Shown: in pieces, positions 1-62,485 of the stretch | Layout of the letters: each line of letters begins with the position of its first letter | Numbering within the stretch: position 1 is the first letter of the stretch | Source of the DNA: Anaerolineae bacterium | Lineage (GTDB): Bacteria; Chloroflexota; Anaerolineae; JAADDB01 | Length of the DNA stretch: 62,485 bases | NCBI GenBank assembly: GCA_015486845.1 | Contig: WFQU01000032.1 | Coordinates: forward strand, 1 to 62,485 | Direction of reading: 5' to 3' | Translations under genes and position numbers: made by a program | Notes under the pieces: generated by a model | What the model was told of the DNA's origin: nothing | What the model saw: only the letters and a program-made list of their open reading frames with translations | Databases searched by the model: none

Positions 1-513
1 ACTTCTAATCGACAGCGTTCTCTGCCCGAGCGCACGGGGGTCAAATCCCCGTGCTACGTCGCCAAGAAGCCCCCTGAAAGGGAGCTGGTGTTGAGCAGCC
101 TCTTGGCAGCGGACGCAACCTTGACGTACCCCGCCACGGCACCGGAGTCGAGGCTTTAGCCGGTGTTGACGCTGCCAAGCCACCTAAAGGCTCGACTCCA
201 GTCGCTTCGTTTTCATCTGCTGTGGTGTGCCGTAGGCTCATGATAACTCTCTTGAAAATAGAACGTTGATTAACGCTGATCTCAAATAAATTAGGCCAGC
301 AATACGAAAATTCCTGTTATTAAACCCGGTTCATACTATTAGCTACGATCAAGTGCCTACCAACGCACGGCAACAACACTAAGTAAGCGCTCATTGCCAA
401 CAGAATGGCGGCGGACAGCAGCGTGGCAGTAGAAAGTGATAGCCCACAACGAACCAGATCCGACGCAGCCAAGAACCTTTTTCAGGGGAGCTGGGGTGTG
501 AAACGCCCCCAGT
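1..513. repeat. mosaic repeat block R1, cut by the window edge; module order is F1 tail, F12, F2 hairpin, F3 hairpin, F4, F5, M1, F6, F10
   Basis: Each module recurs elsewhere in the window, e.g. gcacgg..ccgtgctacg, agcccc..ggggctggtgttgag, tttcatcYgctgYggtgtgccgtaggctcatgataactc, gaaaatagaacgYtgattaacgctgat, ccagcaatacgaaaat. Confidence 0.9.
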
Positions 514-1535
514 GGTATGTCCCTCTTCTTAGTCAAGCAATCTTCTGCGGCAACGTTGGGGATTGCTTCGCTTCGCTTCGCTCGCAATGACAAGCTAAGT
601 CATGTTAGACGCAATACGAAATACGTATTCCGTATCATTTTCATACGCTTTCCTATTAGGTCTCTCCAAACTTTGCACAGCAGCATTATTGTACACACTT
701 ATTATAGCTTATAGGACGGTTACGCATCAATACGGCGGGTAGTCTATTTTCTCTATGATTTCCGCACCTGTAGGGCTGCAATGTGTGCTTGTGCGCATGA
801 TAAGCCGGAGCAAAATTACCTCGCGCGACAAAATGACTGGATCGTCTGTCATGAATAATATTTGATACGTCTACAACCAGCTCAATGCATGGATTTCGAT
901 TGTAAGGGAATTGTAATGTCGAAAACGGCATGGAAGCGGGTCTTTTACGCAGTTTTGTGACACTACGAGTGGCGTGATAGCCCAATCAGGATTACAACAA
1001 TTACGTTACGGGATAACCGGGCTTCTATTTACTTTCCTTAGAAGGCATAGTGCCCTCCATTCTCGCTCTGGCCACGCTTTAGCAAAGACTATACAAACTT
1101 ATTGTAACTTCATTAATCCTCCTGCTTAGATGCTGTCAGTAAGCTGATATTTTTCTATAGTATTTTCTCAATAAGAGTAAAAGTGTCCTGTAAATCTTGC
1201 CAATAATCTATATTCTGTGTTAAACTGATAATGTGATTAGTGAATTGGGTGTATGTCAGCTTAAGTTGTTGCTATTACTTTTTTTATGTAATACTTTGTT
1301 GTTGGGGCTGATTTGAGGTGGAAACGTCTCCTTTGTTCATATATAGTGTCTATTACCTGTGTGCGGTGCTGGAGGGGTAAAAAGAGAATGATGGTTGATT
1401 CTGTTGAATAGAAGGATGCTGTGTGTGTCGTTTCCAATCCTATGAAGCTGCTTTCGTTACAGACTGTCCAGGTTTATGGATGAGCACGAAATATATTTTC
1501 AAGGTGGGTTTACATATTCCAGTGAGGAGAGAAGA

Positions 1536-3815
1536 ATGTCTTCTAAAAAAGTGGAACTTTCAGAGAAAGAGATTGCTCAATTAGTAGGCGATCTTGCGAA
1601 GGAAAAAGATTTTTTTGCCGCGTGGCGTAAGGTTATGCCGTATATTTTGCGGGTGACTGGCGCGACCAGTTCGGCTATTTTACGCCCCGTGGAGACAGGA
1701 CACAGGATGTATATCGAAGTGTCTTATAATCTTTCGCAGCATGCCATGGAAGTTTTATTTAACCATCCGATCCCAATCCAGGGTACTCTGGCCGGCACCA
1801 GTTATCTCAGCCGGCAAATCATCATTGAGCAGATGGATAGCGATCGTTATCAACAAGTGGCAGGGGAAAACAGGATTATCGAGCCTGTAGCCGCTGGGGG
1901 GGTTGCCATTGTCCCTCTAATCGGCGAGGGGTTGATTATGGGGGTTTTGAAGCTTTATTACGAAGAGATGCCTTTGGTCGATAAAGAGATCCTTGAACGG
2001 CTGAAACCGCTCTTCAAGGCGCTGGCGTTGGCTTTACAACGTAATGATAGCGAAGTTGCCGAGAATAATGTGCGTTTACTGCGGCAGATAAGTCAGAGCC
2101 GTTGGCCTACACCCGGGCAATCGCCCGAGCTTTCACGTGTTTTACATGATATTGCTGAGGTGACTCGTCAGGTATTAAACGCCAAGAGTAGCTCTATTTT
2201 CTTAGCAAATTGGCCCAAGCGTCAAGCTATTGGCTGGGCGGTGAGCGGATTAGATGAAGCAATAGTGGGAAAGCTAATGTTACCGCTGGACTACAGCATC
2301 GCGGGGCAAATCATTATCAGCGGGGAACCGATGGTTTTAGCGGAGAGGCCGGAACAAAACGACTTTTTCTTTTCCATCGAGGATCAGCGTTTCCAGAACA
2401 TGTGCGGCGTGCCCTTGCGCGGCAAGCGACGTATTGTCGGGGCATTGATGGTAGACGATTTGCCAGAGCCGTGCAACTTGGAAGCCGTGAAAACATTAGA
2501 AGCATTGGCGCCCTTGGCTGTTATGGCCATCGAAAACACGCAATTTTTTACTTTGGCCCAGTATCGCTTGCACAATTTGGAAACAATTCAGGGCATACAA
2601 AAAATGCTTTTAGAGACCTTCTCTTTGCCCAAAGTGTTCGAAGTGATTGCTGCGGGGTTGTTTAAATTAACTGACGCCCAGAATGTTCAAGTGCATTTGT
2701 ACGATGATAATAAAAATGAGATTGAATTGGCCCACCAAGCGTGGCGCAGCGGCACGCTCGGCGAGCCTTTGTCTATCGAGAGTGTAGCCTGGCAAGTCAT
2801 TGAGGCGCGGGAACCAATCATCGTCCATAGCGATGCCGAAAGTCTTCTCTACGAAGATCGTGTGGGCAGATCGTGGCAAACCATTGCGATGGCTGTTTTC
2901 CCGTTGATCGCCGAAGATAATGTGATTGGGACCATAGGCATAACTTATCCGTATGCTTCACATCATTTCGATGAGGAAGAGCAGTATTTGTTGCGCTTCA
3001 TGTCTCATTTTGCTTCCGGATCGATTTACCGTACGCAGATGCACCAACAATTTCAGAAAGTCGATCAGCTCAAAGATGAAGCGATCGCCAATATTTCGCA
3101 TGAGTTGCGATCGCCGCTTTCTTTGATGAGCGGTTATTTAGATTTGATGGCAGAGGAAGTTCTAGGGCCTATTACTCCTGACCAGCAGGCAGCCTTACAG
3201 ACTGTGCGCCAAAGTACTGATCAGTTGGCTGTGTTGCTCTCTGACATTATGTTGTATAGTCAATTGAAAGCTGGTCCCACGCTCAAAGTTGTTCCTATCT
3301 CTTTAGTGGATTTAGCGCAGCAATATGCCAATAGCTTCCGTGAGAAAGCCCAAGCGAAGGAAGTTCGTATCGTGGTTGAACCGCCGAAGACTGACGTGGT
3401 TGTGCCCGGCGATGTGCGTTGGTTGCGCCAGGCTTTTGAGTTCCTGTTCGATAACGCGCTGCGGTATAACCGGGAAGGCGGCACTATCACGGTACAATTC
3501 GAGAAAACAGCACGAGAAATGGTTGTTACCATTCAAGATGAGGGTGCCGGCATCCCCGAAGAAGCTATCACTCATATCTGGGACCGTTTTTATCGTGTTC
3601 GCCGCGGCGATGAGGATGACGCAGGTACCGGCTTGGGATTGGCCATCGTCAAGCAGATTGTAGCGTTACACCACGGTCGTGTGTGGGCGCAAAACGATGT
3701 CGGCTGGGGTAGCCGTTTTTCGTTTGCGCTACCGTTGCCGGGAATTACCGAGGCTGAATGTGAATCGGTTAGTGCCAAATCCGTTGGCGCTGAGGAAACC
3801 ACTGAGTCGGCCTGA
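1536..3815 (+). CDS. sensor histidine kinase with tandem GAF domains
   Basis: ORF 1476..3815. H-box SHELRSPLSLMSGY and ATP-lid GTGLGLAIVKQIV. SD GAGGAG lies 6 nt before ATG 1536; ATG 1476 has no SD. Confidence 0.85.
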   Translation: MSSKKVELSEKEIAQLVGDLAKEKDFFAAWRKVMPYILRVTGATSSAILRPVETGHRMYIEVSYNLSQHAMEVLFNHPIPIQGTLAGTSYLSRQIIIEQMDSDRYQQVAGENRIIEPVAAGGVAIVPLIGEGLIMGVLKLYYEEMPLVDKEILERLKPLFKALALALQRNDSEVAENNVRLLRQISQSRWPTPGQSPELSRVLHDIAEVTRQVLNAKSSSIFLANWPKRQAIGWAVSGLDEAIVGKLMLPLDYSIAGQIIISGEPMVLAERPEQNDFFFSIEDQRFQNMCGVPLRGKRRIVGALMVDDLPEPCNLEAVKTLEALAPLAVMAIENTQFFTLAQYRLHNLETIQGIQKMLLETFSLPKVFEVIAAGLFKLTDAQNVQVHLYDDNKNEIELAHQAWRSGTLGEPLSIESVAWQVIEAREPIIVHSDAESLLYEDRVGRSWQTIAMAVFPLIAEDNVIGTIGITYPYASHHFDEEEQYLLRFMSHFASGSIYRTQMHQQFQKVDQLKDEAIANISHELRSPLSLMSGYLDLMAEEVLGPITPDQQAALQTVRQSTDQLAVLLSDIMLYSQLKAGPTLKVVPISLVDLAQQYANSFREKAQAKEVRIVVEPPKTDVVVPGDVRWLRQAFEFLFDNALRYNREGGTITVQFEKTAREMVVTIQDEGAGIPEEAITHIWDRFYRVRRGDEDDAGTGLGLAIVKQIVALHHGRVWAQNDVGWGSRFSFALPLPGITEAECESVSAKSVGAEETTESA

Positions 3816-3838
3816 AAATCGCGATCAGGTTAACGATT

Positions 3839-3873
3839 AAGAGCGACATGTACATAGCATGTCGCTCTTTTTT
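3839..3873 (+). terminator. rho-independent terminator after the histidine kinase gene
   Basis: 12 bp perfect stem aagagcgacatg/catgtcgctctt, 7 nt loop, then a T-run. Confidence 0.8.
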
Positions 3874-3939
3874 CACCACCGTACATTAGTCGAGAAGATC
3901 TAATTTTGCCGGTAGGACAATGCTTGCCGGGCAGGGTTT

Positions 3940-5148
3940 TCAACGCAATTGTTCATTTAAATGCGCAATACTTTCTCTGATTTTAACTTCACTCTCAGGC
4001 GTGAGCATCCCTTTGCAAGCTACTGTTTCCACTAAGTTAAACTTGCTCTTCTCTAATTGCTCTTTTAGCTTCTTCCCTGCCGCCGCAGCCCAGCCGAAAA
4101 CCGTTATTAATACAAACGGTTTCTCGTATTCTACTTTTTTACACATCTCGCTCAAGATGAATTCCATGTAAGGGAAGACATCCGATTCATAGGTTTCAGT
4201 GCCCATCACGATGGCCTCGCTGTCGGCAATATCGCTTAGTATATCGGCTAAAGAAGCGTGATGATCGTCCACGATACGGTGCATAACCGGCGTATAACCC
4301 AGCTTTTTTAGCTCGTCCGCGGCAACATTCACGGATCTTTCCACAAAGCGATACATGGAGGAATAAACGATTGTGACTTTGCCCGGCTGGGGCGTTCCCT
4401 TTCCCCAATCCAGATAGGCCTGGATGATGCGCTCTGGCGCCTGGCGCCAGAGGAGGCCGTGGGCCGGTAGAATCATCTTGGGATCGACGCCTAATTTCTG
4501 TAACTTTGCTACATTTTGGGCGATCTTCTCTTTGTAATGACCTATAACCGTTGTCGTATATTTCCTCGCAAAGGGCAGGTAATTGTCTACTTTGATCTCG
4601 TCATCAAATGTACCGCTGGGGATTGAGAATCCCCCGAAAATATCGCCGGTAATAATGATGCCCTCTGCGGGCAAATAAGTGATCATCGTCTCAGGCCAGT
4701 GCAGCCACGGTGTTTGGACAAACGTTAACGTTCTGCCACCGATGGTCAGCGTATCGCCATTTTTTACTGGGCGAAACGACGGCGCTAGACCGTATAATCC
4801 TTTGATCAACCGTTCGGAGAAAGGATGCCCTACAACTTGGGCCTGGTTCCTGGTGAGGGCTAATATTTCCGGCAAGCTGCCGCTGTGATCCGGCTCCATA
4901 TGTTGCACGACGATGTGCTTGATATCTTCTAAAGAAACCAGGCTGGAAAGGGTCTCAACGAATTCCTCTACAAAGAGATGTTTCCAACCGTCAAATAGCA
5001 CGGCGCCGGCCGGCGTCTTAAGCAAGTAGGCGTTATACGTTATTCCTTCCGGTATGGACCACATGGCTTCGAAGTACTTAGTGCTGTGATCTGCTACCTT
5101 TAAGAGGTAAAGACTATCTGCTATTTCCTGTACTGTCACATCGGTCAT
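3940..5148 (-). CDS. fprA: flavodiiron protein (A-type flavoprotein; metallo-beta-lactamase-like plus flavodoxin-like domains)
   Basis: 402 aa. Di-iron motif HMEPDHSG and a C-terminal flavodoxin-like segment. Confidence 0.8.
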   Translation of the reverse strand: MTDVTVQEIADSLYLLKVADHSTKYFEAMWSIPEGITYNAYLLKTPAGAVLFDGWKHLFVEEFVETLSSLVSLEDIKHIVVQHMEPDHSGSLPEILALTRNQAQVVGHPFSERLIKGLYGLAPSFRPVKNGDTLTIGGRTLTFVQTPWLHWPETMITYLPAEGIIITGDIFGGFSIPSGTFDDEIKVDNYLPFARKYTTTVIGHYKEKIAQNVAKLQKLGVDPKMILPAHGLLWRQAPERIIQAYLDWGKGTPQPGKVTIVYSSMYRFVERSVNVAADELKKLGYTPVMHRIVDDHHASLADILSDIADSEAIVMGTETYESDVFPYMEFILSEMCKKVEYEKPFVLITVFGWAAAAGKKLKEQLEKSKFNLVETVACKGMLTPESEVKIRESIAHLNEQLR

Positions 5149-5178
5149 GATTATCTCCTTAATCCTAATTCGGTCTTA

Positions 5179-5208
5179 TTGACACACATTTCGCACTTGC
5201 TCTAAATA
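5179..5208 (+). promoter_or_regulatory. candidate sigma-70-type promoter TTGACA-18-TAAATA facing the repeat block
   Basis: TTGACA 5179-5184, TAAATA 5203-5208. The ATTGACACACATTT context is shared with the glyA promoter candidate. Confidence 0.3.
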
Positions 5209-5211
5209 AGA

Positions 5212-5241
5212 AGTATGCCAAATTGTGAGGGAACTTGTCAA
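5212..5241 (-). promoter_or_regulatory. candidate promoter of the flavodiiron gene, TTGACA-18-CATACT
   Basis: Minus-strand TTGACA (5241-5236) and CATACT (5217-5212), about 55 nt upstream of ATG 5148. Confidence 0.4.
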
Positions 5242-5261
5242 GCAGGTGGATAGTGATTCTA

Positions 5262-6056
5262 TTTGTGCCTTTGCGCCGCTGCGTCAACTTATTTCCAGCG
5301 GAGTTGGCATGGGCCTGCGGCGCACCACAGCGGATGAAAATCTCTTGACAAGATTGGGGATCGCAGGCTTGAGAGGTAATGCTACGGGGATAGGAATGGG
5401 ATTAGTTGATGACGGCTGACAATCTGTTTTATCTTCTTTCTTGGGGGCCAGCCCTCAAACCCCTACTGGGGGCGTTTCACCCCCCAGACCCCCTGAAAAA
5501 GGTTCTTGGCTGCGTCGTGGCCGGTTCGTTGCGGGTTATCACTTTCTACTGCCCCGCTGCTGTCCGCCGCCATCCTGTCGGCAACCAGTTCTAACATATT
5601 GTTGGCGGCTCGAGTTCGGATCAGTTTGATGCTATTCACTAGTGTGAACCAGGCCCGAGAACAAAGGTTTTTCGTATTACCGGCGCGACTGGCTGGCCTA
5701 AGCAACGACCAATGACCTATTTAATTCGTTTTACCAACTTAGCCGGGGGAACGTTTTTCGGAAGGGTTGGAGGGGAACCGTACGGTTCCCCTGCCGGGAG
5801 CTCGAGGGCAGCGCCCTCGAAAGAGAAAAAGAAGGCGAGATTATCTTTGATCAGAAGTTCAACTTCTTGAAGAAGTTGAACTTCTAAAATAGCAAAATCG
5901 CCCTACGGCGATTAGCCTGCAACCTGCGCAGGCAGGTTTCGCAGTTGTGGCAGAGATTTCTAATCGCCGGGCGGAGCAGCCTGCGTTGATCAGCGTTCTA
6001 TTTTTCGGAGGAGAGGGTGCCCTCGGCCACCCTCCAGAGAAGTTTATTTTCAGAGC
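5262..6056. repeat. mosaic repeat block R2: F7 inv, F5 inv, F10 inv, F6 inv, F8, F1 palindrome, F9
   Basis: 5465..5692 is an inverted copy of 283..513. 5696..6053 is a direct copy of 19643..19990. Confidence 0.9.
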
Positions 6057-6103
6057 GTCCTATTTTATTTTCAAGGGAGTTCTTTCAGCGCTTTAAATAA
6101 TGG

Positions 6104-6132
6104 TTGCCAAAGTATACAATCTCTATTATAAT
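6104..6132 (+). promoter_or_regulatory. candidate promoter TTGCCA-17-TATAAT for the LysM/FG-GAP gene
   Basis: TTGCCA 6104-6109 and TATAAT 6127-6132. Confidence 0.5.
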
Positions 6133-6180
6133 CGGTTTATTAGTGGATTATCCCATTACGACCGATATTTCTAAAAACAC

Positions 6181-9105
6181 ATGATTAAATTTTGGAGCAG
6201 GGGGGGGACAATGTTCTCATCATCGCGGCGTTATTTGGCTCTTGTCATCACTATCTTGGTTGTGGCAATCACTTTATCGCTGTTCCATACCCAAACGACG
6301 GCCGCCAGTGCGGGTGGCTACTGGTACACAGTACAGCCAGGTGATTCCTGGTGGAAGCTATCACAAAATGCTGGCATTCCCATGGTCGCGCTGCAAGCGG
6401 CCAATCCGAAAATTTCGCATTATCGGGATTGGCTCATTATCGGCGAAGCGATCTGGATACCTAAAATGGACCATAATTATTATTACGTCGTTCGCCCAGG
6501 CGATAGCTGGCTTTCCGTCTCACTCCTTACCGGCGTTTCAGGCGCTAAACTGAGAGCTGCCAACCCGAAACAGGCCCGAGACGCCCATGGCTGGCTCTAT
6601 GTTGGGGATCGGCTCACGGTTCCGGTGGCGGGTGGCATGCCCCAAGCGGGAGGAACGGCTTCTCCTACTGCACCTGCTGCTTCACCGACAGCGCCGGCCA
6701 CAGCCACGATGACGCCGACTGCAATGTTACCGGTTACTGCCACAGCAACGATCACAGCTACGGTGACGATGACGCCGACCCTGGCGCCAACTGCTACAGT
6801 CACGCCGACGGCGGAGGCGGTGGGCGGTTGTCCTACCTCTTTTGCTGCTTACCCCGACGCCATCGAACGCTACGTCAATAATGGCCATACGCCGACAGCA
6901 TTACGCAATTGGCTCAATACGTGTAATCCGCAAGAGAGATTGCCGCAAGTGGTCGTTGCCGATTTCAACGGGGATGGGAAAGCGGATTTAGGTGTCGTTT
7001 TTACTGATCCTACAAATCCTAATAGGAATGGCCTGGCGCTTTTAGCCCGACAAGAGACGCAATATAAACTGGTCGATGTGCCGGATAGCAGTGGCGTGAT
7101 TCACATCTTAGCCGTTCGGGATATCAATGCCGACGGCCAAAAAGATGTGGCCTGGAGCGACACATTTTGCAGCCTGGCAAACTGTTATCTGAGCGTGCAT
7201 GTCTTATCCTGGAACCAGGGTCAGTTTCAGGATTGGATCAATGGCAGTGCGACCATGCCTACGGCGACAGTGGCCTTGAAAGATTTAGATGGAGACGGCC
7301 GGGAAGAAATTTACCTCCACGGCGGACAAATCAATTCTGTTGCCGCCGGGCCGCAGCGCACCCGCACCGAAACCTGGGTTTCGGTTAATGGCGCACCGTA
7401 CCAGCTTATGGCGCTAACCTATGACCCCTCTGCCTGTATGTATCATTGGGTACTGGACGCTAATCAGCTCTTGCTGAACGGGCCCAACGACCACGCGTTG
7501 GTGCCGGCGATACCATATTATCGCTATATCCTGAGCACGCCTTCATTGCAAGCGTGCTGGACACGTTCCCATGAATTGGATGAGCTGCGCAGTTTCTCCC
7601 GCTTCCGTTTGGCGTTAGCCGAAGCCTATAATCATGATTCTGCCGCGGTCAAACAGGTCGTTAACGAAGCCCAGCAAGCCCAGCCGGACGCGCTGTACAC
7701 GCAAGTGTTGACAACTTGGTGGCAGCATTACGAGCCGACACATTCTATCACGGAAAGTTGCGCTGCTGTCAATCAGTTTGTCACCCAACACCCGGGGACA
7801 TGGCAAATGCTGGCTAATTACGGTTACACGAATCCGACTTTTGGCCCGGGGGACGTCTGCCCTGTCCTTTCTACCGTTTACGGCAGCGTCCAAGCCACGT
7901 GCCCCACATCGTTTGCCGATCAGGCGGATAAATTGTTGCGGTTCATCAACGCACATCCCAGCGATATACAACAATTAGGACAATACGTGCGCACTTGCCG
8001 GTTGACGACGCCGACTTTAGGCGGTATCGGAGCGGCCGACTTGGCCGGCGACGGCAAGCAGGCGTTGATCGTAGCGCCGATAAACTATCCCGTGAGCAAC
8101 GATGCCCAGGGGCCGGGGCACACGCAGGGGCGCATGCTCATCTTTACGCCAACGGCCAACAATTCCTATACTATCACTATGAACATTCCCTCTGAAGGCG
8201 CACCGTTGCTATTGGCCGCAGAAGACTTAAATCAAGACGGTCATATGGACGTAGCCTGGGCAGACCAGGTGTGTAGCAACGCTAATTGCGTCGCCCATTT
8301 GCATATTATCAGTTACAAAGATGGGCATTACGTAGAATGGTTGGCCCATCCGGCCCAGATGCCCAATGCCGAGATCACTTTCGAGGATCGCACCCCAGTG
8401 GGCAGCGGCCAAGAAATGGTCTTATACGGCGGCTATGCTCATTTTCAAGGTCAACTGCCGGTCCACTGGCGAGAAATCTGGGCTTCGACGCAAGGCGCTC
8501 CCTACCACTTAGCATCGATAGCCTATGATAATGTGGGGGGCTCGACTTGTCTCCGGTTCAAGTTACGGGAAGCTAATGTTGCCCTGGCAAATGGCCTGCA
8601 AATTGGCTGGAAGGATGCCGCCGCGCTGTACCAAGAAGCAATTCAAGATGATCATTTGCATCCCTGTGCATTGGATGGAACGCCCAGCGGTGTGGAAATG
8701 GCTACGCTACATGGTTTTGCTCGTTTCCGCCTGGCGCAAACTTATGCTTACAGCGGTAATGTTACAGCAGCCCAAAGCGCTGTGGATGCTTTAATAAGCG
8801 AGAATCCGCCTAACGTTTATGGCGGCTTGGCCCAGGCTTGGTGGAAGAAATACGCCCCCGGCCACGATATGGCGCTGGCTTGTCAGGCAGCCGCCGACTA
8901 CGCTGCAGCACATCCGGATACCTACCAGATTTTCACGGCTTTTGCGAACTTAGTGCCGGTACTGACGCCACAGGATATTTGTCCGGTCTACCAGAAAATA
9001 GCCGTTACCGCCGTCGGGACGCCGGCAACAACTAGGCCGGTCACCGGCACGGGCACCATTACGACGACGACGCCGGTCACCGCAACTGAAGTCATCACGC
9101 CGTAG
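6181..9105 (+). CDS. secreted protein with 2 LysM domains, a PT-rich linker and two duplicated FG-GAP/VCBS-like modules
   Basis: Signal/TM segment LALVITILVVAITL. LysM motifs YTVQPGDSWWKLS and YVVRPGDSWLSVS. FG-GAP-like DFNGDGKADL, DINADGQKDV, DLDGDGREEI. Alternative start ATG 6211. Confidence 0.8.
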   Translation: MIKFWSRGGTMFSSSRRYLALVITILVVAITLSLFHTQTTAASAGGYWYTVQPGDSWWKLSQNAGIPMVALQAANPKISHYRDWLIIGEAIWIPKMDHNYYYVVRPGDSWLSVSLLTGVSGAKLRAANPKQARDAHGWLYVGDRLTVPVAGGMPQAGGTASPTAPAASPTAPATATMTPTAMLPVTATATITATVTMTPTLAPTATVTPTAEAVGGCPTSFAAYPDAIERYVNNGHTPTALRNWLNTCNPQERLPQVVVADFNGDGKADLGVVFTDPTNPNRNGLALLARQETQYKLVDVPDSSGVIHILAVRDINADGQKDVAWSDTFCSLANCYLSVHVLSWNQGQFQDWINGSATMPTATVALKDLDGDGREEIYLHGGQINSVAAGPQRTRTETWVSVNGAPYQLMALTYDPSACMYHWVLDANQLLLNGPNDHALVPAIPYYRYILSTPSLQACWTRSHELDELRSFSRFRLALAEAYNHDSAAVKQVVNEAQQAQPDALYTQVLTTWWQHYEPTHSITESCAAVNQFVTQHPGTWQMLANYGYTNPTFGPGDVCPVLSTVYGSVQATCPTSFADQADKLLRFINAHPSDIQQLGQYVRTCRLTTPTLGGIGAADLAGDGKQALIVAPINYPVSNDAQGPGHTQGRMLIFTPTANNSYTITMNIPSEGAPLLLAAEDLNQDGHMDVAWADQVCSNANCVAHLHIISYKDGHYVEWLAHPAQMPNAEITFEDRTPVGSGQEMVLYGGYAHFQGQLPVHWREIWASTQGAPYHLASIAYDNVGGSTCLRFKLREANVALANGLQIGWKDAAALYQEAIQDDHLHPCALDGTPSGVEMATLHGFARFRLAQTYAYSGNVTAAQSAVDALISENPPNVYGGLAQAWWKKYAPGHDMALACQAAADYAAAHPDTYQIFTAFANLVPVLTPQDICPVYQKIAVTAVGTPATTRPVTGTGTITTTTPVTATEVITP

Positions 9106-9121
9106 ATCGGCTAACCAGATC

Positions 9122-9889
9122 ATGGAGATATTACGGGCTGGTGTGGCAACGTTAGGCTTATCGCTAACGGAACAACAGGTGGAACAGTTTCAGCGTTATT
9201 ACGAACTGCTAATTGACTGGAATCAGCGTTTTAATTTGACTCGCATCGTGGCACCTGAGGCTGTGCAAATACGACACTTTTTGGATAGCATCGCCGTCCT
9301 GCCTCTGCTGGCCGATTTATGGTCAGCGGCGCAAGAAACAAAGCCGGTCAGTAGGAAAATCGATGATCTCTTGCAAGCGTCATTACATGCCATGGATGTG
9401 GGCAGCGGTGCAGGCTTTCCGGGTATTCCCTTAGCGATCCTTTGGCCAAAACTGAAACTTACGCTCTTAGATGGCACCGCCAAGAAGATCCACTTTTTGC
9501 AGGAAGTTGTCGCCCAGCTATCGCTTCCCTATGTGCAGGTTGTGCAAGGTCGGGCTGAAGAAATAGGTCGGGTGAGCGCGCACCGCGGCCAGTACGATTT
9601 GGTCATGGCGCGGGCCTTGGCGCCGCTGCCGACATTGGTTGAATATCTATTGCCGCTTTGCCGGCAAGATGGACTCGTTCTGGCGTACAAAGGGCCGGCC
9701 GTGCGCCAAGAACTGGCTCCGGCGCTGTCTGCCATTGCTCTTTTAGGTGGGGAAGTCCTGCGATTAGTTCCCCTCACTGTTCCTGGTTTCGATGGAGAAC
9801 GGTTCATCTTAGCGCTGAGGAAAATTAGCCGTACGCCGCCGCAATACCCGCGCGGGGGCGGCAAGCCGCGCAAACAGCCCTTATTATAG
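9122..9889 (+). CDS. rsmG: 16S rRNA (guanine527-N7)-methyltransferase
   Basis: GidB-like layout, SAM motif DVGSGAGFPGIPLAI, 255 aa. Confidence 0.85.
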   Translation: MEILRAGVATLGLSLTEQQVEQFQRYYELLIDWNQRFNLTRIVAPEAVQIRHFLDSIAVLPLLADLWSAAQETKPVSRKIDDLLQASLHAMDVGSGAGFPGIPLAILWPKLKLTLLDGTAKKIHFLQEVVAQLSLPYVQVVQGRAEEIGRVSAHRGQYDLVMARALAPLPTLVEYLLPLCRQDGLVLAYKGPAVRQELAPALSAIALLGGEVLRLVPLTVPGFDGERFILALRKISRTPPQYPRGGGKPRKQPLL

Positions 9890-10516
9890 TTTTGGCCGGC
9901 TTTTCTCATTCTGCGGCACCATTTCAGAGATCAAGTCGAAGAAAAAAGTGTGGCTCAGTACGGCCAACGCAGCCGGCAAAATGAGAAGAATTAACACAAC
10001 GAGCAAAGAACAGACAATGGTCAACGAGAGCGCGAAGAGGACAAGGGAAAGCGTTGCCAATGGGCGCGCCAAAGGCATGAGCATGGCGCTGCGAAAAACG
10101 AGCCACGGCGTCGGCCGGGTCAGGCCAACCAGGAACGGGAAGAGGTAGAGATTGCCGATGCTCCACCAAGCCAAAACGAGCAGCCAAACTAAGGCGATGA
10201 CGTGCAGTGCCGGGGCCGGACTCTGCCGGTAAAAGATGATATTCACGCCGAGAATGACGAATGCGATGATGTCGATCAGCGCTATCACCCAGCTACGCCA
10301 GAAATAGTGCTTGCCGGCATCCCAGAAATCGCTGAACTGCACGCGACGGCCATGTACTCGTTCGTAAGCTAAATGGTTCAGCGCGGCAGTGACCGGCGCG
10401 GCCGGTAGCACTAAGAGCACGCCGGCCCACCAAGCCAGTGAGATGGCGACGAAAAGGAAAAGATCCTCGTATAGCAAGCGCATCGCTTTCCAAAAAGCGT
10501 GCAAACTGGTTTGCAT
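9884..10516 (-). CDS. DUF624/YesL-like integral membrane protein
   Basis: 210 aa with about 5-6 hydrophobic segments. N-terminal pattern resembles the YesL family. Family call is tentative. Confidence 0.5.
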   Translation of the reverse strand: MQTSLHAFWKAMRLLYEDLFLFVAISLAWWAGVLLVLPAAPVTAALNHLAYERVHGRRVQFSDFWDAGKHYFWRSWVIALIDIIAFVILGVNIIFYRQSPAPALHVIALVWLLVLAWWSIGNLYLFPFLVGLTRPTPWLVFRSAMLMPLARPLATLSLVLFALSLTIVCSLLVVLILLILPAALAVLSHTFFFDLISEMVPQNEKSRPKL

Positions 10517-10992
10517 CTGTTATGTGAATCTCCTCTGAAAATAGAACGCTGATTAACGCTGATACACGCTGATCTTAATTTTCATCCGCTGCGGTGTGCC
10601 GTAGGCTCATGATAACTCCCTCGAAAATAGAACGCTAATTAACGCTGATCTCGAAATACATTATGCCAACAATACGAAAATAGTTCCCTCAAAATCAGTT
10701 GACGCAGCGGCGCAAGGGCGCAGGGTGTCTAAAAAAATCAGGCCCTCTATTCGACGGCGTTCTCCGCCCGAGCGCACGGGGGCAAATCCCCGTGCTACGA
10801 AAATGATAAGCCCCTTAGAAAGGGGCTGGTGTTGAGCGACCTCTTGGCAGCGGATGCTATGCTACCTTGACGCACTCCGCCGCCGCGCCAGCATTGAGCC
10901 TTTAGCCGGTGGTAGCCCCACCAACCCGCCTAAAGGCTTGACGCCAGCCGCGTCGTTTTCATCTGCTATACTCCTCATCGTGCGCCTGCGGC
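10517..10992. repeat. mosaic repeat block R3: M1, F5, M1, F6, F7, F12, F2, F3, F4, truncated F5
   Basis: Fills the whole spacer between glyA and the membrane protein gene. Spans more than one period of the roughly 380 bp module order. Confidence 0.9.
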
Positions 10993-12285
10993 TCAACAAT
11001 CGCCAGGCACAGGGAAACCGGTGGTCAAAGCGTGCACTTGTTCTCGTAGATTGTCTAAAAAGGATGGTTCCTCGGTATGGCGTAACGCTTCGCCAATCCA
11101 GTGGCCGATGGTTGCCATTTCTGCCGGCCCCATCCCCCTGGTGGTGACCGCCGGCGTGCCCAAACGAATACCGGAAGAGACTAACGGCGGCTGTGGATCG
11201 TACGGAATCATGTTTTTATTAGTGTGAATGCCGACATAATCCAAGGTCTTCTCGGCCACTTTGCCGGTCACGCCGAGAGGTGTCAAATCTACCAACATGA
11301 GGTGGTTGTCCGTTCCGCCGGAGACTAAGCGCATGCCTTCCGCGGCAACCGCCGTAGCCAAAGCTTTGGCATTATCTAAAATGCGTTGCTGGTAGGCATT
11401 GAAGCCAGGCTGCATCGCCTCGTGGAACGAGACAGCTTTAGCGGCAATGACATGCTCTAACGGGCCGCCCTGGGTGCCGGGGAAGACCGCTCTATCGATC
11501 TTCTTGGCCAGTTCCGCTTTGCATAGGATCAGGCCGCCGCGCGGACCCCGCAATGTTTTGTGCGTCGTGCTGGTCACCACATCGCAGTAAGGTACCGGAT
11601 CCGGGTGCAATTTAGCCGCGATGAGCCCGGCTACATGCGCCATATCCATGACCAAATAGGCACCTACTTCGTCGGCAATCTCTCGCAGCCGGGGATAATC
11701 GAACCAGCGCGGGTAAGCCGACGCACCAACGACGATCACTTTAGGTTTATGTTCCCGGGCCAAGTTGGCCATGCCATCGTAGTCTAATCGCTCCGTATCT
11801 TTGTGTACGCCGTAATGATAGAAATGATAAAGTTGGCCGGAAGCGTTCAGGCGAAAACCGTGCGTCAAGTGACCGCCCTGATCCAGCTTCATAGCCAAAG
11901 CGATGTCGCCGGGCGCCATCAATGCCAAATAAGTGGCCAGATTCGCCTGGGCCCCACTATGTGGCTGTACATTTGCGTGCTCGGCGCCGAATAGCTTTTT
12001 CGCTCGCTCGATGGCCAGCCGTTCGCTGACATCAACCCACTGGCAACCGCCATAATAGCGCCGGCCGGGATAACCTTCGGCGTATTTGTTCGTTAGAACT
12101 GATCCCATAGCGGCCAAAACGGCCGCACTGACGTAGTTTTCCGAGGCAATTAACTCAATCCCTTCCCATTGTCGCCGCCGCTCGCCTTCTATAGCGTCGT
12201 AAAGCTCAGGATCTATTTGATGCAGCGCCCGGCGAGGATCGTCAGTTTCTTCCCACGGTACCCATTTTCCGACTTGTTTTTTCAT
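10993..12285 (-). CDS. glyA: serine hydroxymethyltransferase
   Basis: 430 aa. PLP-lysine motif [14 protein letters not shown] and typical SHMT N-terminus. Confidence 0.95.
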
Positions 12286-12356
12286 GGTTTAAGCTCCTTT
12301 TTGTTGTCATGGACATATCTAAAAAAGGAAAGTGATTCTACGAATTGATGCACACA

Positions 12357-12386
12357 ATCATACCACCGGCCGCAAATGTGTGTCAA
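12357..12386 (-). promoter_or_regulatory. candidate glyA promoter TTGACA-18-TATGAT
   Basis: Minus-strand TTGACA (12386-12381) and TATGAT (12362-12357), about 65 nt upstream of the ATG. Confidence 0.5.
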
Positions 12387-12506
12387 TCAATGGTTGAAGC
12401 ATTCAGCTACTTTGGAGCAGCCGACATGGCTTTGCGACCTGACCTGTGTGTTGCACGTAGACAGGCGCTCCACCATTGAAAATGGCTCACGGCGCAATAC
12501 AGAAAA

Positions 12507-12551
12507 CACTGATCTAAATTTTCATGCGCTGTGATGTGTCGCAGACCTATG
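12507..12551. repeat. solo F5-like module
   Basis: ctgatctaaattttcatgcgctgtgatgtgtcgcagacc aligns with the F5 consensus. Confidence 0.6.
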
Positions 12552-12613
12552 CCGACTTCTGCACTCCCGCGTCGAATCTTTGTCCGGTGCCCTGGCAGTT
12601 TACTGGTAATGTA

Positions 12614-13357
12614 TTATCCCAAGTCGCCCCAAGCTTGCTGGACCAGAGTTAGCAAGGCGATGGCGGCTGTTTCGGAACGCAAAATACGTTGGCCCAGTGC
12701 AATGGCAAAGCAACCTTGTTCCTCGGCCCAAGCGCTCTCCGCCGGACTGAAATCCCCCTCCGGGCCGATGAAGAGGTGTAGATGCTGGACATGTGGGAAA
12801 GTCTCGGATAAGGATGCCCAGGACCAGCGCACCGGCGTGGCCAACGTAGCGAAGAGGCAGAGGTTTATTGCGTCCGCCGGCAACGGCCAAACCGCCTTGA
12901 ATGTCACGGGCGCTATGATCTCCGGCAGCCGTACTCGGCCACACTGTTCCGTGGCTTCCTGGATGATGCGTTGCCAGCGGGATAGTTTGGTCTGCCAGGG
13001 GCGCTGTACCCGCACCACAGTGCGCTCCGTCACCAAAGGCACGAAACGGGTCACGCCCAACTCGGTGCCTTTTTGCCACACCAATTCGTGATGTTCCCGT
13101 TTTAGCAAAGCCTGGTAGAGCGTGATTTGCAATGGCGATTCGGTCGATGGCGTCGAAAGCGCGCCTAGGGTAGCACGTGCCGATTTTCCGTTCACTGCGG
13201 TCAAACGCGCCGTCCAGGCCCGGCCGCTGCCATCGAAAACGCACACAGTCTGGCCGCTATTGAGGTGCAACACGTGGGCGATCTGGCGGCTGATCTCCGG
13301 CGAAAAAATGATCTCATGCCCGTGTATTTGGCCCGGCGGCACATAAAAACGGTGCAT
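12614..13357 (-). CDS. rsmE: 16S rRNA (uracil1498-N3)-methyltransferase
   Basis: Canonical N-terminus MHRFYV. ATG 13357 overlaps the prmA stop as TGATG. The ORF track extends to 13387. Confidence 0.85.
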   Translation of the reverse strand: MHRFYVPPGQIHGHEIIFSPEISRQIAHVLHLNSGQTVCVFDGSGRAWTARLTAVNGKSARATLGALSTPSTESPLQITLYQALLKREHHELVWQKGTELGVTRFVPLVTERTVVRVQRPWQTKLSRWQRIIQEATEQCGRVRLPEIIAPVTFKAVWPLPADAINLCLFATLATPVRWSWASLSETFPHVQHLHLFIGPEGDFSPAESAWAEEQGCFAIALGQRILRSETAAIALLTLVQQAWGDLG

Positions 13358-14277
13358 CAGCGCGGCCTGGCCAATAGGCCGATCCAATCCTCTTCCCGCA
13401 ACGATTGGACGACCTGCAAATGATCCTGTTCTAACGCCGCCGAAATTTCTTCGTAGCGCGGTTCAATGATACCGGACAGTAATAAACGCCCCTGAGCGCT
13501 GACATATTGGTGCAAACCGTGGTCGAACAGGTCGAGAATGATGTGCGGCAAGATATTGACCATGACTAAATCGAAAGGCGTTACCGGCCGGGGTAGCGAG
13601 CCATGTTGCACGATGATTCGCCCGGCGACCGCATTCTTGCGGGCGTTGTCGGCAGCAACGCTCACGGCCACTTCGTCGACGTCCGTCGCCAAGACGTTTG
13701 CCGCACCCAATTTCAGCGCCGCGATGCTGAGGATGCCGGAGCCGGTGCCCACATCCAAGACCGAGTCCCCCGGCCGGATTGCGTCTTCCAGCAGGCGCAA
13801 CGCCAGCCGGGTGGTGGGATGCAAACCGGTGCCGAAGGCCATACCCGGGTCTAGTTCGATACAGATCTCGTGCGGGGCAACTTCGGTATCCGCCCGCAGC
13901 CAGGAAGGCACGATGAGCAGCCGGCGACCAATTCTCAGCGGCCGGTAAGATTCCTTCCATTTGTTAGCCCAATCTTCCTCGGCCACGATGCGCACTATTG
14001 GTTCCGGCACGGGCATAATGGCGCTCAAATGGCCTAAGCCCGTTTCGATGCGCTGCCGAGTGGTTTCACCCTCAGCACTCTGGGGCAGATAAGTGCTGAC
14101 CGTCGCGTATAAATGATCCTCGTTACCCACCGGATCATAGCCGTGAATCTGCGTCACGGCGCCACCCCGGCCGGCTGCTTGCGGCGCATAGCGGTTGAAA
14201 AGCTCGTTGACCGCTTCGGCCAGTTCCAGCGAAACATCCACGCTGATTTCAATCCAGTTGTTGATTCGTTCCTGCAA
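13357..14277 (-). CDS. prmA: ribosomal protein L11 methyltransferase
   Basis: WIEISV N-terminal motif and SAM motif VLDVGTGSGILSIAA. Preferred start is TTG 14277, 6 nt after a GGAG. The longer ORF (to 14415) runs through an F1-like repeat relic. Confidence 0.8.
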   Translation of the reverse strand: MQERINNWIEISVDVSLELAEAVNELFNRYAPQAAGRGGAVTQIHGYDPVGNEDHLYATVSTYLPQSAEGETTRQRIETGLGHLSAIMPVPEPIVRIVAEEDWANKWKESYRPLRIGRRLLIVPSWLRADTEVAPHEICIELDPGMAFGTGLHPTTRLALRLLEDAIRPGDSVLDVGTGSGILSIAALKLGAANVLATDVDEVAVSVAADNARKNAVAGRIIVQHGSLPRPVTPFDLVMVNILPHIILDLFDHGLHQYVSAQGRLLLSGIIEPRYEEISAALEQDHLQVVQSLREEDWIGLLARPR

Positions 14278-14313
14278 AATAATCTCCGCCGGGTATAACT
14301 TATCTCTCTTTAT

Positions 14314-14345
14314 GCAGTTCAAGCTTCTCGCAGAAGTTGGACTGC
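14314..14345. repeat. degenerate F1-like palindrome between the C25 gene and prmA
   Basis: gcagttcaagcttc-tcgca-gaagttggactgc. The same tcgca centre occurs at 21004 and 62300. Confidence 0.55.
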
Positions 14346-14351
14346 TAAACA

Positions 14352-17300
14352 TTATTCTCCACATCCGGCCAACCGGTAACGGGACACGCTGCCAGCGGCA
14401 TAATTGGTCTGCCAAAGTGTACTGTTAGCCGCATCTAACAGCAAATCGCCCCAGCGAGTGCCTTGCGGCGGCGTGGCAATCTGCGCCGTCAGCCGATTCG
14501 TCCTCGTATCAAACAGCAACAACCGATTGGCCAGACCGTCCAACACAAAAAGCCAGTGCCGGTCCGGCGAAAGCTGCAATGCCGACGGCCAAATATCTTG
14601 CGCCAAGCGTTGCTGTTGCCCGGTTTGCAGATTCAGCATCGTAACTGTTTGCTGGCGCACATTACCGATAAAAAGACGGTGCCCCGGCTCGTCTACGGCC
14701 AACGAGAATGTTCCACCCGGCGTAAAAGCCACCGGCGCCACGGCATTATCTTTCGTTCGATACGTTTCTACCTGGCCTGCCAACAAGGGCAAGTAAAGTG
14801 TTTGCGTGCCATTGATCAACCAGGTTGGTTTGCCGGCCAGCGCCCAATGTCCGGTTTGGCTGCCATCATGCGGGTCTAAGCGCTCTAACTGACCCCGCGC
14901 GTAATTGTTTGACCACAAAGCGCCATTTTGCCAGGAAATGCCCCACGGCATGCCGGACAGCGGCCAAGTCGCCATTTTAGCACCGTTGTTATCATACACA
15001 GAAATTTGCCCGCTCAAGCGCTGGCTCAGGTACACTTGGCCCTGGTGGGCTACGAGGTCTATTGCCGGAACCGCCAAAGGACGCTGCCATCGTTCTATCC
15101 CGCTTTGTCGATCCAAATTTACCAGCATTGGATGTGCTTCGCCTAAGGCGACATACAGGCTACGCGCACCTATCGCTAATTTTTGGGGCGTCGCACCTAC
15201 GGGGAATGTGCCTGCTGTACGTAACGTACATGGTCGCGTTGTAACCGGCCCTACGGAAAAAAGGATGGCCGGCACGTAAGCGGTGTGTCCAGCCACGATG
15301 GACAATCCGTAATGCCAGCCCGGCTGCTCACCGAGACCGCTCACTTTGACGTAATAAAGCCCCCCTTCTGGGGCACGCCAACGAATTAGCGAAGCGGCAT
15401 CCCCTGGCGCAGCGTTGTTATTCTTGACCAAGAGACGAAGAGATTGGTCGTACAACTGCAATATCGTGTCGCCGCCGGTTTCCAGATTTTTCACGCTGAT
15501 ACGGTAAAACATTCCGGCGTGGCCGATGAAGCTGAACCAGTCTACGTCATTAACGGCGTGAATGGTGTGCCGGGCCGAGAGTGCGCCAGGTTGTAGAAAA
15601 GTTGCTCGTTTAGGTGTGTTGTCCGGCTCGTAAATATCGGGCCAGAGGAAATCCATAGATACGAGCCGACTGATATTGTTGGCCGGCTGCGGATCATTGG
15701 ATGCGTGCAAAAAAGCTTGGGCGGAGGCGTTATAAGGTAACGAAAGCCCGCTATCACGACTTTGCACTGTGAATGTCATGAAGCCGGTCGCCCCGGCGCG
15801 CAAGCTGGTCAAATGCCAACTGGACGCTTCCTGGTGCCAGAGTTGCGGGGCGGAAGCCACACTGAGGATAGTCAACGGTGTCGGTAAAGCCAAGGTCATG
15901 CGCAGATCATGTGCTAGGCCCGGGCCGTTGTTGCGATACCTCAGGACAAAGGTGCGGGGTTGGCGCGGCAGGATGGGCGTCGACGACCAATTTTGCCATT
16001 GGACAGCGAGATCGGCTATTTCCTGCACGGTCGTGATGGTTAAAGAATCTTGATTGTTGCTCAGGTTGATGTCCTTGCCGTTGCTGCTAACGGTGGCTTG
16101 GGCGTGGATTTCGCCCCCATTTGTGTTTCCCCATACGATCAACTGGCGCCGGCTCCCCGCCGGCAAATTGCCTAAATGCCAAACATCGGGCGCTGATTGG
16201 GTGTACGTCACCGGCGTGCTGCTTTGCCATTGGACGTCTTGCCAGCCGCCCGTCAGCGTCAGCGTCAGTGTTGCGCCGGCGGCTACCGCCGGACCGGTAT
16301 TGCCGTAGGTCAATGTGTAAGTCACAACGGCGCCATTGCCGGTCGTTTGGCTATCGCCTTGCATAGTCACGGATAGATCATTGGTCTGGGCGTGAATTTG
16401 TAAAGCCGGATCGCCAAACAGGATGTAAGTATCGATCAAATCGTAAAATGGCGCGGCGCTGGGCGTTCGATAAAGGCGCAGTTTCCCCGCCAAGGTATCT
16501 ACACCGATACCCTGCTTTCCATCTCGGAAGAGCGCATCGAAAAAGCCGCGGTCCAAATAGTCGTGTCCGTGCGCAATGCCCAACCCCGAGGCTGCCCAAT
16601 CCGCTACCGCACCGCCGTTAGCCCGGCGAACCAATACTTCGGCCAGGGAATCGAAACCGGGCGCGTGAAAATAGCCGGTGTAGCAAGTCATTTCCATGAA
16701 GACTGGCAGCCGGCCGCCGTTGGACATGTGGGGCACATCATCCGTACTGAAAAGGATTTCCGCTGCCCACCAAGGAATGGCCCCGTGGCCAACAAAATTG
16801 ACAATGAGGTCGCCCCGGTCGATGCCGTCACGCACGGCTTGGCGCGCCGCTAAGACATCTGTTTGTTCCCGTCCCAGGTACATTTTCTGTACTTGATAAC
16901 TATCCGGCACCAGTGCGGCAGCCGCATCGGAAAGCTGGTAGAAATCGCCGGCGCCGTCCGGATTATCAGAAACGAAGAAAAGGCGGTTCTGCCAATCCCC
17001 TGGCGGTGGAGCCGTCTGATAAGCGATGATCTTGCTGACCATGGCATCAGCGTCCTGCGGCGTATCCGCTGGCAAACGGCCAATGAGCATGTCCGGCAAC
17101 GGGTCATTCCCATCTACTGTCACATAACGGTTGTCCGTGGCCGTTTCGCCGATGAACGGGTCCACTAAACGCAACATGGGAGGAATAAAGTTCTTGCTGC
17201 CGCTATGCAGAACATCCCGGAAATCATAGGTGCCATCACCCAACAAAGTTACGTAAAGCGGTGGTGAGCCGGGCCAATGATGGTAGGCATCGGCTAAGAA

Positions 17301-19289
17301 ATTGTGAATCGCGTCGGGGCTCAAATTGCCGCCGTTGTATTCATCGTAAATATCTTGTACTGAGACCACCACCACGGCCAAGCCGTTAGCACGCCAGAAG
17401 GATGCTAACCGGCGCGCCGCGTTCAGGAAATCGGGGTGCGTAATGAGGATGTAATCGGCGTGTTGGTTGTATTGCCGCCACTGGGACGCCGAATCTGCTT
17501 CCAGGCGCAATGGGGCCCGCAACGCCGCCTCGCTCCAAGCTAAATAGTGTGTGTTTGCCGCGGCTTGCAGGCTGACGGTGAGTCGATAGTGGTCGCCGGC
17601 AAGCGTGACGTTGCCATTCGCGACGTCGCGAATGTTGGCCGGATCTTCGATGCGCCAGAGGTGAATGGAGCTAGTGGAAAAACCGCTGAGTTGGAGCAGA
17701 TGGCGAGCCTGATCCGGCCAAGTGAGCGGTAAGATGTTCTCGGCCGCAACGAATTGGCGGTGATAGCATAGCGTCAGCCAGTTGATGTAAGCGCTATCCT
17801 CGCCAGCCACGATGTTGCCCGGCGCGTGCAGGCGGATGCTATTCTCGCCCGTGTGCAGCAATTGGGCGGGGAACGTGGTCGTAAACGTGTACGGCGTGCG
17901 TCCGTCCCAGTAAGCGTCGCCCACCGGTGTGCCATTGATCTGGAAAGTGGCATGATGGTCCGGCGCGATGACCGCATAGCTGGAAGCGCCCTGCATCGCG
18001 ACGGTTAAAGTCGCGTCGCCGGCCAGAACCGGAGCGGGCAGCGTGCCGGTAAACCAGCGCGTTGGGTGGTTGATCATGCGCCCCTGGCTATAATACGTCC
18101 AAAACCAGTGGTCGGCGCCTTCCTGCCACGGCATGTTGCTGCGATAAATGTGATCTTCTTCTAAGTGCAGGCAAGCGGCTGTGTCGGCAAGAGGCTGACC
18201 GCCTTGGACTGGGTTACCATTTTCGGAGGCAATGCGTTTCCCCGGCCGGTCATCCGCTGTCAACCAGTAGGTGTTTTCGTCGCCGTAACGGCTACGTCGC
18301 TTCTGTCCGTAAAACCAAAGTGTATCGCCGGGATCAAAATGGCCGTCGCCGCCATCGTTAATCTGTATGGCCAGTTCCTGGCCGGCATGCCACAAATGCC
18401 AGTGCGCCGGATCGCTGCCGCTGACAGGAAAGCCGGCGGCAACTAACGTTTGATAGGTTAGTTGGTAAATACCATCTGCGGCGACGATGATCTTGAAGCT
18501 TCCGGGCAGGTTGGCCGGCGTCAAGGAGGCTGCATTCGTAGCACGCGCAGAGGTAGCCGCAAAGAACGGTGTGACACCGTCGGGGTTGAGAACCTGTTGG
18601 CGCAGGAGCTGCGCTATTGGGTCGTTGCCATTGCTACCATCCATGGCATTGATCCGGGTAGCCGGCGCTCGAATGTTTACTACGATGTGTGGCGCGTAGC
18701 GCACTTTATCCGGCCCGACCAGTTGGTAGGGATAGATGATCAGCCGGGCTAACCGCTGGCCGCGCAGCGTGCCGATCTCCTGCCACGAGACGATTTGTTT
18801 TGGATACGGATAGCTAATCGGGGCCGGATCTGCCCAGCTTGTTTTGACGCTTGGGTATTGATGGTTGACTGGACTGGCTAAAGGGTCTAATAAACCATCG
18901 CGCTGCTCCGGAGCGACGGACGCGGCGGGCAGCCAATGGCCTGCTAATGTTTTCGTTATGGTCGCTTCACCTTGCCAACTAACATCCAATTGACCTGATG
19001 GCGGCAAGGCCAGCAAAAAAGTGTAAACAGGCAGGGCCGGGTAAGTGGGCTTGTTCAATAGATCGCTGCCGGCGGGCGGGAGCAGCCGGACGTAAGAAAT
19101 GCCCGCGTGATCAATGCCTTCTGTATCCGGCCAAGGCGCATTTAATGTCACGCTACTGTTGCCGGCCACGTTTTGGATCTGCCAAGGCGTTTCCTGCGCC
19201 AAAGCATTAGGGATGCGTAATCCCAGGATAATAATCACTAATAAAAAGAAGCTCATGTCGATGATGTGGGGATATTGTTTGTTGGGCAC
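14352..19289 (-). CDS. secreted multidomain peptidase C25 (gingipain-like) family protein with DUF11-like repeats, a pre-peptidase C-terminal (PPC) domain and a C-terminal beta-propeller
   Basis: Signal peptide MSFFLLVIIILGL. C25-like block ADYILITHPDF...LLGDGTYDF. Candidate catalytic His in NFVGHGA and Cys in EMTCYTGYF. PPC-like DVDWFSF...YYVKV. YVTN-like repeats at the C-terminus. Confidence 0.8.
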   Translation of the reverse strand: MPNKQYPHIIDMSFFLLVIIILGLRIPNALAQETPWQIQNVAGNSSVTLNAPWPDTEGIDHAGISYVRLLPPAGSDLLNKPTYPALPVYTFLLALPPSGQLDVSWQGEATITKTLAGHWLPAASVAPEQRDGLLDPLASPVNHQYPSVKTSWADPAPISYPYPKQIVSWQEIGTLRGQRLARLIIYPYQLVGPDKVRYAPHIVVNIRAPATRINAMDGSNGNDPIAQLLRQQVLNPDGVTPFFAATSARATNAASLTPANLPGSFKIIVAADGIYQLTYQTLVAAGFPVSGSDPAHWHLWHAGQELAIQINDGGDGHFDPGDTLWFYGQKRRSRYGDENTYWLTADDRPGKRIASENGNPVQGGQPLADTAACLHLEEDHIYRSNMPWQEGADHWFWTYYSQGRMINHPTRWFTGTLPAPVLAGDATLTVAMQGASSYAVIAPDHHATFQINGTPVGDAYWDGRTPYTFTTTFPAQLLHTGENSIRLHAPGNIVAGEDSAYINWLTLCYHRQFVAAENILPLTWPDQARHLLQLSGFSTSSIHLWRIEDPANIRDVANGNVTLAGDHYRLTVSLQAAANTHYLAWSEAALRAPLRLEADSASQWRQYNQHADYILITHPDFLNAARRLASFWRANGLAVVVVSVQDIYDEYNGGNLSPDAIHNFLADAYHHWPGSPPLYVTLLGDGTYDFRDVLHSGSKNFIPPMLRLVDPFIGETATDNRYVTVDGNDPLPDMLIGRLPADTPQDADAMVSKIIAYQTAPPPGDWQNRLFFVSDNPDGAGDFYQLSDAAAALVPDSYQVQKMYLGREQTDVLAARQAVRDGIDRGDLIVNFVGHGAIPWWAAEILFSTDDVPHMSNGGRLPVFMEMTCYTGYFHAPGFDSLAEVLVRRANGGAVADWAASGLGIAHGHDYLDRGFFDALFRDGKQGIGVDTLAGKLRLYRTPSAAPFYDLIDTYILFGDPALQIHAQTNDLSVTMQGDSQTTGNGAVVTYTLTYGNTGPAVAAGATLTLTLTGGWQDVQWQSSTPVTYTQSAPDVWHLGNLPAGSRRQLIVWGNTNGGEIHAQATVSSNGKDINLSNNQDSLTITTVQEIADLAVQWQNWSSTPILPRQPRTFVLRYRNNGPGLAHDLRMTLALPTPLTILSVASAPQLWHQEASSWHLTSLRAGATGFMTFTVQSRDSGLSLPYNASAQAFLHASNDPQPANNISRLVSMDFLWPDIYEPDNTPKRATFLQPGALSARHTIHAVNDVDWFSFIGHAGMFYRISVKNLETGGDTILQLYDQSLRLLVKNNNAAPGDAASLIRWRAPEGGLYYVKVSGLGEQPGWHYGLSIVAGHTAYVPAILFSVGPVTTRPCTLRTAGTFPVGATPQKLAIGARSLYVALGEAHPMLVNLDRQSGIERWQRPLAVPAIDLVAHQGQVYLSQRLSGQISVYDNNGAKMATWPLSGMPWGISWQNGALWSNNYARGQLERLDPHDGSQTGHWALAGKPTWLINGTQTLYLPLLAGQVETYRTKDNAVAPVAFTPGGTFSLAVDEPGHRLFIGNVRQQTVTMLNLQTGQQQRLAQDIWPSALQLSPDRHWLFVLDGLANRLLLFDTRTNRLTAQIATPPQGTRWGDLLLDAANSTLWQTNYAAGSVSRYRLAGCGE

Positions 19290-19642
19290 TTGTTTTTACC
19301 TATCTTGTTTCTGTCGATAATAATTTATTAGGTAATGGACCGCTCCATAATAATGAAGCGGCGAGTGATTACTTTATCTGGCAAGGTTCATTGGTGCCAC
19401 ACAGTACAAAATACAGTACAAAGTAACCACTAACCAAGACGGGGAATATGCCGTTCACGTTACTCTGTGCATTGTTTTGCTTGGCCGATATGTTGCTAAC
19501 CTGTGTTGTTTTCCCCAGTTGGGTTTTCTTTCTTGGGGGAGAAAAATGGAGAAAGGAAAGAGGATGGGGGAAATAGACCTTCTTACCATTCTGATTATTC
19601 ATTTTCCACCTTCCATCCTCCCCTTGCCGGCGCGATCGGCTT

Positions 19643-20098
19643 GCCTAAGCAGCAACCAGTGACCTATTTAATTCGTTTTACCACCTTAGCCGGGGGAACG
19701 CTTTTCGGAAGAGTTGGCGGGGAACCGTACGGTTCCCCTGCCGGGAGCTTGAGGGCAGCGCCCTCGAAAAAGAAAAAGGAGGCGACATTATCTTTTGACC
19801 AGACATCGTCCATAGGCAAAGTCATGCTACGGGGATTAGCATGCAACCTGCGCAGGCAGGTTTTGCAGTTGTGGCAGCGATTTCTAATCGCCGGGCGAAG
19901 CAGACTGCGTTGATCAGCGTTCTATTTTTCGGAGAAGAGGGTAAACGAAGACAACGCCTTCGGCTACCCTCCAGGGAAGTTTATTTTCAGCGATCTCTCC
20001 TCTGAGCTGCGCTGCACTTAGCTTTTTCCCCTCCCCGATACGGGGAGGGAAAGGCTTGCCGTCCAAAGAGGCGGTAAGCCAGGGGAGAGGTCTTATTC
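19643..20098. repeat. mosaic repeat block R5: F8, F9, then F11 inverted
   Basis: 19643..19990 is collinear with 5696..6053. 20011..20098 is an inverted copy of 26730..26818. Confidence 0.9.
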
Positions 20099-20157
20099 TC
20101 AGCGGAGAACTATTATTAATCAGATGGCGTGCCCATCTGTATGGCAGGCATAACAGC

Positions 20158-20700
20158 CTATTTTTTGATTCTACCGCTCAGAATGTCCTTGAGGTCGTGC
20201 AACCATGCTTTAGTGCGACTTTTGATGCGACGCCAACGCACGATGAACAATCCGATCACGTAAAGTGTGACGAAGCCGGCCACGACCGGTGCATTGTAGA
20301 GAAGAAAAGCGGCGCCAGCCAAGTCGATAGGCCGCATGAAAATAACAGCGATGGCTTTGCGCTGCGTTACAGCAACAATGAGAATGACGATGAGGGTGTA
20401 AATTAAAGTCAATCGGGCAGGTAGGAACCCACTCATAGTGATGTAGGCCAGAATTGACCAATTAAACGTAACATCGACTATAAAATCATAGCGGTTTAAC
20501 TTTGTTTTCAACGGCGCGGCGCCACGAGCAAATGGGCCATCCATGGCATCGGTGAACCAGCCCAGCACCACAATAACCACAGTTTCGGTCAAAGCGTGTG
20601 CGCCGAATTTCCAGCCCATAAAAATGACGACGAAAGAAAGCATGAAGCGCACCGCAGTTAAAATGTCGGCGATGAGAGCAAAGTGTTGTTTCCTTCTCAT
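20158..20700 (-). CDS. CDP-alcohol phosphatidyltransferase family protein
   Basis: Signature DAMDGPFARG...D...D. Multi-TM. ATG 20700 is preceded by GGAGG; the ORF track extends to 20775. Confidence 0.75.
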   Translation of the reverse strand: MRRKQHFALIADILTAVRFMLSFVVIFMGWKFGAHALTETVVIVVLGWFTDAMDGPFARGAAPLKTKLNRYDFIVDVTFNWSILAYITMSGFLPARLTLIYTLIVILIVAVTQRKAIAVIFMRPIDLAGAAFLLYNAPVVAGFVTLYVIGLFIVRWRRIKSRTKAWLHDLKDILSGRIKK

Positions 20701-20893
20701 AACTGAATGCCTCCGTGCTTGCTGGCTTGAAAACTGCCTGGGCAGTTTCCGACTATAGTATAACAAAGGAGGCAAGCTTCACATAATCCCGCTCACTGCC
20801 GCCAGTTGTGACTACTCGATTTCAGCAGGCGTCTTACTGTTTGGGTAATGCTTTAGCCGGTCGCGACGCACAAATTAGCCGCGGCGTAGCGCT

Positions 20894-20922
20894 TTGCTTG
20901 TTTGTATGCCTTTAGTTATAAT
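20894..20922 (+). promoter_or_regulatory. candidate promoter TTGCTT-17-TATAAT upstream of the ATPase gene
   Basis: TTGCTT 20894-20899 and TATAAT 20917-20922. Confidence 0.45.
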
Positions 20923-20990
20923 GCTCCCTGAGCATGCAGACATCCTGGCAGGCGGGTTATGACGACCCATTGCCGCAATTCCCTGTTTGG

Positions 20991-21020
20991 AGGTTCAACG
21001 CCTCGCAGAAATTGAACTTC
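20991..21020. repeat. degenerate F1-like palindrome in the 5' UTR of the ATPase gene
   Basis: aggttcaacgcc-tcgca-gaaattgaacttc. Confidence 0.55.
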
Positions 21021-21095
21021 TAAAGGAAGATTGTTTCTGGACGCTTACTGAGATCAAATGTCCTGCTTATGTCATAGGTAACAAGGAGTTATTAC

Positions 21096-23621
21096 ATGGA
21101 TATCGAGAAATTAGGCGCGTTTTATATTGGTGAAGCAATCAACCAGAAAACAGGCGCGCTGAGCAACAGTCCGCTTTTGTACGATGCGCGCGACTTGACA
21201 ACGCACGGTGTGGTCGTCGGCATGACCGGCAGCGGCAAAACTGGCCTCTGCATTGACATGATCGAGGAGGCTGCTCTGGATAGTGTGCCGGCCATCATCG
21301 TCGATCCCAAAGGGGATATCACTAATCTCTTACTCACTTTCCCTGAACTCCGGCCGGAGGATTTCAAGCCCTGGGTGAACGTGGACGATGCCCGCCGTAA
21401 GGGCCTAAACCTTGACGAATACGCCCAAAAAGTAGCCAAACTGTGGCGAGATGGTTTGGCAAAATGGGGCGAAGGGCCGGAACGCATTCGGACGCTAAAA
21501 GAAAGTGCCGAATTCCTCATTTTCACGCCGGGGAGTGATGCTGGCTTGCCGGTCAGCGTACTTTCCAGCCTTAAAGCACCGAAATTGGATTGGAAGAGTA
21601 ACCAGGAAACGTTGCAAGAACAAATTGCCGGCACAGTGTCAGCGCTGTTAGGCTTAGCCGGCATCGACGCTGATCCGGTGCGCAGTCGAGAACATATCCT
21701 ATTGTCGCTTATTTTTGAAGATGGCTGGAAAAAGGGGCAAGATTTAGATCTTGCTACAATCATTAAATCTGTCCAAAATCCTCCGGTGAGGCAAGTGGGT
21801 GTTTTCGATGTCGATACATTTTACCCGCCTAAGGATCGCTTCAATTTAGCAATGAGTTTGAATGGTATTGTCGCCTCGCCCGCTTTTCGTAGTTGGCTCA
21901 CCGGCCAACCTTTGGACATTCCTGATTTGCTGCACAACGCCGACGGGAAACCGCGCATTTCTATTTTCTATATCGCCCATTTGAATGACGCGGAGAGGAT
22001 GTTCTTTGTGACATTGTTGTTGGAGCAGCTTCTCACCTGGGTACGGACACTTTCTGGCACGACCAGCCTGCGGGCTATGCTCTATTTCGACGAAGTGTTT
22101 GGCTTTTTCCCGCCCACGGCCAATCCGCCCAGCAAGAAGCCGTTGTTGACACTTATGAAGCAAGCGCGCGCTTTTGGTTTGGGCGTCCTTTTAGCGACCC
22201 AAAACCCGGTGGATGTAGATTACAAAGGATTGACGAATGCCGGCACCTGGTTCATTGGCCGTTTACAGGCGCAAAGGGACAAAGATCGGCTCTTGGATGG
22301 TTTAGAGCAGGCCGCCGTAGAAGGTGGCCAAACACTCGATCGCGCGGACATCGATAAAATTGTTTCGAGCTTACAAGGTCGGCAGTTTTTCATGCACAAT
22401 GTGCACGAAGAGAATCCTTTAGTGTTCAATACTCGCTGGGCCATGTCTTATCTGCGTGGCCCCTTGACACGGCAACAGATTAAAGTGTTGATGTCGCCGG
22501 TCAAAAAGCAGGCCGGTGCAACGTCTGTTAACGCCGCAGAGAAGACTGCTGTGGGGCTATCTGTGCCTACGCCCACGGAAGATGGACTATTATCTGCACC
22601 ACCCAGCATCGTCCGCTCTATCCCACAAGCCTATCTGCCCGTAGACGTGTCGGAACAAGAAGCTAGAACTAACTTGGCGAAGAAAATTGATGTAGCATTG
22701 ACTTACCAAAGCGCGGTCTTGCTCTACCAGCCTTACGTAGTTGCTAGCGCCATCGTCCATTACGTCAACACGCGCCGCGATGTGGATACCGAAGAAGAGA
22801 TCACATTGCTATTGCCACCACCGGAAAGCCGGCTGGCCACGATTTGGGAAGGCGCCACGCCGGTGCAATTGGATTTTGATACCCTTTTGACCGATCCGGA
22901 AATGGAAAGTGTGCGGTTCATGCCGGTGCCCGAGGCGATTAACGAGGCCAGGGAATTCACGGCGCTCCAGAAATCTTTCGCGGAATACCTTTATCGTCAT
23001 AAGCGCTACCAAATTTGGCATAATGAAGGGCTAAAAATGTACAGCCAGCAAGGAGAAAGCCGACAAGCTTTTTACGCGCGGGCAAAACAAGCTGCGCGAG
23101 AAGCTCGAGATGCTGCTGTCGACAAACTCTCCGAGCAGTACCAGTCTAAAATAGACCGAATTCAGGATCGTATGGAGCGAGAAAAACGAGATTTGGAAGC
23201 GAGTGAAGCTAAAGTCAAAGCTTTGAGCACAGAGCAATGGGCTTCCGTCGGCGAGACGGCGTTGGGTTTCCTCTTGGGTCGCCGTTCAACCCGCGTGGTC
23301 AGCGGCACGTTGCGCAAACGCCGTATGGTGCAAACGGCCAAGTCTTCAGCGGAAGAATCCAAAGCGGAGTTGGCTGATTTACAGACCCAACTGAAAGCAC
23401 TACAAGTGGAGATGAAAGAGAAGGCTCAGGCTATTACGGATCAGTGGGTATCGATACTCAAAGATGTTAAGCCATACCAAATTGCTCCCCGGCGCCGAGA
23501 TATTGTAGTCCAGAAATTCTCTTTAGCCTGGTATCCACATTGGCATCTGACTTTCGTGGACAGCAATAAGAAGATACTGCGTGAGAACTACCCGGCCTCA
23601 CTGGTCGGTAACGCTACATAA
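21096..23621 (+). CDS. HerA/YjgR-like (DUF853-type) P-loop NTPase with a long C-terminal coiled-coil extension
   Basis: Walker A GMTGSGKTG, VDPKGD, Walker B MLYFDEVF, LLATQNPVDVDY. Charged heptad-like region from about aa 640 to 760. Confidence 0.7.
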   Translation: MDIEKLGAFYIGEAINQKTGALSNSPLLYDARDLTTHGVVVGMTGSGKTGLCIDMIEEAALDSVPAIIVDPKGDITNLLLTFPELRPEDFKPWVNVDDARRKGLNLDEYAQKVAKLWRDGLAKWGEGPERIRTLKESAEFLIFTPGSDAGLPVSVLSSLKAPKLDWKSNQETLQEQIAGTVSALLGLAGIDADPVRSREHILLSLIFEDGWKKGQDLDLATIIKSVQNPPVRQVGVFDVDTFYPPKDRFNLAMSLNGIVASPAFRSWLTGQPLDIPDLLHNADGKPRISIFYIAHLNDAERMFFVTLLLEQLLTWVRTLSGTTSLRAMLYFDEVFGFFPPTANPPSKKPLLTLMKQARAFGLGVLLATQNPVDVDYKGLTNAGTWFIGRLQAQRDKDRLLDGLEQAAVEGGQTLDRADIDKIVSSLQGRQFFMHNVHEENPLVFNTRWAMSYLRGPLTRQQIKVLMSPVKKQAGATSVNAAEKTAVGLSVPTPTEDGLLSAPPSIVRSIPQAYLPVDVSEQEARTNLAKKIDVALTYQSAVLLYQPYVVASAIVHYVNTRRDVDTEEEITLLLPPPESRLATIWEGATPVQLDFDTLLTDPEMESVRFMPVPEAINEAREFTALQKSFAEYLYRHKRYQIWHNEGLKMYSQQGESRQAFYARAKQAAREARDAAVDKLSEQYQSKIDRIQDRMEREKRDLEASEAKVKALSTEQWASVGETALGFLLGRRSTRVVSGTLRKRRMVQTAKSSAEESKAELADLQTQLKALQVEMKEKAQAITDQWVSILKDVKPYQIAPRRRDIVVQKFSLAWYPHWHLTFVDSNKKILRENYPASLVGNAT

Positions 23622-23652
23622 CAATAATGTGGCAATTTGAAGCGAGATACAA

Positions 23653-25446
23653 ATGGCTAAAGGACGTTGCCGGCGCTGGTTTGTGGCGCTGATCATGTGG
23701 GTGCTCATACCATTGGTTGCTGCTGGCCTGTTTTTGTGCGGCTTCCAACACCAGTATGAGGGTCGTATCTATCCCGGCGTGATCGTTGGCGACCAGCCGG
23801 TTGGTGGCTTAACTGGGCAAGAAGTGCGTTCGCTTTTGCAGCGCACAGATGCCGGCCGGGTTATGCCGCCTTTGTTGCTGCAAGTTGGTCCTACTTTGTT
23901 GCCGCTCTCCATGGCCGAAATCGGTTATCAGGTGCAAGTAGACCGCTTGGCGCAACAAGCTATGATACAAGGGCGGCGGGGAAGTTTATGGCAACGGTTG
24001 AATGATTGGGCTAAACTGCTTTGGTACGGCAGAAAAGTACCCATCAAGGCGACTTACAACGACGGTGTCATTGCGTTAGTCATCGAGAAACTGGCGCAAC
24101 GCTACGCGCGGCCGGTCGTAGAGCCGCTGTTGATTCGGACAGCGACACACGTGACAACGTATCCGGGGCAAGACGGTGTGGAAATTAACCGCGCAGCCAG
24201 TATGGCCGCTGTCGAAAAAGCGTTGCAGTCTAACAACCGTGGCCCGGTGCCGGTACAAGTGCAAGTCATCAAGCCGCAAATGCCCAATTTATCCGCGCTG
24301 AACCGTAAGACTTTGATAAACTTGAACCGTCCTTTTTCCATTCACATCCGCGGCGTCGGTGATTTTGTTTGGGATAACGCTTTGCTGGCGGCTGCTTCGC
24401 ATATCGAAACGCGAGTTGGCCAAGACGGGCAGCCTATGGTACGCCAGCAGTGGGATAGCACATCACTCAAACAGCATTTGCAGAATTTGGCAGCAGCTAT
24501 TGATCTGCCGGCCCGCGATGCACGATTGGATTATAATCCCCAGACCAAGAAGTTTATCGTCATGCGTCCTAGTCAAGAGGGGCGTAAATTAGAGGTCGAT
24601 CGAGCTTTGCCTGTCCTCTTGGATGCGCTGCAACAAGGGAAAAGCGAAGTGACTTTGTCTGTCACGTCCCTCTCGCCGGCGGTGGATATGCATGCTTCCC
24701 CGGCCGATCTGGGCATTGTGACGTTAGTAGGTAAAGGAACGACCTATTTTGCTGGTTCCAGTGCGGCGCGAGTGCACAATTTAGTCAAAGTCGCCGAGTC
24801 GTTGCGGGGTAGTGTCATTCCGCCTAACGGCATTTTCTCGTTTACGAAATATGGCGAACCGGTGACCGCGGCCAATGGCTATGAGGATTCGTTGATTATT
24901 TGGGGCGATCGCACGGCAGTTGGCATTGGCGGCGGTGTTTGTCAGGTCTCGACGACTGTCTTCCGAGCTGCTTTCTTCTCAGGCATGCCCATTGTGGAAC
25001 GGCATAACCACGGCTACATCGTTGGTTGGTATGGCAAGCCGGGGTACGATGCGACTATTTATCTCCCCAATGTCGATTTCAAGTTCAAAAATGCGACCGG
25101 TCACTATTTGCTCTTACGGCCAGTTGTGAATACGCAGCGCGGTATTCTGACTATTGAACTGTACGGCACGAATCCCGGCTGGACGGTACAGGTTGATAAA
25201 GCAGTAACATCCAATGTCCAGCCGCCGCTAAAATCGCGCTATCAAGAGGACAAAACGTTGCCTAAAGGTAGCATTCGGCAAGTGGAATGGCCACAAAAAG
25301 GGATGACTGTGCAGGTACGGCGCATTGTGCGACAAGGTGATAAGGTGTTACGTGATACTACTATCACCAGTGTTTACCAGCCATGGGGCGCGCTGTATTT
25401 GTATGGGCCCGGCACGGCGGTGCCGGGTGCAGGCAAGAAACCTTGA
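23653..25446 (+). CDS. VanW family protein (membrane-anchored)
   Basis: N-terminal TM segment. VanW core GGGVCQVSTTVFRAAFFSGMPIVERHNHGY. Confidence 0.8.
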   Translation: MAKGRCRRWFVALIMWVLIPLVAAGLFLCGFQHQYEGRIYPGVIVGDQPVGGLTGQEVRSLLQRTDAGRVMPPLLLQVGPTLLPLSMAEIGYQVQVDRLAQQAMIQGRRGSLWQRLNDWAKLLWYGRKVPIKATYNDGVIALVIEKLAQRYARPVVEPLLIRTATHVTTYPGQDGVEINRAASMAAVEKALQSNNRGPVPVQVQVIKPQMPNLSALNRKTLINLNRPFSIHIRGVGDFVWDNALLAAASHIETRVGQDGQPMVRQQWDSTSLKQHLQNLAAAIDLPARDARLDYNPQTKKFIVMRPSQEGRKLEVDRALPVLLDALQQGKSEVTLSVTSLSPAVDMHASPADLGIVTLVGKGTTYFAGSSAARVHNLVKVAESLRGSVIPPNGIFSFTKYGEPVTAANGYEDSLIIWGDRTAVGIGGGVCQVSTTVFRAAFFSGMPIVERHNHGYIVGWYGKPGYDATIYLPNVDFKFKNATGHYLLLRPVVNTQRGILTIELYGTNPGWTVQVDKAVTSNVQPPLKSRYQEDKTLPKGSIRQVEWPQKGMTVQVRRIVRQGDKVLRDTTITSVYQPWGALYLYGPGTAVPGAGKKP

Positions 25447-25487
25447 TAGAGATCATGAATGTGGGGGAGTAAGAAGGAGGAGCGTGC

Positions 25488-26192
25488 TTGGCTAACGAGA
25501 CAGCAGCACAACAAAAGGCAGCGACTATTTATAAGCGACTGATGGATTATTATGGCCAGCCTACCTGGCGAGCGCACTACGAGCCACTGGACGAGCTGGT
25601 GCTCACCATTCTATCGCAGAACACCACAGACGTGAACAGTGAAAAGGCGTTCCGGCGGCTTAAAGTGGCTTTCCCGTCCTGGCAGGCGGTCATGGAAGCG
25701 CCGTTGTCGCTGTTGATGGAAACGATTCGCATTGCCGGCTTGGCTTACCAAAAAGCGCCACGCATTCAAGCTGCTTTGCACCGAATTTACGACCGGGAAG
25801 GCGAGTTCGACCTTTCATTTTTAGCAGACATGTCTACTGAGGAAGCGGAAGCGTGGCTAACAGCGGTACACGGTATTGGCCAGAAAACGGCTTCTATTGT
25901 GTTGCTCTTCTGTTTCGATAAGCCGACGTTTCCTGTGGATACCCATGTCCTGCGGATCAGCAAGCGTTTGGGTATAGTGCCGGGCCATGCGAATACGCTC
26001 TCAACACGCAAAACATGGGAAGCGTTGATTCCTTCGGCGTGGTATTACCCGTTGCATTTGAATATCATTCGCCACGGCCGGGAAACCTGTCGGGCGCGCC
26101 AGCCGCTTTGTGAACAATGTCCCCTCCTGGATGTTTGTCCTTTTGGCCAAGCCCGTGTTGAAGAAATAGTACCTGACACGCGGTACGGGTAG
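25488..26192 (+). CDS. endonuclease III-like HhH-GPD DNA glycosylase with a 4Fe-4S cluster loop
   Basis: HhH GIGQKTASIVL, VDTHVLRIS, and CRARQPLCEQCPLLDVC (C-x6-C-x2-C-x5-C). Confidence 0.8.
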   Translation: MANETAAQQKAATIYKRLMDYYGQPTWRAHYEPLDELVLTILSQNTTDVNSEKAFRRLKVAFPSWQAVMEAPLSLLMETIRIAGLAYQKAPRIQAALHRIYDREGEFDLSFLADMSTEEAEAWLTAVHGIGQKTASIVLLFCFDKPTFPVDTHVLRISKRLGIVPGHANTLSTRKTWEALIPSAWYYPLHLNIIRHGRETCRARQPLCEQCPLLDVCPFGQARVEEIVPDTRYG

Positions 26193-26288
26193 AATGCAAA
26201 CAGGGCTACGCCAATTTGCATTCTACCTGCGATCCATGTATGATAGCGTACGTTGTGACACGATGTTGTTGATGGGCTGTTCCTAAAA

Positions 26289-26328
26289 GCGCAGGCGGAA
26301 ACAAACGTGCCTGGGCTTTTTGTTTTTT
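26289..26328 (+). terminator. candidate rho-independent terminator
   Basis: Stem gcgcaggc/gcctgggc (1 mismatch) followed by tttttgtttttt. Confidence 0.45.
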
Positions 26329-26393
26329 ATGGCATGACAACAGTGGTGGGTGTCACGTAGCGATTTTTCAGTATTTGTGGAAGGAGTTTTTTG

Positions 26394-26603
26394 ATGGCAG
26401 AACGTGAACATGGTCGAGTGAAATGGTTTAATGGTAGAAAAGGGTTTGGCTTTATCGTCGTCGACGGCAAGCCGGATGTATTTGTGCACTACTCTGCAAT
26501 TGCCGGGGGTGGATTCCGAAGTTTGGAAGAAGGTGACGAAGTAGAATTCGATATCGTGCAAGGCGATAAGGGTTTGCAGGCCGCAGAGGTCGTCAAGCTC
26601 TAA
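26394..26603 (+). CDS. cold-shock protein (CspA family)
   Basis: RNP motifs KGFGFI and VFVHYS. SD AAGGAG lies 7 nt upstream of ATG 26394. Confidence 0.95.
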
Positions 26604-26632
26604 CTGACTTTCTCATTTTGAAATGTTAATGC

Positions 26633-26663
26633 AAGCCTTGCTGCTGAGCGGCAAGGCTTTTCC
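26633..26663 (+). terminator. candidate terminator after the cold-shock gene
   Basis: 9 bp stem aagccttgc/gcaaggctt followed by a short T-run. Confidence 0.5.
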
Positions 26664-26664
26664 A

Positions 26665-27075
26665 TTATTATGCCGGCAATACGAAGACCCCTGTTATTAG
26701 ACTCGGTTCATACGATTGGCTACTCTGGAAATAAGACCTCTCCCCTGGCTTACCGCCTCTTTGGATGGTAAGCCTTTCCCTCCCCGATACGGGGAGGGGG
26801 AAAAGCTAGGTGCAGAGCGTCTAAAAAACCATGCCTCCTTTCAGAAGTTCAACTTCTTTAAGAAGTTGAACTTCTGATCGACGGCGTTCTCCGCCCGAGC
26901 GCACGGAGCTCAAAGCTCCGTGCTACGGCGCCAAGAAGCCCCCTGAAAGGGGGCTGGTGTTGAGTAGCCTCTGGGCAGCGGCGCTACCTTGACGTACTCC
27001 GCCGCCGCGCCGGCATTGAGGCTTTAGCCGGTGGTAGACCCACCAACCCACTTAAAGGCTTGACGCCAGTCGCAC
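26665..27075. repeat. mosaic repeat block R7: F6, F11, F7, F1 palindrome, F12, F2, F3, F4
   Basis: Module-by-module matches to blocks R1, R3, R5 and R12. Confidence 0.9.
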
Positions 27076-27104
27076 AATATTATAATAAGCCCCATTTGAG
27101 TATA

Positions 27105-27743
27105 TTAGTCCGCAGTGCGTCGCGGACCAGAATTTTTCCGGGAAAGCGATGCACTATCGCAAAAGAAGAAACGCCAAGGTGCCTGCAGAGCTTTGTTGTC
27201 TCCCCGTACGCCTATTCTCGGCGATGTGCAAATGTCATGAGGCGTAGTGCCATCACCGGCGGCAATGAATAGGTTGCCGGAAGATGTCAGATCTTGGCCG
27301 TTAAGCCGACGGTCAATGGCCAGCGCTTGGCAAAGTTTCCCAGGACCATTGCTAATTTGATGATCTTCCACACTACCACGCAAATTCCGCATAGCCTCTA
27401 TGCCTATTACTGGTTCAATGGCCCGGATCAAAATAGCGGCGGGATAGCCTTCTTCCTCTGTCACCACGTTCAAACAGTGATACATGCCATAAATGAGATA
27501 GACATAAGCATAACCGGGGGCGCCAAACATAACAGCATTGCGTGCTGTTTGACCGCGGGAAGCATGAGAGGCCGTATCATGAAGGCCAACATACGCTTCC
27601 ACTTCGACGATGCGCCCAGCTAATATCTGTCCTGCTAAACGTCTAACTAAGAATTGTCCTAATAATGAGGGCGCCACTATTAATGTATCTCGTCGAAAGA
27701 ATGCTTTTGGCAAAGGCAAAAATTCGATGGTACTTTTTTCCAT
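27105..27743 (-). CDS. mpg: DNA-3-methyladenine glycosylase (AAG/Mpg family)
   Basis: FFRRDTLIVAPSLLG, GRIVEVEAY, SHA and GYAYVYLIYGMYHCLNVV motifs. Start uncertain (ATG 27743 versus TTG 27788). Confidence 0.85.
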   Translation of the reverse strand: MEKSTIEFLPLPKAFFRRDTLIVAPSLLGQFLVRRLAGQILAGRIVEVEAYVGLHDTASHASRGQTARNAVMFGAPGYAYVYLIYGMYHCLNVVTEEEGYPAAILIRAIEPVIGIEAMRNLRGSVEDHQISNGPGKLCQALAIDRRLNGQDLTSSGNLFIAAGDGTTPHDICTSPRIGVRGDNKALQAPWRFFFCDSASLSRKNSGPRRTAD

Positions 27744-27802
27744 CGATTCAATATCGCTCCATTGGTGACTATTTAGCGCTCTCAACAATAGGACATAGAT
27801 AG

Positions 27803-27890
27803 TGCAGATAAATGCTGATACATGCTGATCTCCAATATATTACGCCGGTAATACGAAGACCGCAGCGGCTGAAAAATAGAACGCTGATCG
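27803..27890. repeat. short mosaic block R8 (M1/F6 variants)
   Basis: aatgctgatacatgctgatctccaatatattacgccggtaatacgaagacc, then gaaaaatagaacgctgatcg. Confidence 0.75.
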
Positions 27891-27985
27891 TTTGCTCTGG
27901 CTCGCGATTGAAGTTAGACTCATGGAACCTGCATTGTCATGCGCGTGCTGCTGGCATAACGTTGCCCGGCAGCACGTGACAGACG

Positions 27986-28300
27986 CTAAAAGATGCCTAA
28001 CTCGTCTTTGGCTTCGTCGCTTATCATGGCCGGTGTCCACATCGGCGTAAAGGCCAGGTTTACGTCGACGATATCCAGTTCAGGAAAAGCAATGTGGATA
28101 TACTTCTTCACGTCGGCGATAATAAGCGGGCCGATGGGGCAGGCTGGACTGGTTAGTGTCATGGTGACGCGAACTGTTTTTTTCTCTGGTAACAATTCCA
28201 AACCGTAAATTAATCCTAAGTCAACGATATTCATGTTTAATTCAGGATCCAGCACATTCTCTTTCAAAGCGCGGAGGACACTCTCTTTAGTCAGTGACAT
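27986..28300 (-). CDS. sufT: DUF59/SufT-like Fe-S cluster assembly protein
   Basis: 104 aa. VLDPELNMNIVDLGLIY and LTSPACP motif. Last gene of the suf cluster. Confidence 0.8.
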   Translation of the reverse strand: MSLTKESVLRALKENVLDPELNMNIVDLGLIYGLELLPEKKTVRVTMTLTSPACPIGPLIIADVKKYIHIAFPELDIVDVNLAFTPMWTPAMISDEAKDELGIF

Positions 28301-28376
28301 AATCTTCTTTCCCTATTATTAGCGTGATATGCTTGCGCATAAAAATGCGGCCGATCAATTTAAACAGATGTTTGTT

Positions 28377-28775
28377 TTACAGGTCGTCATCCTCGTCGTC
28401 GACCGAGCTTTCCAATCCCCAAACGCCGGCTTTTAAAGCTTTCAGCGGCAAGAGTGCACATTTTATGCGTACTGGCCCAATTTCGATGCCCAACAAATCT
28501 AAGATTTCTTTTTTCCCCCATGTTCGCAACTCGTCCAGGCTTTTGCCCTGAATATCCTCCATCATCATGGAAGTGGATGCCTGGCTGATGGAACAGCCGT
28601 GACCGGTAAATGCGGAATCTTTGACGATGCCGTCTTCGATCTTCAACTCGATCGTTATTTCGTCACCACAGGTTGGATTGACGTCGTGGTAGACAATATC
28701 GGGATTTTCTAAATGGCCGTAATGCCGTGGATGTTCATAATAGTCGATGATATTAGCCCTGAAGAAATCATCCAT
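28377..28775 (-). CDS. sufU: SufU-type Fe-S cluster scaffold / sulfur acceptor
   Basis: NPTCGD, GHGCSIS and RIKCALL cysteines. ATG 28775 gives the typical N-terminus; the longer ORF overlaps sufS. Confidence 0.85.
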   Translation of the reverse strand: MDDFFRANIIDYYEHPRHYGHLENPDIVYHDVNPTCGDEITIELKIEDGIVKDSAFTGHGCSISQASTSMMMEDIQGKSLDELRTWGKKEILDLLGIEIGPVRIKCALLPLKALKAGVWGLESSVDDEDDDL

Positions 28776-28804
28776 TGTTGGTTGTCTCCCTTTTCCCCTC
28801 TCCA

Positions 28805-30061
28805 TTAACGGCCAAAAAGCTTTTGGGCGCGTTGCAAGCTTTGTACTAAAAGGTCGATCTCGCTGGGCAAGTTGTAAAAGTAGAAACTTGCTCGTGTCGT
28901 CGCGTGAATATTTAGCCGGTCGTGTAACGGCTGGGCGCAATGGTATCCGGCGCGTACAGCGATACCGTCCTGGTCCAGAACCGCCGCGATGTCATGGGGA
29001 TGTAATCCATCCATGACGAAAGAGACCAAGCCGCCACGGTCGGCCGGCGGGGGACCGATCATGCGCAAGCCTTCTATATCCTGCAAAGCGGTCATGGCTG
29101 CTGTGATCATTTCCTGTTCGTAGTGGTGGATCGCTTCCATGCCGCCGATGCTGTTTAGATAATCCACAGCAGCGCCAAAGCCAATGGCCTCGGCAATGGC
29201 CGGCGTTCCCGCCTCGAATTTGTGCGGGATCTCGTTCCAAGTGGCGTGGTCCATCCACACAGAGAGAATCATATCGCCGCCGGTGAGGAATGGCGACATT
29301 TTGTTCAGCAATGCCGCCTTGCCGTACAGCGCGCCGATACCCGTGGGGCCACACATTTTGTGGGCAGAAAAGGCGAGAAAATCACAGTCTAATGCCCGCA
29401 CGTCTACCGGCATGTGCGAAACAGCCTGAGCGCCGTCTACTAACGTCAAAGCGCCCACCGCGTGTGCCTTTTCCACCAGCATTTTTACCGGCGGAATGGT
29501 GCCGAAAACATTGGACATGGCCGTGAATGCAAACAGCTTTGTTTTCTCCGTCAACAAATTATCCAGTGTGCTCAGGTCGAGATAGCCTTGTGGTGTAATA
29601 GGCACGTAGCGCAGCGTTGCGCCCGTGCGCCGGCATATTTGCTGCCAAGGCACAATATTGGCGTGATGTTCCATTTCGGTGATGAGCACTTCATCACCGG
29701 GGTGCAGATTATCGAGTCCCCAGCTATACGCCACCAAATTGATCGATTCCGTCGCGTTGCGGGTGAAAACGATCTCGCGTCTGCTCTTGGCGTGAATGAA
29801 CTTGGCTAACTTTTTGCGCGCTGCTTCGTAATCCGCCGTGGATTCCTCGCTGAGCGCATGGATGCCCCGATGGACATTGGAGTTTTCTTGGCGATAAAAG
29901 CGGTTCATTGCTTCTATCACGGCCGCAGGCTTTTGCGATGTAGCCGCGTTATCTAAATAAACCAAGGGTACGCCGTGTATTTTCCGTTCTAAAACTGGAA
30001 AATCCCGGCGCACGGCCTCGACATCAATGGGCGTTACGGTATTGACTTGTTTCCTATCCAC
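28805..30061 (-). CDS. sufS: cysteine desulfurase, SufS subfamily
   Basis: 418 aa. PLP-lysine SAHKMCGPTG and active-site loop RAGYHCAQP. Confidence 0.92.
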   Translation of the reverse strand: MDRKQVNTVTPIDVEAVRRDFPVLERKIHGVPLVYLDNAATSQKPAAVIEAMNRFYRQENSNVHRGIHALSEESTADYEAARKKLAKFIHAKSRREIVFTRNATESINLVAYSWGLDNLHPGDEVLITEMEHHANIVPWQQICRRTGATLRYVPITPQGYLDLSTLDNLLTEKTKLFAFTAMSNVFGTIPPVKMLVEKAHAVGALTLVDGAQAVSHMPVDVRALDCDFLAFSAHKMCGPTGIGALYGKAALLNKMSPFLTGGDMILSVWMDHATWNEIPHKFEAGTPAIAEAIGFGAAVDYLNSIGGMEAIHHYEQEMITAAMTALQDIEGLRMIGPPPADRGGLVSFVMDGLHPHDIAAVLDQDGIAVRAGYHCAQPLHDRLNIHATTRASFYFYNLPSEIDLLVQSLQRAQKLFGR

Positions 30062-30129
30062 TGCTGATCCTCCTTGGTGTAGGTTTGTGTGTACGTTCTA
30101 TGCGGGCATGATTATAGCATAAGACCGCG

Positions 30130-31416
30130 TTAAATGCCGAGCTTGTGCGTCACAATGCCTTCCAATTTGTCGCGCACAGATTCCACATCCACGCGATCAA
30201 TGACTTCTTCAAAAAAGCCATGCACGATCATGCGCAGCGCTTGTTGCCGGGTCAGTCCGCGAGCTTGCAAATAGAAAATGTATTCCTCTGGCACTTCGCT
30301 GACCGTGGCACCGTGGGAACAGCGTACATCATCGGCGTCGATCTCCAACGCGGGAATGGAATCAGCTCGGGTCGTTGGATCCAGCAGTAAATTTTTGTTG
30401 CTCTGATAGGCATCCGTTTTTTGGGCATCAGGCCATACTTTGATGCTGCCTTGGTAAACGGAGCGACCATGCTCACGCAGCGCGCCTTTGAAAAGCAGAT
30501 CGCTGCTGCACTGGGCGGAAATATGGTTCTGCAGCGTGTGATGGTCTACATGTTGGTGTCCCGTGGGGAAATACAGCCCCAATAGCTCGCTCTGCCCCCC
30601 GGGCTCTTCCAGTTCGACCTGTTTCCACAGCTTGCTCAGCCGGCTGCCCCAGGAAGAGATAAGAGCCTGATAACGGCTATCCCTTGTTTGAATTACCCGC
30701 TGTGTGCTGAAATTCCAGACCTGCGTGTCCCAATCCTGAATGTGCAAATAGTGCAACTGGCTGTTTGCTCCCAAATGTGCCTCGACGACGCCGTCATGAA
30801 AGCCGCTGTGACCGCCGCCGAACGCTTCTACTAAGGTGACCGCCGCCCCGGCTTCCGTGATAATCAGCGTGTGGTGGAACCCGGCTAAATCGGGGGCGCT
30901 TTGGTTCACCAAGGATTGCAACGGCAACGCAATTTCTACGCCGCGTGGCACGTAAAGGAACGTTCCTCCCCGTAGGAAGGCGTAATGTAGAGCGGTAAAC
31001 TTGTTCGTGCTGGGTACCACGATTTGCCCTAAATAGCGTTGCACTAATTGTGGCTGCTCCATGGCGGCCTGTATCAAATCGCTGAAGAGGACGCCCTGTT
31101 CCAGCAATGGCGCCGGTAAATTTTCTTGCAGCAGAATGCCATTGTCGTGGACTAAGAAGCCGTCGCTCTCCATTTCGTTCAATTGGCGCTGCCAGGTGTC
31201 TTGTTTCAGCTCGGTCTCATCGCTCCACGGCTGGAACTGATCCATCTGTAGGCCGGTTAGCCGGGTGCGTCGCCAAGTTTCTTCTCGATAGGTCGGCCAG
31301 CCGATTTTGTTGAAGCTGTCCCAGGCGGTCTGACGCAAATTGCGCAACCAATCTGGGTCGCTTAGCTTCTGGCTAATCTGCGCCACGGCTGCCGCGTTGA
31401 ATTTCTCGTCAGTCAT
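30130..31416 (-). CDS. sufD: Fe-S cluster assembly protein SufD
   Basis: SufBD fold, located between sufB and sufS. ATG 31416 avoids overlap with the sufB stop at 31460. Confidence 0.85.
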   Translation of the reverse strand: MTDEKFNAAAVAQISQKLSDPDWLRNLRQTAWDSFNKIGWPTYREETWRRTRLTGLQMDQFQPWSDETELKQDTWQRQLNEMESDGFLVHDNGILLQENLPAPLLEQGVLFSDLIQAAMEQPQLVQRYLGQIVVPSTNKFTALHYAFLRGGTFLYVPRGVEIALPLQSLVNQSAPDLAGFHHTLIITEAGAAVTLVEAFGGGHSGFHDGVVEAHLGANSQLHYLHIQDWDTQVWNFSTQRVIQTRDSRYQALISSWGSRLSKLWKQVELEEPGGQSELLGLYFPTGHQHVDHHTLQNHISAQCSSDLLFKGALREHGRSVYQGSIKVWPDAQKTDAYQSNKNLLLDPTTRADSIPALEIDADDVRCSHGATVSEVPEEYIFYLQARGLTRQQALRMIVHGFFEEVIDRVDVESVRDKLEGIVTHKLGI

Positions 31417-31459
31417 AATTTTAGCTATTGTCACTTCTCTACTCCTGAAGTTTTCATCT

Positions 31460-32884
31460 TTAACCCACACTGCCTTCCATCTGCAGCCGGATCAGTCGGT
31501 TCATTTCCACAGCGTATTCCATGGGTAACTCCCGTACCATTGGTTCGATAAATCCGGCTACGATCAACGAAGAGGCTTCTTCTTCGCTCAAGCCGCGACT
31601 CATCAAATAGAAAAGTTGTTCCTCGCTGATCTTGCTTACCGACGCTTCGTGGCCGATGTTGACGTCATTGGCTGCAATTTCGATATACGGGAATGTGTCC
31701 GAAGAAGAATGGTCGTCCAAAATGAGCGCGTCGCAAACCACGTTGCTGCGGGCTTTGTGCGCGTTCTTACCCACTTTGAGCAGGCCGCGGTAGGACGCCC
31801 GGCCGCCATTCTTGCTGATGGACTTGGAAATGATGCGGCTGGTGGTGTTAGGAGCGATGTGAATGACTTTGCCGCCAGCATCCTGGTGCTGGTTCGTGCT
31901 GGCAAAAGCCATGCTTAGTATTTCGCCGTGGGCACCTTCCCCGGCTAAAATCACCGCCGGATATTTCATGGTTACTTTAGATCCTAAGTTACCGTCTATC
32001 CATTCCATGGTGCCGCCTTCTGCTACGTGTGCCCGCTGGGTGACTAAGTTGTAGACGTTATTGGACCAGTTCTGGATGGTTGTGTAACGCACGCGGGCGT
32101 TTTTCTTGACGAATACCTCGATGACGCCGGTGTGTAGTGAGTCGCGTGAATAAACCGGTGCTGTGCACCCTTCAATGTAGTGCACATAACTGTCTTCATC
32201 GGCGATGATTATGGTGCGTTCGAATTGCCCCATGCTCTCGGCATTGATGCGGAAGTAGGCTTGTAACGGCACTTCCACGTGCACCCCCGGCGGAACGTAA
32301 ACGAAACTGCCACCGGACCAAAAGGCGCTATTTAAGGCCGCGAAAGTGTTATCGTTGGGCGGCACTAATGTGGCAAAATATTCCCGAAAAATATCTTCGT
32401 GCTCCCGCAGGCCGGTATCGCTATCCACGAAAATGATGCCTTGCTTGGCCCACTCTTCTTTGAGGTGATGGTAAATCGCCTCGGATTCGTATTGGGCGCC
32501 CACGCCGGCTAAAAACTTTCGCTCTGCTTCCGGCACGCCCAGCCGGTCGAACGTTTCCTTGATGTCAGCAGGCACATCTTCCCAGGAATGCTGTTGTTCT
32601 TCTATCGGTTTAATGTAATAGTAAATCTCTTCGAAGTCGATATTGCTCAGATCAGGGCCCCAGGTGGGCACTGGTTTCTGCAAGAAGGTGTCCAGCGCTT
32701 TTAGCCGGAAATCCAACATCCAGGCTGGCTCTCCTTTCATGCGGGATAAATCCCGAATGACCTCGGCCCGCAGCCCTTTTTGGGGCTTGTATACATAATG
32801 TTCCGGCATATGAAAGCCAACATCGTATTCCTCTTTCACACCGGATAATAGCTCGCGATCTTTTTCAGTCGCCATCCGTTTCAC
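31460..32884 (-). CDS. sufB: Fe-S cluster assembly protein SufB
   Basis: 474 aa with the highly conserved SufB C-terminal half. Confidence 0.92.
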
Positions 32885-32985
32885 TCCTTTTCATAACCAC
32901 GGATCGGCCTGTCGCGGCGCAAAAGCACGTACACAGTCGCACTGCCGGGACTTTTCTATGCCGGCCCTTGGCATTTGTATTATGA

Positions 32986-33774
32986 TCAACTAAATTGTTC
33001 GCGAACCCAATCGTACCCTTTGGCCTCTAATTTCTTGGCCAGTTCAGGCCCGCCGGAGAGCACGACCTGTCCGTTGAAAAAAACATGCACCATATCCGGC
33101 TTGATGTAATCCAGCAGACGTTGGTAATGCGTGATCACCAGCGCGCCCATGCTCGGCCCGATTAGTGTGTTAACGCCTTCCGCCACGATGCGCAGGGCAT
33201 CAATGTCCAATCCTGAATCTGTCTCATCCATGATGGCAAATTTCGGCTGTAACATGGCCATCTGCAAAATCTCGGCCCGTTTCTTCTCGCCGCCGCTGAA
33301 TCCATCGTTTAAATACCGGTTTGCAAAAGAGCGATCCACGCGTAATGTTTCCATTCGTTGCAACAATTCTTTGCGGAAGTCACGCATGGGCATTAGGTTG
33401 GAGCCAATAGTGCCTGCTTTGGCCTCTTGCTCTGTATAGCCGCGCATGTTGCTCACTGCCTGGCGCAGGAAATTGGCTAAGCTCACACCGGGAATGGCCA
33501 TGGGATACTGGAAAGCCAGAAAAATGCCAGCCCGGGCTCTTTCGTCGGTGGATCTGTCTAAAATACTCTCTCCGTTTAGTAAGACATCGCCGCCAGTGAT
33601 GGTGTAGCCCGGGTGTCCCATAATTACATAAGCTAACGTCGTTTTCCCTGAGCCGTTTGGTCCCATTAAGGCATGTATCTCGCCCTGTTTTACTGTGAGG
33701 TTCACACCACGTAGAATCTCTTGGCCATTTACCTCCGCATGTAAATCCTTAATTGTTAAAACACTACTTCTCAT
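32986..33774 (-). CDS. sufC: Fe-S cluster assembly ATPase SufC
   Basis: Walker [13 protein letters not shown] signature FSGGEKKR, Walker [12 protein letters not shown]. Confidence 0.92.
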
Positions 33775-33904
33775 TGTTCTGAAATTCTCCTTTCGCAAGT
33801 GCCTTGCTTAGCACTGCCTTTTTTCTTGAATGCTTTTTTATCTATTTGTCCTATCTATGATAACATCAGCGTAGCGTCGTCGGTCAGGCTGGTATTCGTT
33901 GGCC

Positions 33905-34552
33905 TCAGGCAAGGACTGGTTTTGCTTTCTTTTCCTTGATGATGAATTGACAGCTATTGGCGCCATCCATCATGCACTTGCTTTGCTTCACCTCGGCGTG
34001 CAAGATATCCGCCAGGGTTTGTGCTTCCACTAAGCAGAGCCCGCGGTGCGCCTGCGCAACATCGTGATACGGGCAATTATACAGGGATAAAACCTGGTAA
34101 TCAGCTTCTGTGTGTATATCCGTGATAATCCCTTCGCTGGTTAGGTGCTTGGCTAACTGTTGCACTCGATCAACAAGCGTCTCGCCATTGATAGTGCCCT
34201 GCAAGTTGGCATAGAGACGTTTGCTAGCGCGCTCCAGCAAGTGAAAAGCGGCTTCTTTGCCGTAGAGATGGTGCATTTCGTCTAAGAGCGCTCGCGCCAG
34301 CAAGTTATCTTGCTGGGCGAAATACTTGCGGCCCTTTTCGGTGAGTCGGTAAAGATTGCGTGGCCGACCTACGCCGCCGTGCTGACTGGTTACTCGTACC
34401 AGTTCAGCTGAGACCAAACGCGCTAATTGTTGCCGTACTGCTGAACCGGTTATGTCAAGCGTTTCGCTCAATTGTTCTGTCGTCATTGCCCTTTGCCGGT
34501 GCAACTGTTCTAAAATGCGTTGCATAGAGCTACGTCTGTTGTGCTTTTCCAT
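33905..34552 (-). CDS. sufR: SufR-like winged-helix transcriptional regulator with a C-terminal cysteine cluster
   Basis: N-terminal HTH, four C-terminal Cys (CPYH...C...C...C), and position directly upstream of sufCBDSU. Confidence 0.65.
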   Translation of the reverse strand: MEKHNRRSSMQRILEQLHRQRAMTTEQLSETLDITGSAVRQQLARLVSAELVRVTSQHGGVGRPRNLYRLTEKGRKYFAQQDNLLARALLDEMHHLYGKEAAFHLLERASKRLYANLQGTINGETLVDRVQQLAKHLTSEGIITDIHTEADYQVLSLYNCPYHDVAQAHRGLCLVEAQTLADILHAEVKQSKCMMDGANSCQFIIKEKKAKPVLA

Positions 34553-34605
34553 TTGCGTCCTTCTTGTGTGCCAGCGCTTTTCTGGTTTTCCTTTGCCTGC
34601 ACCAG

Positions 34606-34634
34606 AGTATAGGGGATCAGGATAGTTTTGTCAA
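34606..34634 (-). promoter_or_regulatory. candidate sufR promoter TTGACA-17-TATACT
   Basis: Minus-strand TTGACA (34634-34629) and TATACT (34611-34606). Confidence 0.5.
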
Positions 34635-34785
34635 TTTTAGCTTGTTAAATTGCGAAAATGTGATAACCGCTCCGAGGGTATTGTTACCACCTCCGGCAGA
34701 GGCGGATTGTGCGAGGATTGGCGCAGTTTTAACTATCGTTGTAGGTGCTTCATTCTTTAGATGGCGTTGCTCGATTTAGCTTTAC

Positions 34786-35511
34786 TCAGCGGCTACAAAC
34801 AGCATACAAGTTCAGATTGCCTTCTTTGCCGTCGGCATAGAAAGTCTCCCGCAGCACCAGTCCTGCGTTGGACGTCAAGGCGCGCAAAGCTGCTTCGTCT
34901 ATGAAATTGCAATAGCGATAGCCAGTGCCGCCCCGTTTCCAGTCCAGCAGATAGTCGTTTTTTTCGACAGCAGCGGCCGAAATGCCAGCATGGATCCAGG
35001 GCACGATTTTGCGTCGCAGGCGAGGGCTGCTGAGAAATTGCCATGTTGTGAGGACGCAGACGCCGCCCGGCGCTAACAGGCCGGCTATTTCGTTTAGAAG
35101 CGCTTGTCGGTGTTCCTGGCCGGGAATATGATGTAGAACGGCCAACATGATCACCACCTGAAAACGCTTGTGGGGCAATCTGTCGGACCAGCCCGGCTGT
35201 GCGATGTCCGTCGTCAAAAAAGTCGGCTTCACGCTTTGCAATCCGGCATTGGTTTGGCGGGCGTGTGCTAACAGCGCTTCGCTGAAATCGACGCCTATGT
35301 ATTCTACTTGCCGGTCGTGCGCCTCCAACCAGAGCGCTAAGCGGCCATTGCCGCAACCGACATCCAGTAGTGTGCATGCGGGGGGAATGTACGGTAAAAT
35401 ATGTTTTAAGCCTGGCTGGCGGGGCACGCGTGTCTCAGCGAAAGGTGTGGCAAAATCCGCGTAGAATCGTCTGTTTAAGGCTAATAATTGTTTGGCCAGT
35501 TCAAGTTTCAT
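34786..35511 (-). CDS. class I SAM-dependent methyltransferase, Trm9/ALKBH8-MT-like
   Basis: FYADFATPFAETR, LLDVGCGNG, LAVLHH and GG.CVLTTW follow the Trm9 pattern. Divergent from elp3. Confidence 0.6.
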   Translation of the reverse strand: MKLELAKQLLALNRRFYADFATPFAETRVPRQPGLKHILPYIPPACTLLDVGCGNGRLALWLEAHDRQVEYIGVDFSEALLAHARQTNAGLQSVKPTFLTTDIAQPGWSDRLPHKRFQVVIMLAVLHHIPGQEHRQALLNEIAGLLAPGGVCVLTTWQFLSSPRLRRKIVPWIHAGISAAAVEKNDYLLDWKRGGTGYRYCNFIDEAALRALTSNAGLVLRETFYADGKEGNLNLYAVCSR

Positions 35512-35577
35512 AGTGATTTAGTATCCGTGATGATTATTCTCCATAGCTATTTTGTCACGGATTATAGACGGTGGTTG

Positions 35578-37203
35578 ATGAAGCAACAAATAGAAAATAG
35601 AGAAAAGGTGACTACTTACGGCCACGTGACTGCGACAGAAGTGGAGCTAATTTTGCCGTTGTTGGAACGTATTCGCGCGGCTACTCCCTTTAACCAGGCT
35701 ATCTTAGAACATTTGGTCACGCAATGGTCTCGCGCAGAAGATCGGCCGTTGCCGGGGAAGGCCCGTTTGTTGCAAGCCTATCGGTCGTTAGTCCGGGCTG
35801 GCAAAATGCCGTACGAGCGCCGCATGACCCGGCGCTTGCAACTTAAGCCGGTGCGTACTAGCTCTGGCGTAGCGCCAGTGACGGTTCTGACCAAGCCGTA
35901 TCCTTGTCCTGGCCATTGCATCTTTTGCCCTGATGATGTGCGTATGCCGAAAAGTTATCTGCCGGATGAGCCCGGGGCGATGCGGGCGGCGATGTATGAC
36001 TTCGATCCGTTCCAGCAAACGGGTAAGCGTATCGAGGCATTTGAGAACATTGGCCACGCGGCGGAGAAAGTGGAGTTACTCATCTTAGGCGGTACTTGGT
36101 CGGCCTATCGGCATGATTATCAAGCGTGGTTTGTCAAGCGCTGTTTGGACGCTATGAATGATGTCGAAGCTGAAGATTTAGCGGCGGCTCAGCGAATCAA
36201 CGAAAAAGCGGCGCATCGTAATGTTGGCCTGGTGATCGAGACGCGGCCAGACTGGATTAATATTGACGAAGTGGTGCGGCTGCGCCGGCTGGGTGTGACG
36301 AAAGTACAATTGGGCGCGCAGAGCTTGAATGACGAGATTCTGCGCTTGAACAAGCGTGGCCATACTATGGCTGCAACCCGGCAGGCGTTGCGTTTGTTGC
36401 GCCTTGGTGGCTTCAAGATTGTGTTGCACTGGATGCCGAATCTGTTTGGGGCGACGCCACAATCCGATTTAGACGATTTTCGCCGGCTTTGGGATGACCC
36501 GACGCTACGGCCGGACGAGCTAAAGATTTATCCTACAGTCTTGCTGAAAGGTACAGAGCTTTATGCTTTGTGGCAACAAGGTCGTTACCGGCCGTACGCA
36601 GACGAAGAGTTGCTTGATTTGATGATCCGAATCAAGCAACTGATTCCCCGCTATTGCCGACTAAATCGGTTGATGCGTGATATTCCCACACCGAATATCG
36701 TTGCTGGCTACAAACACACGAATCTGCGTCAAATCGTGCAGCAGCGAATGGCCAAGCAAGGCGTGCGTTGCCAATGTGTGCGTTGCCGGGAAGTGCGCCG
36801 GCAGGAAGTGCAGCCGGAGGCGTTACATATGGAGATTGTTCCGTACGAAACAGATGTCACGGAGGAATTTTTTCTGAGCTATGTGACGCCGGATGACAAG
36901 ATTGCTGGCTTTTTACGGTTGTCGTTGCCGAAAGCGACAGCGGAACCGGTTGTGGAAGAATTATACGACCGGGCGATGATCAGAGAAGTGCATGTTTACG
37001 GTCCGGCGCTGCGCATCGGCGGCGATAGCCGGGGTGATGCCCAGCATGCGGGCTTGGGTACGTTGCTTATTGAGCAGGCAAAGCAAATTGCGCGCGAGCA
37101 CGACTTTCGCTATTTGGCGGTCATCGCGGCCATTGGCACGCGGGAGTACTATCGCAGCAAAGGTTTTCAGTTAGAGGAATTGTACATGCATATTGCGTTG
37201 TAA
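35578..37203 (+). CDS. elp3: Elp3-type radical SAM / GNAT acetyltransferase (tRNA U34 cm5 modification enzyme homologue)
   Basis: Radical SAM CPGHCIFC, Elp3 core and C-terminal GNAT QHAGLGTLLIEQAK. ATG 35578 avoids overlap with the divergent gene. Confidence 0.85.
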   Translation: MKQQIENREKVTTYGHVTATEVELILPLLERIRAATPFNQAILEHLVTQWSRAEDRPLPGKARLLQAYRSLVRAGKMPYERRMTRRLQLKPVRTSSGVAPVTVLTKPYPCPGHCIFCPDDVRMPKSYLPDEPGAMRAAMYDFDPFQQTGKRIEAFENIGHAAEKVELLILGGTWSAYRHDYQAWFVKRCLDAMNDVEAEDLAAAQRINEKAAHRNVGLVIETRPDWINIDEVVRLRRLGVTKVQLGAQSLNDEILRLNKRGHTMAATRQALRLLRLGGFKIVLHWMPNLFGATPQSDLDDFRRLWDDPTLRPDELKIYPTVLLKGTELYALWQQGRYRPYADEELLDLMIRIKQLIPRYCRLNRLMRDIPTPNIVAGYKHTNLRQIVQQRMAKQGVRCQCVRCREVRRQEVQPEALHMEIVPYETDVTEEFFLSYVTPDDKIAGFLRLSLPKATAEPVVEELYDRAMIREVHVYGPALRIGGDSRGDAQHAGLGTLLIEQAKQIAREHDFRYLAVIAAIGTREYYRSKGFQLEELYMHIAL

Positions 37204-37395
37204 CTGTTTATGATAGGGCTCTCCCGAAAAAAGCCCTTTCACCGTGAGGTTGCTGAGAACGCAGAGAAAAAGTAAAAGGTTTCGGAAGCAAATAATTGCT
37301 GAGATCTCACTGTGTTAACCTCTATGCGCTTCGTGTGAGCTTTTTCGGTAGAACCATGATTAGTTATTCTGAGCACATGAAATGAGGAGAGAACG

Positions 37396-38346
37396 ATGAT
37401 CGCTTTCGGGCCGGTTCCATCCCGGCGTTTAGGACGTAGTTTGGGTATCAATAATATTCCTGCTAAAATTTGTACCTTTTCCTGTGTTTACTGTCAATTA
37501 GGCAAGACGCTGCAAATGCAAATCGAGCGCCAGTCGTTTTACGAGCCGGAGCGAATTGCCGCAGAAGTTGCGGACAAAGTCAAAGAGGCGAAGCAACGAG
37601 GCGAGACTATCGATTACCTGACGTTTGTTCCCGACGGCGAGCCGACGTTGGATGAGCAACTGGGCCGGGAAATTGAGCTTCTGCGCCCCCTTGGTATCCG
37701 CATCGCTGTCATTACCAATGCTTCGCTCATGGATCAGCCGGCTGTACGAGAAGCTTTGTTGCTGGCGGATTGGGTTTCGCTGAAAGTGGACGCGGTGACC
37801 GAGTCAATTTGGCGTCGCGTGGATCGTCCCCAACGTACATTGCCTTTGGTAGCTTTACACACGGGCATGCTGGACTTCGCAGCTGCCTTCCGGGGTGAAT
37901 TAGCTACAGAAACTATGTTGGTGCGTGGCGTTAACGATAGCGAAACGGAAATGATGCCTGTGGCAACGTTCTTGCAGCAACTCGCGCCGCATAAAGCGTA
38001 TATTGCCGTGCCGACACGCCCTCCGGCCGAGACCTGGGTGCAGCCGCCTACTTCGGAAGCGGTTGTGGCTGCGTATCATATTTTCAGCAGCGCTCTGGGA
38101 GCAGAGCGGGTGGAATACCTCATTGGCTACGAAGGGGATGCTTTCGCGTTCACTGGTCACGTGGAAGAAGATTTGCTGAGCATTACCGCTGTCCATCCTA
38201 TGCGCAAACAAGCGGTGGACGCGTTTTTGCAGAAGGCCGGCGCTGATTGGGGTGTTGTGCAGCGGTTGATCGCCGCCGGGAAGATGATCGAACTGGCCTA
38301 CGGTGGACACACCTTTTATATGCGTAAACTGCCCGGTCGACAATAA
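37396..38346 (+). CDS. radical SAM protein, subfamily unclear
   Basis: N-terminal GPVPSRRLGRSLGI and CTFSCVYC (CxxxCxxC). Confidence 0.7.
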   Translation: MIAFGPVPSRRLGRSLGINNIPAKICTFSCVYCQLGKTLQMQIERQSFYEPERIAAEVADKVKEAKQRGETIDYLTFVPDGEPTLDEQLGREIELLRPLGIRIAVITNASLMDQPAVREALLLADWVSLKVDAVTESIWRRVDRPQRTLPLVALHTGMLDFAAAFRGELATETMLVRGVNDSETEMMPVATFLQQLAPHKAYIAVPTRPPAETWVQPPTSEAVVAAYHIFSSALGAERVEYLIGYEGDAFAFTGHVEEDLLSITAVHPMRKQAVDAFLQKAGADWGVVQRLIAAGKMIELAYGGHTFYMRKLPGRQ

Positions 38347-38449
38347 ACGGCTGACGCGCGAGCTGAAGTGGTTGGCATGGCTGCCGTGCCAACCACTTGT
38401 TCCCGTCTGAACGCTGTCAAGCTCTGCAACACTTGGCAGCGTGGCGTGT

Positions 38450-38917
38450 TTAGCCGATAGCGCGTTGCTTATATGTTTCGTAATCGGGGATAATACGTTC
38501 GTATGCCTCGGCCATAAGCGGGGAAGAAAAAATGAAATCGGCCGAAGCCCGATCGTTAGCGATGAGTACATTCCAGACTACCGCGATGCGCAGCAATGCT
38601 TTGACGTCGGGATCGTGAGGTTGCGGTTCCAGTGGATCCCAGAAAAAGACCAGGACGTCGATTAATCCCTCGGAAATTAGTGCTCCGATTTGCAGGTCGC
38701 CGCCCAAAGGACCGCTTTCCGTTTTGCGGATAGGAATATCTAATTCCCGTTCCAGTATTTTGCCGGTGGTACCTGTCGCATAGAGTTCATGTTGTGCTAA
38801 AAGATCTCTGTTGAACAGAGCCCACTCTAATAAATTATGTTTCATCCTATCGTGAGCAACCAGCGCAATGCGTTTTTTCTTGGCCATAGCCAAGGCCTTG
38901 TGTGTTTTACTTTCCAT
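38450..38917 (-). CDS. mgsA: methylglyoxal synthase
   Basis: IALVAHD, LYATGTTG, GPLGGD and DPLEPQPHDPD motifs. Confidence 0.9.
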   Translation of the reverse strand: MESKTHKALAMAKKKRIALVAHDRMKHNLLEWALFNRDLLAQHELYATGTTGKILERELDIPIRKTESGPLGGDLQIGALISEGLIDVLVFFWDPLEPQPHDPDVKALLRIAVVWNVLIANDRASADFIFSSPLMAEAYERIIPDYETYKQRAIG

Positions 38918-38961
38918 GTTTTTCCCCTTGATTCTGTCGCTAAGTCCTATCGACTTACTCA

Positions 38962-39480
38962 TTACTCGCCGTATTTGGCGAAATGTGCTTGTTCACGTTT
39001 TCTGCGGCCTAGCCGTTCTTGGCGGCGTAGAGCTGCCTCTTCGTAACGCCGTTTCTCTGCCTTGGTTTCCGGAATGACCGGCGGAACGGGTAATTTATCC
39101 CCTTTGGCATCTAAAGCGACAAAAGTAAGGTGTGCTGACGTACAATGGCGTCGTTCCCCGGTTAGCGGGTTTTCTGCATCGATGCGTACGCCAATTTCCA
39201 TCGAAGTGCGGAAAGCACGATTGACCGATGCTTGCAATGTGACAATTTCGCCCTGGTGGATTGGTGTCAGGAAATGCAGGTCGTCCATGGAAGCGGTCAC
39301 GACAGTGGTGCGGCAATGGCGCACTGCCGCGATGCCGGCGCACATATCGATCCATTGGGCGACTTTACCGCCGAACGCCGTGCCTAAATTGTTCGTGTCT
39401 GGAGGCAGAACCAACTCGGTCATTTCAACCTGGGAAAGGCGTACCGGCTTTCCCTTCGCTTTAGCTGTGTTTTCGGGCAT
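38962..39480 (-). CDS. acyl-CoA thioesterase (hotdog fold, YciA/BFIT-like)
   Basis: LVLPPDTNNLGTAFGGKVAQWID motif, 172 aa. Confidence 0.8.
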   Translation of the reverse strand: MPENTAKAKGKPVRLSQVEMTELVLPPDTNNLGTAFGGKVAQWIDMCAGIAAVRHCRTTVVTASMDDLHFLTPIHQGEIVTLQASVNRAFRTSMEIGVRIDAENPLTGERRHCTSAHLTFVALDAKGDKLPVPPVIPETKAEKRRYEEAALRRQERLGRRKREQAHFAKYGE

Positions 39481-39486
39481 CGTTAG

Positions 39487-40077
39487 CTATGTTCTCGCGG
39501 CTTCGTGGGCCAGAATAATAGCTTCGGCGACAGCACGCATTGATTTTCGGTTGTCCATGCTCATTTTTTGGATGCGACGGAATGCGACTGTTTCTTTCAG
39601 TCCCTGTTCGTCCATCAAAATGCCTTTGGCTCGATCTACCAATTTGCGCGTTTCTAAGGCTTCTTGCAAATTACCTACTTTTTCTTCCAACGCATGAAAT
39701 TCCTGGAAACGGGCTAATGCCACTTCAATGGTTGGCGGCAAGTCACTTTCGCGGAACGGTTTCACCAAGTAACTCACTACGCCGGCCTCCTGAGCCCGTT
39801 TTACCAAGTCCTGTTGGCTATAAGCACTGAGCAAGATAACTGGGGCGATGTCTTCTTCGGTCAAAATACGCGCTACGTCGATACCGTCCATTTTTTCGCC
39901 TTCGAATTTAATATCTGTGATGACAACGTCTGGACGTAATTCACGCGCTAAATTCACGACACTGCGAGCATCCCCTGTTTCACCGACTACTAAATAACCT
40001 TGACTGGTGAGCATTTCTCGCAAATCCATGCGGATTAACGATTCATCGTCAGCAATAATGATTCGCACACGCTCCAT
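39487..40077 (-). CDS. pdtaR: response regulator with ANTAR RNA-binding output domain (PdtaR-like)
   Basis: REC domain IIIADDE...D...K plus a C-terminal ANTAR segment. ATG 40077 is preceded by AGGAGGGG. Confidence 0.85.
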   Translation of the reverse strand: MERVRIIIADDESLIRMDLREMLTSQGYLVVGETGDARSVVNLARELRPDVVITDIKFEGEKMDGIDVARILTEEDIAPVILLSAYSQQDLVKRAQEAGVVSYLVKPFRESDLPPTIEVALARFQEFHALEEKVGNLQEALETRKLVDRAKGILMDEQGLKETVAFRRIQKMSMDNRKSMRAVAEAIILAHEAART

Positions 40078-40099
40078 AGTGTTTCCCCTCCTACTGGAA

Positions 40100-40603
40100 A
40101 TAAACTGCTCTGGAGGGTAGCCGAAGGCAATGCCCTCGGCTACCCTCTCCTCCGAAAAGATAGAATGCTGATCAACGTTGATACACGCTGATCTCAAATA
40201 TACTAGGCCAGCAATACGAAAATAGTCTCCTCAAGATCACTTGACGGAGCGGCATCGAGGCTTTAGCCGGTGATAGCCCCACCAACCCACCTAAAGGCTT
40301 GACTACCCATGCCCGGCGGCTTTCAGCCCCGGGCATGGGTAGTCAAGCCTAAGCCCGCTGAAGCGGGCTGCCTCACCAATGCCCCCTTCAGCGGGTGCCT
40401 CATCATGTAGCACGGAGCTTTGAGCTCCGGGCGCCCTCCGGCTCCTAATTCTGGGGGTGTGTTGCTCCCCCCAAAGTTGGGGGATAGGGGGCGTTTTCAG
40501 CCGCTGTGGTGTGCCTGTCTGCGTGCCCGCACAGGCAGGCCGCCGGCTCATGATGAATCCCTTGAAAATGGTTGATGCAAAGGTGCAAAGCGTCTAAAAA
40601 AGG
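40100..40603. repeat. mosaic repeat block R9 between pdtaS and pdtaR
   Basis: Long hairpin at 40112-40150, then M1, F6 and F4. Also a 21 bp perfect inverted repeat at 40296-40349, F3-like hairpins, F2 inverted, F13, F5 with a nested insert, and F7. Confidence 0.9.
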
Positions 40604-40719
40604 CAAGTAACACACTTTACTTTTTGATTCTAATGAGCACGTAACCACAATCCGGCGGAACAAAACGAACCATGCCACGGTCAATGATTTTATACAAATG
40701 CTTTGCTAAACTAACCACT

Positions 40720-42273
40720 TCACTTTTTTGCGAACGTCACTTTAGCAATTGTACCATTTCTACCCTGTTCAAGCGAAAAGGCACCGCTTAAATCGTGTTT
40801 TGCTAAGGATTGGATAATTTGCAGGCCTAAGCTTCGTTCTGGCACACCTTGCCAACTTTCCGGCAGGCCTTGTCCGTTATCTTCCACAATTAACTCACCT
40901 TGTTTACCCCAGTCGTGCAATCGGACGGTTACTTCGCCGGTTTCTTGTTCTACAAAAGCATGTTCCAAGGCATTGAGTAACAATTCGTTGATCACCAAAG
41001 CCAGTGCAGTGGCTTCTTGGGCCGGCAGAAAAACAGCCTCCCCTTCACAGCGGATGTGCACGTCGTGTTCCTCTTGCGCCGTGATCTCGCTGACCTGGAC
41101 GACGATGCGCCGGCAAACCTCTCGCATGTTGATGGTTTGTCCCTGGGCGTGTGAGAGGAAATCGTGGATGACAGCGACAGAGCGCACACGTCCGATGGCT
41201 TCTTGCAGCATTTGGCGGGTTTCTGGTTGCTGGGCTCGCCGGCTTTGCATGCGCAGAAGCGAGGCTACCGTTTGCAAGTTGTTTTTTACCCGATGATGTA
41301 TTTCCTTGATCATTGTGTTCTTTGTTTCCAATGCTTGCTGGGCGGCACGTATCGCGGTGATGTCGTGGATGAGAATCAATGATCCCAGTGGCCGGTCTGC
41401 ATGACGCGGCCAGCGCCAGCCTCTGAGCTGCAGCCTGATGCGTTCGCCCAGCGCCGGGGTGTGGTATAGCGGAATAACTTGTTTGATGAGGATCCGGCCA
41501 TGCTCTGTGACTTCCTCTTCCCGGCAGCAGCCGCCGTGGCCTGCTTCGATCACCATGAGATTATCGATGTTCTGCAGATCCGCTAACCGCCAGCCTCGTA
41601 GATCGCCCATGTAGCCCATTTTCCGGTAAATATTGGCCGCCACGCCGCTTAGATAGCGGATGTAGCGCTGACCATCGACCAAAATGATGCCGTCCCCGCC
41701 GCTGAAGCGATGGCCTAATGTGTTGGCCATGGGTAAACGGGTTTCTCGCCCCATTTGTTGTAGCCAGCGGACGGCGTGTTGGAATAAGGCGTCTCTGTTT
41801 TCCTGACGAGCCGCGGCTAATTGCGTGGCTTCGATGGCTAAAACGGCTACGATTTCCCCCTTGGTCGGTGCTAAGGGCCAATATGTACTCACTAAAGAGG
41901 CTTCTGTGGCGCTGAGCTGTCGTTGTATGGCAATGTGACGGCCTGTCTTTCGGACATGATATATCAATGTTTGTTCAGATTCAGTTGCCACTGCGCCGCT
42001 GCGTTCCTGGGGGTAAACCGGTGCAACGGAATGGGGCTGGGCATGAGAAACAATGCGTATTTGATTGTGGCAGAGCAAAAAAATAAGGGCGTCGGACCGG
42101 CTGATATCGGCAACCAGTTGTAATCCCTTGTGAACGTTGACTAAATAAGCGCGTTGTTGCTCCGTGAGCTCTGGGCAGCGAGAGACTTCTTCGTCAAACA
42201 TGACTTGCCCCGATTCTTTCCTGGAGAGGCGCGTCGTAAAGCAAGCGCACGTCTCAGTTTTGGCTATAGTCAT
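40720..42273 (-). CDS. pdtaS: sensor histidine kinase, HisKA_2 type (PdtaS-like)
   Basis: HHRVKNNLQTVASLLRMQ H-box, C-terminal HATPase, N-terminal GAF/PAS-like region. Confidence 0.8.
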   Translation of the reverse strand: MTIAKTETCACFTTRLSRKESGQVMFDEEVSRCPELTEQQRAYLVNVHKGLQLVADISRSDALIFLLCHNQIRIVSHAQPHSVAPVYPQERSGAVATESEQTLIYHVRKTGRHIAIQRQLSATEASLVSTYWPLAPTKGEIVAVLAIEATQLAAARQENRDALFQHAVRWLQQMGRETRLPMANTLGHRFSGGDGIILVDGQRYIRYLSGVAANIYRKMGYMGDLRGWRLADLQNIDNLMVIEAGHGGCCREEEVTEHGRILIKQVIPLYHTPALGERIRLQLRGWRWPRHADRPLGSLILIHDITAIRAAQQALETKNTMIKEIHHRVKNNLQTVASLLRMQSRRAQQPETRQMLQEAIGRVRSVAVIHDFLSHAQGQTINMREVCRRIVVQVSEITAQEEHDVHIRCEGEAVFLPAQEATALALVINELLLNALEHAFVEQETGEVTVRLHDWGKQGELIVEDNGQGLPESWQGVPERSLGLQIIQSLAKHDLSGAFSLEQGRNGTIAKVTFAKK

Positions 42274-42320
42274 AAAATTAGGCCGAAGGATGATTGTCCC
42301 TTCGACCTATCCTTGTACTG

Positions 42321-42394
42321 TCGGGGCGAGAGGATTTGAACCTCCGACCACTTGAACCCCATTCAAGTGCGCTACCTGACTGCGCTACGCCCCG
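42321..42394 (-). tRNA. tRNA-Pro (anticodon GGG); CCA not encoded
   Basis: Minus-strand CGGGGCG-TA-GCGC-AGTCAGGTA-GCGC-A-CTTGA-ATGGGGT-TCAAG-TGGTC-GGAGG-TTCAAAT-CCTCT-CGCCCCG-A folds as a canonical cloverleaf. Confidence 0.9.
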
Positions 42395-42504
42395 TCGACT
42401 GCCAGACATTATAGCGCATGCCCGGTAAAACGCAAATTGGAATCGCAGCTTGTCAATGATTTTAAACCTGTAGATTGGAAGACAAGCGGGGCCGCTTTTT
42501 CTTT

Positions 42505-42531
42505 TTGCGAAACAAGGACCAACGGTATAAT
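42505..42531 (+). promoter_or_regulatory. candidate promoter with a perfect TATAAT 7 nt before ATG 42539 (possible leaderless mRNA)
   Basis: TATAAT 42526-42531. Weak -35 (TTGCGA/TTTGCG) with a 15-16 nt spacer. Confidence 0.35.
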
Positions 42532-42538
42532 AGCTGGC

Positions 42539-43522
42539 ATGAGAAACGAAATAGATTTATGCGAGTATGGTTCTAAAGGCGAAAGGTATTGTCCGCAATG
42601 TCATGCGCGGGTTTCTCTGCGCGCGACAGCGTGTTTCATGTGTGGTGCGCCGCTCTACGAAACAAAGCTGCCCTTTTGGCAACGTTGGTTGCAACGTTGG
42701 GCAAGAGTCAGTGTGATCGTTGCACTTTTTCTGCTGTTGGGGCTTGTTGCCCAGTTGTACTGGCCGCGCATCCAGTCTCGAACGAGCGTCGCTAAACAAC
42801 AAGTGCTTGCATGGGCTGCGACAGCTACTGCGACGGTTACACCAACCGTAACGCCGTCACTGTTGACCCCTACGCCAACTTGCACGCCGACGCTTACGCC
42901 AACGCCGACCGTGACGGCTACGCCGACGGCCATTGTTTATACTGTTATATCTGGGGACACCATGGAGCAAATCGCATTGACTTATGGTGTCTCGGTGGAA
43001 GCCATTAAGAAAGCTAACGGCTTACAGAGTGATTTCTTAGTTGTAGGCGATCGCCTGTTCATTCCGAAATTTCAAGCTAGCCCACAAAGGGCACAGTTAG
43101 GTTCGAAAACGACTGTAGGGCAGCCCAATAGCGGTGCTGATTTATCTCTGCCCGCTAATCAAGATGCTGCGCTCGTGCTAACGCCGGCAAGTGTTTATCC
43201 AGCGCCATTCCTAGTGTGGCCGTTGCCCGGCGAGCAGATCGCAGATCGAACGGTGTATTTTGCCTGGACTGCTCCGGCCAACTTACCCAGCAGTGCTGCG
43301 TATTTATTGCGCATTTGGGGCTGGCCAGACGGCGACGTAGTTCATTTTTGGCGTACGACGAACACTTTGCGTTTGCCACGCACTGCTTTGCCTGACCAGG
43401 CAGAGGGCTGCAAACAGTTCGCCTGGCAAGTGATCATTGTCCGCCGGCCGGAAGTGATTAGCAACGATGCGCAGAAAGTACTTAGCTCGCCCAGTAAAAC
43501 ACGCCGTTTCTCTTTGCCCTGA
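42539..43522 (+). CDS. zinc-ribbon / TM / PT-linker / LysM domain protein
   Basis: CPQC...CFMC zinc ribbon, TM segment VSVIVALFLLLGLVA, PT-rich linker, LysM YTVISGDTMEQIAL. The ORF track starts at TTG 42437. Confidence 0.7.
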   Translation: MRNEIDLCEYGSKGERYCPQCHARVSLRATACFMCGAPLYETKLPFWQRWLQRWARVSVIVALFLLLGLVAQLYWPRIQSRTSVAKQQVLAWAATATATVTPTVTPSLLTPTPTCTPTLTPTPTVTATPTAIVYTVISGDTMEQIALTYGVSVEAIKKANGLQSDFLVVGDRLFIPKFQASPQRAQLGSKTTVGQPNSGADLSLPANQDAALVLTPASVYPAPFLVWPLPGEQIADRTVYFAWTAPANLPSSAAYLLRIWGWPDGDVVHFWRTTNTLRLPRTALPDQAEGCKQFAWQVIIVRRPEVISNDAQKVLSSPSKTRRFSLP

Positions 43523-43566
43523 AACAGGCGAGGGCGACAAAAATTGTTGGAGAGGGAAGAGAAAAG

Positions 43567-44991
43567 ATGAAAGTCCTGAAATTTGGCGGCACATCCGTTG
43601 GCTCTGTGGATGCTTTTCGACGCGTTGTGGCGATCTTGCAGCAGACTGTAGGGCAAGATGAGCAAGTTATAGCAGTGACCTCTGCTATGAGTGGGACGAC
43701 TGATGTTCTGATCGAGGCCGCTAAAGCGGCCGCAACTGGCAATGAACAACCGTATCGCGATGCTCGCAACGATTTGTTGGTCAAGCATCAAATTGTGGTG
43801 GGGCAACTTGTTCTCGATGGCGTGCGCCGGGCCGAAATTGGCCATATTTTAGATGAGAAATTGCGTACTTTTGAACGTCTTTGTCGTAGTATCTATATTT
43901 TGGGCGAATTAACGCCTCGAGGCTTGGATGCTGTTTGCAGTTTAGGCGAACAAATGGCTGCTGCGTTACTGGCAGCTGCCTTGCGGATGAGTAATATTGA
44001 GGCACAGGTAGTAGATGCTCGCGAACTGATTGTAACGGATGATACTTTCGGCGCGGCGAATCCCATTTTCGATCTAAGCCGGCAACGCATCCGGGAAAAA
44101 TTACTGCCTATGATAGAAGCGGGCATTCTTCCCGTTGTCACTGGTTTTATTGCGGCTACACCGGAAGGCGTAACAACGACTTTGGGCCGGGGAGGCTCCG
44201 ATTACTCGGCGGCCATCATCGGCGCCAGCTTGGACGTGGATGAAGTGCAAATTTGGACGGATGTGGACGGCGTCATGACGGCCGATCCGCGGGTCGTGCC
44301 GGATGCCCGTACACTGCCAGAACTTTCTTATGTGGAGGCGGCCGAACTGGCTTATTTTGGCGCTAAAGTGCTGCATCCTAAAACTATCCTGCCTGCTATT
44401 GAGAACGACATTCCCATTCGGGTACTTAACACTTTTAACGTGGATGGTTCCACCACGCGCATTGTCAGCACCCCCTCCACAGAACGCCATATGGTGAAAG
44501 CGTTGACGGCCATTCCAGGCTTAGCCCTCATTACCGTGGAAGGACGGGGCATGATCGGCGTGCCCGGCATCGCCGCTCGGGTTTTCAGCGCCGTCGCTCA
44601 AAGCAAAGTAAGTGTGCTCATGATCTCCCAGGCTTCCTCGGAGCAGAGCATTTGCTTTGTCGTACCCACCAAACAGCAAGAAGAGATTATTCATGCCTTG
44701 CAAGATGCTTTGCGGGAGGAATTGGCGCGTCACTATATCGATCGCGTTTTCGCCTTGCCCGACATCGCTATTTTGGCTGTGGTGGGCGCCGGCATGAAGG
44801 GGACGCCGGGTATTGCCGCCGGCGTTTTTTCCGCCTTAGGGAAACAAAACATCAATGTGATAGCCATCGCTCAGGGCTCCAGTGAAGTAAATATCTCGTT
44901 GGCGTTAGCCGAGAAAGATGTGGAAGAAGCCATGCGCCAGATTCACGCTAATTTTGGGCTGGGGAATAACGATTCTCAGATAACGGAGTAG
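43567..44991 (+). CDS. ask: aspartate kinase with C-terminal ACT domains
   Basis: MKVLKFGGTSVG N-terminus, GRGGSDYSA, and two ACT-like repeats. Confidence 0.92.
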   Translation: MKVLKFGGTSVGSVDAFRRVVAILQQTVGQDEQVIAVTSAMSGTTDVLIEAAKAAATGNEQPYRDARNDLLVKHQIVVGQLVLDGVRRAEIGHILDEKLRTFERLCRSIYILGELTPRGLDAVCSLGEQMAAALLAAALRMSNIEAQVVDARELIVTDDTFGAANPIFDLSRQRIREKLLPMIEAGILPVVTGFIAATPEGVTTTLGRGGSDYSAAIIGASLDVDEVQIWTDVDGVMTADPRVVPDARTLPELSYVEAAELAYFGAKVLHPKTILPAIENDIPIRVLNTFNVDGSTTRIVSTPSTERHMVKALTAIPGLALITVEGRGMIGVPGIAARVFSAVAQSKVSVLMISQASSEQSICFVVPTKQQEEIIHALQDALREELARHYIDRVFALPDIAILAVVGAGMKGTPGIAAGVFSALGKQNINVIAIAQGSSEVNISLALAEKDVEEAMRQIHANFGLGNNDSQITE

Positions 44992-45221
44992 GAGCCGAGT
45001 GATGAAACCTATGCCTGGGCTTCTTTTTTGGATGATTACCCGTTGCTGGGCTTTTGGGACGAAATTGCTCTGCTTGGCACGGACTATGCGGCCAGGCCCA
45101 ACGCTGCTGCGTTGCGTGGGTAGCCTTTGCGCTACGGTGCTGGTTTGGCAGCCACCGTGGCCGGTGTGCTCGGCGATATGATGGATTTAGCCCGGCTCTG
45201 GCCGTGGAGAGGATGATAAAC

Positions 45222-46319
45222 ATGTCGAAATTAAAAGTAGGTATCTTGGGTGCCACCGGCGCGGTGGGACAACGGTTCGTGCAACTGTTAGCCGACCATC
45301 CTTGGTTTGAAATTGTCGCTTTAGCTGCGTCGGAGCAATCCGCCGGCAGAAAATACGGTGCCGCTGTACACTGGGTGTTGGAAAGGGACGTACCTGCCGC
45401 GGTGCGGGAACAAGAGATCATACGGGCCACACCGGAACAGCTCCGTGGTTGTTGTTCGCTACTCTTCTCAGCGCTGCCGGCGGATCAGGCGCGTTTCCTG
45501 GAGCCAGAATTGGCAGCGGCCGGGTTTGCTGTTTTTTCTAATGCCTCCGCTTATCGGATGGAAGAGGACGTGCCGTTGCTCATTCCAGAGGTCAATCCGG
45601 AGCACGCCGCGCTTATCCGCATGCAACAGGCCAAACGACATTGGCCCGGCTTCATTGTTACCAACCCGAATTGTTCCACCACGCATTTGGCCGGCGTGCT
45701 CAAGCCGCTGCACGATGCCTTCCATCTGCGTAAAGTGTTGGTCGTGACCATGCAAGCTGCTTCCGGCGCCGGCTATCCTGGGGTTTCGTTCATGGATTTG
45801 CTGGACAATGTGGTACCTTACATCCCCGGCGAGGAACAAAAATTAGAGAGCGAGCCGCGTAAGCTGCTGGGACAGTTCGCCGGCGACCATATCGTGCCGG
45901 CTGATTTCATCATCAGCGCCCACGCCAATCGGGTGGCCGTGCGGGACGGTCACACCGAAGTGGTCTCTTTGGAATTTCAGCACCGACCGGCTGTCGCCGA
46001 AGTAGTGGATATCCTGCGCACTTTCCGTGGGTTGCCGCAGCGGTTGCAATTGCCCACCGCCCCGCCGCGGCCCATCATCGTCTTGGCTGAAAATGACCGT
46101 CCGCAGCCGCTGCGGGATCGGATGCGCGGCCGCGGTATGGCTAACATAGTTGGCCGGGTGCGAGAGTGCCCGCTTTTCCACATCAAGCTGGTCTTATTAG
46201 GACATAATACCATCCGCGGCGCGGCCGGCGGCTCTATTCTGAACGCGGAATTGCTGGCCCGGCAGGGCTATTTTCCTGATTTTACGCCGGATAGCGACTA
46301 CACGGGGGCTGCCTCATGA
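45222..46319 (+). CDS. asd: aspartate-semialdehyde dehydrogenase
   Basis: KVGILGATGAVGQRF NAD(P) motif and active-site NPNCSTT. SD GGAGAGGA before ATG 45222; the upstream ORF extension is non-homologous. Confidence 0.9.
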   Translation: MSKLKVGILGATGAVGQRFVQLLADHPWFEIVALAASEQSAGRKYGAAVHWVLERDVPAAVREQEIIRATPEQLRGCCSLLFSALPADQARFLEPELAAAGFAVFSNASAYRMEEDVPLLIPEVNPEHAALIRMQQAKRHWPGFIVTNPNCSTTHLAGVLKPLHDAFHLRKVLVVTMQAASGAGYPGVSFMDLLDNVVPYIPGEEQKLESEPRKLLGQFAGDHIVPADFIISAHANRVAVRDGHTEVVSLEFQHRPAVAEVVDILRTFRGLPQRLQLPTAPPRPIIVLAENDRPQPLRDRMRGRGMANIVGRVRECPLFHIKLVLLGHNTIRGAAGGSILNAELLARQGYFPDFTPDSDYTGAAS

Positions 46320-47467
46320 CGATCCAACTGTACGGTACCGCTTCTTTGTCGGAAATGGTCGGCGACTTGCTCATTTTCCGCAATCTTGCCCCGGTGGACC
46401 GGCGTTTGCCAGCGTTTGATGCTGTTTGGGCCGAAATGGGATTTACCTCGTCGCGCCGGCCGCGCAAATTGGAACCGGCTTATGCCCGTGCGGCCACCTG
46501 GTTCTTGCGACGTGCCCGGGCGTTGGACAAAGCGGGGACGCCGCTGCGCGAGCTGCTTTTCATCGGTGATACGGCACTCAGTGACGGGCAGGCATTTCGC
46601 AATCTGGCCCAGGCAAGTGATTGGCCGGCGTGGGCGTTCATTGGCGCGGAGAAAACGGGTGAGCCATTGCAGTTGCAGCGCCAGGCGGATGGGATCAGTC
46701 TGGCTAATCGGTGGGAGGCATTGTCGCTTTGGCTGGAAAATATCATGGAGGAAGGTGCCCGTATCGACGAACACACGGCGCTGCTTATTGACGTGGATAA
46801 AACTGCGCTGGCCGCTCGCGGGCGCAATAATCAGGCCATCGACAAAGCGCGATTGGTGGCGCTGCGACAGACGGCCGCGGTTGTTTTAGGTGCCGATTTC
46901 GACGGCGAGAAGCTGCAAGCTGTGCACCATCTGTTGGATCAGCCCCGCTTTCACCCGTTGACTGGCGATAATCAGGATTATTTGGCATATATCACCCTTT
47001 TCGTGACTGCCGGTGTGATCACGGAGCAAGCGCTCTTGGCGCGGGTCGCGGACGGCAAGTTGCAACAGTTCGATGATTTCTTGGCCTGGGTGGATGCAAT
47101 CCCGCGGCTGGCCGGAAATTTGTCGGCGGTGCACGATGCCGTTCGTGTTGCCGTGCAAGCCGGCGATCCGACGCCGTTCAAGACTTTCCGCCGCCAGGAA
47201 TTCCGAGCTACGTTGCAGCGGATGGGCTCGCTGTCGGAGGATGCTCCGTTGGAGCGACGTTTGCGGGAGGAGATCTGTTTGACGCAGGAAGTGCGCGAAG
47301 TGGCGCTTTGGGCCCGACAGCGCGGTGTGCTGGTGATGGCACTTTCTGACAAGCCGGACGAGGCGGTTTTGCCGGACGAAGTGGCCTCTGCGGAGGGATT
47401 GTTGCCGCTGCATAGGACTACCACCCATGTTGTGGGAGCGTCCATCGCACTCCGTTTGCCGGGCTGA
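46316..47467 (+). CDS. hypothetical protein with HAD-like motifs
   Basis: ATGA overlap with the asd stop. LLIDVDKT (DxDxT-like) at about aa 156-163 and ALSDKP near the C-terminus. Confidence 0.5.
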   Translation: MTIQLYGTASLSEMVGDLLIFRNLAPVDRRLPAFDAVWAEMGFTSSRRPRKLEPAYARAATWFLRRARALDKAGTPLRELLFIGDTALSDGQAFRNLAQASDWPAWAFIGAEKTGEPLQLQRQADGISLANRWEALSLWLENIMEEGARIDEHTALLIDVDKTALAARGRNNQAIDKARLVALRQTAAVVLGADFDGEKLQAVHHLLDQPRFHPLTGDNQDYLAYITLFVTAGVITEQALLARVADGKLQQFDDFLAWVDAIPRLAGNLSAVHDAVRVAVQAGDPTPFKTFRRQEFRATLQRMGSLSEDAPLERRLREEICLTQEVREVALWARQRGVLVMALSDKPDEAVLPDEVASAEGLLPLHRTTTHVVGASIALRLPG

Positions 47468-47603
47468 TGTGCACCGTGTGGCGTGGGGATGAATCATTCG
47501 TCTATGGTTTGTGTAAATGCAGACCGACATACCACGGCGGCTGGGGAGAATCTGCGCGTATCTGCGTGAATCTACGTTCTATTTTTTGGAAGGGGCTTTG
47601 AAC

Positions 47604-48059
47604 GTGAAATTACAAGGCATCGCTTTCGATGTGCGGTGGACGATTTACAGTTCTTTTGGCGTCTTAGTTCCCGGCGCGGCGGAAATCATTCCCCGGCTGG
47701 CCGAGAAATACGTGTTAGGTATCCTTTCCAGCGCTCGGTTGGGGCCGGGCATGGCGTTGCGTGCCCAACTGGAAGAAGACCGGTTGCTGCACTACTTCCG
47801 GGCGGCATTCTTCTCCAACGAGACTGGCCTTTACAAACCGGATGCTGCCGCATTCGAGCATCTTTTGGCTGCGCTGCAACTGCCGGCGCAGGCCGTTCTA
47901 TACGTGGGCGACGACCCGGTGGAAGACATTCAGGGTGCGCAAGGTGCCGGCATGCCGGCGTTGCTCTTCACCGGCGTGCGCGATCTGCGCCGGCAGGCGC
48001 CCGCCGCGGACGGCGTGATTAACCATTTCGCTGACCTGGAAGCGTGGCTCAACGAGTAA
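47604..48059 (+). CDS. HAD-superfamily hydrolase-like protein with atypical motif I
   Basis: Motif I FDVRWT, motif II ILSSA, LYKPD, motif IV VGDDPVEDI. GTG 47604 follows GGAAGGGG; the ORF track starts at ATG 47517. Confidence 0.6.
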   Translation: MKLQGIAFDVRWTIYSSFGVLVPGAAEIIPRLAEKYVLGILSSARLGPGMALRAQLEEDRLLHYFRAAFFSNETGLYKPDAAAFEHLLAALQLPAQAVLYVGDDPVEDIQGAQGAGMPALLFTGVRDLRRQAPAADGVINHFADLEAWLNE

Positions 48060-48087
48060 AAACGAGGCGCAGCGATAACGCACTTGA

Positions 48088-48127
48088 CACCTTCCAGGTC
48101 TTTAAGCTCTGGGAGGTGTTGTTTTGG
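48088..48127 (+). terminator. rho-independent terminator (F14 hairpin family)
   Basis: 10 bp stem caccttccag/ctgggaggtg (one G-U pair) followed by ttgttttgg. Confidence 0.65.
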
Positions 48128-48242
48128 CTCTCGCATGTCCGGTTGCGTCTTGGCCCGGTTCGTTGTAAGATTAAATGACAGCATTGCATTTTTATCGTGG
48201 CAATGCGCCGGTGGCAGCAGCGCAACGAAACAGGAACGTCAT

Positions 48243-49778
48243 ATGAGAGCACTGGTCAACAGTTTAGCGGATCATCCTCAACCACTTTTGCAGGCCATAG
48301 CTCGCCTTTACGGCTTAGAACATGAAAGCGAAACGAGTCGTTATGCCTTGGCGCAGTTGATCGTGGCCGAAATCGTGTCGCTTGCAGGCTGGGCGGAGAC
48401 AAAACGCTTGTGTTCTTCGGCTGCCTGGTCGGCGTTGCTAACGCTGCAAAGCCGGGGCGGTCGTATCCCGGAAGTGCTGTTCCGCCGTCAATATGGCAAT
48501 ATCCGTCCTTTGGGCGACGCAAAATTGTGGCAGGTGCGTCCCTGGCGAGCACCTATCTCTCCGGCCGAAGAACTTTGGTACCGCGGGCTAATTTTCCGCG
48601 CTTTCGATCGGGAAGCTGGCCGGCTTATCGCTTTCATCTATACCCCACGCGAAATACGCGCTTTGTTGCCGCCGCCAGTGACAAGCCAGATTCGGCTACC
48701 CGATGCGCCGGTGCCAGTGCGAATAGAGGACGAGCAACGTAATTTCTGGCTGGATTTGGTAACGTTGTTGGTTTACATGCAACAAAAAGGAAACATCAGT
48801 TTAGAAAAAGGTAGCGGTCATCCGCAAAGAAGCGTTTTGTTGAGCATGAACGAGCGTTTGCAACAGCCATGGCCTAAAGATGCCTTGGTCGGCGAACATC
48901 TTCCTCGCCGCCTCTCCTTGCTCTTTTATATAATGCATCGGTTACGTCTTTGGCGCCGCAGCGAAGATATTTGGCATTTGGGTCGTGGTAAAGTATTGCT
49001 GTCCTGGCTTAAAGAGGATAGCTTTGTGCAGCGCTGGTCTATTTGGCGGGCCTGGCGTGATGGCAATTGGCATGATCTCTGTCATGTCCCTTGGCTGCGT
49101 TGTGTGGCCAAGCATCGCCCTGTATCTATTGTGGTGGCCCGTCGTCGCTTTCTGCAAAAATTAAAGGTCTGGAGCGGGGGAGGGTGGTACCGTATCGCTG
49201 ACGTAGCCCGTGTTTTTTCCGACAACGAGCCTGATTTCTTGCGGTCGGCGGCGGAATTCGATTTTCCTTTGGTCCGACGTGCCGCCGGTGGCGAGTTACT
49301 GCGCGGCCTGGAGATGTGGGACGAAGTGGAAGGGAGTTTAGTCCGTTTTTATTTATGCGGCCCTTTGGCTTGGCTGGGCGCAATACGTCTTTCTGCTCCT
49401 TGGCAAGCGTGTGTTCAGTCATCCACCCCGGCTCTATCCGGTGGAACACTTTGGCAATGGAGCTCGCGGGGGAAACAGTGGTTGGCTGATAACGTTCAAC
49501 AGGCTACACCGGCCAGGACCAACCAGATCGGCGTTGATGCTAAGGGAGAAATTACTTTGTTTTCCTCGGCTACAGCACGGACGCATTTCCGGGTGGGTCG
49601 TTTCACGCGTTGGGTGGCCAGCGTGCCTCGGCCGCGTTACCAGATTACTCCGGAGCAATTACGGCGTGCCGCTCGGCAAGGCTTGCGGACTACGGATATC
49701 TATGGCTTCCTCATGGCTGCTAGTGGGGGCCACGTGCCGGCGGAAGTACGCCAGATGATGCATACTGCTTTGCAATAA
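48243..49778 (+). CDS. hypothetical protein (511 aa)
   Basis: Long ORF. ATG 48243 lies downstream of the terminator at 48088-48127. No motif recognised with confidence. Confidence 0.6.
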   Translation: MRALVNSLADHPQPLLQAIARLYGLEHESETSRYALAQLIVAEIVSLAGWAETKRLCSSAAWSALLTLQSRGGRIPEVLFRRQYGNIRPLGDAKLWQVRPWRAPISPAEELWYRGLIFRAFDREAGRLIAFIYTPREIRALLPPPVTSQIRLPDAPVPVRIEDEQRNFWLDLVTLLVYMQQKGNISLEKGSGHPQRSVLLSMNERLQQPWPKDALVGEHLPRRLSLLFYIMHRLRLWRRSEDIWHLGRGKVLLSWLKEDSFVQRWSIWRAWRDGNWHDLCHVPWLRCVAKHRPVSIVVARRRFLQKLKVWSGGGWYRIADVARVFSDNEPDFLRSAAEFDFPLVRRAAGGELLRGLEMWDEVEGSLVRFYLCGPLAWLGAIRLSAPWQACVQSSTPALSGGTLWQWSSRGKQWLADNVQQATPARTNQIGVDAKGEITLFSSATARTHFRVGRFTRWVASVPRPRYQITPEQLRRAARQGLRTTDIYGFLMAASGGHVPAEVRQMMHTALQ

Positions 49779-49805
49779 TTATCCCGCACAGCAATGGGCT
49801 CGAAT

Positions 49806-49885
49806 AGAAGTTCAACTTCTCGCGAGAAGTTGAACTTCTTAAAGGGGGCCTGATTTTTAGACGCTCTGCACCTTGGCCTCTTGGC
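49806..49885. repeat. repeat block R10: 34 nt perfect F1 palindrome plus inverted F7
   Basis: agaagttcaacttctcgcgagaagttgaacttct, then ggcctgatttttagacgctctgcacc. Confidence 0.85.
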
Positions 49886-50013
49886 GTCTCTGCGCTGAGT
49901 TTTTGGGTTCTGGCTTGTCCAGGTTAGGATGTCCTGGTTCACTGTGAATCGGAAAATTGGGCCTCAAAAAAGAGACATTTTTCCGATTCCGCCTGAAGCA
50001 GAACAAGGAAATG

Positions 50014-50056
50014 GGAAAAAGCAAGAGGCTTGTTCTCATAAAAGAACAAGCCTCTT
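50014..50056 (-). terminator. rho-independent terminator of acpP
   Basis: 14 bp perfect stem aagaggcttgttct/agaacaagcctctt, 6 nt loop, then gcttttt on the minus strand. Confidence 0.8.
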
Positions 50057-50079
50057 TGTACTAATGCAGCGTTCTGTTA

Positions 50080-50325
50080 TTAGGCGGAATGCTGCATTAA
50101 GAAATTGACTGCTTCACCTACGGTCGTAATTTTCTGAGCATCTTCGTCAGTGATTTCACCGCCGAATTCTTCTTCGAAAGCCATGATAAGTTCTACTAAA
50201 TCTAAAGAATCGGCCTCGAGATCGTCACGGAAATTAGCTTCTTCGGTGACTTCCTCTGGGTCAACGCCCAATTGGTCGACGATAATATCGCGCACTTTTG
50301 CGAAAACTTCTTCTTTATTCATCAA
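50080..50325 (-). CDS. acpP: acyl carrier protein
   Basis: 81 aa with phosphopantetheine site [12 protein letters not shown]. Confidence 0.95.
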
Positions 50326-50378
50326 AAATTGCCTCCTTCATGCTAATATGCAAATTCATTTTCTGAACAACGTAATTG

Positions 50379-50407
50379 ATTGTAACAGAAGCAGTATATT
50401 GTGTCAA
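50379..50407 (-). promoter_or_regulatory. candidate acpP promoter TTGACA-17-TACAAT
   Basis: Minus-strand TTGACA (50407-50402) and TACAAT (50384-50379). Confidence 0.55.
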
Positions 50408-50463
50408 TTTGGCTTCAGTGGATAGGATGAACTGAAGGCGGTGTTTATCGGGGAAAACAGTTT

Positions 50464-50493
50464 TTGACAGCCTTGTCTTGCTAATGGTACGAT
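50464..50493 (+). promoter_or_regulatory. candidate promoter TTGACA-18-TACGAT for the IDI-2 gene
   Basis: TTGACA 50464-50469 and TACGAT 50488-50493. Confidence 0.45.
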
Positions 50494-50553
50494 CTTACTG
50501 TTAGCTTGTTAATTGAAACACAGTTGTCACGAAAAAGTCGCGAGGAAATTAGC

Positions 50554-51603
50554 GTGTCACACCAGGATAGGAAGACGGATCATATTCGCATCAATTTAAG
50601 GAAAGATGTGTCTTTCCCCGGCTTGCGGACCGGTTTCGAACGTTATCAGTTTGTGCACCAGGCGCTGCCGGAACTGGATATTGATACGTTGGATACATCA
50701 TGCACTTTTTTAGGGAAAGCGTTGGCCGCGCCGTTGTTGATTTCTTCCATGACCGGTGGCACCGAGGAAGCGGCGCACATCAACGAGCACTTGGCCGTGG
50801 CAGCACAAGCTCGTGGTATTGCTATGGGGGTTGGTTCGCAGCGGGTAGCAATCGAAGATGCCAAGACGGTTTATTCTTTTCAGGTTCGTTCTGTGGCCCC
50901 GGATGTCTTTTTGCTTGCTAATTTGGGGGCTGTCCAGTTAAATAAGGGATACAGCATTGAGCAAGTGCAATGGGTCGTGGATATGATCGGCGCCGATGCG
51001 CTCATTTTGCATTTGAATCCATTGCAAGAAGCGATTCAGATGAACGGTGATACCGATTGGCGTGGTTTGTTGGCGAAAATTGAGGCGGTGTGTCGGGCGC
51101 TGCCCGTGCCAGTGATCGCCAAAGAGGTCGGGTGGGGCATCGCGCCGGCCACGGCTCGGCGTTTGGCTGATGCCGGCGTGCAGGCCATTGATGTAGCCGG
51201 CGCTGGGGGCACTTCCTGGAGCGAAGTGGAGCGGCACCGCACGCAAGATTCGCGTCTTTCTCTCTTGGCCGATACGTTTGCTAATTGGGGAATACCGACG
51301 GCATTGAGCTTGCAATGGGTACGTCAGGCTTTGCCGGAGATGCCATTAGTGGCCAGCGGTGGCATTCGCAGCGGCCTGGACGTGGCGAAAGCATTTGCTT
51401 TGGGCGCCGATTTAGCGGGCTTAGCCGCGCCCTTTTTGCCTGCGGCGGTAAGTTCTGCGGAGGCTGTGGTGACGGAAATCGACATGCTTTTGGCTGAATT
51501 GCGTTTGGCGATGTTTTTGAGCGGGGCTGCTGATTTAGCCGCTTTACGTGTGCCGGGGCGTTTGTTATCCTGGGATGCGGCTTGGCGTTCTGTCGAAGAG
51601 TGA
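50554..51603 (+). CDS. fni: isopentenyl-diphosphate delta-isomerase, type 2 (FMN-dependent)
   Basis: RKTDHI N-terminal motif, SSMTGG, and a TIM-barrel FMN pattern. GTG 50554 follows GAGGAA; the ORF track starts at TTG 50506. Confidence 0.88.
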
Positions 51604-51614
51604 TTGTAATATGA

Positions 51615-51647
51615 AGACCTTCCAAGTCTTCAAGACCTGGAAGGTCT
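51615..51647. terminator. bidirectional hairpin (F14 family) between convergent fni and jag
   Basis: 10 bp perfect stem agaccttcca/tggaaggtct with a 13 nt loop and A/T-rich flanks. Confidence 0.55.
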
Positions 51648-51656
51648 CTATTGTAA

Positions 51657-52436
51657 TTATGCTTGGCGCGGATAAATCGTCACGCGGCGTTGGGAACGTT
51701 CGCCAGAACTTTCGGTGTAAGCGCCGGGGTAATCTCGCAACGTCAAGTGCACGATGCGGCGCTCGGCGGCGGGCATTGCTTCCATCCTGATGGGGTGGCC
51801 ACTTTCGACAACTTGTGCAGCCAAACGCAGCGCCAGCTTTTGTAGGGATGTCCGTCGATGTTGGCGATAAGCATTGACATCCACGTTGATATTCACCCAA
51901 TGTTTCACCCGCTGGTTGATGATGAGTCGAACGAGGTACTCTAAAGCGCGTAGGGTTTCTAACCGACGGCCAATGAGCGAGTCCAAGTCCTCACCTTGAA
52001 TGTCCAAGACCAGCGGTGGATTCTGTGGGTCGATATCAATGCCATGATCTATAGACGCACTCACTTCCGCTGCGATACCCAATTTGGTCAACATGTTTTG
52101 CAAAGCCGAAACAGCCAGTGTCACTAACTCTGGCGAGTAAAGAGGTTGTTCTTCCTCTTGTGCCGGTAAAAGCTTTGTGGAAATGGATGCCGGCGTTTCA
52201 GTTTGTTCTTGTGCGGGAGCGACAACAGGCTCCGGTTCCACAACCGGCTCCACCGCAGAGCCTTTTGGTGTCAACCGGACTAAAGCATCGGTTGCACCGA
52301 TGCCAAAGAGCCCTTTATTGGGTTGTCGTAGCACTTCGATAATGACTTTCTCCTTGCTCAAACCAAATGCCGTTAAACCTTTAGTAATAGCCTCCTGGAC
52401 ACTTTTTCCTTCGAATTCTTTCATTTGACTTTCCAT
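51657..52436 (-). CDS. jag: RNA-binding protein Jag/KhpB (KH plus R3H domains)
   Basis: N-terminal Jag_N, C-terminal R3H RRIVHLTLRD, and position after yidC. Confidence 0.85.
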   Translation of the reverse strand: MESQMKEFEGKSVQEAITKGLTAFGLSKEKVIIEVLRQPNKGLFGIGATDALVRLTPKGSAVEPVVEPEPVVAPAQEQTETPASISTKLLPAQEEEQPLYSPELVTLAVSALQNMLTKLGIAAEVSASIDHGIDIDPQNPPLVLDIQGEDLDSLIGRRLETLRALEYLVRLIINQRVKHWVNINVDVNAYRQHRRTSLQKLALRLAAQVVESGHPIRMEAMPAAERRIVHLTLRDYPGAYTESSGERSQRRVTIYPRQA

Positions 52437-52515
52437 GGGTCTATCCTTTTTTGGTTATCTTGGTCGTGTATTACGTTTACTAAATCGTGACTACAATGAC
52501 ACTTATTACGTGTCA

Positions 52516-52575
52516 CCCCTATTTTTATTCGTTGTGGTGTGCCTGTTTGTGCATTACAGGCCTACGTGCCATCTA
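52516..52575. repeat. F5-like module with a nested hairpin
   Basis: tttttattcgttgtggtgtgcctgtttgtgcattacaggcctacg resembles 40494-40545. Confidence 0.55.
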
Positions 52576-52718
52576 TGCAATCAGCAGTGACTAAGGCTGA
52601 GTTGTTTATTCCCTGAGAAACCGGGCTATTTATGCTGGACAGGTCTCATTGGTGTAGTTCAGCGAAGCAGCCTTGCACTTTCATGCACGCCGCTACCATC
52701 GCTATGCTTGTCAGTTTA

Positions 52719-53570
52719 CTATTTGCGTTTTGGTGTTCCTTTGACTTTCTTTTTGATCTGTTTCGGCGGTGGGGAGGGGGGCGTTGGCGCACTCGGTGCC
52801 GACACATTACTGGCGGCCGCATTGGCTACAACGAGAGACCCCATTTGTTCCGTCGCTTTGTTGACGAAATATTGTTGCCCAATGCCTAAAAAGTTAGAAG
52901 TGACCCAGTAAAGGGAAAGTGCGGATGGCCATGTCAAAGTGAAATACGCAAACATCAAGCTCATCAACCACATCATTTGGTTCATCATCTTGTTTTGGCT
53001 ACTTTGTTGTCCGGTATTGGTGGTCATCCACTGCAACAGGATTTGGCTAACGACCAACAGAACTGGCATGATCAAATACGGCCAAGCGGCACTCCAGCCA
53101 CCCGGAATGGAGGGTGGAAATGGGTATAGCCATTTCAAGCCTCCTCCGATGCGGGGGAAGGAGAGATCAGGGATGAACCACCACCCTACTTGTGTTAAAA
53201 GCCCTCCTGTTGCCAGATCGCGCACGGCATAGTAGAAGCCAAAGAGAATGGGCCACTGCACTAACATGGGCAAACAACCGCCTAAAGGATTGACGCCGGC
53301 TTGTTTGTAGAGTTCTTGTTGGGCCTGCATCATTTTCTGTTGGTCTTTGCCAAATTTCTTTTTGAGCTTTTCGATCTCTGGCTGTAATTGTTGCATGCGG
53401 CGCATCGATTTCATAGAGCTGAAAGTTAGCGGCAGCGTGATCAACCGGAGAATGATGGTAACAAGAATGATTGCCCATCCCCAACTATCTGGAACGTGCA
53501 GGACCGTGAACAGATCATTCGAATATGTCATCAGGAAGACTAATGGTTCGACAAAAATGGTATGTAGCAT
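52719..53570 (-). CDS. yidC: membrane protein insertase YidC (short Gram-positive-like form)
   Basis: 283 aa, 5 TM segments, GCLPMLVQWPILF motif, basic C-terminal tail. Confidence 0.9.
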   Translation of the reverse strand: MLHTIFVEPLVFLMTYSNDLFTVLHVPDSWGWAIILVTIILRLITLPLTFSSMKSMRRMQQLQPEIEKLKKKFGKDQQKMMQAQQELYKQAGVNPLGGCLPMLVQWPILFGFYYAVRDLATGGLLTQVGWWFIPDLSFPRIGGGLKWLYPFPPSIPGGWSAAWPYLIMPVLLVVSQILLQWMTTNTGQQSSQNKMMNQMMWLMSLMFAYFTLTWPSALSLYWVTSNFLGIGQQYFVNKATEQMGSLVVANAAASNVSAPSAPTPPSPPPKQIKKKVKGTPKRK

Positions 53571-53661
53571 GTGATCTCCGTACTTTGTTTGACCAATCTC
53601 GATGAGATTAGCGGTCCGCTTTAGGCTTGTTAGATTAGCCAGCTGGCCTTAATTAGTGTCA

Positions 53662-53874
53662 CTAAGGGACAGGGTCATATCCCCCCGGATTGAACGGGTG
53701 ACAACGAGAAATTCTTTTTGCACCCATCCAGCCGCCTTTGATGACACCATATTTCTCGATGGCTTCATAGGTATAATGGGAACATGTCGGCGTGAATCGG
53801 CAACTGGGCGGAAAAGCGGGTGAGATGAAACGCCAGTAGAAACGGATGGCCTGTAACATCAATTTCTTGATCAT
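53662..53874 (-). CDS. yidD: membrane protein insertion efficiency factor YidD
   Basis: [10 protein letters not shown] motif. ATG 53874 overlaps the rnpA stop as ATGA. Confidence 0.88.
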
Positions 53875-54233
53875 GATTTTTCCACTTTTTCCGGTGTTTC
53901 GATCCAAAGACCTGCTCGCCGGAACAATGATAAAAGCATTGCCTGTAATGCCGTATAGGTTTCATCTTTAGCATCTGGTCGGGCGATGATCACTATATCC
54001 TGCCCTGGCCGAATTTGGGTAACATGATGTCGTACGATTTCTCGCAATCGTCGGCGCACTTTATTGCGCACGACTGCTTTGCCGACCCGCTTGCTGACCG
54101 AGAAGCCGAAACGGCTATGCGCTAAGTGGTTAGGCAGCACAATAATGACGCAACAGTGACTTGACCACGCACGCCCTTGTCGGCGAACTTGCACGAAACG
54201 GTCGTGTTCCCGCAGGCGTAATTGTCGTTTCAC
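53871..54233 (-). CDS. rnpA: ribonuclease P protein component
   Basis: 120 aa, basic, RNR-like motif [11 protein letters not shown], located after rpmH. Confidence 0.88.
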
Positions 54234-54312
54234 GGCCTCGAATTGCCCTTTCTTTTCGTGATTTTAGCCTTAACGACGTGCCGACGATAGCCCTCTGGCG
54301 CCAATGTGCTGA

Positions 54313-54450
54313 TTAGACCGCTAACTGCCTCCGCCCCCGTGCTCGACGTGCTTTGATAACTCGACGTCCGCCTTTACTGCTCATGCGTTGGCGAAAGCCG
54401 TGTACACGCTTACGTCGACGCGCTTTTGGTTGATAAGTTCGCTTAGGCAT
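54313..54450 (-). CDS. rpmH: 50S ribosomal protein L34
   Basis: [45 protein letters not shown] (45 aa) sits inside the longer ORF 54313..54582. Confidence 0.95.
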
Positions 54451-54673
54451 TATGCCCCTCCCCGGTAGTCTTGCTTGATATAATGTAACTGGTTTCCCAG
54501 CATAACACAACCCATGCAAAAAGGTGGAGACGTCGCGTCCCCACAAAAGAGCAATTATATGTTTGAATGGGCAAGACGTCAAATTGCTTAGGGTGCCGGC
54601 GAAGCTAAGCGGATATCCTCCTTAAGTTGACGTGTATGGGGCGCATCTCTCAATGGTTCCTTGCTATGGTGAA

Positions 54674-55825
54674 TCAGAGCAGTTGGTAGCAAAGCACTTC
54701 GTAGGCATCCGTTACCGTTTCCCAATTGTACAAATTATGGACACGGTCCAAAGCCAGACGAGCGAATTGCTCCACTTCATCCGGTGAATCCAGCAAATGT
54801 TGCAAAATTGGCTGCAGCGCTGCTGCGCCTTTCTCTCCGTCGTAAGCAAACCCGGCCGGGCCAATCGTTTCCCTGTTCTCCTCGGTGCCGTTGACAATTA
54901 CCGCATTGCCAAAAGCCATCGCCTCCAGCAGTGCCGGGTGGGTGCCGCCCACACCGGAAGTTTCTACGGAGAGGTAAGCATTGCTGCTCAGCTCGGCATA
55001 TCCTTCTCCGAAAATATATCCGGTGAAGATAACGTGCTCGCCGGCAGACGCCTTTAACTCGGCGATGTAATCCTCGGCGTATGGTGCATCGCCGACAATG
55101 ACACATTTCATATCGCTATCTATGTTTTGCCACGCTTGCACCAAATGGTGAGCGTTATTCTCCGGCACCAACCGTCCTACAAAAAGCACATATCGGCCCG
55201 CTTCCAGGCTGTATTTTTCCAGCCAGGCACCGGGGGGACGGGGCGTTACCGTAGCGCCATACGGAATGTAAGATGGTTCTATGCCGTATCGCTCCCGATA
55301 ATAGCGCTGCACGACCCTCGAATCGGTCAAGAAGGCGGAGGGGAGTCGGGTAGCCATTTTCTCGGCAAACTGGATATACTTTTTGGCTAATGTTGGCCAT
55401 TTCTGCCGCTTCCAGTCCAGGCCGTCCACGTTTAACAATGTTACCTGCCCCACCAGACGGGGAATCCAGGTCACCAAACTATTCCCGGCAATGAAGTAGA
55501 TGGCCACGTCGTATCCTTGTGTTAGCGCGTGGACAGAAGAAAGGGCCGAGTGGACAATGGTATCAAGATATTTGTTGGGGAGCGTGGGTAGGGTCACCAA
55601 CCGCATTCCTTTGTAGGTCGGTTGTCGGTAAGTGACATGATGGGCACGGTTATAAACCGTTACGTTGTGGCCGCGCGCCGCCAAACGACTGCCTAATTCT
55701 TCAACGCATGTCTCAAAGCCGCTGTAACTGGCTGGTACGCCCCGCGTGCCCAACATGGCGATCCGCAATAGCCCACGCCGGCGTCGCAGCCTGACTAATT
55801 CGCTTGGAACAATCGCTTTGCCCAT
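54674..55825 (-). CDS. glycosyltransferase family 4 (DUF1972-like N-terminus)
   Basis: IAMLGTRGVPASYSGFETCVEELG N-terminal pattern and a C-terminal GT1/GT4 EX7E-like region. Confidence 0.8.
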   Translation of the reverse strand: MGKAIVPSELVRLRRRRGLLRIAMLGTRGVPASYSGFETCVEELGSRLAARGHNVTVYNRAHHVTYRQPTYKGMRLVTLPTLPNKYLDTIVHSALSSVHALTQGYDVAIYFIAGNSLVTWIPRLVGQVTLLNVDGLDWKRQKWPTLAKKYIQFAEKMATRLPSAFLTDSRVVQRYYRERYGIEPSYIPYGATVTPRPPGAWLEKYSLEAGRYVLFVGRLVPENNAHHLVQAWQNIDSDMKCVIVGDAPYAEDYIAELKASAGEHVIFTGYIFGEGYAELSSNAYLSVETSGVGGTHPALLEAMAFGNAVIVNGTEENRETIGPAGFAYDGEKGAAALQPILQHLLDSPDEVEQFARLALDRVHNLYNWETVTDAYEVLCYQLL

Positions 55826-55837
55826 TGTACTGATATT

Positions 55838-56340
55838 CTCCTCTGAAAATAGAACGCAGATTAACGCTGATGCACGCTGATCTTAATTTTCATCCGCTGT
55901 GGTGTGTCGCAGGCTCATGATAACTCCCTTGAAAATAAAATAGGACGCAGATTAACGCTGGCTGCGCACGCAGATAAAAAATCAGGCCTTCTTTAAAGAA
56001 GTTCAACTTCTCGAAGAAGTTGAACTTTTAATTGACGGGGTTGGCCAACTTAGCGCACGGAGCTCAAAGCTCCGTGCTACGTAAATGATAAGCCCCTTAG
56101 AAAGGGGCTGGTGTTAAGCTTCGCCCGGCGATTAGAGATCGCTGCTACAACTGCGAAACCTGCCTGCGCAGGTTGCCTGCTAATCGCCGTAGGGCGATTT
56201 TGCAGAGGTTGGCGCGACTTTTAGTCGCTGGGCCGAATCGTTATCCCAGGCCCCCAATTCTGGGGGGGTGTCGCTCTCCCACCAAGGTTTGGGGATAGGG
56301 CGCATTTTCAACCGCTGTGGTAGGCACCATAGGCTCATGA
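55838..56340. repeat. mosaic repeat block R12: M1, F5, M1 variant, F7, F1, F12, F2, F3, F9 inverted, F13, F5
   Basis: Fills the spacer between two glycosyltransferase genes. The left end lies 12 nt from ATG 55825 and the right end overlaps stop 56335-56337. Confidence 0.9.
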
Positions 56341-57534
56341 TGCATCGCTCTCTGCTAATGCCCGTTCGTAGAGGGTTTCGAAAGCTGCCACGTGAGCCGG
56401 GTAGCTGTAACGTGCTAAAGCCCGCTGCCGGCCGCCTTCTCCCAACTTCTTCCGGAGTGCTGGGTCACGGGCTAAACGGACCATCGCTTGTGCCAAATGT
56501 GGAGCGGAACGGGGCTGTGCAAACAACCCGGTTTGATCGGCTACTACGATCTCCAGCGGGCCGCCGTGCGCTGTCGCAATTACTGGCCGGCCGGTAGCCA
56601 TCGCTTCCAACAAAACGATGCCGAACGGCTCCGGCGAAGTCGACGGTAGCAGTAACACGTCTAACGCTGCCATGACCCGGCTTACTGATTCTTGGTAGCC
56701 GGCCCAAATAAAACGCTTTGTCAATCCCAATGCCCGTACCCGATCCTGCAGCGGTGCTAAGATGGCTTCTTCGCCCAAAACCGGGTCGCCGACCACAACG
56801 AATTTTGCCTCTGGCACTTGCTGTGCCACTTCCGCTGCGGCCTCGATGAACAAGTCTTGCCCTTTCCAGCGATGTACCCGGCCCACCACGCCGAAAAGAA
56901 CCTCATTGTCGCTCACGCCCCAGCCCCGGCGCAGTGCACTGCCGTCTACAGAAGGATTAAATTTCTCCACGTCCACCGCGTCTGGAATGGTGACCAAGTG
57001 AGTATCGATGCTCTCCGCGTCGACTCGGATCTGATCGCGGACTGCGTTGGATATAGCCACCACCCAATCAGCATAATGGTTGAAATGATAAGCCAAAAAG
57101 CGGCGTACCGATTGGGGCTGCTCGATGATTTCGTGTACATGCCAAATGTGTGGACGGCCGGTCAAGGCGGCTGCATAAGCGCCGGGGAGCACGGCGCTGG
57201 TGTTGGAATGCACTAAGGCGACATTTTCCTGTCGGATGAGTTGCAACAATTTCCAACTGCCCCAAAGCATCCGCCGGCCTAACCCGGGCATTTGCAATGG
57301 GTGAAAATAGCGTCGCCGCAAAATGCCCATGTTCAGGCGGTAGACGGTAATGCCTTCCTCGGCCAAAGCCTGGCTCAGTGTGCCGTTATACGGCAAATCG
57401 GTGGGCACAACTACCACCGGGCGAAATTTGTTTTTGTCTAAGCGTCGTACCAGTTCGTACAAAACGACATCCGAGCCGTAAAATTCATCGCTGGAATGGA
57501 CAAAAAGGATGGTATAAGGTGCTTCAAATCGCAT
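56335..57534 (-). CDS. glycosyltransferase family 4 / group 1
   Basis: GT4 N-domain followed by LLPSTSPEPFGIVLLEAMATGRPVIAT. ATG 57534 limits the overlap with the upstream gene to 11 nt. Confidence 0.85.
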   Translation of the reverse strand: MRFEAPYTILFVHSSDEFYGSDVVLYELVRRLDKNKFRPVVVVPTDLPYNGTLSQALAEEGITVYRLNMGILRRRYFHPLQMPGLGRRMLWGSWKLLQLIRQENVALVHSNTSAVLPGAYAAALTGRPHIWHVHEIIEQPQSVRRFLAYHFNHYADWVVAISNAVRDQIRVDAESIDTHLVTIPDAVDVEKFNPSVDGSALRRGWGVSDNEVLFGVVGRVHRWKGQDLFIEAAAEVAQQVPEAKFVVVGDPVLGEEAILAPLQDRVRALGLTKRFIWAGYQESVSRVMAALDVLLLPSTSPEPFGIVLLEAMATGRPVIATAHGGPLEIVVADQTGLFAQPRSAPHLAQAMVRLARDPALRKKLGEGGRQRALARYSYPAHVAAFETLYERALAESDAS

Positions 57535-59023
57535 TGTGTACCTCGTTACCGGGAGATAATTGACTACCTCGCTCAATGAGCGCCGCATAAATCCAGGGTA
57601 GCGCCAACCAGCTTCCGTCAGTCGCTTGATAGGCCATGATCAGGAGTAAAAAGCCTAATGTCAAGCCTAATAATGGCTGTCGCCAGGTGGCCGGGGCCCG
57701 GCGTATGCGTTGGAAGGCTGCGCCAAATAGCGTCAAGAGAAAACCGGATAACGCCAATGAACCTAAAATGCCGCTTTCCTGCAGAGCCCGGAAAGTAATA
57801 TTGGAAAGCCAGGCGTCACTGCCCCTTAGCCGGCCGTGGATTTGCACGAACGTGCCCGGTCCCCAGCCTAACCACGGGAAAACTTGCCAGTCGTGGTAAG
57901 CGAAGAGCCAGTCATGCAGCCGTCCGCTGAAAGTCGAATCGTTGGCTAAATCGCCTAATGTGTGCAAACGGGCCAACAATGGGCCGTCAGCCGGCAAGAA
58001 TTGCCAGATAGATGCCACAACCAATGCACCTAACCCGACTATCCCCACGAGCCAAAACAAGCGGCGTTGCCGGACTTGTCGCTCGATCGGCAAAAACAGC
58101 CACAAAAGCAATACTACCGCGGTAAAAGAAACCCAGGCCGCCCGCGCTAAACTAAGCAATAGTCCCGATAGCGTCAATAGCGTCCCAGCTAATAGGAATA
58201 GCCACCAACGATTTTGTCCAAGCCAGGTCTGCCAGTGTGTCCGACGCTTGACGATAGTCGGAATTGGGTTCGTTATTATCTTCGGTAAGGGTGTCGAGAG
58301 CAGTAACGCTAAAAAGAAGATCGCCCAGGCTGCGTTACTGCTGCCAAAAATATTGCCCTCTTCCAATGTTCCATAGGGTATCGGCACGGGCAGAGATCGC
58401 ATCACCTGTACACCAAAAGTGATGTGGGGGTAGAATAATCGGGCGAGCAGGCCGAAGGCGGCTTCCCCGGCAGCTATGACCAGGAATGCCCGCCATGCCC
58501 ATTGCCAGTCACGATCGTCGCGCAGCAAATTGACCGTCAGTAAATAGATGGCAACCATCATGCCTAACCGGATCTGATTGCGCAACGTATCCGCATAATT
58601 GGGTGCGTGGGCAAAAGCGGCCAGTGCCAGAAGCAGCCACCAGCTCACGGCGAAAAAGCCGGGCCACGTGAGGTAAAAGCGTTTTTGGCGGCGATACAAT
58701 TGCCAAAGTAGCATGGGGGCCAACAAGAGCAAAGCTAAATGGGCCGGTCGAACGGTTACTGAGCCGACATCGAAACGTAAGCGGGTCAGCAAAGCGCTGC
58801 CCCACAATATGATGAAAGGAAGTCGCGGCCAGGCATGCCAGGTCCAGTAGATCAATACGACTAACCCTAACAGGCCTAACAGCCATAAGCAGTCAAGGAA
58901 GTGCGTTGCCGCCAAGAGTAATAACAACGGCGTCAACAAAGCGGTCGCAATGAGGAAGACGGGCAACACGCCGGGGGTGGGTGGTCGCAGTCGCCAAACC
59001 CTGAACCCGGGATCACTGTTCAT
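57524..59023 (-). CDS. O-antigen ligase/polymerase-like polytopic membrane protein
   Basis: 499 aa with about 11-12 TM segments, inside a glycosyltransferase/acetyltransferase cluster. Confidence 0.55.
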
Positions 59024-59745
59024 GTGTTGTCTGCCTCTGCCGGCGGGCGTCGCCAGCGAATGACCCGCGCCGGCACGCCGCCAACCACCGCATACGCCGG
59101 CACATCGGCTGTTACCACGCTGCCAGCAGCCACCACGGCACCTTGTCCCACCGTTACGCCGTCTAAAATTACTACTGTTGCGCCCAACCAGACATCATCT
59201 TCCACGACGATGCCGTGATGGGACACCCCTTGCGCTTTGATGAGGCGATCCGGGTCAGCAAAAACGTGGTTTTCGCTGTGGAAGCTCACCCGTTGGCCGA
59301 TGAGCACGTTTTGGCCGATGGTTACGCCGCCGGCCGCACCGACGAAATTATAATCGCCTAAGTTGGAATTGGCGCCAATGCGAAAACCTTTGCCCAAATG
59401 GGTCAAGATGCCAGTTGCTTCGATTATGCTGTATTTGCCGATGGAGACATTATCGCCTAACCGGACGCCTTCGCTGCTCAGAGCATCAATCCGCACATCA
59501 TCTTCGATGGTTACGCTGCGTCCTAAGTACAAATGCCGCGCATGCCAGATCTGCACCCGCTGGCCGACGAAAAGTGCCCCAGCTGCGCCGGCCACCCGCC
59601 AGCGCCAGAAAAGCAGCCCGCGCAGGAAAGCGCAACCGCGCCGCCACAGGATCGCTAACAAATCAGCACTGCCCAGCGCCGGGTCTAAGTGATAGGTCGG
59701 ATCAGATTTCAAGTGTTGAATGAGCCGTTCAATCTGTTGTTTCAT
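59020..59745 (-). CDS. left-handed beta-helix (hexapeptide repeat) acetyltransferase
   Basis: Hexapeptide repeats, e.g. [13 protein letters not shown] and [17 protein letters not shown] overlap with the downstream gene. Confidence 0.8.
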
Positions 59746-59899
59746 TTTTCACGATCCAAGTTCATGCCTTCCGCCTCGGGGAAATGGCTTGCTTGCCTAC
59801 TTTGCCGCCATCTGTTGGAACGCGCTTGATAGTACATAACGACAACTGTTAGTCAGCCAGTGCGTTTTTTGGGGCAGTTTGATTCATAGCTTGACTCGA

Positions 59900-61213
59900 T
59901 TATCGCGGCGGCCGTGGCCAATTGGGCAAGATCCAGTTAATCTGGCTGATGGGGGGCGGGGGCGCCAAAAGGTAAACATCTGTCCAGCGGTACCAGAGCA
60001 CAATATTATCCTCGTCATAACCCAAGTCGATATGCCGGCCTAAAATCTTGCCACCGGTGTCCCCTACATCACCGATGCCATAGCCGGGTACATAAATTTT
60101 GCTGCCTAACTTAATCACCCGCGGATCCACGGCCACGATCCCGTGCCGCATGTGCCAGCCCAGGTAAGTGATGCCGTACTCGGGATGGGAACGCTTTTTC
60201 CCTGACGTGGCGGCGCTGTAAGAAGTCGCCAACACTCGGAAATGGCGCCAGTAGGTAATGGGGCCGGCTGGCGTATCCAGAGTTTGCAAGACGATCTTCC
60301 GACCGTAAGCGATTTCCTTGTCTACCGGCTCTTGTGCCACCCATTGATCTTCCAAGCGGCGTTCTGCCTCGATGCCGTCCACTACCCGCACGCGATACCG
60401 TTTGCGCTTGATGCCTACTACTCCGGGCTGGCGCACTTGCTTCCGATCGATGAGCATCTTGTCATCCGGGACATAGATTGTCTTGTACGGAATTATTTCG
60501 TCTTCAAGCTTGATCTTTTCCTGAATGCGCTGGACGCGAATAACTATCCCGGCAGTAAGCGGCGTGTCCAACGTGGGGGAAACGACATCCATGCCCATAA
60601 TGGCCATTCCTGCCTGGCTCAAGGCTGCCCCTACGTTGGGTTGTATGCTCCGGGTCATAATCATTTTCTGATCTGCGTAAATGGTGATAGGTACAGAACG
60701 GCGCCAGAAAACGTGTAAGCCGTCACTGGTGAGCGTGTGCAACGGAGGACGTATTTCGTCTTGGGGGAAAAAGGAAATGCCAGCTTTATGCAGGGCGTCC
60801 CCAACTGTTGTTGCCGTTGTTTCTATCTGCTGCACGTTGTTCCCCTCGTGCAAGTAAAGGGTTACGGCCCGATGCACGTCCACGTGGAGCAACGGCGCAG
60901 CGGTTCCATTGCCGTGCCAGATAGGACTGGGTGGCGTTGGCGTGGGCTCTATTCGCGGTAAGGTGGCGTCTGGGGGGAACGGCGTCTGCTGCACTAAGAC
61001 GATATCCTGTGGGCGTAGTCGTATGCCGGCAGAATGCAACAAATCCCGCACTGTTGGGGCGGTGCTGCGGATAATTTGTTCCTGGCCATCAGCTTTGATT
61101 TGTACCCAGCGCGGGGGGAGGGCCGTGCCCGAAAAGACGACGTTTTCTATTCCCAAGCCGGGCATTATATTAAAAAAGAACCACAATGCGGCAATGGTTG
61201 CCACTAACCGCAT
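59900..61213 (-). CDS. YabE-like cell-wall protein: DUF348 repeats, G5 domain and 3D (RlpA-like) domain
   Basis: N-terminal TM. DUF348-like TVRDLLHSAGIRL and TVGDALHKAGISF. G5-like segment. 3D motif GIVAVDPRVIKLGSKIYVPGYG...DTGG. Confidence 0.7.
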   Translation of the reverse strand: MRLVATIAALWFFFNIMPGLGIENVVFSGTALPPRWVQIKADGQEQIIRSTAPTVRDLLHSAGIRLRPQDIVLVQQTPFPPDATLPRIEPTPTPPSPIWHGNGTAAPLLHVDVHRAVTLYLHEGNNVQQIETTATTVGDALHKAGISFFPQDEIRPPLHTLTSDGLHVFWRRSVPITIYADQKMIMTRSIQPNVGAALSQAGMAIMGMDVVSPTLDTPLTAGIVIRVQRIQEKIKLEDEIIPYKTIYVPDDKMLIDRKQVRQPGVVGIKRKRYRVRVVDGIEAERRLEDQWVAQEPVDKEIAYGRKIVLQTLDTPAGPITYWRHFRVLATSYSAATSGKKRSHPEYGITYLGWHMRHGIVAVDPRVIKLGSKIYVPGYGIGDVGDTGGKILGRHIDLGYDEDNIVLWYRWTDVYLLAPPPPISQINWILPNWPRPPR

Positions 61214-61337
61214 TAACTTTGTTCTACTATCCCTTTTGATGTTTCTTCCTCCGAAAATTACTGGCGCATAGCCCTAACCTACCGGCACGCAGGCGCTGAG
61301 TGTCGAGAATATTCTTATTCGTTGTAGCCGAGCCAAT

Positions 61338-61961
61338 TCAATGCCCGGCGGCTGGTGGCTTGCGCCCCACAATGCTGGTCACAGCCTTGATTTGATCTTC
61401 TTGCCAATAGTTCAGTTCACGCTGGTCGATAATCGTCCAGTCGGAAAGCCATTGCCGCAATTCGCCAGGCCTCAGCATGTGTTTAGGGTCCATACCAGGC
61501 CGGAAATTGTGCCAGGCTTCGTTGAACGTTTCGTAAATGATCAAGCCATCTGGCTTGATCCATGTTTTTAGTGCCGGCGCTTTCTCCCGTTCCCAAAAGG
61601 AAAAGCCAACCAGCAAATCGAAACTATGCGGCGGGAAAGCTAATTCACGTACATCGCTCAGCACGAACAGGATTTGGTCCAATACACGGGCTGCCCCGGC
61701 GCGATGTTGTGCCCCTTGCAGCGCTCGCCGGCTGATGTCCGTTGCAATGACTCGGTAACCGCGTTGAGCTAACCAGACTGCATCCCGGCCCAGGCCACAA
61801 GCGATTTCCAGGGCGATGCCGCCTTTCAGAACAGCGTGATGCGCCACAAGCCATTGGTGGGCCTCACTGCGTTTTATGAATGGCAACTTTTCTTGGTACC
61901 GTTTATCCCATTTCTGTTGAATAACGCTACTGTCGGCCACATTACACTCCCCGGCAAACAT
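61338..61961 (-). CDS. class I SAM-dependent methyltransferase
   Basis: ALEIACGLGRDAVWLA SAM-binding motif, 207 aa. Confidence 0.75.
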   Translation of the reverse strand: MFAGECNVADSSVIQQKWDKRYQEKLPFIKRSEAHQWLVAHHAVLKGGIALEIACGLGRDAVWLAQRGYRVIATDISRRALQGAQHRAGAARVLDQILFVLSDVRELAFPPHSFDLLVGFSFWEREKAPALKTWIKPDGLIIYETFNEAWHNFRPGMDPKHMLRPGELRQWLSDWTIIDQRELNYWQEDQIKAVTSIVGRKPPAAGH

Positions 61962-62054
61962 AAAAACCTTGTCAAACCTCTTATTATAAGGAGATCATGC
62001 TTCTTAACCAAAAGAGAGCCTGCTTGAGCAAGCAGTTCCGAACGTCTCCTCTGA

Positions 62055-62485
62055 AAATCAGTTGACGCGGCGGCGCAAAGGCGCAGAGCGTCTAAAAAAA
62101 TTAGGCCTCCTTTAAGAAGTTCAACTTCTTGTAACTGTTTAGGCCCAAGCAGGTGGCAGGAAGAACGCCAAGGGTAGCCGACGGCAGTGCCGTCGGCTAC
62201 CCGCACCCACCCCCGTCGGCTACCCGCACCCGCCCTCAGTCACAGTGCAAAAAACTGCCTATTTGCATGCCAAGCGGGAAGACCTGAACAGTTACGACTT
62301 CTCGCAGAAGTTGAACTTCTAAGCCATCGCCAACGCTGCTGCGCTGAGGGAGACGATCTCGGCTTTACCAGGACTTGTGATGATACAGCGTTGGCCGACT
62401 TAGCGCACGGAGCTCAAAGCTCCGTGCTACGTAAATGATAAGCCCCTTAGAAAGGGGCTGGTGTTAAGCAGCCTCTTGGCAGAGG
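62055..62485. repeat. mosaic repeat block R13: M1/F7, F1 left arm, 177 bp nested insert, F1 right arm, F12, F2, F3; cut by the window edge
   Basis: Module matches to R3, R7 and R12. F1 arms at 62116-62129 and 62307-62319. Confidence 0.9.

Follow-up and report, generated by a model that had tools for sequence, protein, structure and literature searches.

Hairpin-rich repeat modules form BIME-like mosaics in the intergenic spacers of a Chloroflexota genome

Non-autonomous elements derived from IS200/IS605 are associated with palindromes and moved in trans by a Y1 HUH transposase, and the ends of IS200/IS605 elements carry subterminal hairpins that are recognised by TnpA; such elements have neither terminal inverted repeats nor a target duplication and insert beside a specific target of 4-5 nt, which abuts one end. 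Core sites of tyrosine recombinases (lox, FRT, dif) have two inverted arms of 11-13 bp with a spacer of 6-8 bp between them. NIMEs are neisserial RS units flanked by dRS3 repeats, while Correia elements are marked by inverted repeats at their termini and by a TA duplication; the pneumococcal BOX element is built of boxA, boxB and boxC, and the small dispersed repeats of cyanobacteria nest in other repeats. REPs and BIMEs are elements of Enterobacteria and Pseudomonas, extragenic and of high copy number, and their cognate RAYT (TnpA-REP, a Y1 HUH transposase) gene usually stands between REPs of its own; in BIMEs and REPINs, REP units of alternating or inverted orientation are set apart by specific linkers. 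REPs are stem-loops with a stem of 5-13 bp, a loop of 2-20 and an unpaired GTAG or CGTC at one end, and the subfamilies within REP families differ by complementary stem residues (PMC3733652). GTAG repeats in Chloroflexi receive a one-line mention (PMC3733652), the only one that we found for the Chloroflexota.

The DNA analysed here is a whole contig of 62,485 nucleotides (“the window”) from a Chloroflexota MAG of a hydrothermal vent. Alignment of the window with itself (BLAST, word size 11) yielded 118 off-diagonal HSPs covering 3,495 bp, as against none in 20 dinucleotide-preserving shuffles, so that the mosaic of recurring modules described in the initial annotation is real, and all of the module sequences quoted there are present. 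The repeat intervals (1-513, 5264-6081, 10529-10967, 19624-20097, 26730-27073, 40094-40510, 49800-49877, 55837-56321 and 62046-62485) coincide with those listed at that time, and short fragments were recovered too (12509-12544, 27811-27889 and, weakly, 52533-52546). The inverted-orientation copies in blocks B, D, G and part of F had gone unmentioned, and a decayed copy of the palindrome F1 at 20979-21043 was absent from the list. Where at least 12 modules had been counted, we now distinguish about 18 (X1-X6, Y1 and F3b having been added), and nearly all intergenic spacers longer than 250 bp in the gene map hold modules, as had been proposed. The claim that full modules lie outside coding sequences has to be corrected at a single place, as the gene at 56335-57588 has its stop codon within a repeat. 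The blocks are best read as assemblies of repeat units that are rich in hairpins, non-coding and non-autonomous and that have invaded the genome of a single Chloroflexota lineage, making up a REP/BIME-like or MITE-like hairpin repeat system of a kind not described before for Chloroflexota.

The 476-bp spacer between the SHMT and DUF624 genes (block C, 10517-10992) is one of at least 12 intergenic blocks in the contig. It folds better than its shuffles (z = -4.3, minus strand) and holds the following features:

10529-10536, minus strand: Shine-Dalgarno motif (GAGGAG type) for the DUF624 gene that starts at 10516, reading TCTCCTCT on the plus strand and abutting the outer end of M1
10537-10575, plus strand: M1, a unit terminus, GAAAATAGAACGC followed by three ACGCTGAT at 10-bp spacing (module map)
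10579-10621, plus strand: F5, the other unit terminus, ending in CTCATGATAACTCCCTC and making with the preceding M1 a minimal 85-bp M1-F5 unit
10623-10649, plus strand: second M1 with two ACGCTGAT units, the start of the long unit
10665-10681, plus strand: F6 (module map)
10696-10744, plus strand: F7, with a 3' half, GTCTAAAAAAATCAGGCC, that serves as left arm to a larger palindrome
10751-10772, plus strand: F12, with a weak 4-bp stem
10772-10798, minus strand: F2, a REP-like hairpin, on the minus strand GTAG, a CACGGGGA/CCCCCGTG stem and a short loop (GTAG-hairpin scan)
10808-10837, minus strand: F3 hairpin, on the minus strand AGCCCCTT-TCT-AAGGGGCT and then TATCATTTTC (terminator-like scan)
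10838-10895, plus strand: F3b, a linker module (module map)
10896-10942, plus strand: F4, a long hairpin, AGCCTTTAG...CTAAAGGCT, in which a second stem, GGTGG/CCACC, is nested
10957-10992, plus strand: degenerate F5, the end of the long unit, immediately next to the stop codon of SHMT (10993-10995)

The unit consists of two fixed ends, M1 and F5, and a variable interior, which is empty (85 bp) or holds either cargo 1 (F6-F7-(F1)-F12-F2-F3-F3b-F4, about 300 bp) or cargo 2 (F6-Y1-X5-X6, about 250 bp). The period of roughly 380 bp suggested earlier is borne out by the 378 bp between the F5 at 10579 and the degenerate F5 at 10957; it is an apparent period, the result of head-to-tail units with fixed ends and variable cargo. 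The M1-F5-M1 string of block C recurs at 55845-55960 with 88.7% identity. F1 is missing from block C between F7 and F12, and in other copies and other species the larger palindrome to which the 3' half of F7 belongs flanks F1. The remaining blocks and fragments of the window are these:

1-513, plus strand: block A, (F1 arm)-F12-F2-F3-F3b-F4-F5 / M1-F6-Y1-X5; the contig starts within the repeat
5264-6081, no strand assigned: block B, rcF7a-rcF5 ... rcX5 ... X1-F1-X2-rcM1-X3, of the second composite family
12507-12551, plus strand: M1b-F5 fragment standing alone, with 91.7% identity to 55877-55912 over 36 nt
19624-20097, no strand assigned: block D, X1-X2-rcM1-X3-X4, with 11 nt in place of F1
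26665-27075, plus strand: block E, F6-Y1-rcX4-F7b-F1-F12-F2-F3-F3b-F4
27803-27890, plus strand: small mosaic, M1b-F6-rcF5 head-M1
40094-40603, plus strand: block F, rcX3 / M1-F6-F7a-F4-hairpins-rcF2-X6-F5
49800-49885, minus strand: block G, F1 and the right arm of the F7b palindrome
55844-56355, plus strand: block H, [M1-F5][M1'-F7b-F1-F12'-F2-F3-rcX2-X6-F5], a 512-bp insertion between two glycosyltransferase genes
62046-62485, plus strand: block I, F7-F1 (left arm) / nested insert, palindromic, of 176 nt / F1 (right arm) ... F12'-F2-F3-F3b; the end of the contig cuts the repeat

A conserved collinear order had been claimed for the modules, and the order F5-M1-F6-F7-(F1)-F12-F2-F3-F3b-F4-F5 is indeed kept in blocks A, C, E, H and I, and likewise in L117, a 7.5-kb contig from the same MAG; it does not extend to the alternative cargo Y1-X5-X6 or to the composite that B and D have instead, X1-(F1)-X2-rcM1-X3-X4 (5677-6053 and 19624-19990 are 81% identical). 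The succession M1 to F6 occurs in A, C, F and L117, and F3 to F3b to F4 in A, C, E and L117. According to the module maps of the window and L117, F4 joins F5 at three junctions (the junction being found also at 193-249 and at L117 270-310) and F5 is followed by M1 in four copies. In block F, which ends about 20 nt before the start of an ANTAR response-regulator gene (ATG at 40076), the F5 is interrupted by a 29-nt hairpin (40516-40544).

The two ends of the unit are unlike one another. M1, with eight copies in the window, consists of direct 10-bp repeats and has no hairpin, F5 has short stems only (CCGC/GCGG; GCC/GGC), and the two are not inverted repeats of each other in the window units. The outer end of M1 adjoins a CTCC-type sequence in seven of nine independent contexts, three gene ribosome-binding sites among them, CTCC being the complement of a ribosome-binding site; M1 also meets GGAG 12 nt ahead of the point where a glycosyltransferase gene starts (55825), and again ahead of an LMWPc gene in a relative (L109). 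Independent junctions of this kind are few, and the adjacency could reflect selection stopping block growth at ribosome-binding sites.

That the blocks are inserted DNA, one of them inside an operon, is demonstrable by comparison of the aligned sequences: block H separates a pair of glycosyltransferase genes which, in both of the nearest relatives, overlap each other. With 55844-56355 removed, the window is collinear with the overlapping gene junction of L109 (89% amino acid identity) and of L111/L112 (77%). The upstream gene takes six codons and its TGA stop (56335-56337) from block H, and no clean target-site duplication was found at its junction, where there is an imperfect CAGAG(G)AG only. 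M1 was considered as the source of the ribosome-binding site at this block and rejected, for in a three-way alignment GAGGAG and the spacer are the ancestral tail of the upstream gene. Block H would survive within the operon since the upstream gene obtains a stop codon from it, while the downstream gene keeps its Shine-Dalgarno sequence and spacer in their ancestral form. The SHMT-DUF624 spacer, 476 bp here, is 103 bp in an 84% relative and 356 bp in a 94% relative, where it holds three short module remnants only; these remnants led us to reject the idea that the spacer of the latter is unrelated DNA. Insertion polymorphism within the population was not seen.

We consider it extremely improbable that the blocks are artefacts, that is, repeat-induced chimeras of short-read metagenome assembly. 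The contig begins and ends in repeat blocks, and two assemblies of the same population (L115, L116) break inside block H, as such chimeras might lead one to expect; however, blocks B, C and H are recovered intact in an independent NCBI MAG assembly, whose contigs (L001, L114) span them at 99.98-99.99% identity, F1 is carried by long-read and multi-megabase contigs from many studies, and block copies differ by 5-25%, so that each block has a unique sequence. Module identity between species (73-96% nt) equals or exceeds that of housekeeping genes (69-76% nt), with the highest values (93-96%) coming from a single 8.8-kb MAG contig, L010, which is possibly mis-binned.

None of the modules is protein-coding. 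A minus-strand mini-ORF of F5 with a Shine-Dalgarno sequence and ATG, MSLRHT(A/T)ADEN*, was discarded as its frame and stop are not kept (it is read through or frameshifted in A, L010 and the second copy of H), as was X5 as a small-protein gene, since gene callers put the ORF on opposite strands in different copies. Searches for relatives of the modules were also empty, in agreement with the earlier remark that these sequences were not recognised: Rfam gave nothing in the blocks at the gathering threshold or at E up to 1 (its matches outside them were tRNA-Pro and one chance sRNA), block C had no match in plasmid and phage collections, and the F2-F3 and F5-M1 patterns had 0 matches in metagenome scans. 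F1 had no match in 72,556 plasmids or in viral contigs, a full-text literature search with its arms gave coincidental primer matches only, and the motif is in none of the papers searched.

F1 is set apart from the other modules by its distribution. Its sequence, AGAAGTTCAACTTCT-N3-4-AGAAGTTGAACTTCT, is an exact palindrome of 33-36 nt in about 30 related species, with exact matches in more than 101 DNA stretches (tiles), all from Chloroflexota; the modules other than F1 are confined to the source species and close relatives. The window contains the following copies:

5853-5885, no strand assigned: F1, exact copy, palindrome
26843-26875: F1, further copy
49806-49839: F1, further copy
55997-56029: F1, further copy (1 mismatch)
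62115-62129 and 62306-62320: F1, split copy
20979-21043: F1, decayed copy

F1 lies outside ORFs at 110 of 118 sites, its arms pair, 127 of the 130 pairs having C..G as their central bases, and it is present or absent within otherwise homologous strings (C as against E and H; D as against B). Two copies are split by nested palindromic inserts, and around 117 sites no direct repeat of at least 3 nt was found above chance. In the MAG BC3.16, 13 of 44 copies stand in unique flanks and the rest within larger palindromes or tandem arrays. The tandem arrays have identical linkers of 14-17 nt (L069, L086), where a CRISPR array would have unique spacers between regularly spaced identical repeats and cas genes nearby, and there are no cas genes in the window; a CRISPR array was accordingly rejected; a likeness of F1 to the yeast FRT site (first and last 7 nt in common) was treated as coincidence.

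With its 13-bp perfect inverted arms and 5-6-bp variable spacer, F1 has the core architecture of lox, FRT and dif-type sites, and it (and possibly other cores) might be acted on by a site-specific recombinase of the tyrosine or serine type, or else by an Xer-like system; the mosaic would then arise by cassette exchange, like pdif modules or neisserial dRS3/NIME arrays, and not by transposition. Different flanking arms are joined at F1 in varied combinations in BC3.16 and the window, target duplications are lacking, and it is the sequence of F1, beyond its structure, that is conserved across species, all of which would suit such a site. Yet spacers vary between F1 copies, which would block most exchange between sites, isolated copies in unique flanks need a de novo origin, a compensatory double change in the F1 stem of L117 points to hairpin pairing, and no recombinase gene is enriched beside F1 or present in the window; we regard this explanation as improbable. 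Similarly doubtful is the proposal that F1 is the site of a DNA-processing enzyme (a domesticated HUH transposase or recombinase), vertically inherited in the Ardenticatenia/Anaerolineae, which with the M1/F5 units would shuffle modular intergenic cassettes targeted 5' of ribosome-binding sites; cassettes targeted in this way could enter overlapping operon junctions without polar damage.

The resemblance to NIMEs lies in a short exact inverted-repeat core (dRS3 there, F1 here) at the joints of variable modules and, as with Correia elements also, in a core common to the species of the group and in elements that can carry outward-facing expression signals. The sequences are nevertheless unrelated, no associated phage or IS110-type recombinase was seen here, and F1 occurs not only nested but also alone and in tandem arrays; unlike Correia elements, the units in the window have neither terminal inverted repeats nor a TA duplication. 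BOX elements share the modularity, the preferred order and the variable number of internal modules, and the cyanobacterial small repeats share the insertion of small palindromes within other repeats, but both belong to a different phylum and have far fewer types of module, whereas here the unit termini are defined and stand beside ribosome-binding sites, and F1 is exact across many species.

F2 is the module that comes closest to a REP, its layout being exactly GTAG, a stem of 8-9 bp and a short loop (3-5 nt) in all six window copies. Together with one copy in L117 these are all extragenic, and F2 is absent from about 80 kb of two relatives. Compensatory stem pairs separate subfamilies both of F2 (A-U in three copies, G-C in two, five compared) and of F3 (U-A in three, C-G in two, five compared), a covariation that is anecdotal given the small copy number of each module (3-8). 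The wider system likewise resembles REPs and BIMEs in its dense extragenic short palindromes, which with linker motifs form mosaics, clusters and tandem arrays, in the lack of target duplication, in a position mostly downstream of genes and in subfamilies with complementary stem changes. It differs in that only one of about 18 modules is GTAG-tagged (no GTAG/CGTC tag was found in F1, F3, F4, the X-modules or M1, the GTAG of X3 being part of a stem), in that F2 stands once per block and in one orientation, the exception being a lone inverted copy (block F), so that the alternation (Y/Z, head-to-head, tail-to-tail) of BIMEs and REPINs never occurs, and in that the units have fixed non-palindromic ends (M1, F5). 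The sequences are, moreover, unrelated to any described REP, and no RAYT was found in the 0.92 Mb searched. The label “BIME-like” thus holds for extragenic, palindromic, modular repeats without target duplication and with a GTAG-tagged F2, and fails for the BIME arrangement. It is a fair analogy for the look and probable behaviour of the repeats; REP/BIME membership is not established, with F2 single per block, most modules untagged and no RAYT in 0.92 Mb.

The initial annotation had reported no transposase, RAYT or integrase gene in the 62 kb, and a Pfam search agrees, finding none of these domains in any window ORF. E. coli RayT compared by tblastn with 0.92 Mb (the window and further loci) had a spurious best match at E = 0.6, and the ORF concerned, in L022, was rejected as a RAYT on inspection, which showed no HUH motif. 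When the ORFs of 101 F1 tiles were clustered and the cluster representatives and 124 F1-adjacent ORFs searched with Pfam, the families around F1 were common paralogous ones only (histidine kinases, ABC transporters, SDR, GNAT), with no family enriched and no transposase among the families listed for the 124 F1-adjacent ORFs.

We lean, by a little over even chances, toward extragenic palindromic elements that are non-autonomous and are moved in trans, probably in the form of single-stranded hairpins, with nesting and recombination to reshuffle them. An enzyme whose gene lies elsewhere in the genome would place copies of the units, and of the single palindromes F1 and F2, at new sites; it most likely recognises folded single-stranded hairpins, and the likeliest candidate is an HUH/Y1 transposase of the RAYT or IS200/IS605 type, which leaves no target duplication and inserts beside a short specific motif, here putatively CTCC. 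Further hairpins would land in the loops of resident hairpins, giving nested palindromes, and recombination at identical cores, above all the 33-36-nt F1, would swap flanking modules and so produce the mosaic. Selection would retain only those insertions that fall after a stop codon and ahead of the ribosome-binding site that follows it. On the sense strand of the genes beside them, the blocks would provide transcripts with stable 3' hairpins, of which F3 is terminator-like. The units are like IS200/IS605 derivatives in their asymmetric ends without inverted repeats, the lack of target duplication, the wealth of hairpins, the strong orientation bias, the probable action in trans and the abutment of one end on a short motif, here CTCC at few junctions, but M1 has no subterminal hairpin and a TnpA/TnpB gene was not found. 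Several observations accord poorly with a Y1 enzyme: M1 is made of direct repeats where IS200/IS605 ends have a subterminal hairpin; F1 and most modules are untagged and F2 forms none of the head-to-head or tail-to-tail dimers typical of REPs and REPINs; and an inverted M1 pair in L111 better suits a DDE-type MITE.

At 11158-11257 of L111, between convergent genes, two inverted M1 copies flank a short hairpin, giving a MITE-like element of about 100 bp, as would be expected if the repeats were classical MITEs, deletion derivatives of a DDE-transposase IS with M1 as terminal inverted repeats, moved by cut-and-paste or copy-paste from a full-length IS elsewhere. Unit sizes of 85-420 bp and an intergenic location fit, and rcM1 is present in blocks B and D; but M1 and F5, the unit ends in the window, do not mirror each other, neither the H insertion nor the 117 F1 sites have the clean duplication expected, and a transposase is missing from the window and from the families listed beside F1, so that we think this origin unlikely.

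Selection on the host could also have shaped such blocks in the absence of any mobility enzyme, if they were cis-regulatory or structural elements (terminators, mRNA-stabilising 3' hairpins, protein binding sites, 5' leaders) spread by duplication and recombination. The F3 hairpin of block C, which follows the SHMT gene, resembles a terminator and has a T-rich tail; F1 lies about 30 nt past stop codons in tandem gene pairs; cargo 1 keeps to a single orientation with respect to the gene upstream of it (C, E, H and L117); the stem changes of F2 and F3 are compensatory; and F1 and the X2 core are conserved better than neutral DNA should be. The 10-bp-phased ACGCTGAT repeats of M1 are candidate sites for a nucleoid protein or response regulator. 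However, F1 is found equally in divergent, convergent and tandem spacers and has no U-tract, decayed copies exist (as at 20979-21043), block C has no promoter-like site and no Rfam match, and the blocks are absent at orthologous sites in close relatives, one even splitting a gene junction that overlaps elsewhere, which marks them as dispensable and recently acquired. We therefore give this explanation little credence and retain trans-mobilised palindromic elements as the preferred reading. GC skew is too weak for assigning the direction of replication, and a strand bias read from it was rejected.

These repeats have practical consequences for the study of this group, as they break metagenome assemblies (the contig starts and ends in repeats, and sister assemblies break within block H) and give rise to spurious small-ORF calls. 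The base-for-base conservation of F1 in about 30 species implies a conserved protein partner and offers a handle for finding it; if F1 were the site of an enzyme that shuffles cassettes, this would be a mode of coexistence between repeat and host not described for REP/RAYT or MITE systems. Block H is a precisely mapped operon insertion that shows how such DNA can be tolerated, with its own stop codon and the ancestral ribosome-binding site intact, and fixed-end units with swappable hairpin cargo provide a concrete model for the assembly of BIME-like mosaics, in a dense and well-structured repeat system of the Chloroflexota, a phylum in which repeats of this sort have been little described.

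In a self-BLAST, the window gave 118 off-diagonal HSPs, every one intergenic, which together span 3,495 bp or 5.6% of its length, and 20 dinucleotide-preserving shuffles of the window returned 0. The repeat intervals of the initial annotation were recovered, including 12507-12551 and 27803-27890, as was (weakly) the short fragment 52516-52575; a decayed copy of the palindrome F1 lies at 20979-21043. The mosaic of short hairpin modules had been described accurately: the repeat system is real and well structured, and the proposed module order is present in blocks A, C, E, H and I and in L117, a second contig of the same MAG, found by a protein-database search with a translated repeat. The annotation also held that the 62 kb lack a transposase, RAYT or integrase, and a Pfam scan of all window ORFs agrees (0 such domains).

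The source, a member of the Chloroflexota, is uncultured and was recovered in metagenomes of hydrothermal vents; the window is an entire 62,485-bp contig, matched at 99.98-99.99% identity by contigs of the NCBI MAG GCA_027008065.1, and SHMT comparison gives Ca. Amarolinea (72%) and Litorilinea (70%) as the closest named relatives. By Pfam on all ORFs, the window genes are housekeeping genes, including rpmH-rnpA-yidC-jag, a suf operon and an aspartate-pathway cluster. Clusters of the rpmH-rnpA-yidC-jag type usually adjoin dnaA/oriC, but dnaA is absent from the 62,485-bp window despite the rpmH-rnpA-(yidD)-yidC-jag cluster (51657-54582, minus strand). The window has a weak, for the most part positive GC skew.

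Comparison of orthologous loci shows that the blocks are inserted DNA. At block H, 509 bp separate two glycosyltransferase genes of the window (56335-57588 and 54674-55825). The same genes overlap (TAATG and ATGA) in the 89%-identical L109/L110 and the 77%-identical L111/L112, and once window 55844-56355 (512 bp) is removed, both relatives again align collinearly. On the gene strand, this insert has F5 at its start and M1 at its end; it gives the upstream glycosyltransferase six codons and a TGA, and the ancestral C-terminal tail GAGGAGAATATCAGTACA is kept 3' of it as the Shine-Dalgarno and spacer of the second gene. A clean target duplication is lacking: the two junctions share just an imperfect CAGAG(G)AG. 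Block H is also spanned by an independent NCBI assembly contig (L114), which speaks against an assembly artefact, an explanation that we find extremely improbable. The SHMT-DUF624 spacer that holds block C measures 103 bp at the orthologous site of an 84% relative and 356 bp in a 94% relative, in which the module content is three short remnants only (F1 arm, 14/15; F2 core, 13/14; F5 head, 11/11). Blocks run exactly up to a stop codon, a Shine-Dalgarno or a sigma-70-like promoter (6104-6132), all of them functional boundaries. That promoter, of near-consensus sigma-70 type (TTGCCA, 17 nt, TATAAT), lies between block B, which ends just upstream, and a LysM/FG-GAP gene.

About 18 modules can be distinguished (M1, F1-F7 and F12 of the initial annotation, plus F3b, X1-X6 and Y1); some have inverted copies, and almost every one is a hairpin. 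Block C folds more stably than its shuffles, at z = -4.3 (minus strand) and -2.9 (plus strand), and F2 and F3 each have two subfamilies distinguished by a compensatory base-pair change. That the modules are selected regulatory hairpins seems to us rather improbable. They are arranged in a larger structure: units with M1 at the start and F5 at the end, of three kinds, listed here with two recurring parts.

Repeat units and recurring parts
Window 10537-10621 and 55845-55929: minimal M1-F5 unit, 85 bp
M1...F5: long unit, cargo F6-F7-(F1)-F12-F2-F3-F3b-F4
Block A 254-513; L117 5196-5540: alternative-cargo unit, F6-Y1-X5-X6
Window 56110-56250, 5885-5990 and 19808-19915; L104 14120-14262: X2 copies
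Window 40516-40544; L117 about 5490-5520: F5-interrupting hairpin

The 378-bp "period" of block C, [M1-F5][M1-F6-...-F4-F5'], arises because units stand head to tail (F5 then M1 in 4 copies, F4 then F5 in 3). A second composite, X1-(F1)-X2-rcM1-X3-X4 (rc, inverted), occurs in blocks B and D, 81% identical across 377 bp. X5 is a 140-bp repeat (window 374-513 versus 5465-5604, inverted, 86%; also L117 5334-5438). The short ORFs (44 and 52 aa) that annotation pipelines place in it switch strand from copy to copy and are probably artefacts of the repeat, not genes. The X2 core (about 50 nt, AAACCTGCCTGCGCAGGTTGC...AATCGCCGTAGGGCGATT, GTAG in the hairpin loop) is near-invariant in all 4 copies; one copy is from another species with genes merely ~75% identical, its core still almost unchanged. 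A related GC-rich hairpin of ~29 nt, CCTGTCTGCG...CGCACAGGCAGG, breaks F5 at an identical position in two copies and looks like a nested small-palindrome insertion, propagated afterwards.

In 7 of 9 independent contexts, a CTCC-type sequence stands directly before the outer end of M1 (GAAAATAG...): at the ribosome-binding sites of the DUF624 and glycosyltransferase genes (window) and of the LMWPc gene (L109), the F5 tail, the X3 tail and both ends of the L111 element. This adjacency suggests that insertion is target-specific or that junctions form at SD-like microhomology. The L111 element (11158-11257, also in L112), from the 77%-identical relative, is an inverted M1 pair around a short hairpin, ~100 bp, between convergent genes. 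It is MITE-like, which favors DDE-type MITEs whose inverted terminal repeat would be M1, a reading we consider unlikely. M1 itself (10546-10575 and others) carries 2-3 direct copies of ACGCTGAT, their number differing among M1 copies, at an exact 10-bp spacing (helical phasing) that resembles an iteron or response-regulator binding array.

All modules except F1 are restricted to this species and close relatives, at 73-96% identity between species (93-96% comes from one small MAG contig), no less than housekeeping genes (69-76% nt). The motif GGTTCTGGCTTGTCCAGGTTAGG is kept at 80-96% between the window (49901-49929) and another species' contigs (L010 3750-3779; L104 13919-13946); in L010 it lies just 5' of an SD-ATG, and by eye it matches neither the sigma-70 nor the sigma-54 consensus.

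F1 was searched for as GAAGTTCAACTTC-N3-8-GAAGTTGAACTTC. The pattern occurs in >101 tiles, and the matches listed are all Chloroflexota MAGs, of ~30 species labelled Ardenticatenales, Promineifilaceae, Anaerolineae and Caldilineae; viral contigs and plasmids gave 0 matches, and we found no paper on F1. The element is A-GAAGTTCAACTTC-T, N3-4, A-GAAGTTGAACTTC-T. Among the matches listed, the arms are nearly always paired (central bases C..G in 127/130), pairing ends right outside F1 in 100 of 119 copies, 110 of 118 copies are non-ORF, the typical position is ~30 nt past a stop codon and the sites show no target duplication; all gene orientations occur. F1 is gained or lost within otherwise homologous strings: at the F7-F12 junction it is missing in block C and present in E and H, and it is missing in block D and present in B. 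In the F1-rich Chloroflexota MAG BC3.16, 13 of 44 copies have unique flanks. Ten F1 arms in the window carry one mismatch, against 10-20% difference in adjacent modules. That F1 is kept exactly from species to species argues for a trans-acting protein, itself conserved, which would read the F1 sequence, not structure alone. The F1 layout of 13 + 5-6 + 13 equals a lox/FRT-type core, as site-specific recombination at F1 would have it, an explanation to which we assign a low probability.

F1 also sits at the centre of larger palindromes and forms tandem arrays; the head-to-tail arrays in BC3.16 (L069 2596-2725; L086 6124-6300; L037 1917-1993) have identical 14-17-nt linkers, a 45-49 bp period and up to 4-5 copies. 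Two copies (window 62116/62307; L035) are interrupted by a nested palindromic insert of ~170 bp. One copy, L117 52-82, combines a C-to-T change in one arm with its G-to-A counterpart in the other, the only such compensatory pair seen. Other perfect palindromes bracketed by GTAG...CTAC, for example GTAGGACAAGTTTGCAAACTTGTCCTAC, GTAGAGACGCAAAATCTTGCGTCTCTAC and GTAGAGACGTTGCAATGCAACGTCTCTAC, recur across Chloroflexota MAG species (L020, L043, L073, L096; L011, L027, L060; L020, L091); several such cross-species families may exist, F1 among them.

F2 (6 copies), read in the sense direction of flanking genes, is GTAG, CACGGAGCT/AGCTCCGTG and a short loop. This layout of GTAG, stem and short loop is what defines GTAG-type REPs (PMC3733652); unlike the REP/BIME arrangement, F2 stands one per block, and it was not found in ~80 kb from two relatives. 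The comparison with BIMEs in the initial annotation is reasonable as an analogy, but REP/BIME membership is unproven because alternating REP dimers, one defining feature, were not found, and because the search for another, a RAYT gene, covered just the window and 0.92 Mb of sampled DNA, in which no Y1/RAYT homologue was found. Among F1-adjacent ORFs no family is enriched, and the families listed for them include no transposase.

The blocks fit non-autonomous extragenic palindromic elements of the REP/BIME and IS200/IS605-derived kind, since they are hairpin-rich, with tandem arrays and compensatory stem subfamilies; lack terminal inverted repeats and target duplication in the window; have a short motif adjoining one end and are consistently oriented with respect to the upstream gene; and turn over rapidly at orthologous sites with no linked gene. 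The mosaic would have formed from nested palindromes and flanks recombined at F1. The repeat system belongs to a known kind of element and is not a new category; its main interest lies in the operon-internal insertion, the units with fixed ends and variable cargo, and the lineage-wide, exact palindrome F1.

Follow-up and report, generated by a model that had tools for sequence, protein, structure and literature searches.

A probable ISBst12/IS66-type MITE nested within a REP-like doublet in an Anaerolineae bacterium

Introduction

Near the right end of the window (the whole 62,485-nt stretch of DNA analysed here), the two 15-nt arms of a palindrome that we term F1 are perfectly complementary and have 176 nt between them, whereas the arms of the remaining four F1 pairs in the window lie 5–6 nt apart. 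This locus raises the question of what came to lie between the arms, by which route it arrived, and why the same junction is met elsewhere in the genome. A sequence-only reading had proposed that a MITE-like and once mobile element targets the apex of the F1 hairpin, and had pointed to hairpin-targeting transposons of the IS200/IS605, IS110 or IS91 type.

The window is contig C32 of the source assembly (G000; 182 contigs, 3.28 Mb), and all C-numbers below denote contigs of that assembly. Comparisons were made with Anaerolineae bacterium S014_12 (G004; WFQT01), which belongs to the same GTDB family, with G016 from another family of the same class, and with the further class relatives G053 and G050. 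A second assembly, GCA_027008065.1, was 100% identical over 3485 nt, element included, but may derive from the same reads as the source assembly and may therefore not be independent confirmation. Searches with two sequence patterns returned only the known G004 contig and chance matches among public genome contigs, and zero matches among public metagenome contigs.

Anatomy of the interrupted palindrome

The features of the interrupted site are as follows.

62041..62114, + strand: left repeat module (..gaaaatcagttgacgcggcggcgcaaaggcgcagagcgtctaaaaaaattaggcctcctttaa), which adjoins F1 at about 99 of 237 F1 sites
62115..62129, no strand: left REP unit of the F1 doublet AGAAGTTCAACTTCT, a self-complementary 7-1-7 unit, intact
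62123..62130, no strand: target-site duplication, copy 1 AACTTCTT
62131..62295, + strand: MITE, 165 nt, non-coding, ISBst12/IS66 end type (other copies 142–146 nt)
62131..62143, + strand: left terminal inverted repeat GTAACTGTTTAGG
62172..62202, no strand: REP-like hairpin cargo GGGTAGCCGACGGCAGTGCCGTCGGCTACCC, 31 nt, stem arms GGGTAGCCGACGGCA/TGCCGTCGGCTACCC
62190..62235, + strand: 23-nt tandem duplication (2 x CCGTCGGCTACCCGCACCC[A/G]CCC), private to the window copy
62283..62295, + strand: right terminal inverted repeat CCTGAACAGTTAC
62296..62303, no strand: target-site duplication, copy 2 GACTTCTC
62306..62320, no strand: right REP unit of the F1 doublet AGAAGTTGAACTTCT, intact; 62304–62305 (GC) are the remainder of the original loop

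F1 is indeed split by a nested insert with inverted termini, as the sequence-only reading had described. The arms are each a self-complementary unit in their own right, and the termini GTAACTGTT/AACAGTTAC extend in the window copy to 13 nt, of which 12 are complementary; the terminal inverted repeats are perfect in the copies at C42:4543 and C42:9305. The limits of the element (62131–62295, GTAAC...GTTAC) were set from a copy at C69:10445-10588 that lies outside F1 between unrelated flanks, since homology to that copy begins at GTAGCTGTTCAGG and stops at CCTGAATAGTTAC.

The 8-mers that border the element match at 6 of 8 bases in the window copy, and those that flank the copies at C42:2580 and C42:9305 are identical (8/8) and read AACTTCTC. 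Removal of 62131–62303, that is the element and one 8-mer, restores GAAGTTCAACTTC-TTGCA-GAAGTTGAACTTC with standard F1 geometry, and such reconstructed sites run unbroken against empty paralogues (see below). It follows that a staggered cut where the left arm meets the loop gave rise to the insertion. The proposed entry at the hairpin apex does not hold, as the target is made up of the first loop base and the 7 nt of the left arm that precede it. Duplication of this 8-bp target left both 15-nt F1 units intact.

The inner hairpin that had been noticed within the insert proved to be a GACGG/CCGTC variant (GGGTAGCCGACGG..CCGTCGGCTACCC) of a second REP-like family, which numbers about 94 copies genome-wide. 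This hairpin occupies the same place in every copy of the MITE, including a shorter one in G004, and is therefore old cargo and not a later insertion. The direct duplication reported for the insert also exists, although its unit is 23 nt and not 19 nt; the two units (62190–62212 and 62213–62235) are 96% identical, and the duplication is missing from the other four copies. Three levels and two mechanistic classes are thus layered at this site, with a Y1-type REP hairpin in a DDE-type MITE and that MITE in a Y1-type REP doublet.

Copies of the element and empty sites

A BLAST search of the genome with the insert identified four more copies, at C42:2580-2721, C42:4543-4688, C42:9305-9446 (inverted) and C69:10445-10588, and pairwise identity among the five ranged from 87.5 to 97.9%. 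All three C42 copies lie in split F1 palindromes at exactly the position seen in the window, and the C69 copy has its own flanking duplication. The sole copy in G004 is shorter, lies outside F1 and has no F1 arms. Overall, the element was located in F1 in four of five copies in the source genome, two of which belong to a block duplicate, and in none of one in G004; a search for further F1-MITE junctions in both genomes found none past the known four. The sequence-only reading would have been refuted by a unique insert between two independent arms, which is at odds with the multiple copies and with the three others in split F1.

Each of the four F1 sites, and the C69 site as well, has paralogues that span the junction without the element. 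The reconstructed empty C42:2580 site matched C158:75-194 at 94.2% over 120 nt, the C42:4543 site matched C106:11312-11431 at 95% over 120 nt, and the window site matched C168:3591-3696 at 89.6% over 106 nt, each unbroken across the junction. The left module of the window site is likewise 94–95% identical to the same module at the empty F1 sites of C158, C106, C160, C103 and C153. Terminal inverted repeats, an 8-bp duplication, further copies and unbroken empty paralogous sites together support the interpretation of the insert as a true, once-mobile MITE-like element, as had been suspected from the window.

The element also belongs to a wider group. Pairing of fuzzy GTAACTGNTCAG matches with its complement in the source genome yielded a family of about 20 short elements of 86–238 nt with common ends and variable interiors, and about 15 of the other members do not lie in F1. 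For 16 family members outside F1, the flanking 8-mers matched at a mean of 5.5 of 8 bases, in comparison to 1.5–2.6 in shifted registers (controls about 2.2), and none of 20,000 permutations of flank pairing reached the observed mean. One member, at C180:32555, has a perfect 8/8 duplication, as do elements with the same ends in G016 (CCCGCAGA and GTCGCATT). The target duplications have no consensus across the family, and the wider family showed no preference for palindromes. Many genomes of the class show enrichment of the end motif GTRACTRYTCAGSC, with 17 occurrences in G000, 33 in G004, 39 in G053, 13 in G016 and 96 in G050, in comparison to 0–2 for the reversed control.

F1 as the REP doublet of a RAYT

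The window contains 11 occurrences of the 13-mer core of the F1 arm, where 0.09 would be expected. Genome-wide there are 461 F1 arms and 198 exact pairs of 13-mers with a spacing of exactly 5 nt, and about 249 F1 sites when up to one mismatch per arm is allowed; F1 makes up roughly 0.2% of the genome. The exact pattern occurs 198 times in the source genome and 13 times in G004, and was absent from 29 other relatives. Just three pairs in C-then-G order have long centres in the source genome, of 178 nt (window), 159 nt (C42:4528) and 65 nt (C99:6353).

Both Y1_Tnp/RAYT-like genes of the source genome, on C99 and C73, have F1 or a variant (GACGTTCAACTTC-N5-GAAGTTGAACGTC) within about 30–250 nt, and F1 thus behaves as the REP doublet of a RAYT. 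The C99 protein is truncated by the contig end and carries the motifs NHYHLLV and YIHRNP (HUH- and YxHxNP-type); the NCBIfam model REP_Tyr_transpos matched it with E = 1.3e-19 and 70.5 bits, which lies below the 80-bit cut-off, but the protein is incomplete. The C73 gene contains an internal TAG stop and has palindromes on both sides.

Classical REP units carry a conserved GTAG head, and no GTAG-type head is present in the F1 unit AGAAGTTCAACTTCT. In comparison to the REP/BIME/REPIN and RAYT systems of E. coli and Pseudomonas fluorescens (PMC3333891, PMC3116915), F1 is similarly extragenic and present in high copy number, pairs two inverted copies of a short palindromic unit, flanks RAYT-like genes and sits within mosaics of other modules. 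It differs from these systems in that its units are A/T-rich self-complementary 15-mers lacking such a head, and in that the doublet is unusually compact with a 3-nt centre.

Several arrangements around these genes were observed in passing. At C99:6353-6443 (L044:1073-1163), an F1 with arms 65 nt apart has an F1 variant some 100 nt away and the RAYT-like gene C99:6583-7131 some 350 nt away. On C73 (L046:1150-2000), the RAYT pseudogene with its one TAG is bracketed by an F1 variant and F1, and a directly repeated segment of about 100 nt, taken from the 5' end of a neighbouring gene and likewise ending in an F1-variant arm, flanks this unit. Across F1 sites genome-wide (e.g. window positions 5854, 26844, 49807 and 55998), the F1 centre was found in both orientations relative to the same flanking module (TGCGA 23 and TCGCA 11; TTCAA 18 and TTGAA 11; TTCGA 14 and TCGAA 10), from which the 3-nt centre appears to flip among copies while the arms stay fixed. 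Within the window, the block at 19690–19960 has no F1, as had been noted before, and its paralogue at 5724–6015 has one.

End type and the mobilizing transposase

GTAA ends together with an 8-bp (8–9 bp) direct repeat form the signature of the IS66 family in the ISfinder family table. Hairpin-targeting transposons of the IS200/IS605, IS110 or IS91 type are not known to have terminal inverted repeats or a fixed multi-bp target duplication. The GTAA ends and 8-bp duplication of the insert accordingly place it with the IS66 family, ISBst12 group, and not with the hairpin-targeting types to which it had been referred. Genes of the latter kind do exist in the genome, namely the RAYT genes and one IS110-family gene, but they showed no link to the element. 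The IS110-family frame (DEDD_Tnp_IS110; C2:333-1670, - strand, 446 aa) is the sole open frame of that family in the genome, and an intact F1 at C2:14-44, about 290 nt away, is not its insertion site.

ISDge4 of Deinococcus geothermalis, a member of the ISBst12 group that has been seen to transpose, has the ends GTGACTACTCAGCA / GTAACTGCTCAGCA and produces an 8-bp direct repeat (PMC12898284). Like ISBst12 and ISDge4, the MITE has ends that begin with GTAA and an 8-bp target duplication, its terminal core GTAACTG(C/T)TCAG is almost letter for letter GTAACTGCTCAGCA, and ends of this kind enclose a single-ORF IS66-type transposase in the related genome G004. Unlike the autonomous members of the group, the MITE is non-coding and 142–165 nt long, its body consists of a borrowed REP-like hairpin and unique sequence, and the same assembly yielded no transposase of the group. 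MITEs of ISBst12 type that combine GTAACT ends, an 8-bp duplication and hairpin cargo are an already known kind.

The G004 element (contig C471 of that genome; L024:111-1668) is 1558 bp long, has perfect 16-bp ends GTAACTATTCAGCCTG, and encodes a transposase with DUF6444, zf-IS66 and DDE_Tnp_IS66 domains that is frameshifted and broken into three frames (NCBIfam transpos_IS66, E = 3e-43). No target duplication was recognizable at its borders (1/8 bases). Similarity between this IS and the MITE past the 12-nt terminal core was not significant (z 1.2–1.6), which rules it out as the direct parent and leaves it as an IS of the same end class.

PF03050 (IS66-family transposase) had no match in the source genome, where an unassembled IS is possible given its 182 contigs. 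As no IS66-family transposase was found in the assembly, the role of an IS66-type enzyme in the moving is inferred. The end motif GTRACTRYTCAGSC is abundant in G053 and G016, yet PF03050 has no match there, as in the source genome, which indicates that MITEs occur in several members of the class where no transposase is visible. A candidate autonomous parent in the source genome, consisting of ends paired 2134 nt apart on C161, was ruled out as an inverted duplication of ordinary genes. This contig begins and ends with the same 2286 bp in perfect inverted orientation (C161:1-2286 and 16951-19236), a segment that encodes an MFS-like transporter and a histidine kinase and whose duplication is probably an assembly artefact.

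Very probably, then, the insert is an ISBst12/IS66-type MITE that landed in the F1 REP doublet by an 8-bp staggered cut. In the mechanism that we propose, an IS66-family DDE transposase of the ISBst12 group, encoded by a single ORF, would act in trans on a family of short, non-coding elements with GTAACTG(C/T)TCAG(C/G) termini and would cut its target with an 8-bp stagger. The target here would be AACTTCTC, the last 7 nt of the left F1 unit and the first base of the loop, and its duplication on insertion would leave a whole 15-nt F1 unit on each side. F1 itself would be a doublet of REP units tied to the RAYT-type Y1 transposase of this genome, and the window copy would have gained its private 23-nt tandem duplication after the insertion.

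Recurrence of the same junction

Four sites have the MITE at the same F1 position. Agreement to the base, within a palindrome that accounts for about 0.2% of the genome, excludes chance as the cause. The insertion may instead have been multiplied after it occurred, or it may have been repeated.

According to the first of these explanations, the MITE entered F1 once or a very few times, and the filled composite of left module, F1 with MITE, and right module later increased in number through block duplication, homologous recombination or gene conversion within a set of roughly 100 similar composites. We consider this plausible, although it falls a little short of being probable. C42:2503-3019 and C42:4466-4984 form a recent 521-bp block duplicate at 94% identity, with 97.9% identity between the two MITEs and with left flanks that are mutual nearest relatives (95.3%). 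The third C42 copy shares about 340 bp with this pair at 86–87% in inverted orientation, and the three C42 MITEs have in common a derived ATGCC where the copies in C32, C69 and G004 read ACGCC. Additionally, all four filled sites have one position and one orientation relative to the same left module, which is present at only 99 of 237 F1 sites, and the absence of a palindrome preference in the wider family also agrees with multiplication of a composite.

The window copy fits multiplication less readily. Its MITE is about 90% identical to those of C42, whereas its flanks are just 82–86% alike to the C42 flanks, and each site has closer empty paralogues at 92–95%. Right of F1 lies a further feature of relevance here.

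62323..62388, + strand: second independent nested insert, about 66 nt, with a 10-nt inverted repeat GCCAACGCTG/CAGCGTTGGC (62329–62338, 62386–62395)

This second insert is present at C125:215 and C168:3621 and absent at C106:11356 and window position 55998, and among the paralogues all four combinations of presence and absence of MITE and second insert exist. The four combinations therefore indicate either recurrence of insertion or recombination, and multiplication of one filled composite would need recombination within about 20–100 bp of homology. Clustering by flanks did not group the filled sites except for the pair C42:2580/4543, and star-like divergence weakens this test both ways.

Alternatively, the transposase of the GTAACTGTTCAGG subfamily may prefer the sequence or structure of F1, with at least two independent insertions at AACTTCTC. 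We regard such target selection as a tentative possibility. The identical junction stands in two or three flank lineages, and its base-exact position is beyond what chance can account for in so small a fraction of the genome. The terminal repeats of the subfamily read ..TTCAGG and those of the other family members ..CTCAGC, which would allow for a distinct transposase. REPs are also documented hot spots for IS of the IS3, IS110, IS4, IS256 and IS5 families (PMC1525189). The known REP-targeting IS (IS1397, ISKpn1, IS621, ISPpu9/10, ISPa11 and ISRm22; Tobes and Pareja 2006, PMC1525189) resemble the present case in that a mobile element lies inside a REP, repeatedly at the same position. They are autonomous members of the five families named above, however, with all or nearly all copies in REPs, whereas the element here is an IS66-type MITE with four of five copies in a REP doublet, which may not stem from separate events.

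Several observations weigh against selection of F1. The C69:10445 copy and the G004 copy lie outside F1, though G004 has 13 F1 sites, and neither genome has an additional F1-MITE junction. The filled sites all use the same one of the symmetry-equivalent positions beside the same module, the IS66 family is not among the known REP-targeting IS, and the target duplications of the family have no consensus. If the repeated junction does reflect target selection, the IS66 family would join the REP-recognizing transposases and the compact 31-nt target would be suited to study; if it does not, the case is one of ordinary selfish DNA.

As both REP units survive the insertion, a RAYT could still recognize F1, and the enlarged doublet of F1 and MITE may in principle have been copied as one unit. 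The 15-nt units are intact in four of four filled copies, F1-flanked RAYT genes exist in the genome, and an F1 with a 65-nt centre adjoins one of them (C99:6353-6443), all of which agree with this idea. We nevertheless consider it improbable. Homology among filled sites runs well past F1, on the left in 4/4 and on the right in 3/4, which makes the copied unit larger than F1. No filled F1 occurs in an otherwise F1-free context, and of the two RAYT genes one is truncated by the contig end and the other has a stop codon. That the junction in at least two flank lineages reflects either IS66/ISBst12 targeting of the REP doublet or a DDE-type MITE as RAYT-moved cargo is a joint possibility to which we give some weight, short of favouring it, and if either were true, two mechanistically unrelated kinds of selfish DNA would be coupled.

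The insert might also be something other than a transposed element, either because the 165 nt are a structured small-RNA gene or because a longer element has its true ends in the F1 arms and has elsewhere collapsed to ordinary F1. In favour of a structured product, the predicted fold of the region is far more stable than that of shuffled sequence (z = -6.7 and -5.9), but so stable a fold is the trivial outcome of nested inverted repeats. No Rfam family reached threshold, a permissive Rfam scan of 61900–62485 returned sub-threshold noise alone, and a promoter and terminator scan gave no signal attributable to the element. The 8-bp duplication and the empty paralogues are a transposition signature, and the copies without arms in C69 (with its own flanking duplication) and in G004 largely refute both versions, which we hold to be highly unlikely.

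Setting within the intergenic mosaic

The element-bearing spacer is a mosaic of repeat modules that lies upstream of a neighbouring gene.

61338..61961, - strand: class I methyltransferase gene, 207 aa

The nearest orthologue of this methyltransferase has 71% amino acid identity, and its spacer is 116 bp (L042:2885-3000) with no repeats. In the source lineage the same spacer (window position 61962 onwards) exceeds 1.3 kb and consists entirely of repeat modules; according to GCA_027008065.1 the mosaic continues more than 1.3 kb past the window end. With a spacer of 116 bp, the nearest relative has no allele of the insertion site and was set aside as a source of an orthologous empty site. The absence of repeats from its spacer indicates that the mosaic and everything nested in it are lineage-specific.

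The case is one of ordinary selfish DNA. It offers a concrete, datable event in the intergenic spacers of this Anaerolineae lineage, which are filled with repeat mosaics. The Y1/RAYT route is assumed for REP-like repeats, but at least one class of module in these mosaics came in through ordinary DDE transposition and left an 8-bp footprint. The mosaics are also layered, with a REP hairpin in a MITE, the MITE in a REP doublet, and the doublet in a composite. Nested MITEs and composite small repeats such as NEMIS/Correia, ERIC and IS66-type MITEs with hairpin cargo are similar in that small non-autonomous elements are layered in intergenic DNA, and the present arrangement differs from them in its three levels of two mechanistic classes.

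Such mosaics also occur as larger repeated units. On C42, an intergenic mosaic block of 340–521 bp is present three times within 7 kb (C42:2503-3019, 4466-4984 and 9193-9536), at 94% and 86–87% identity and with one block inverted.
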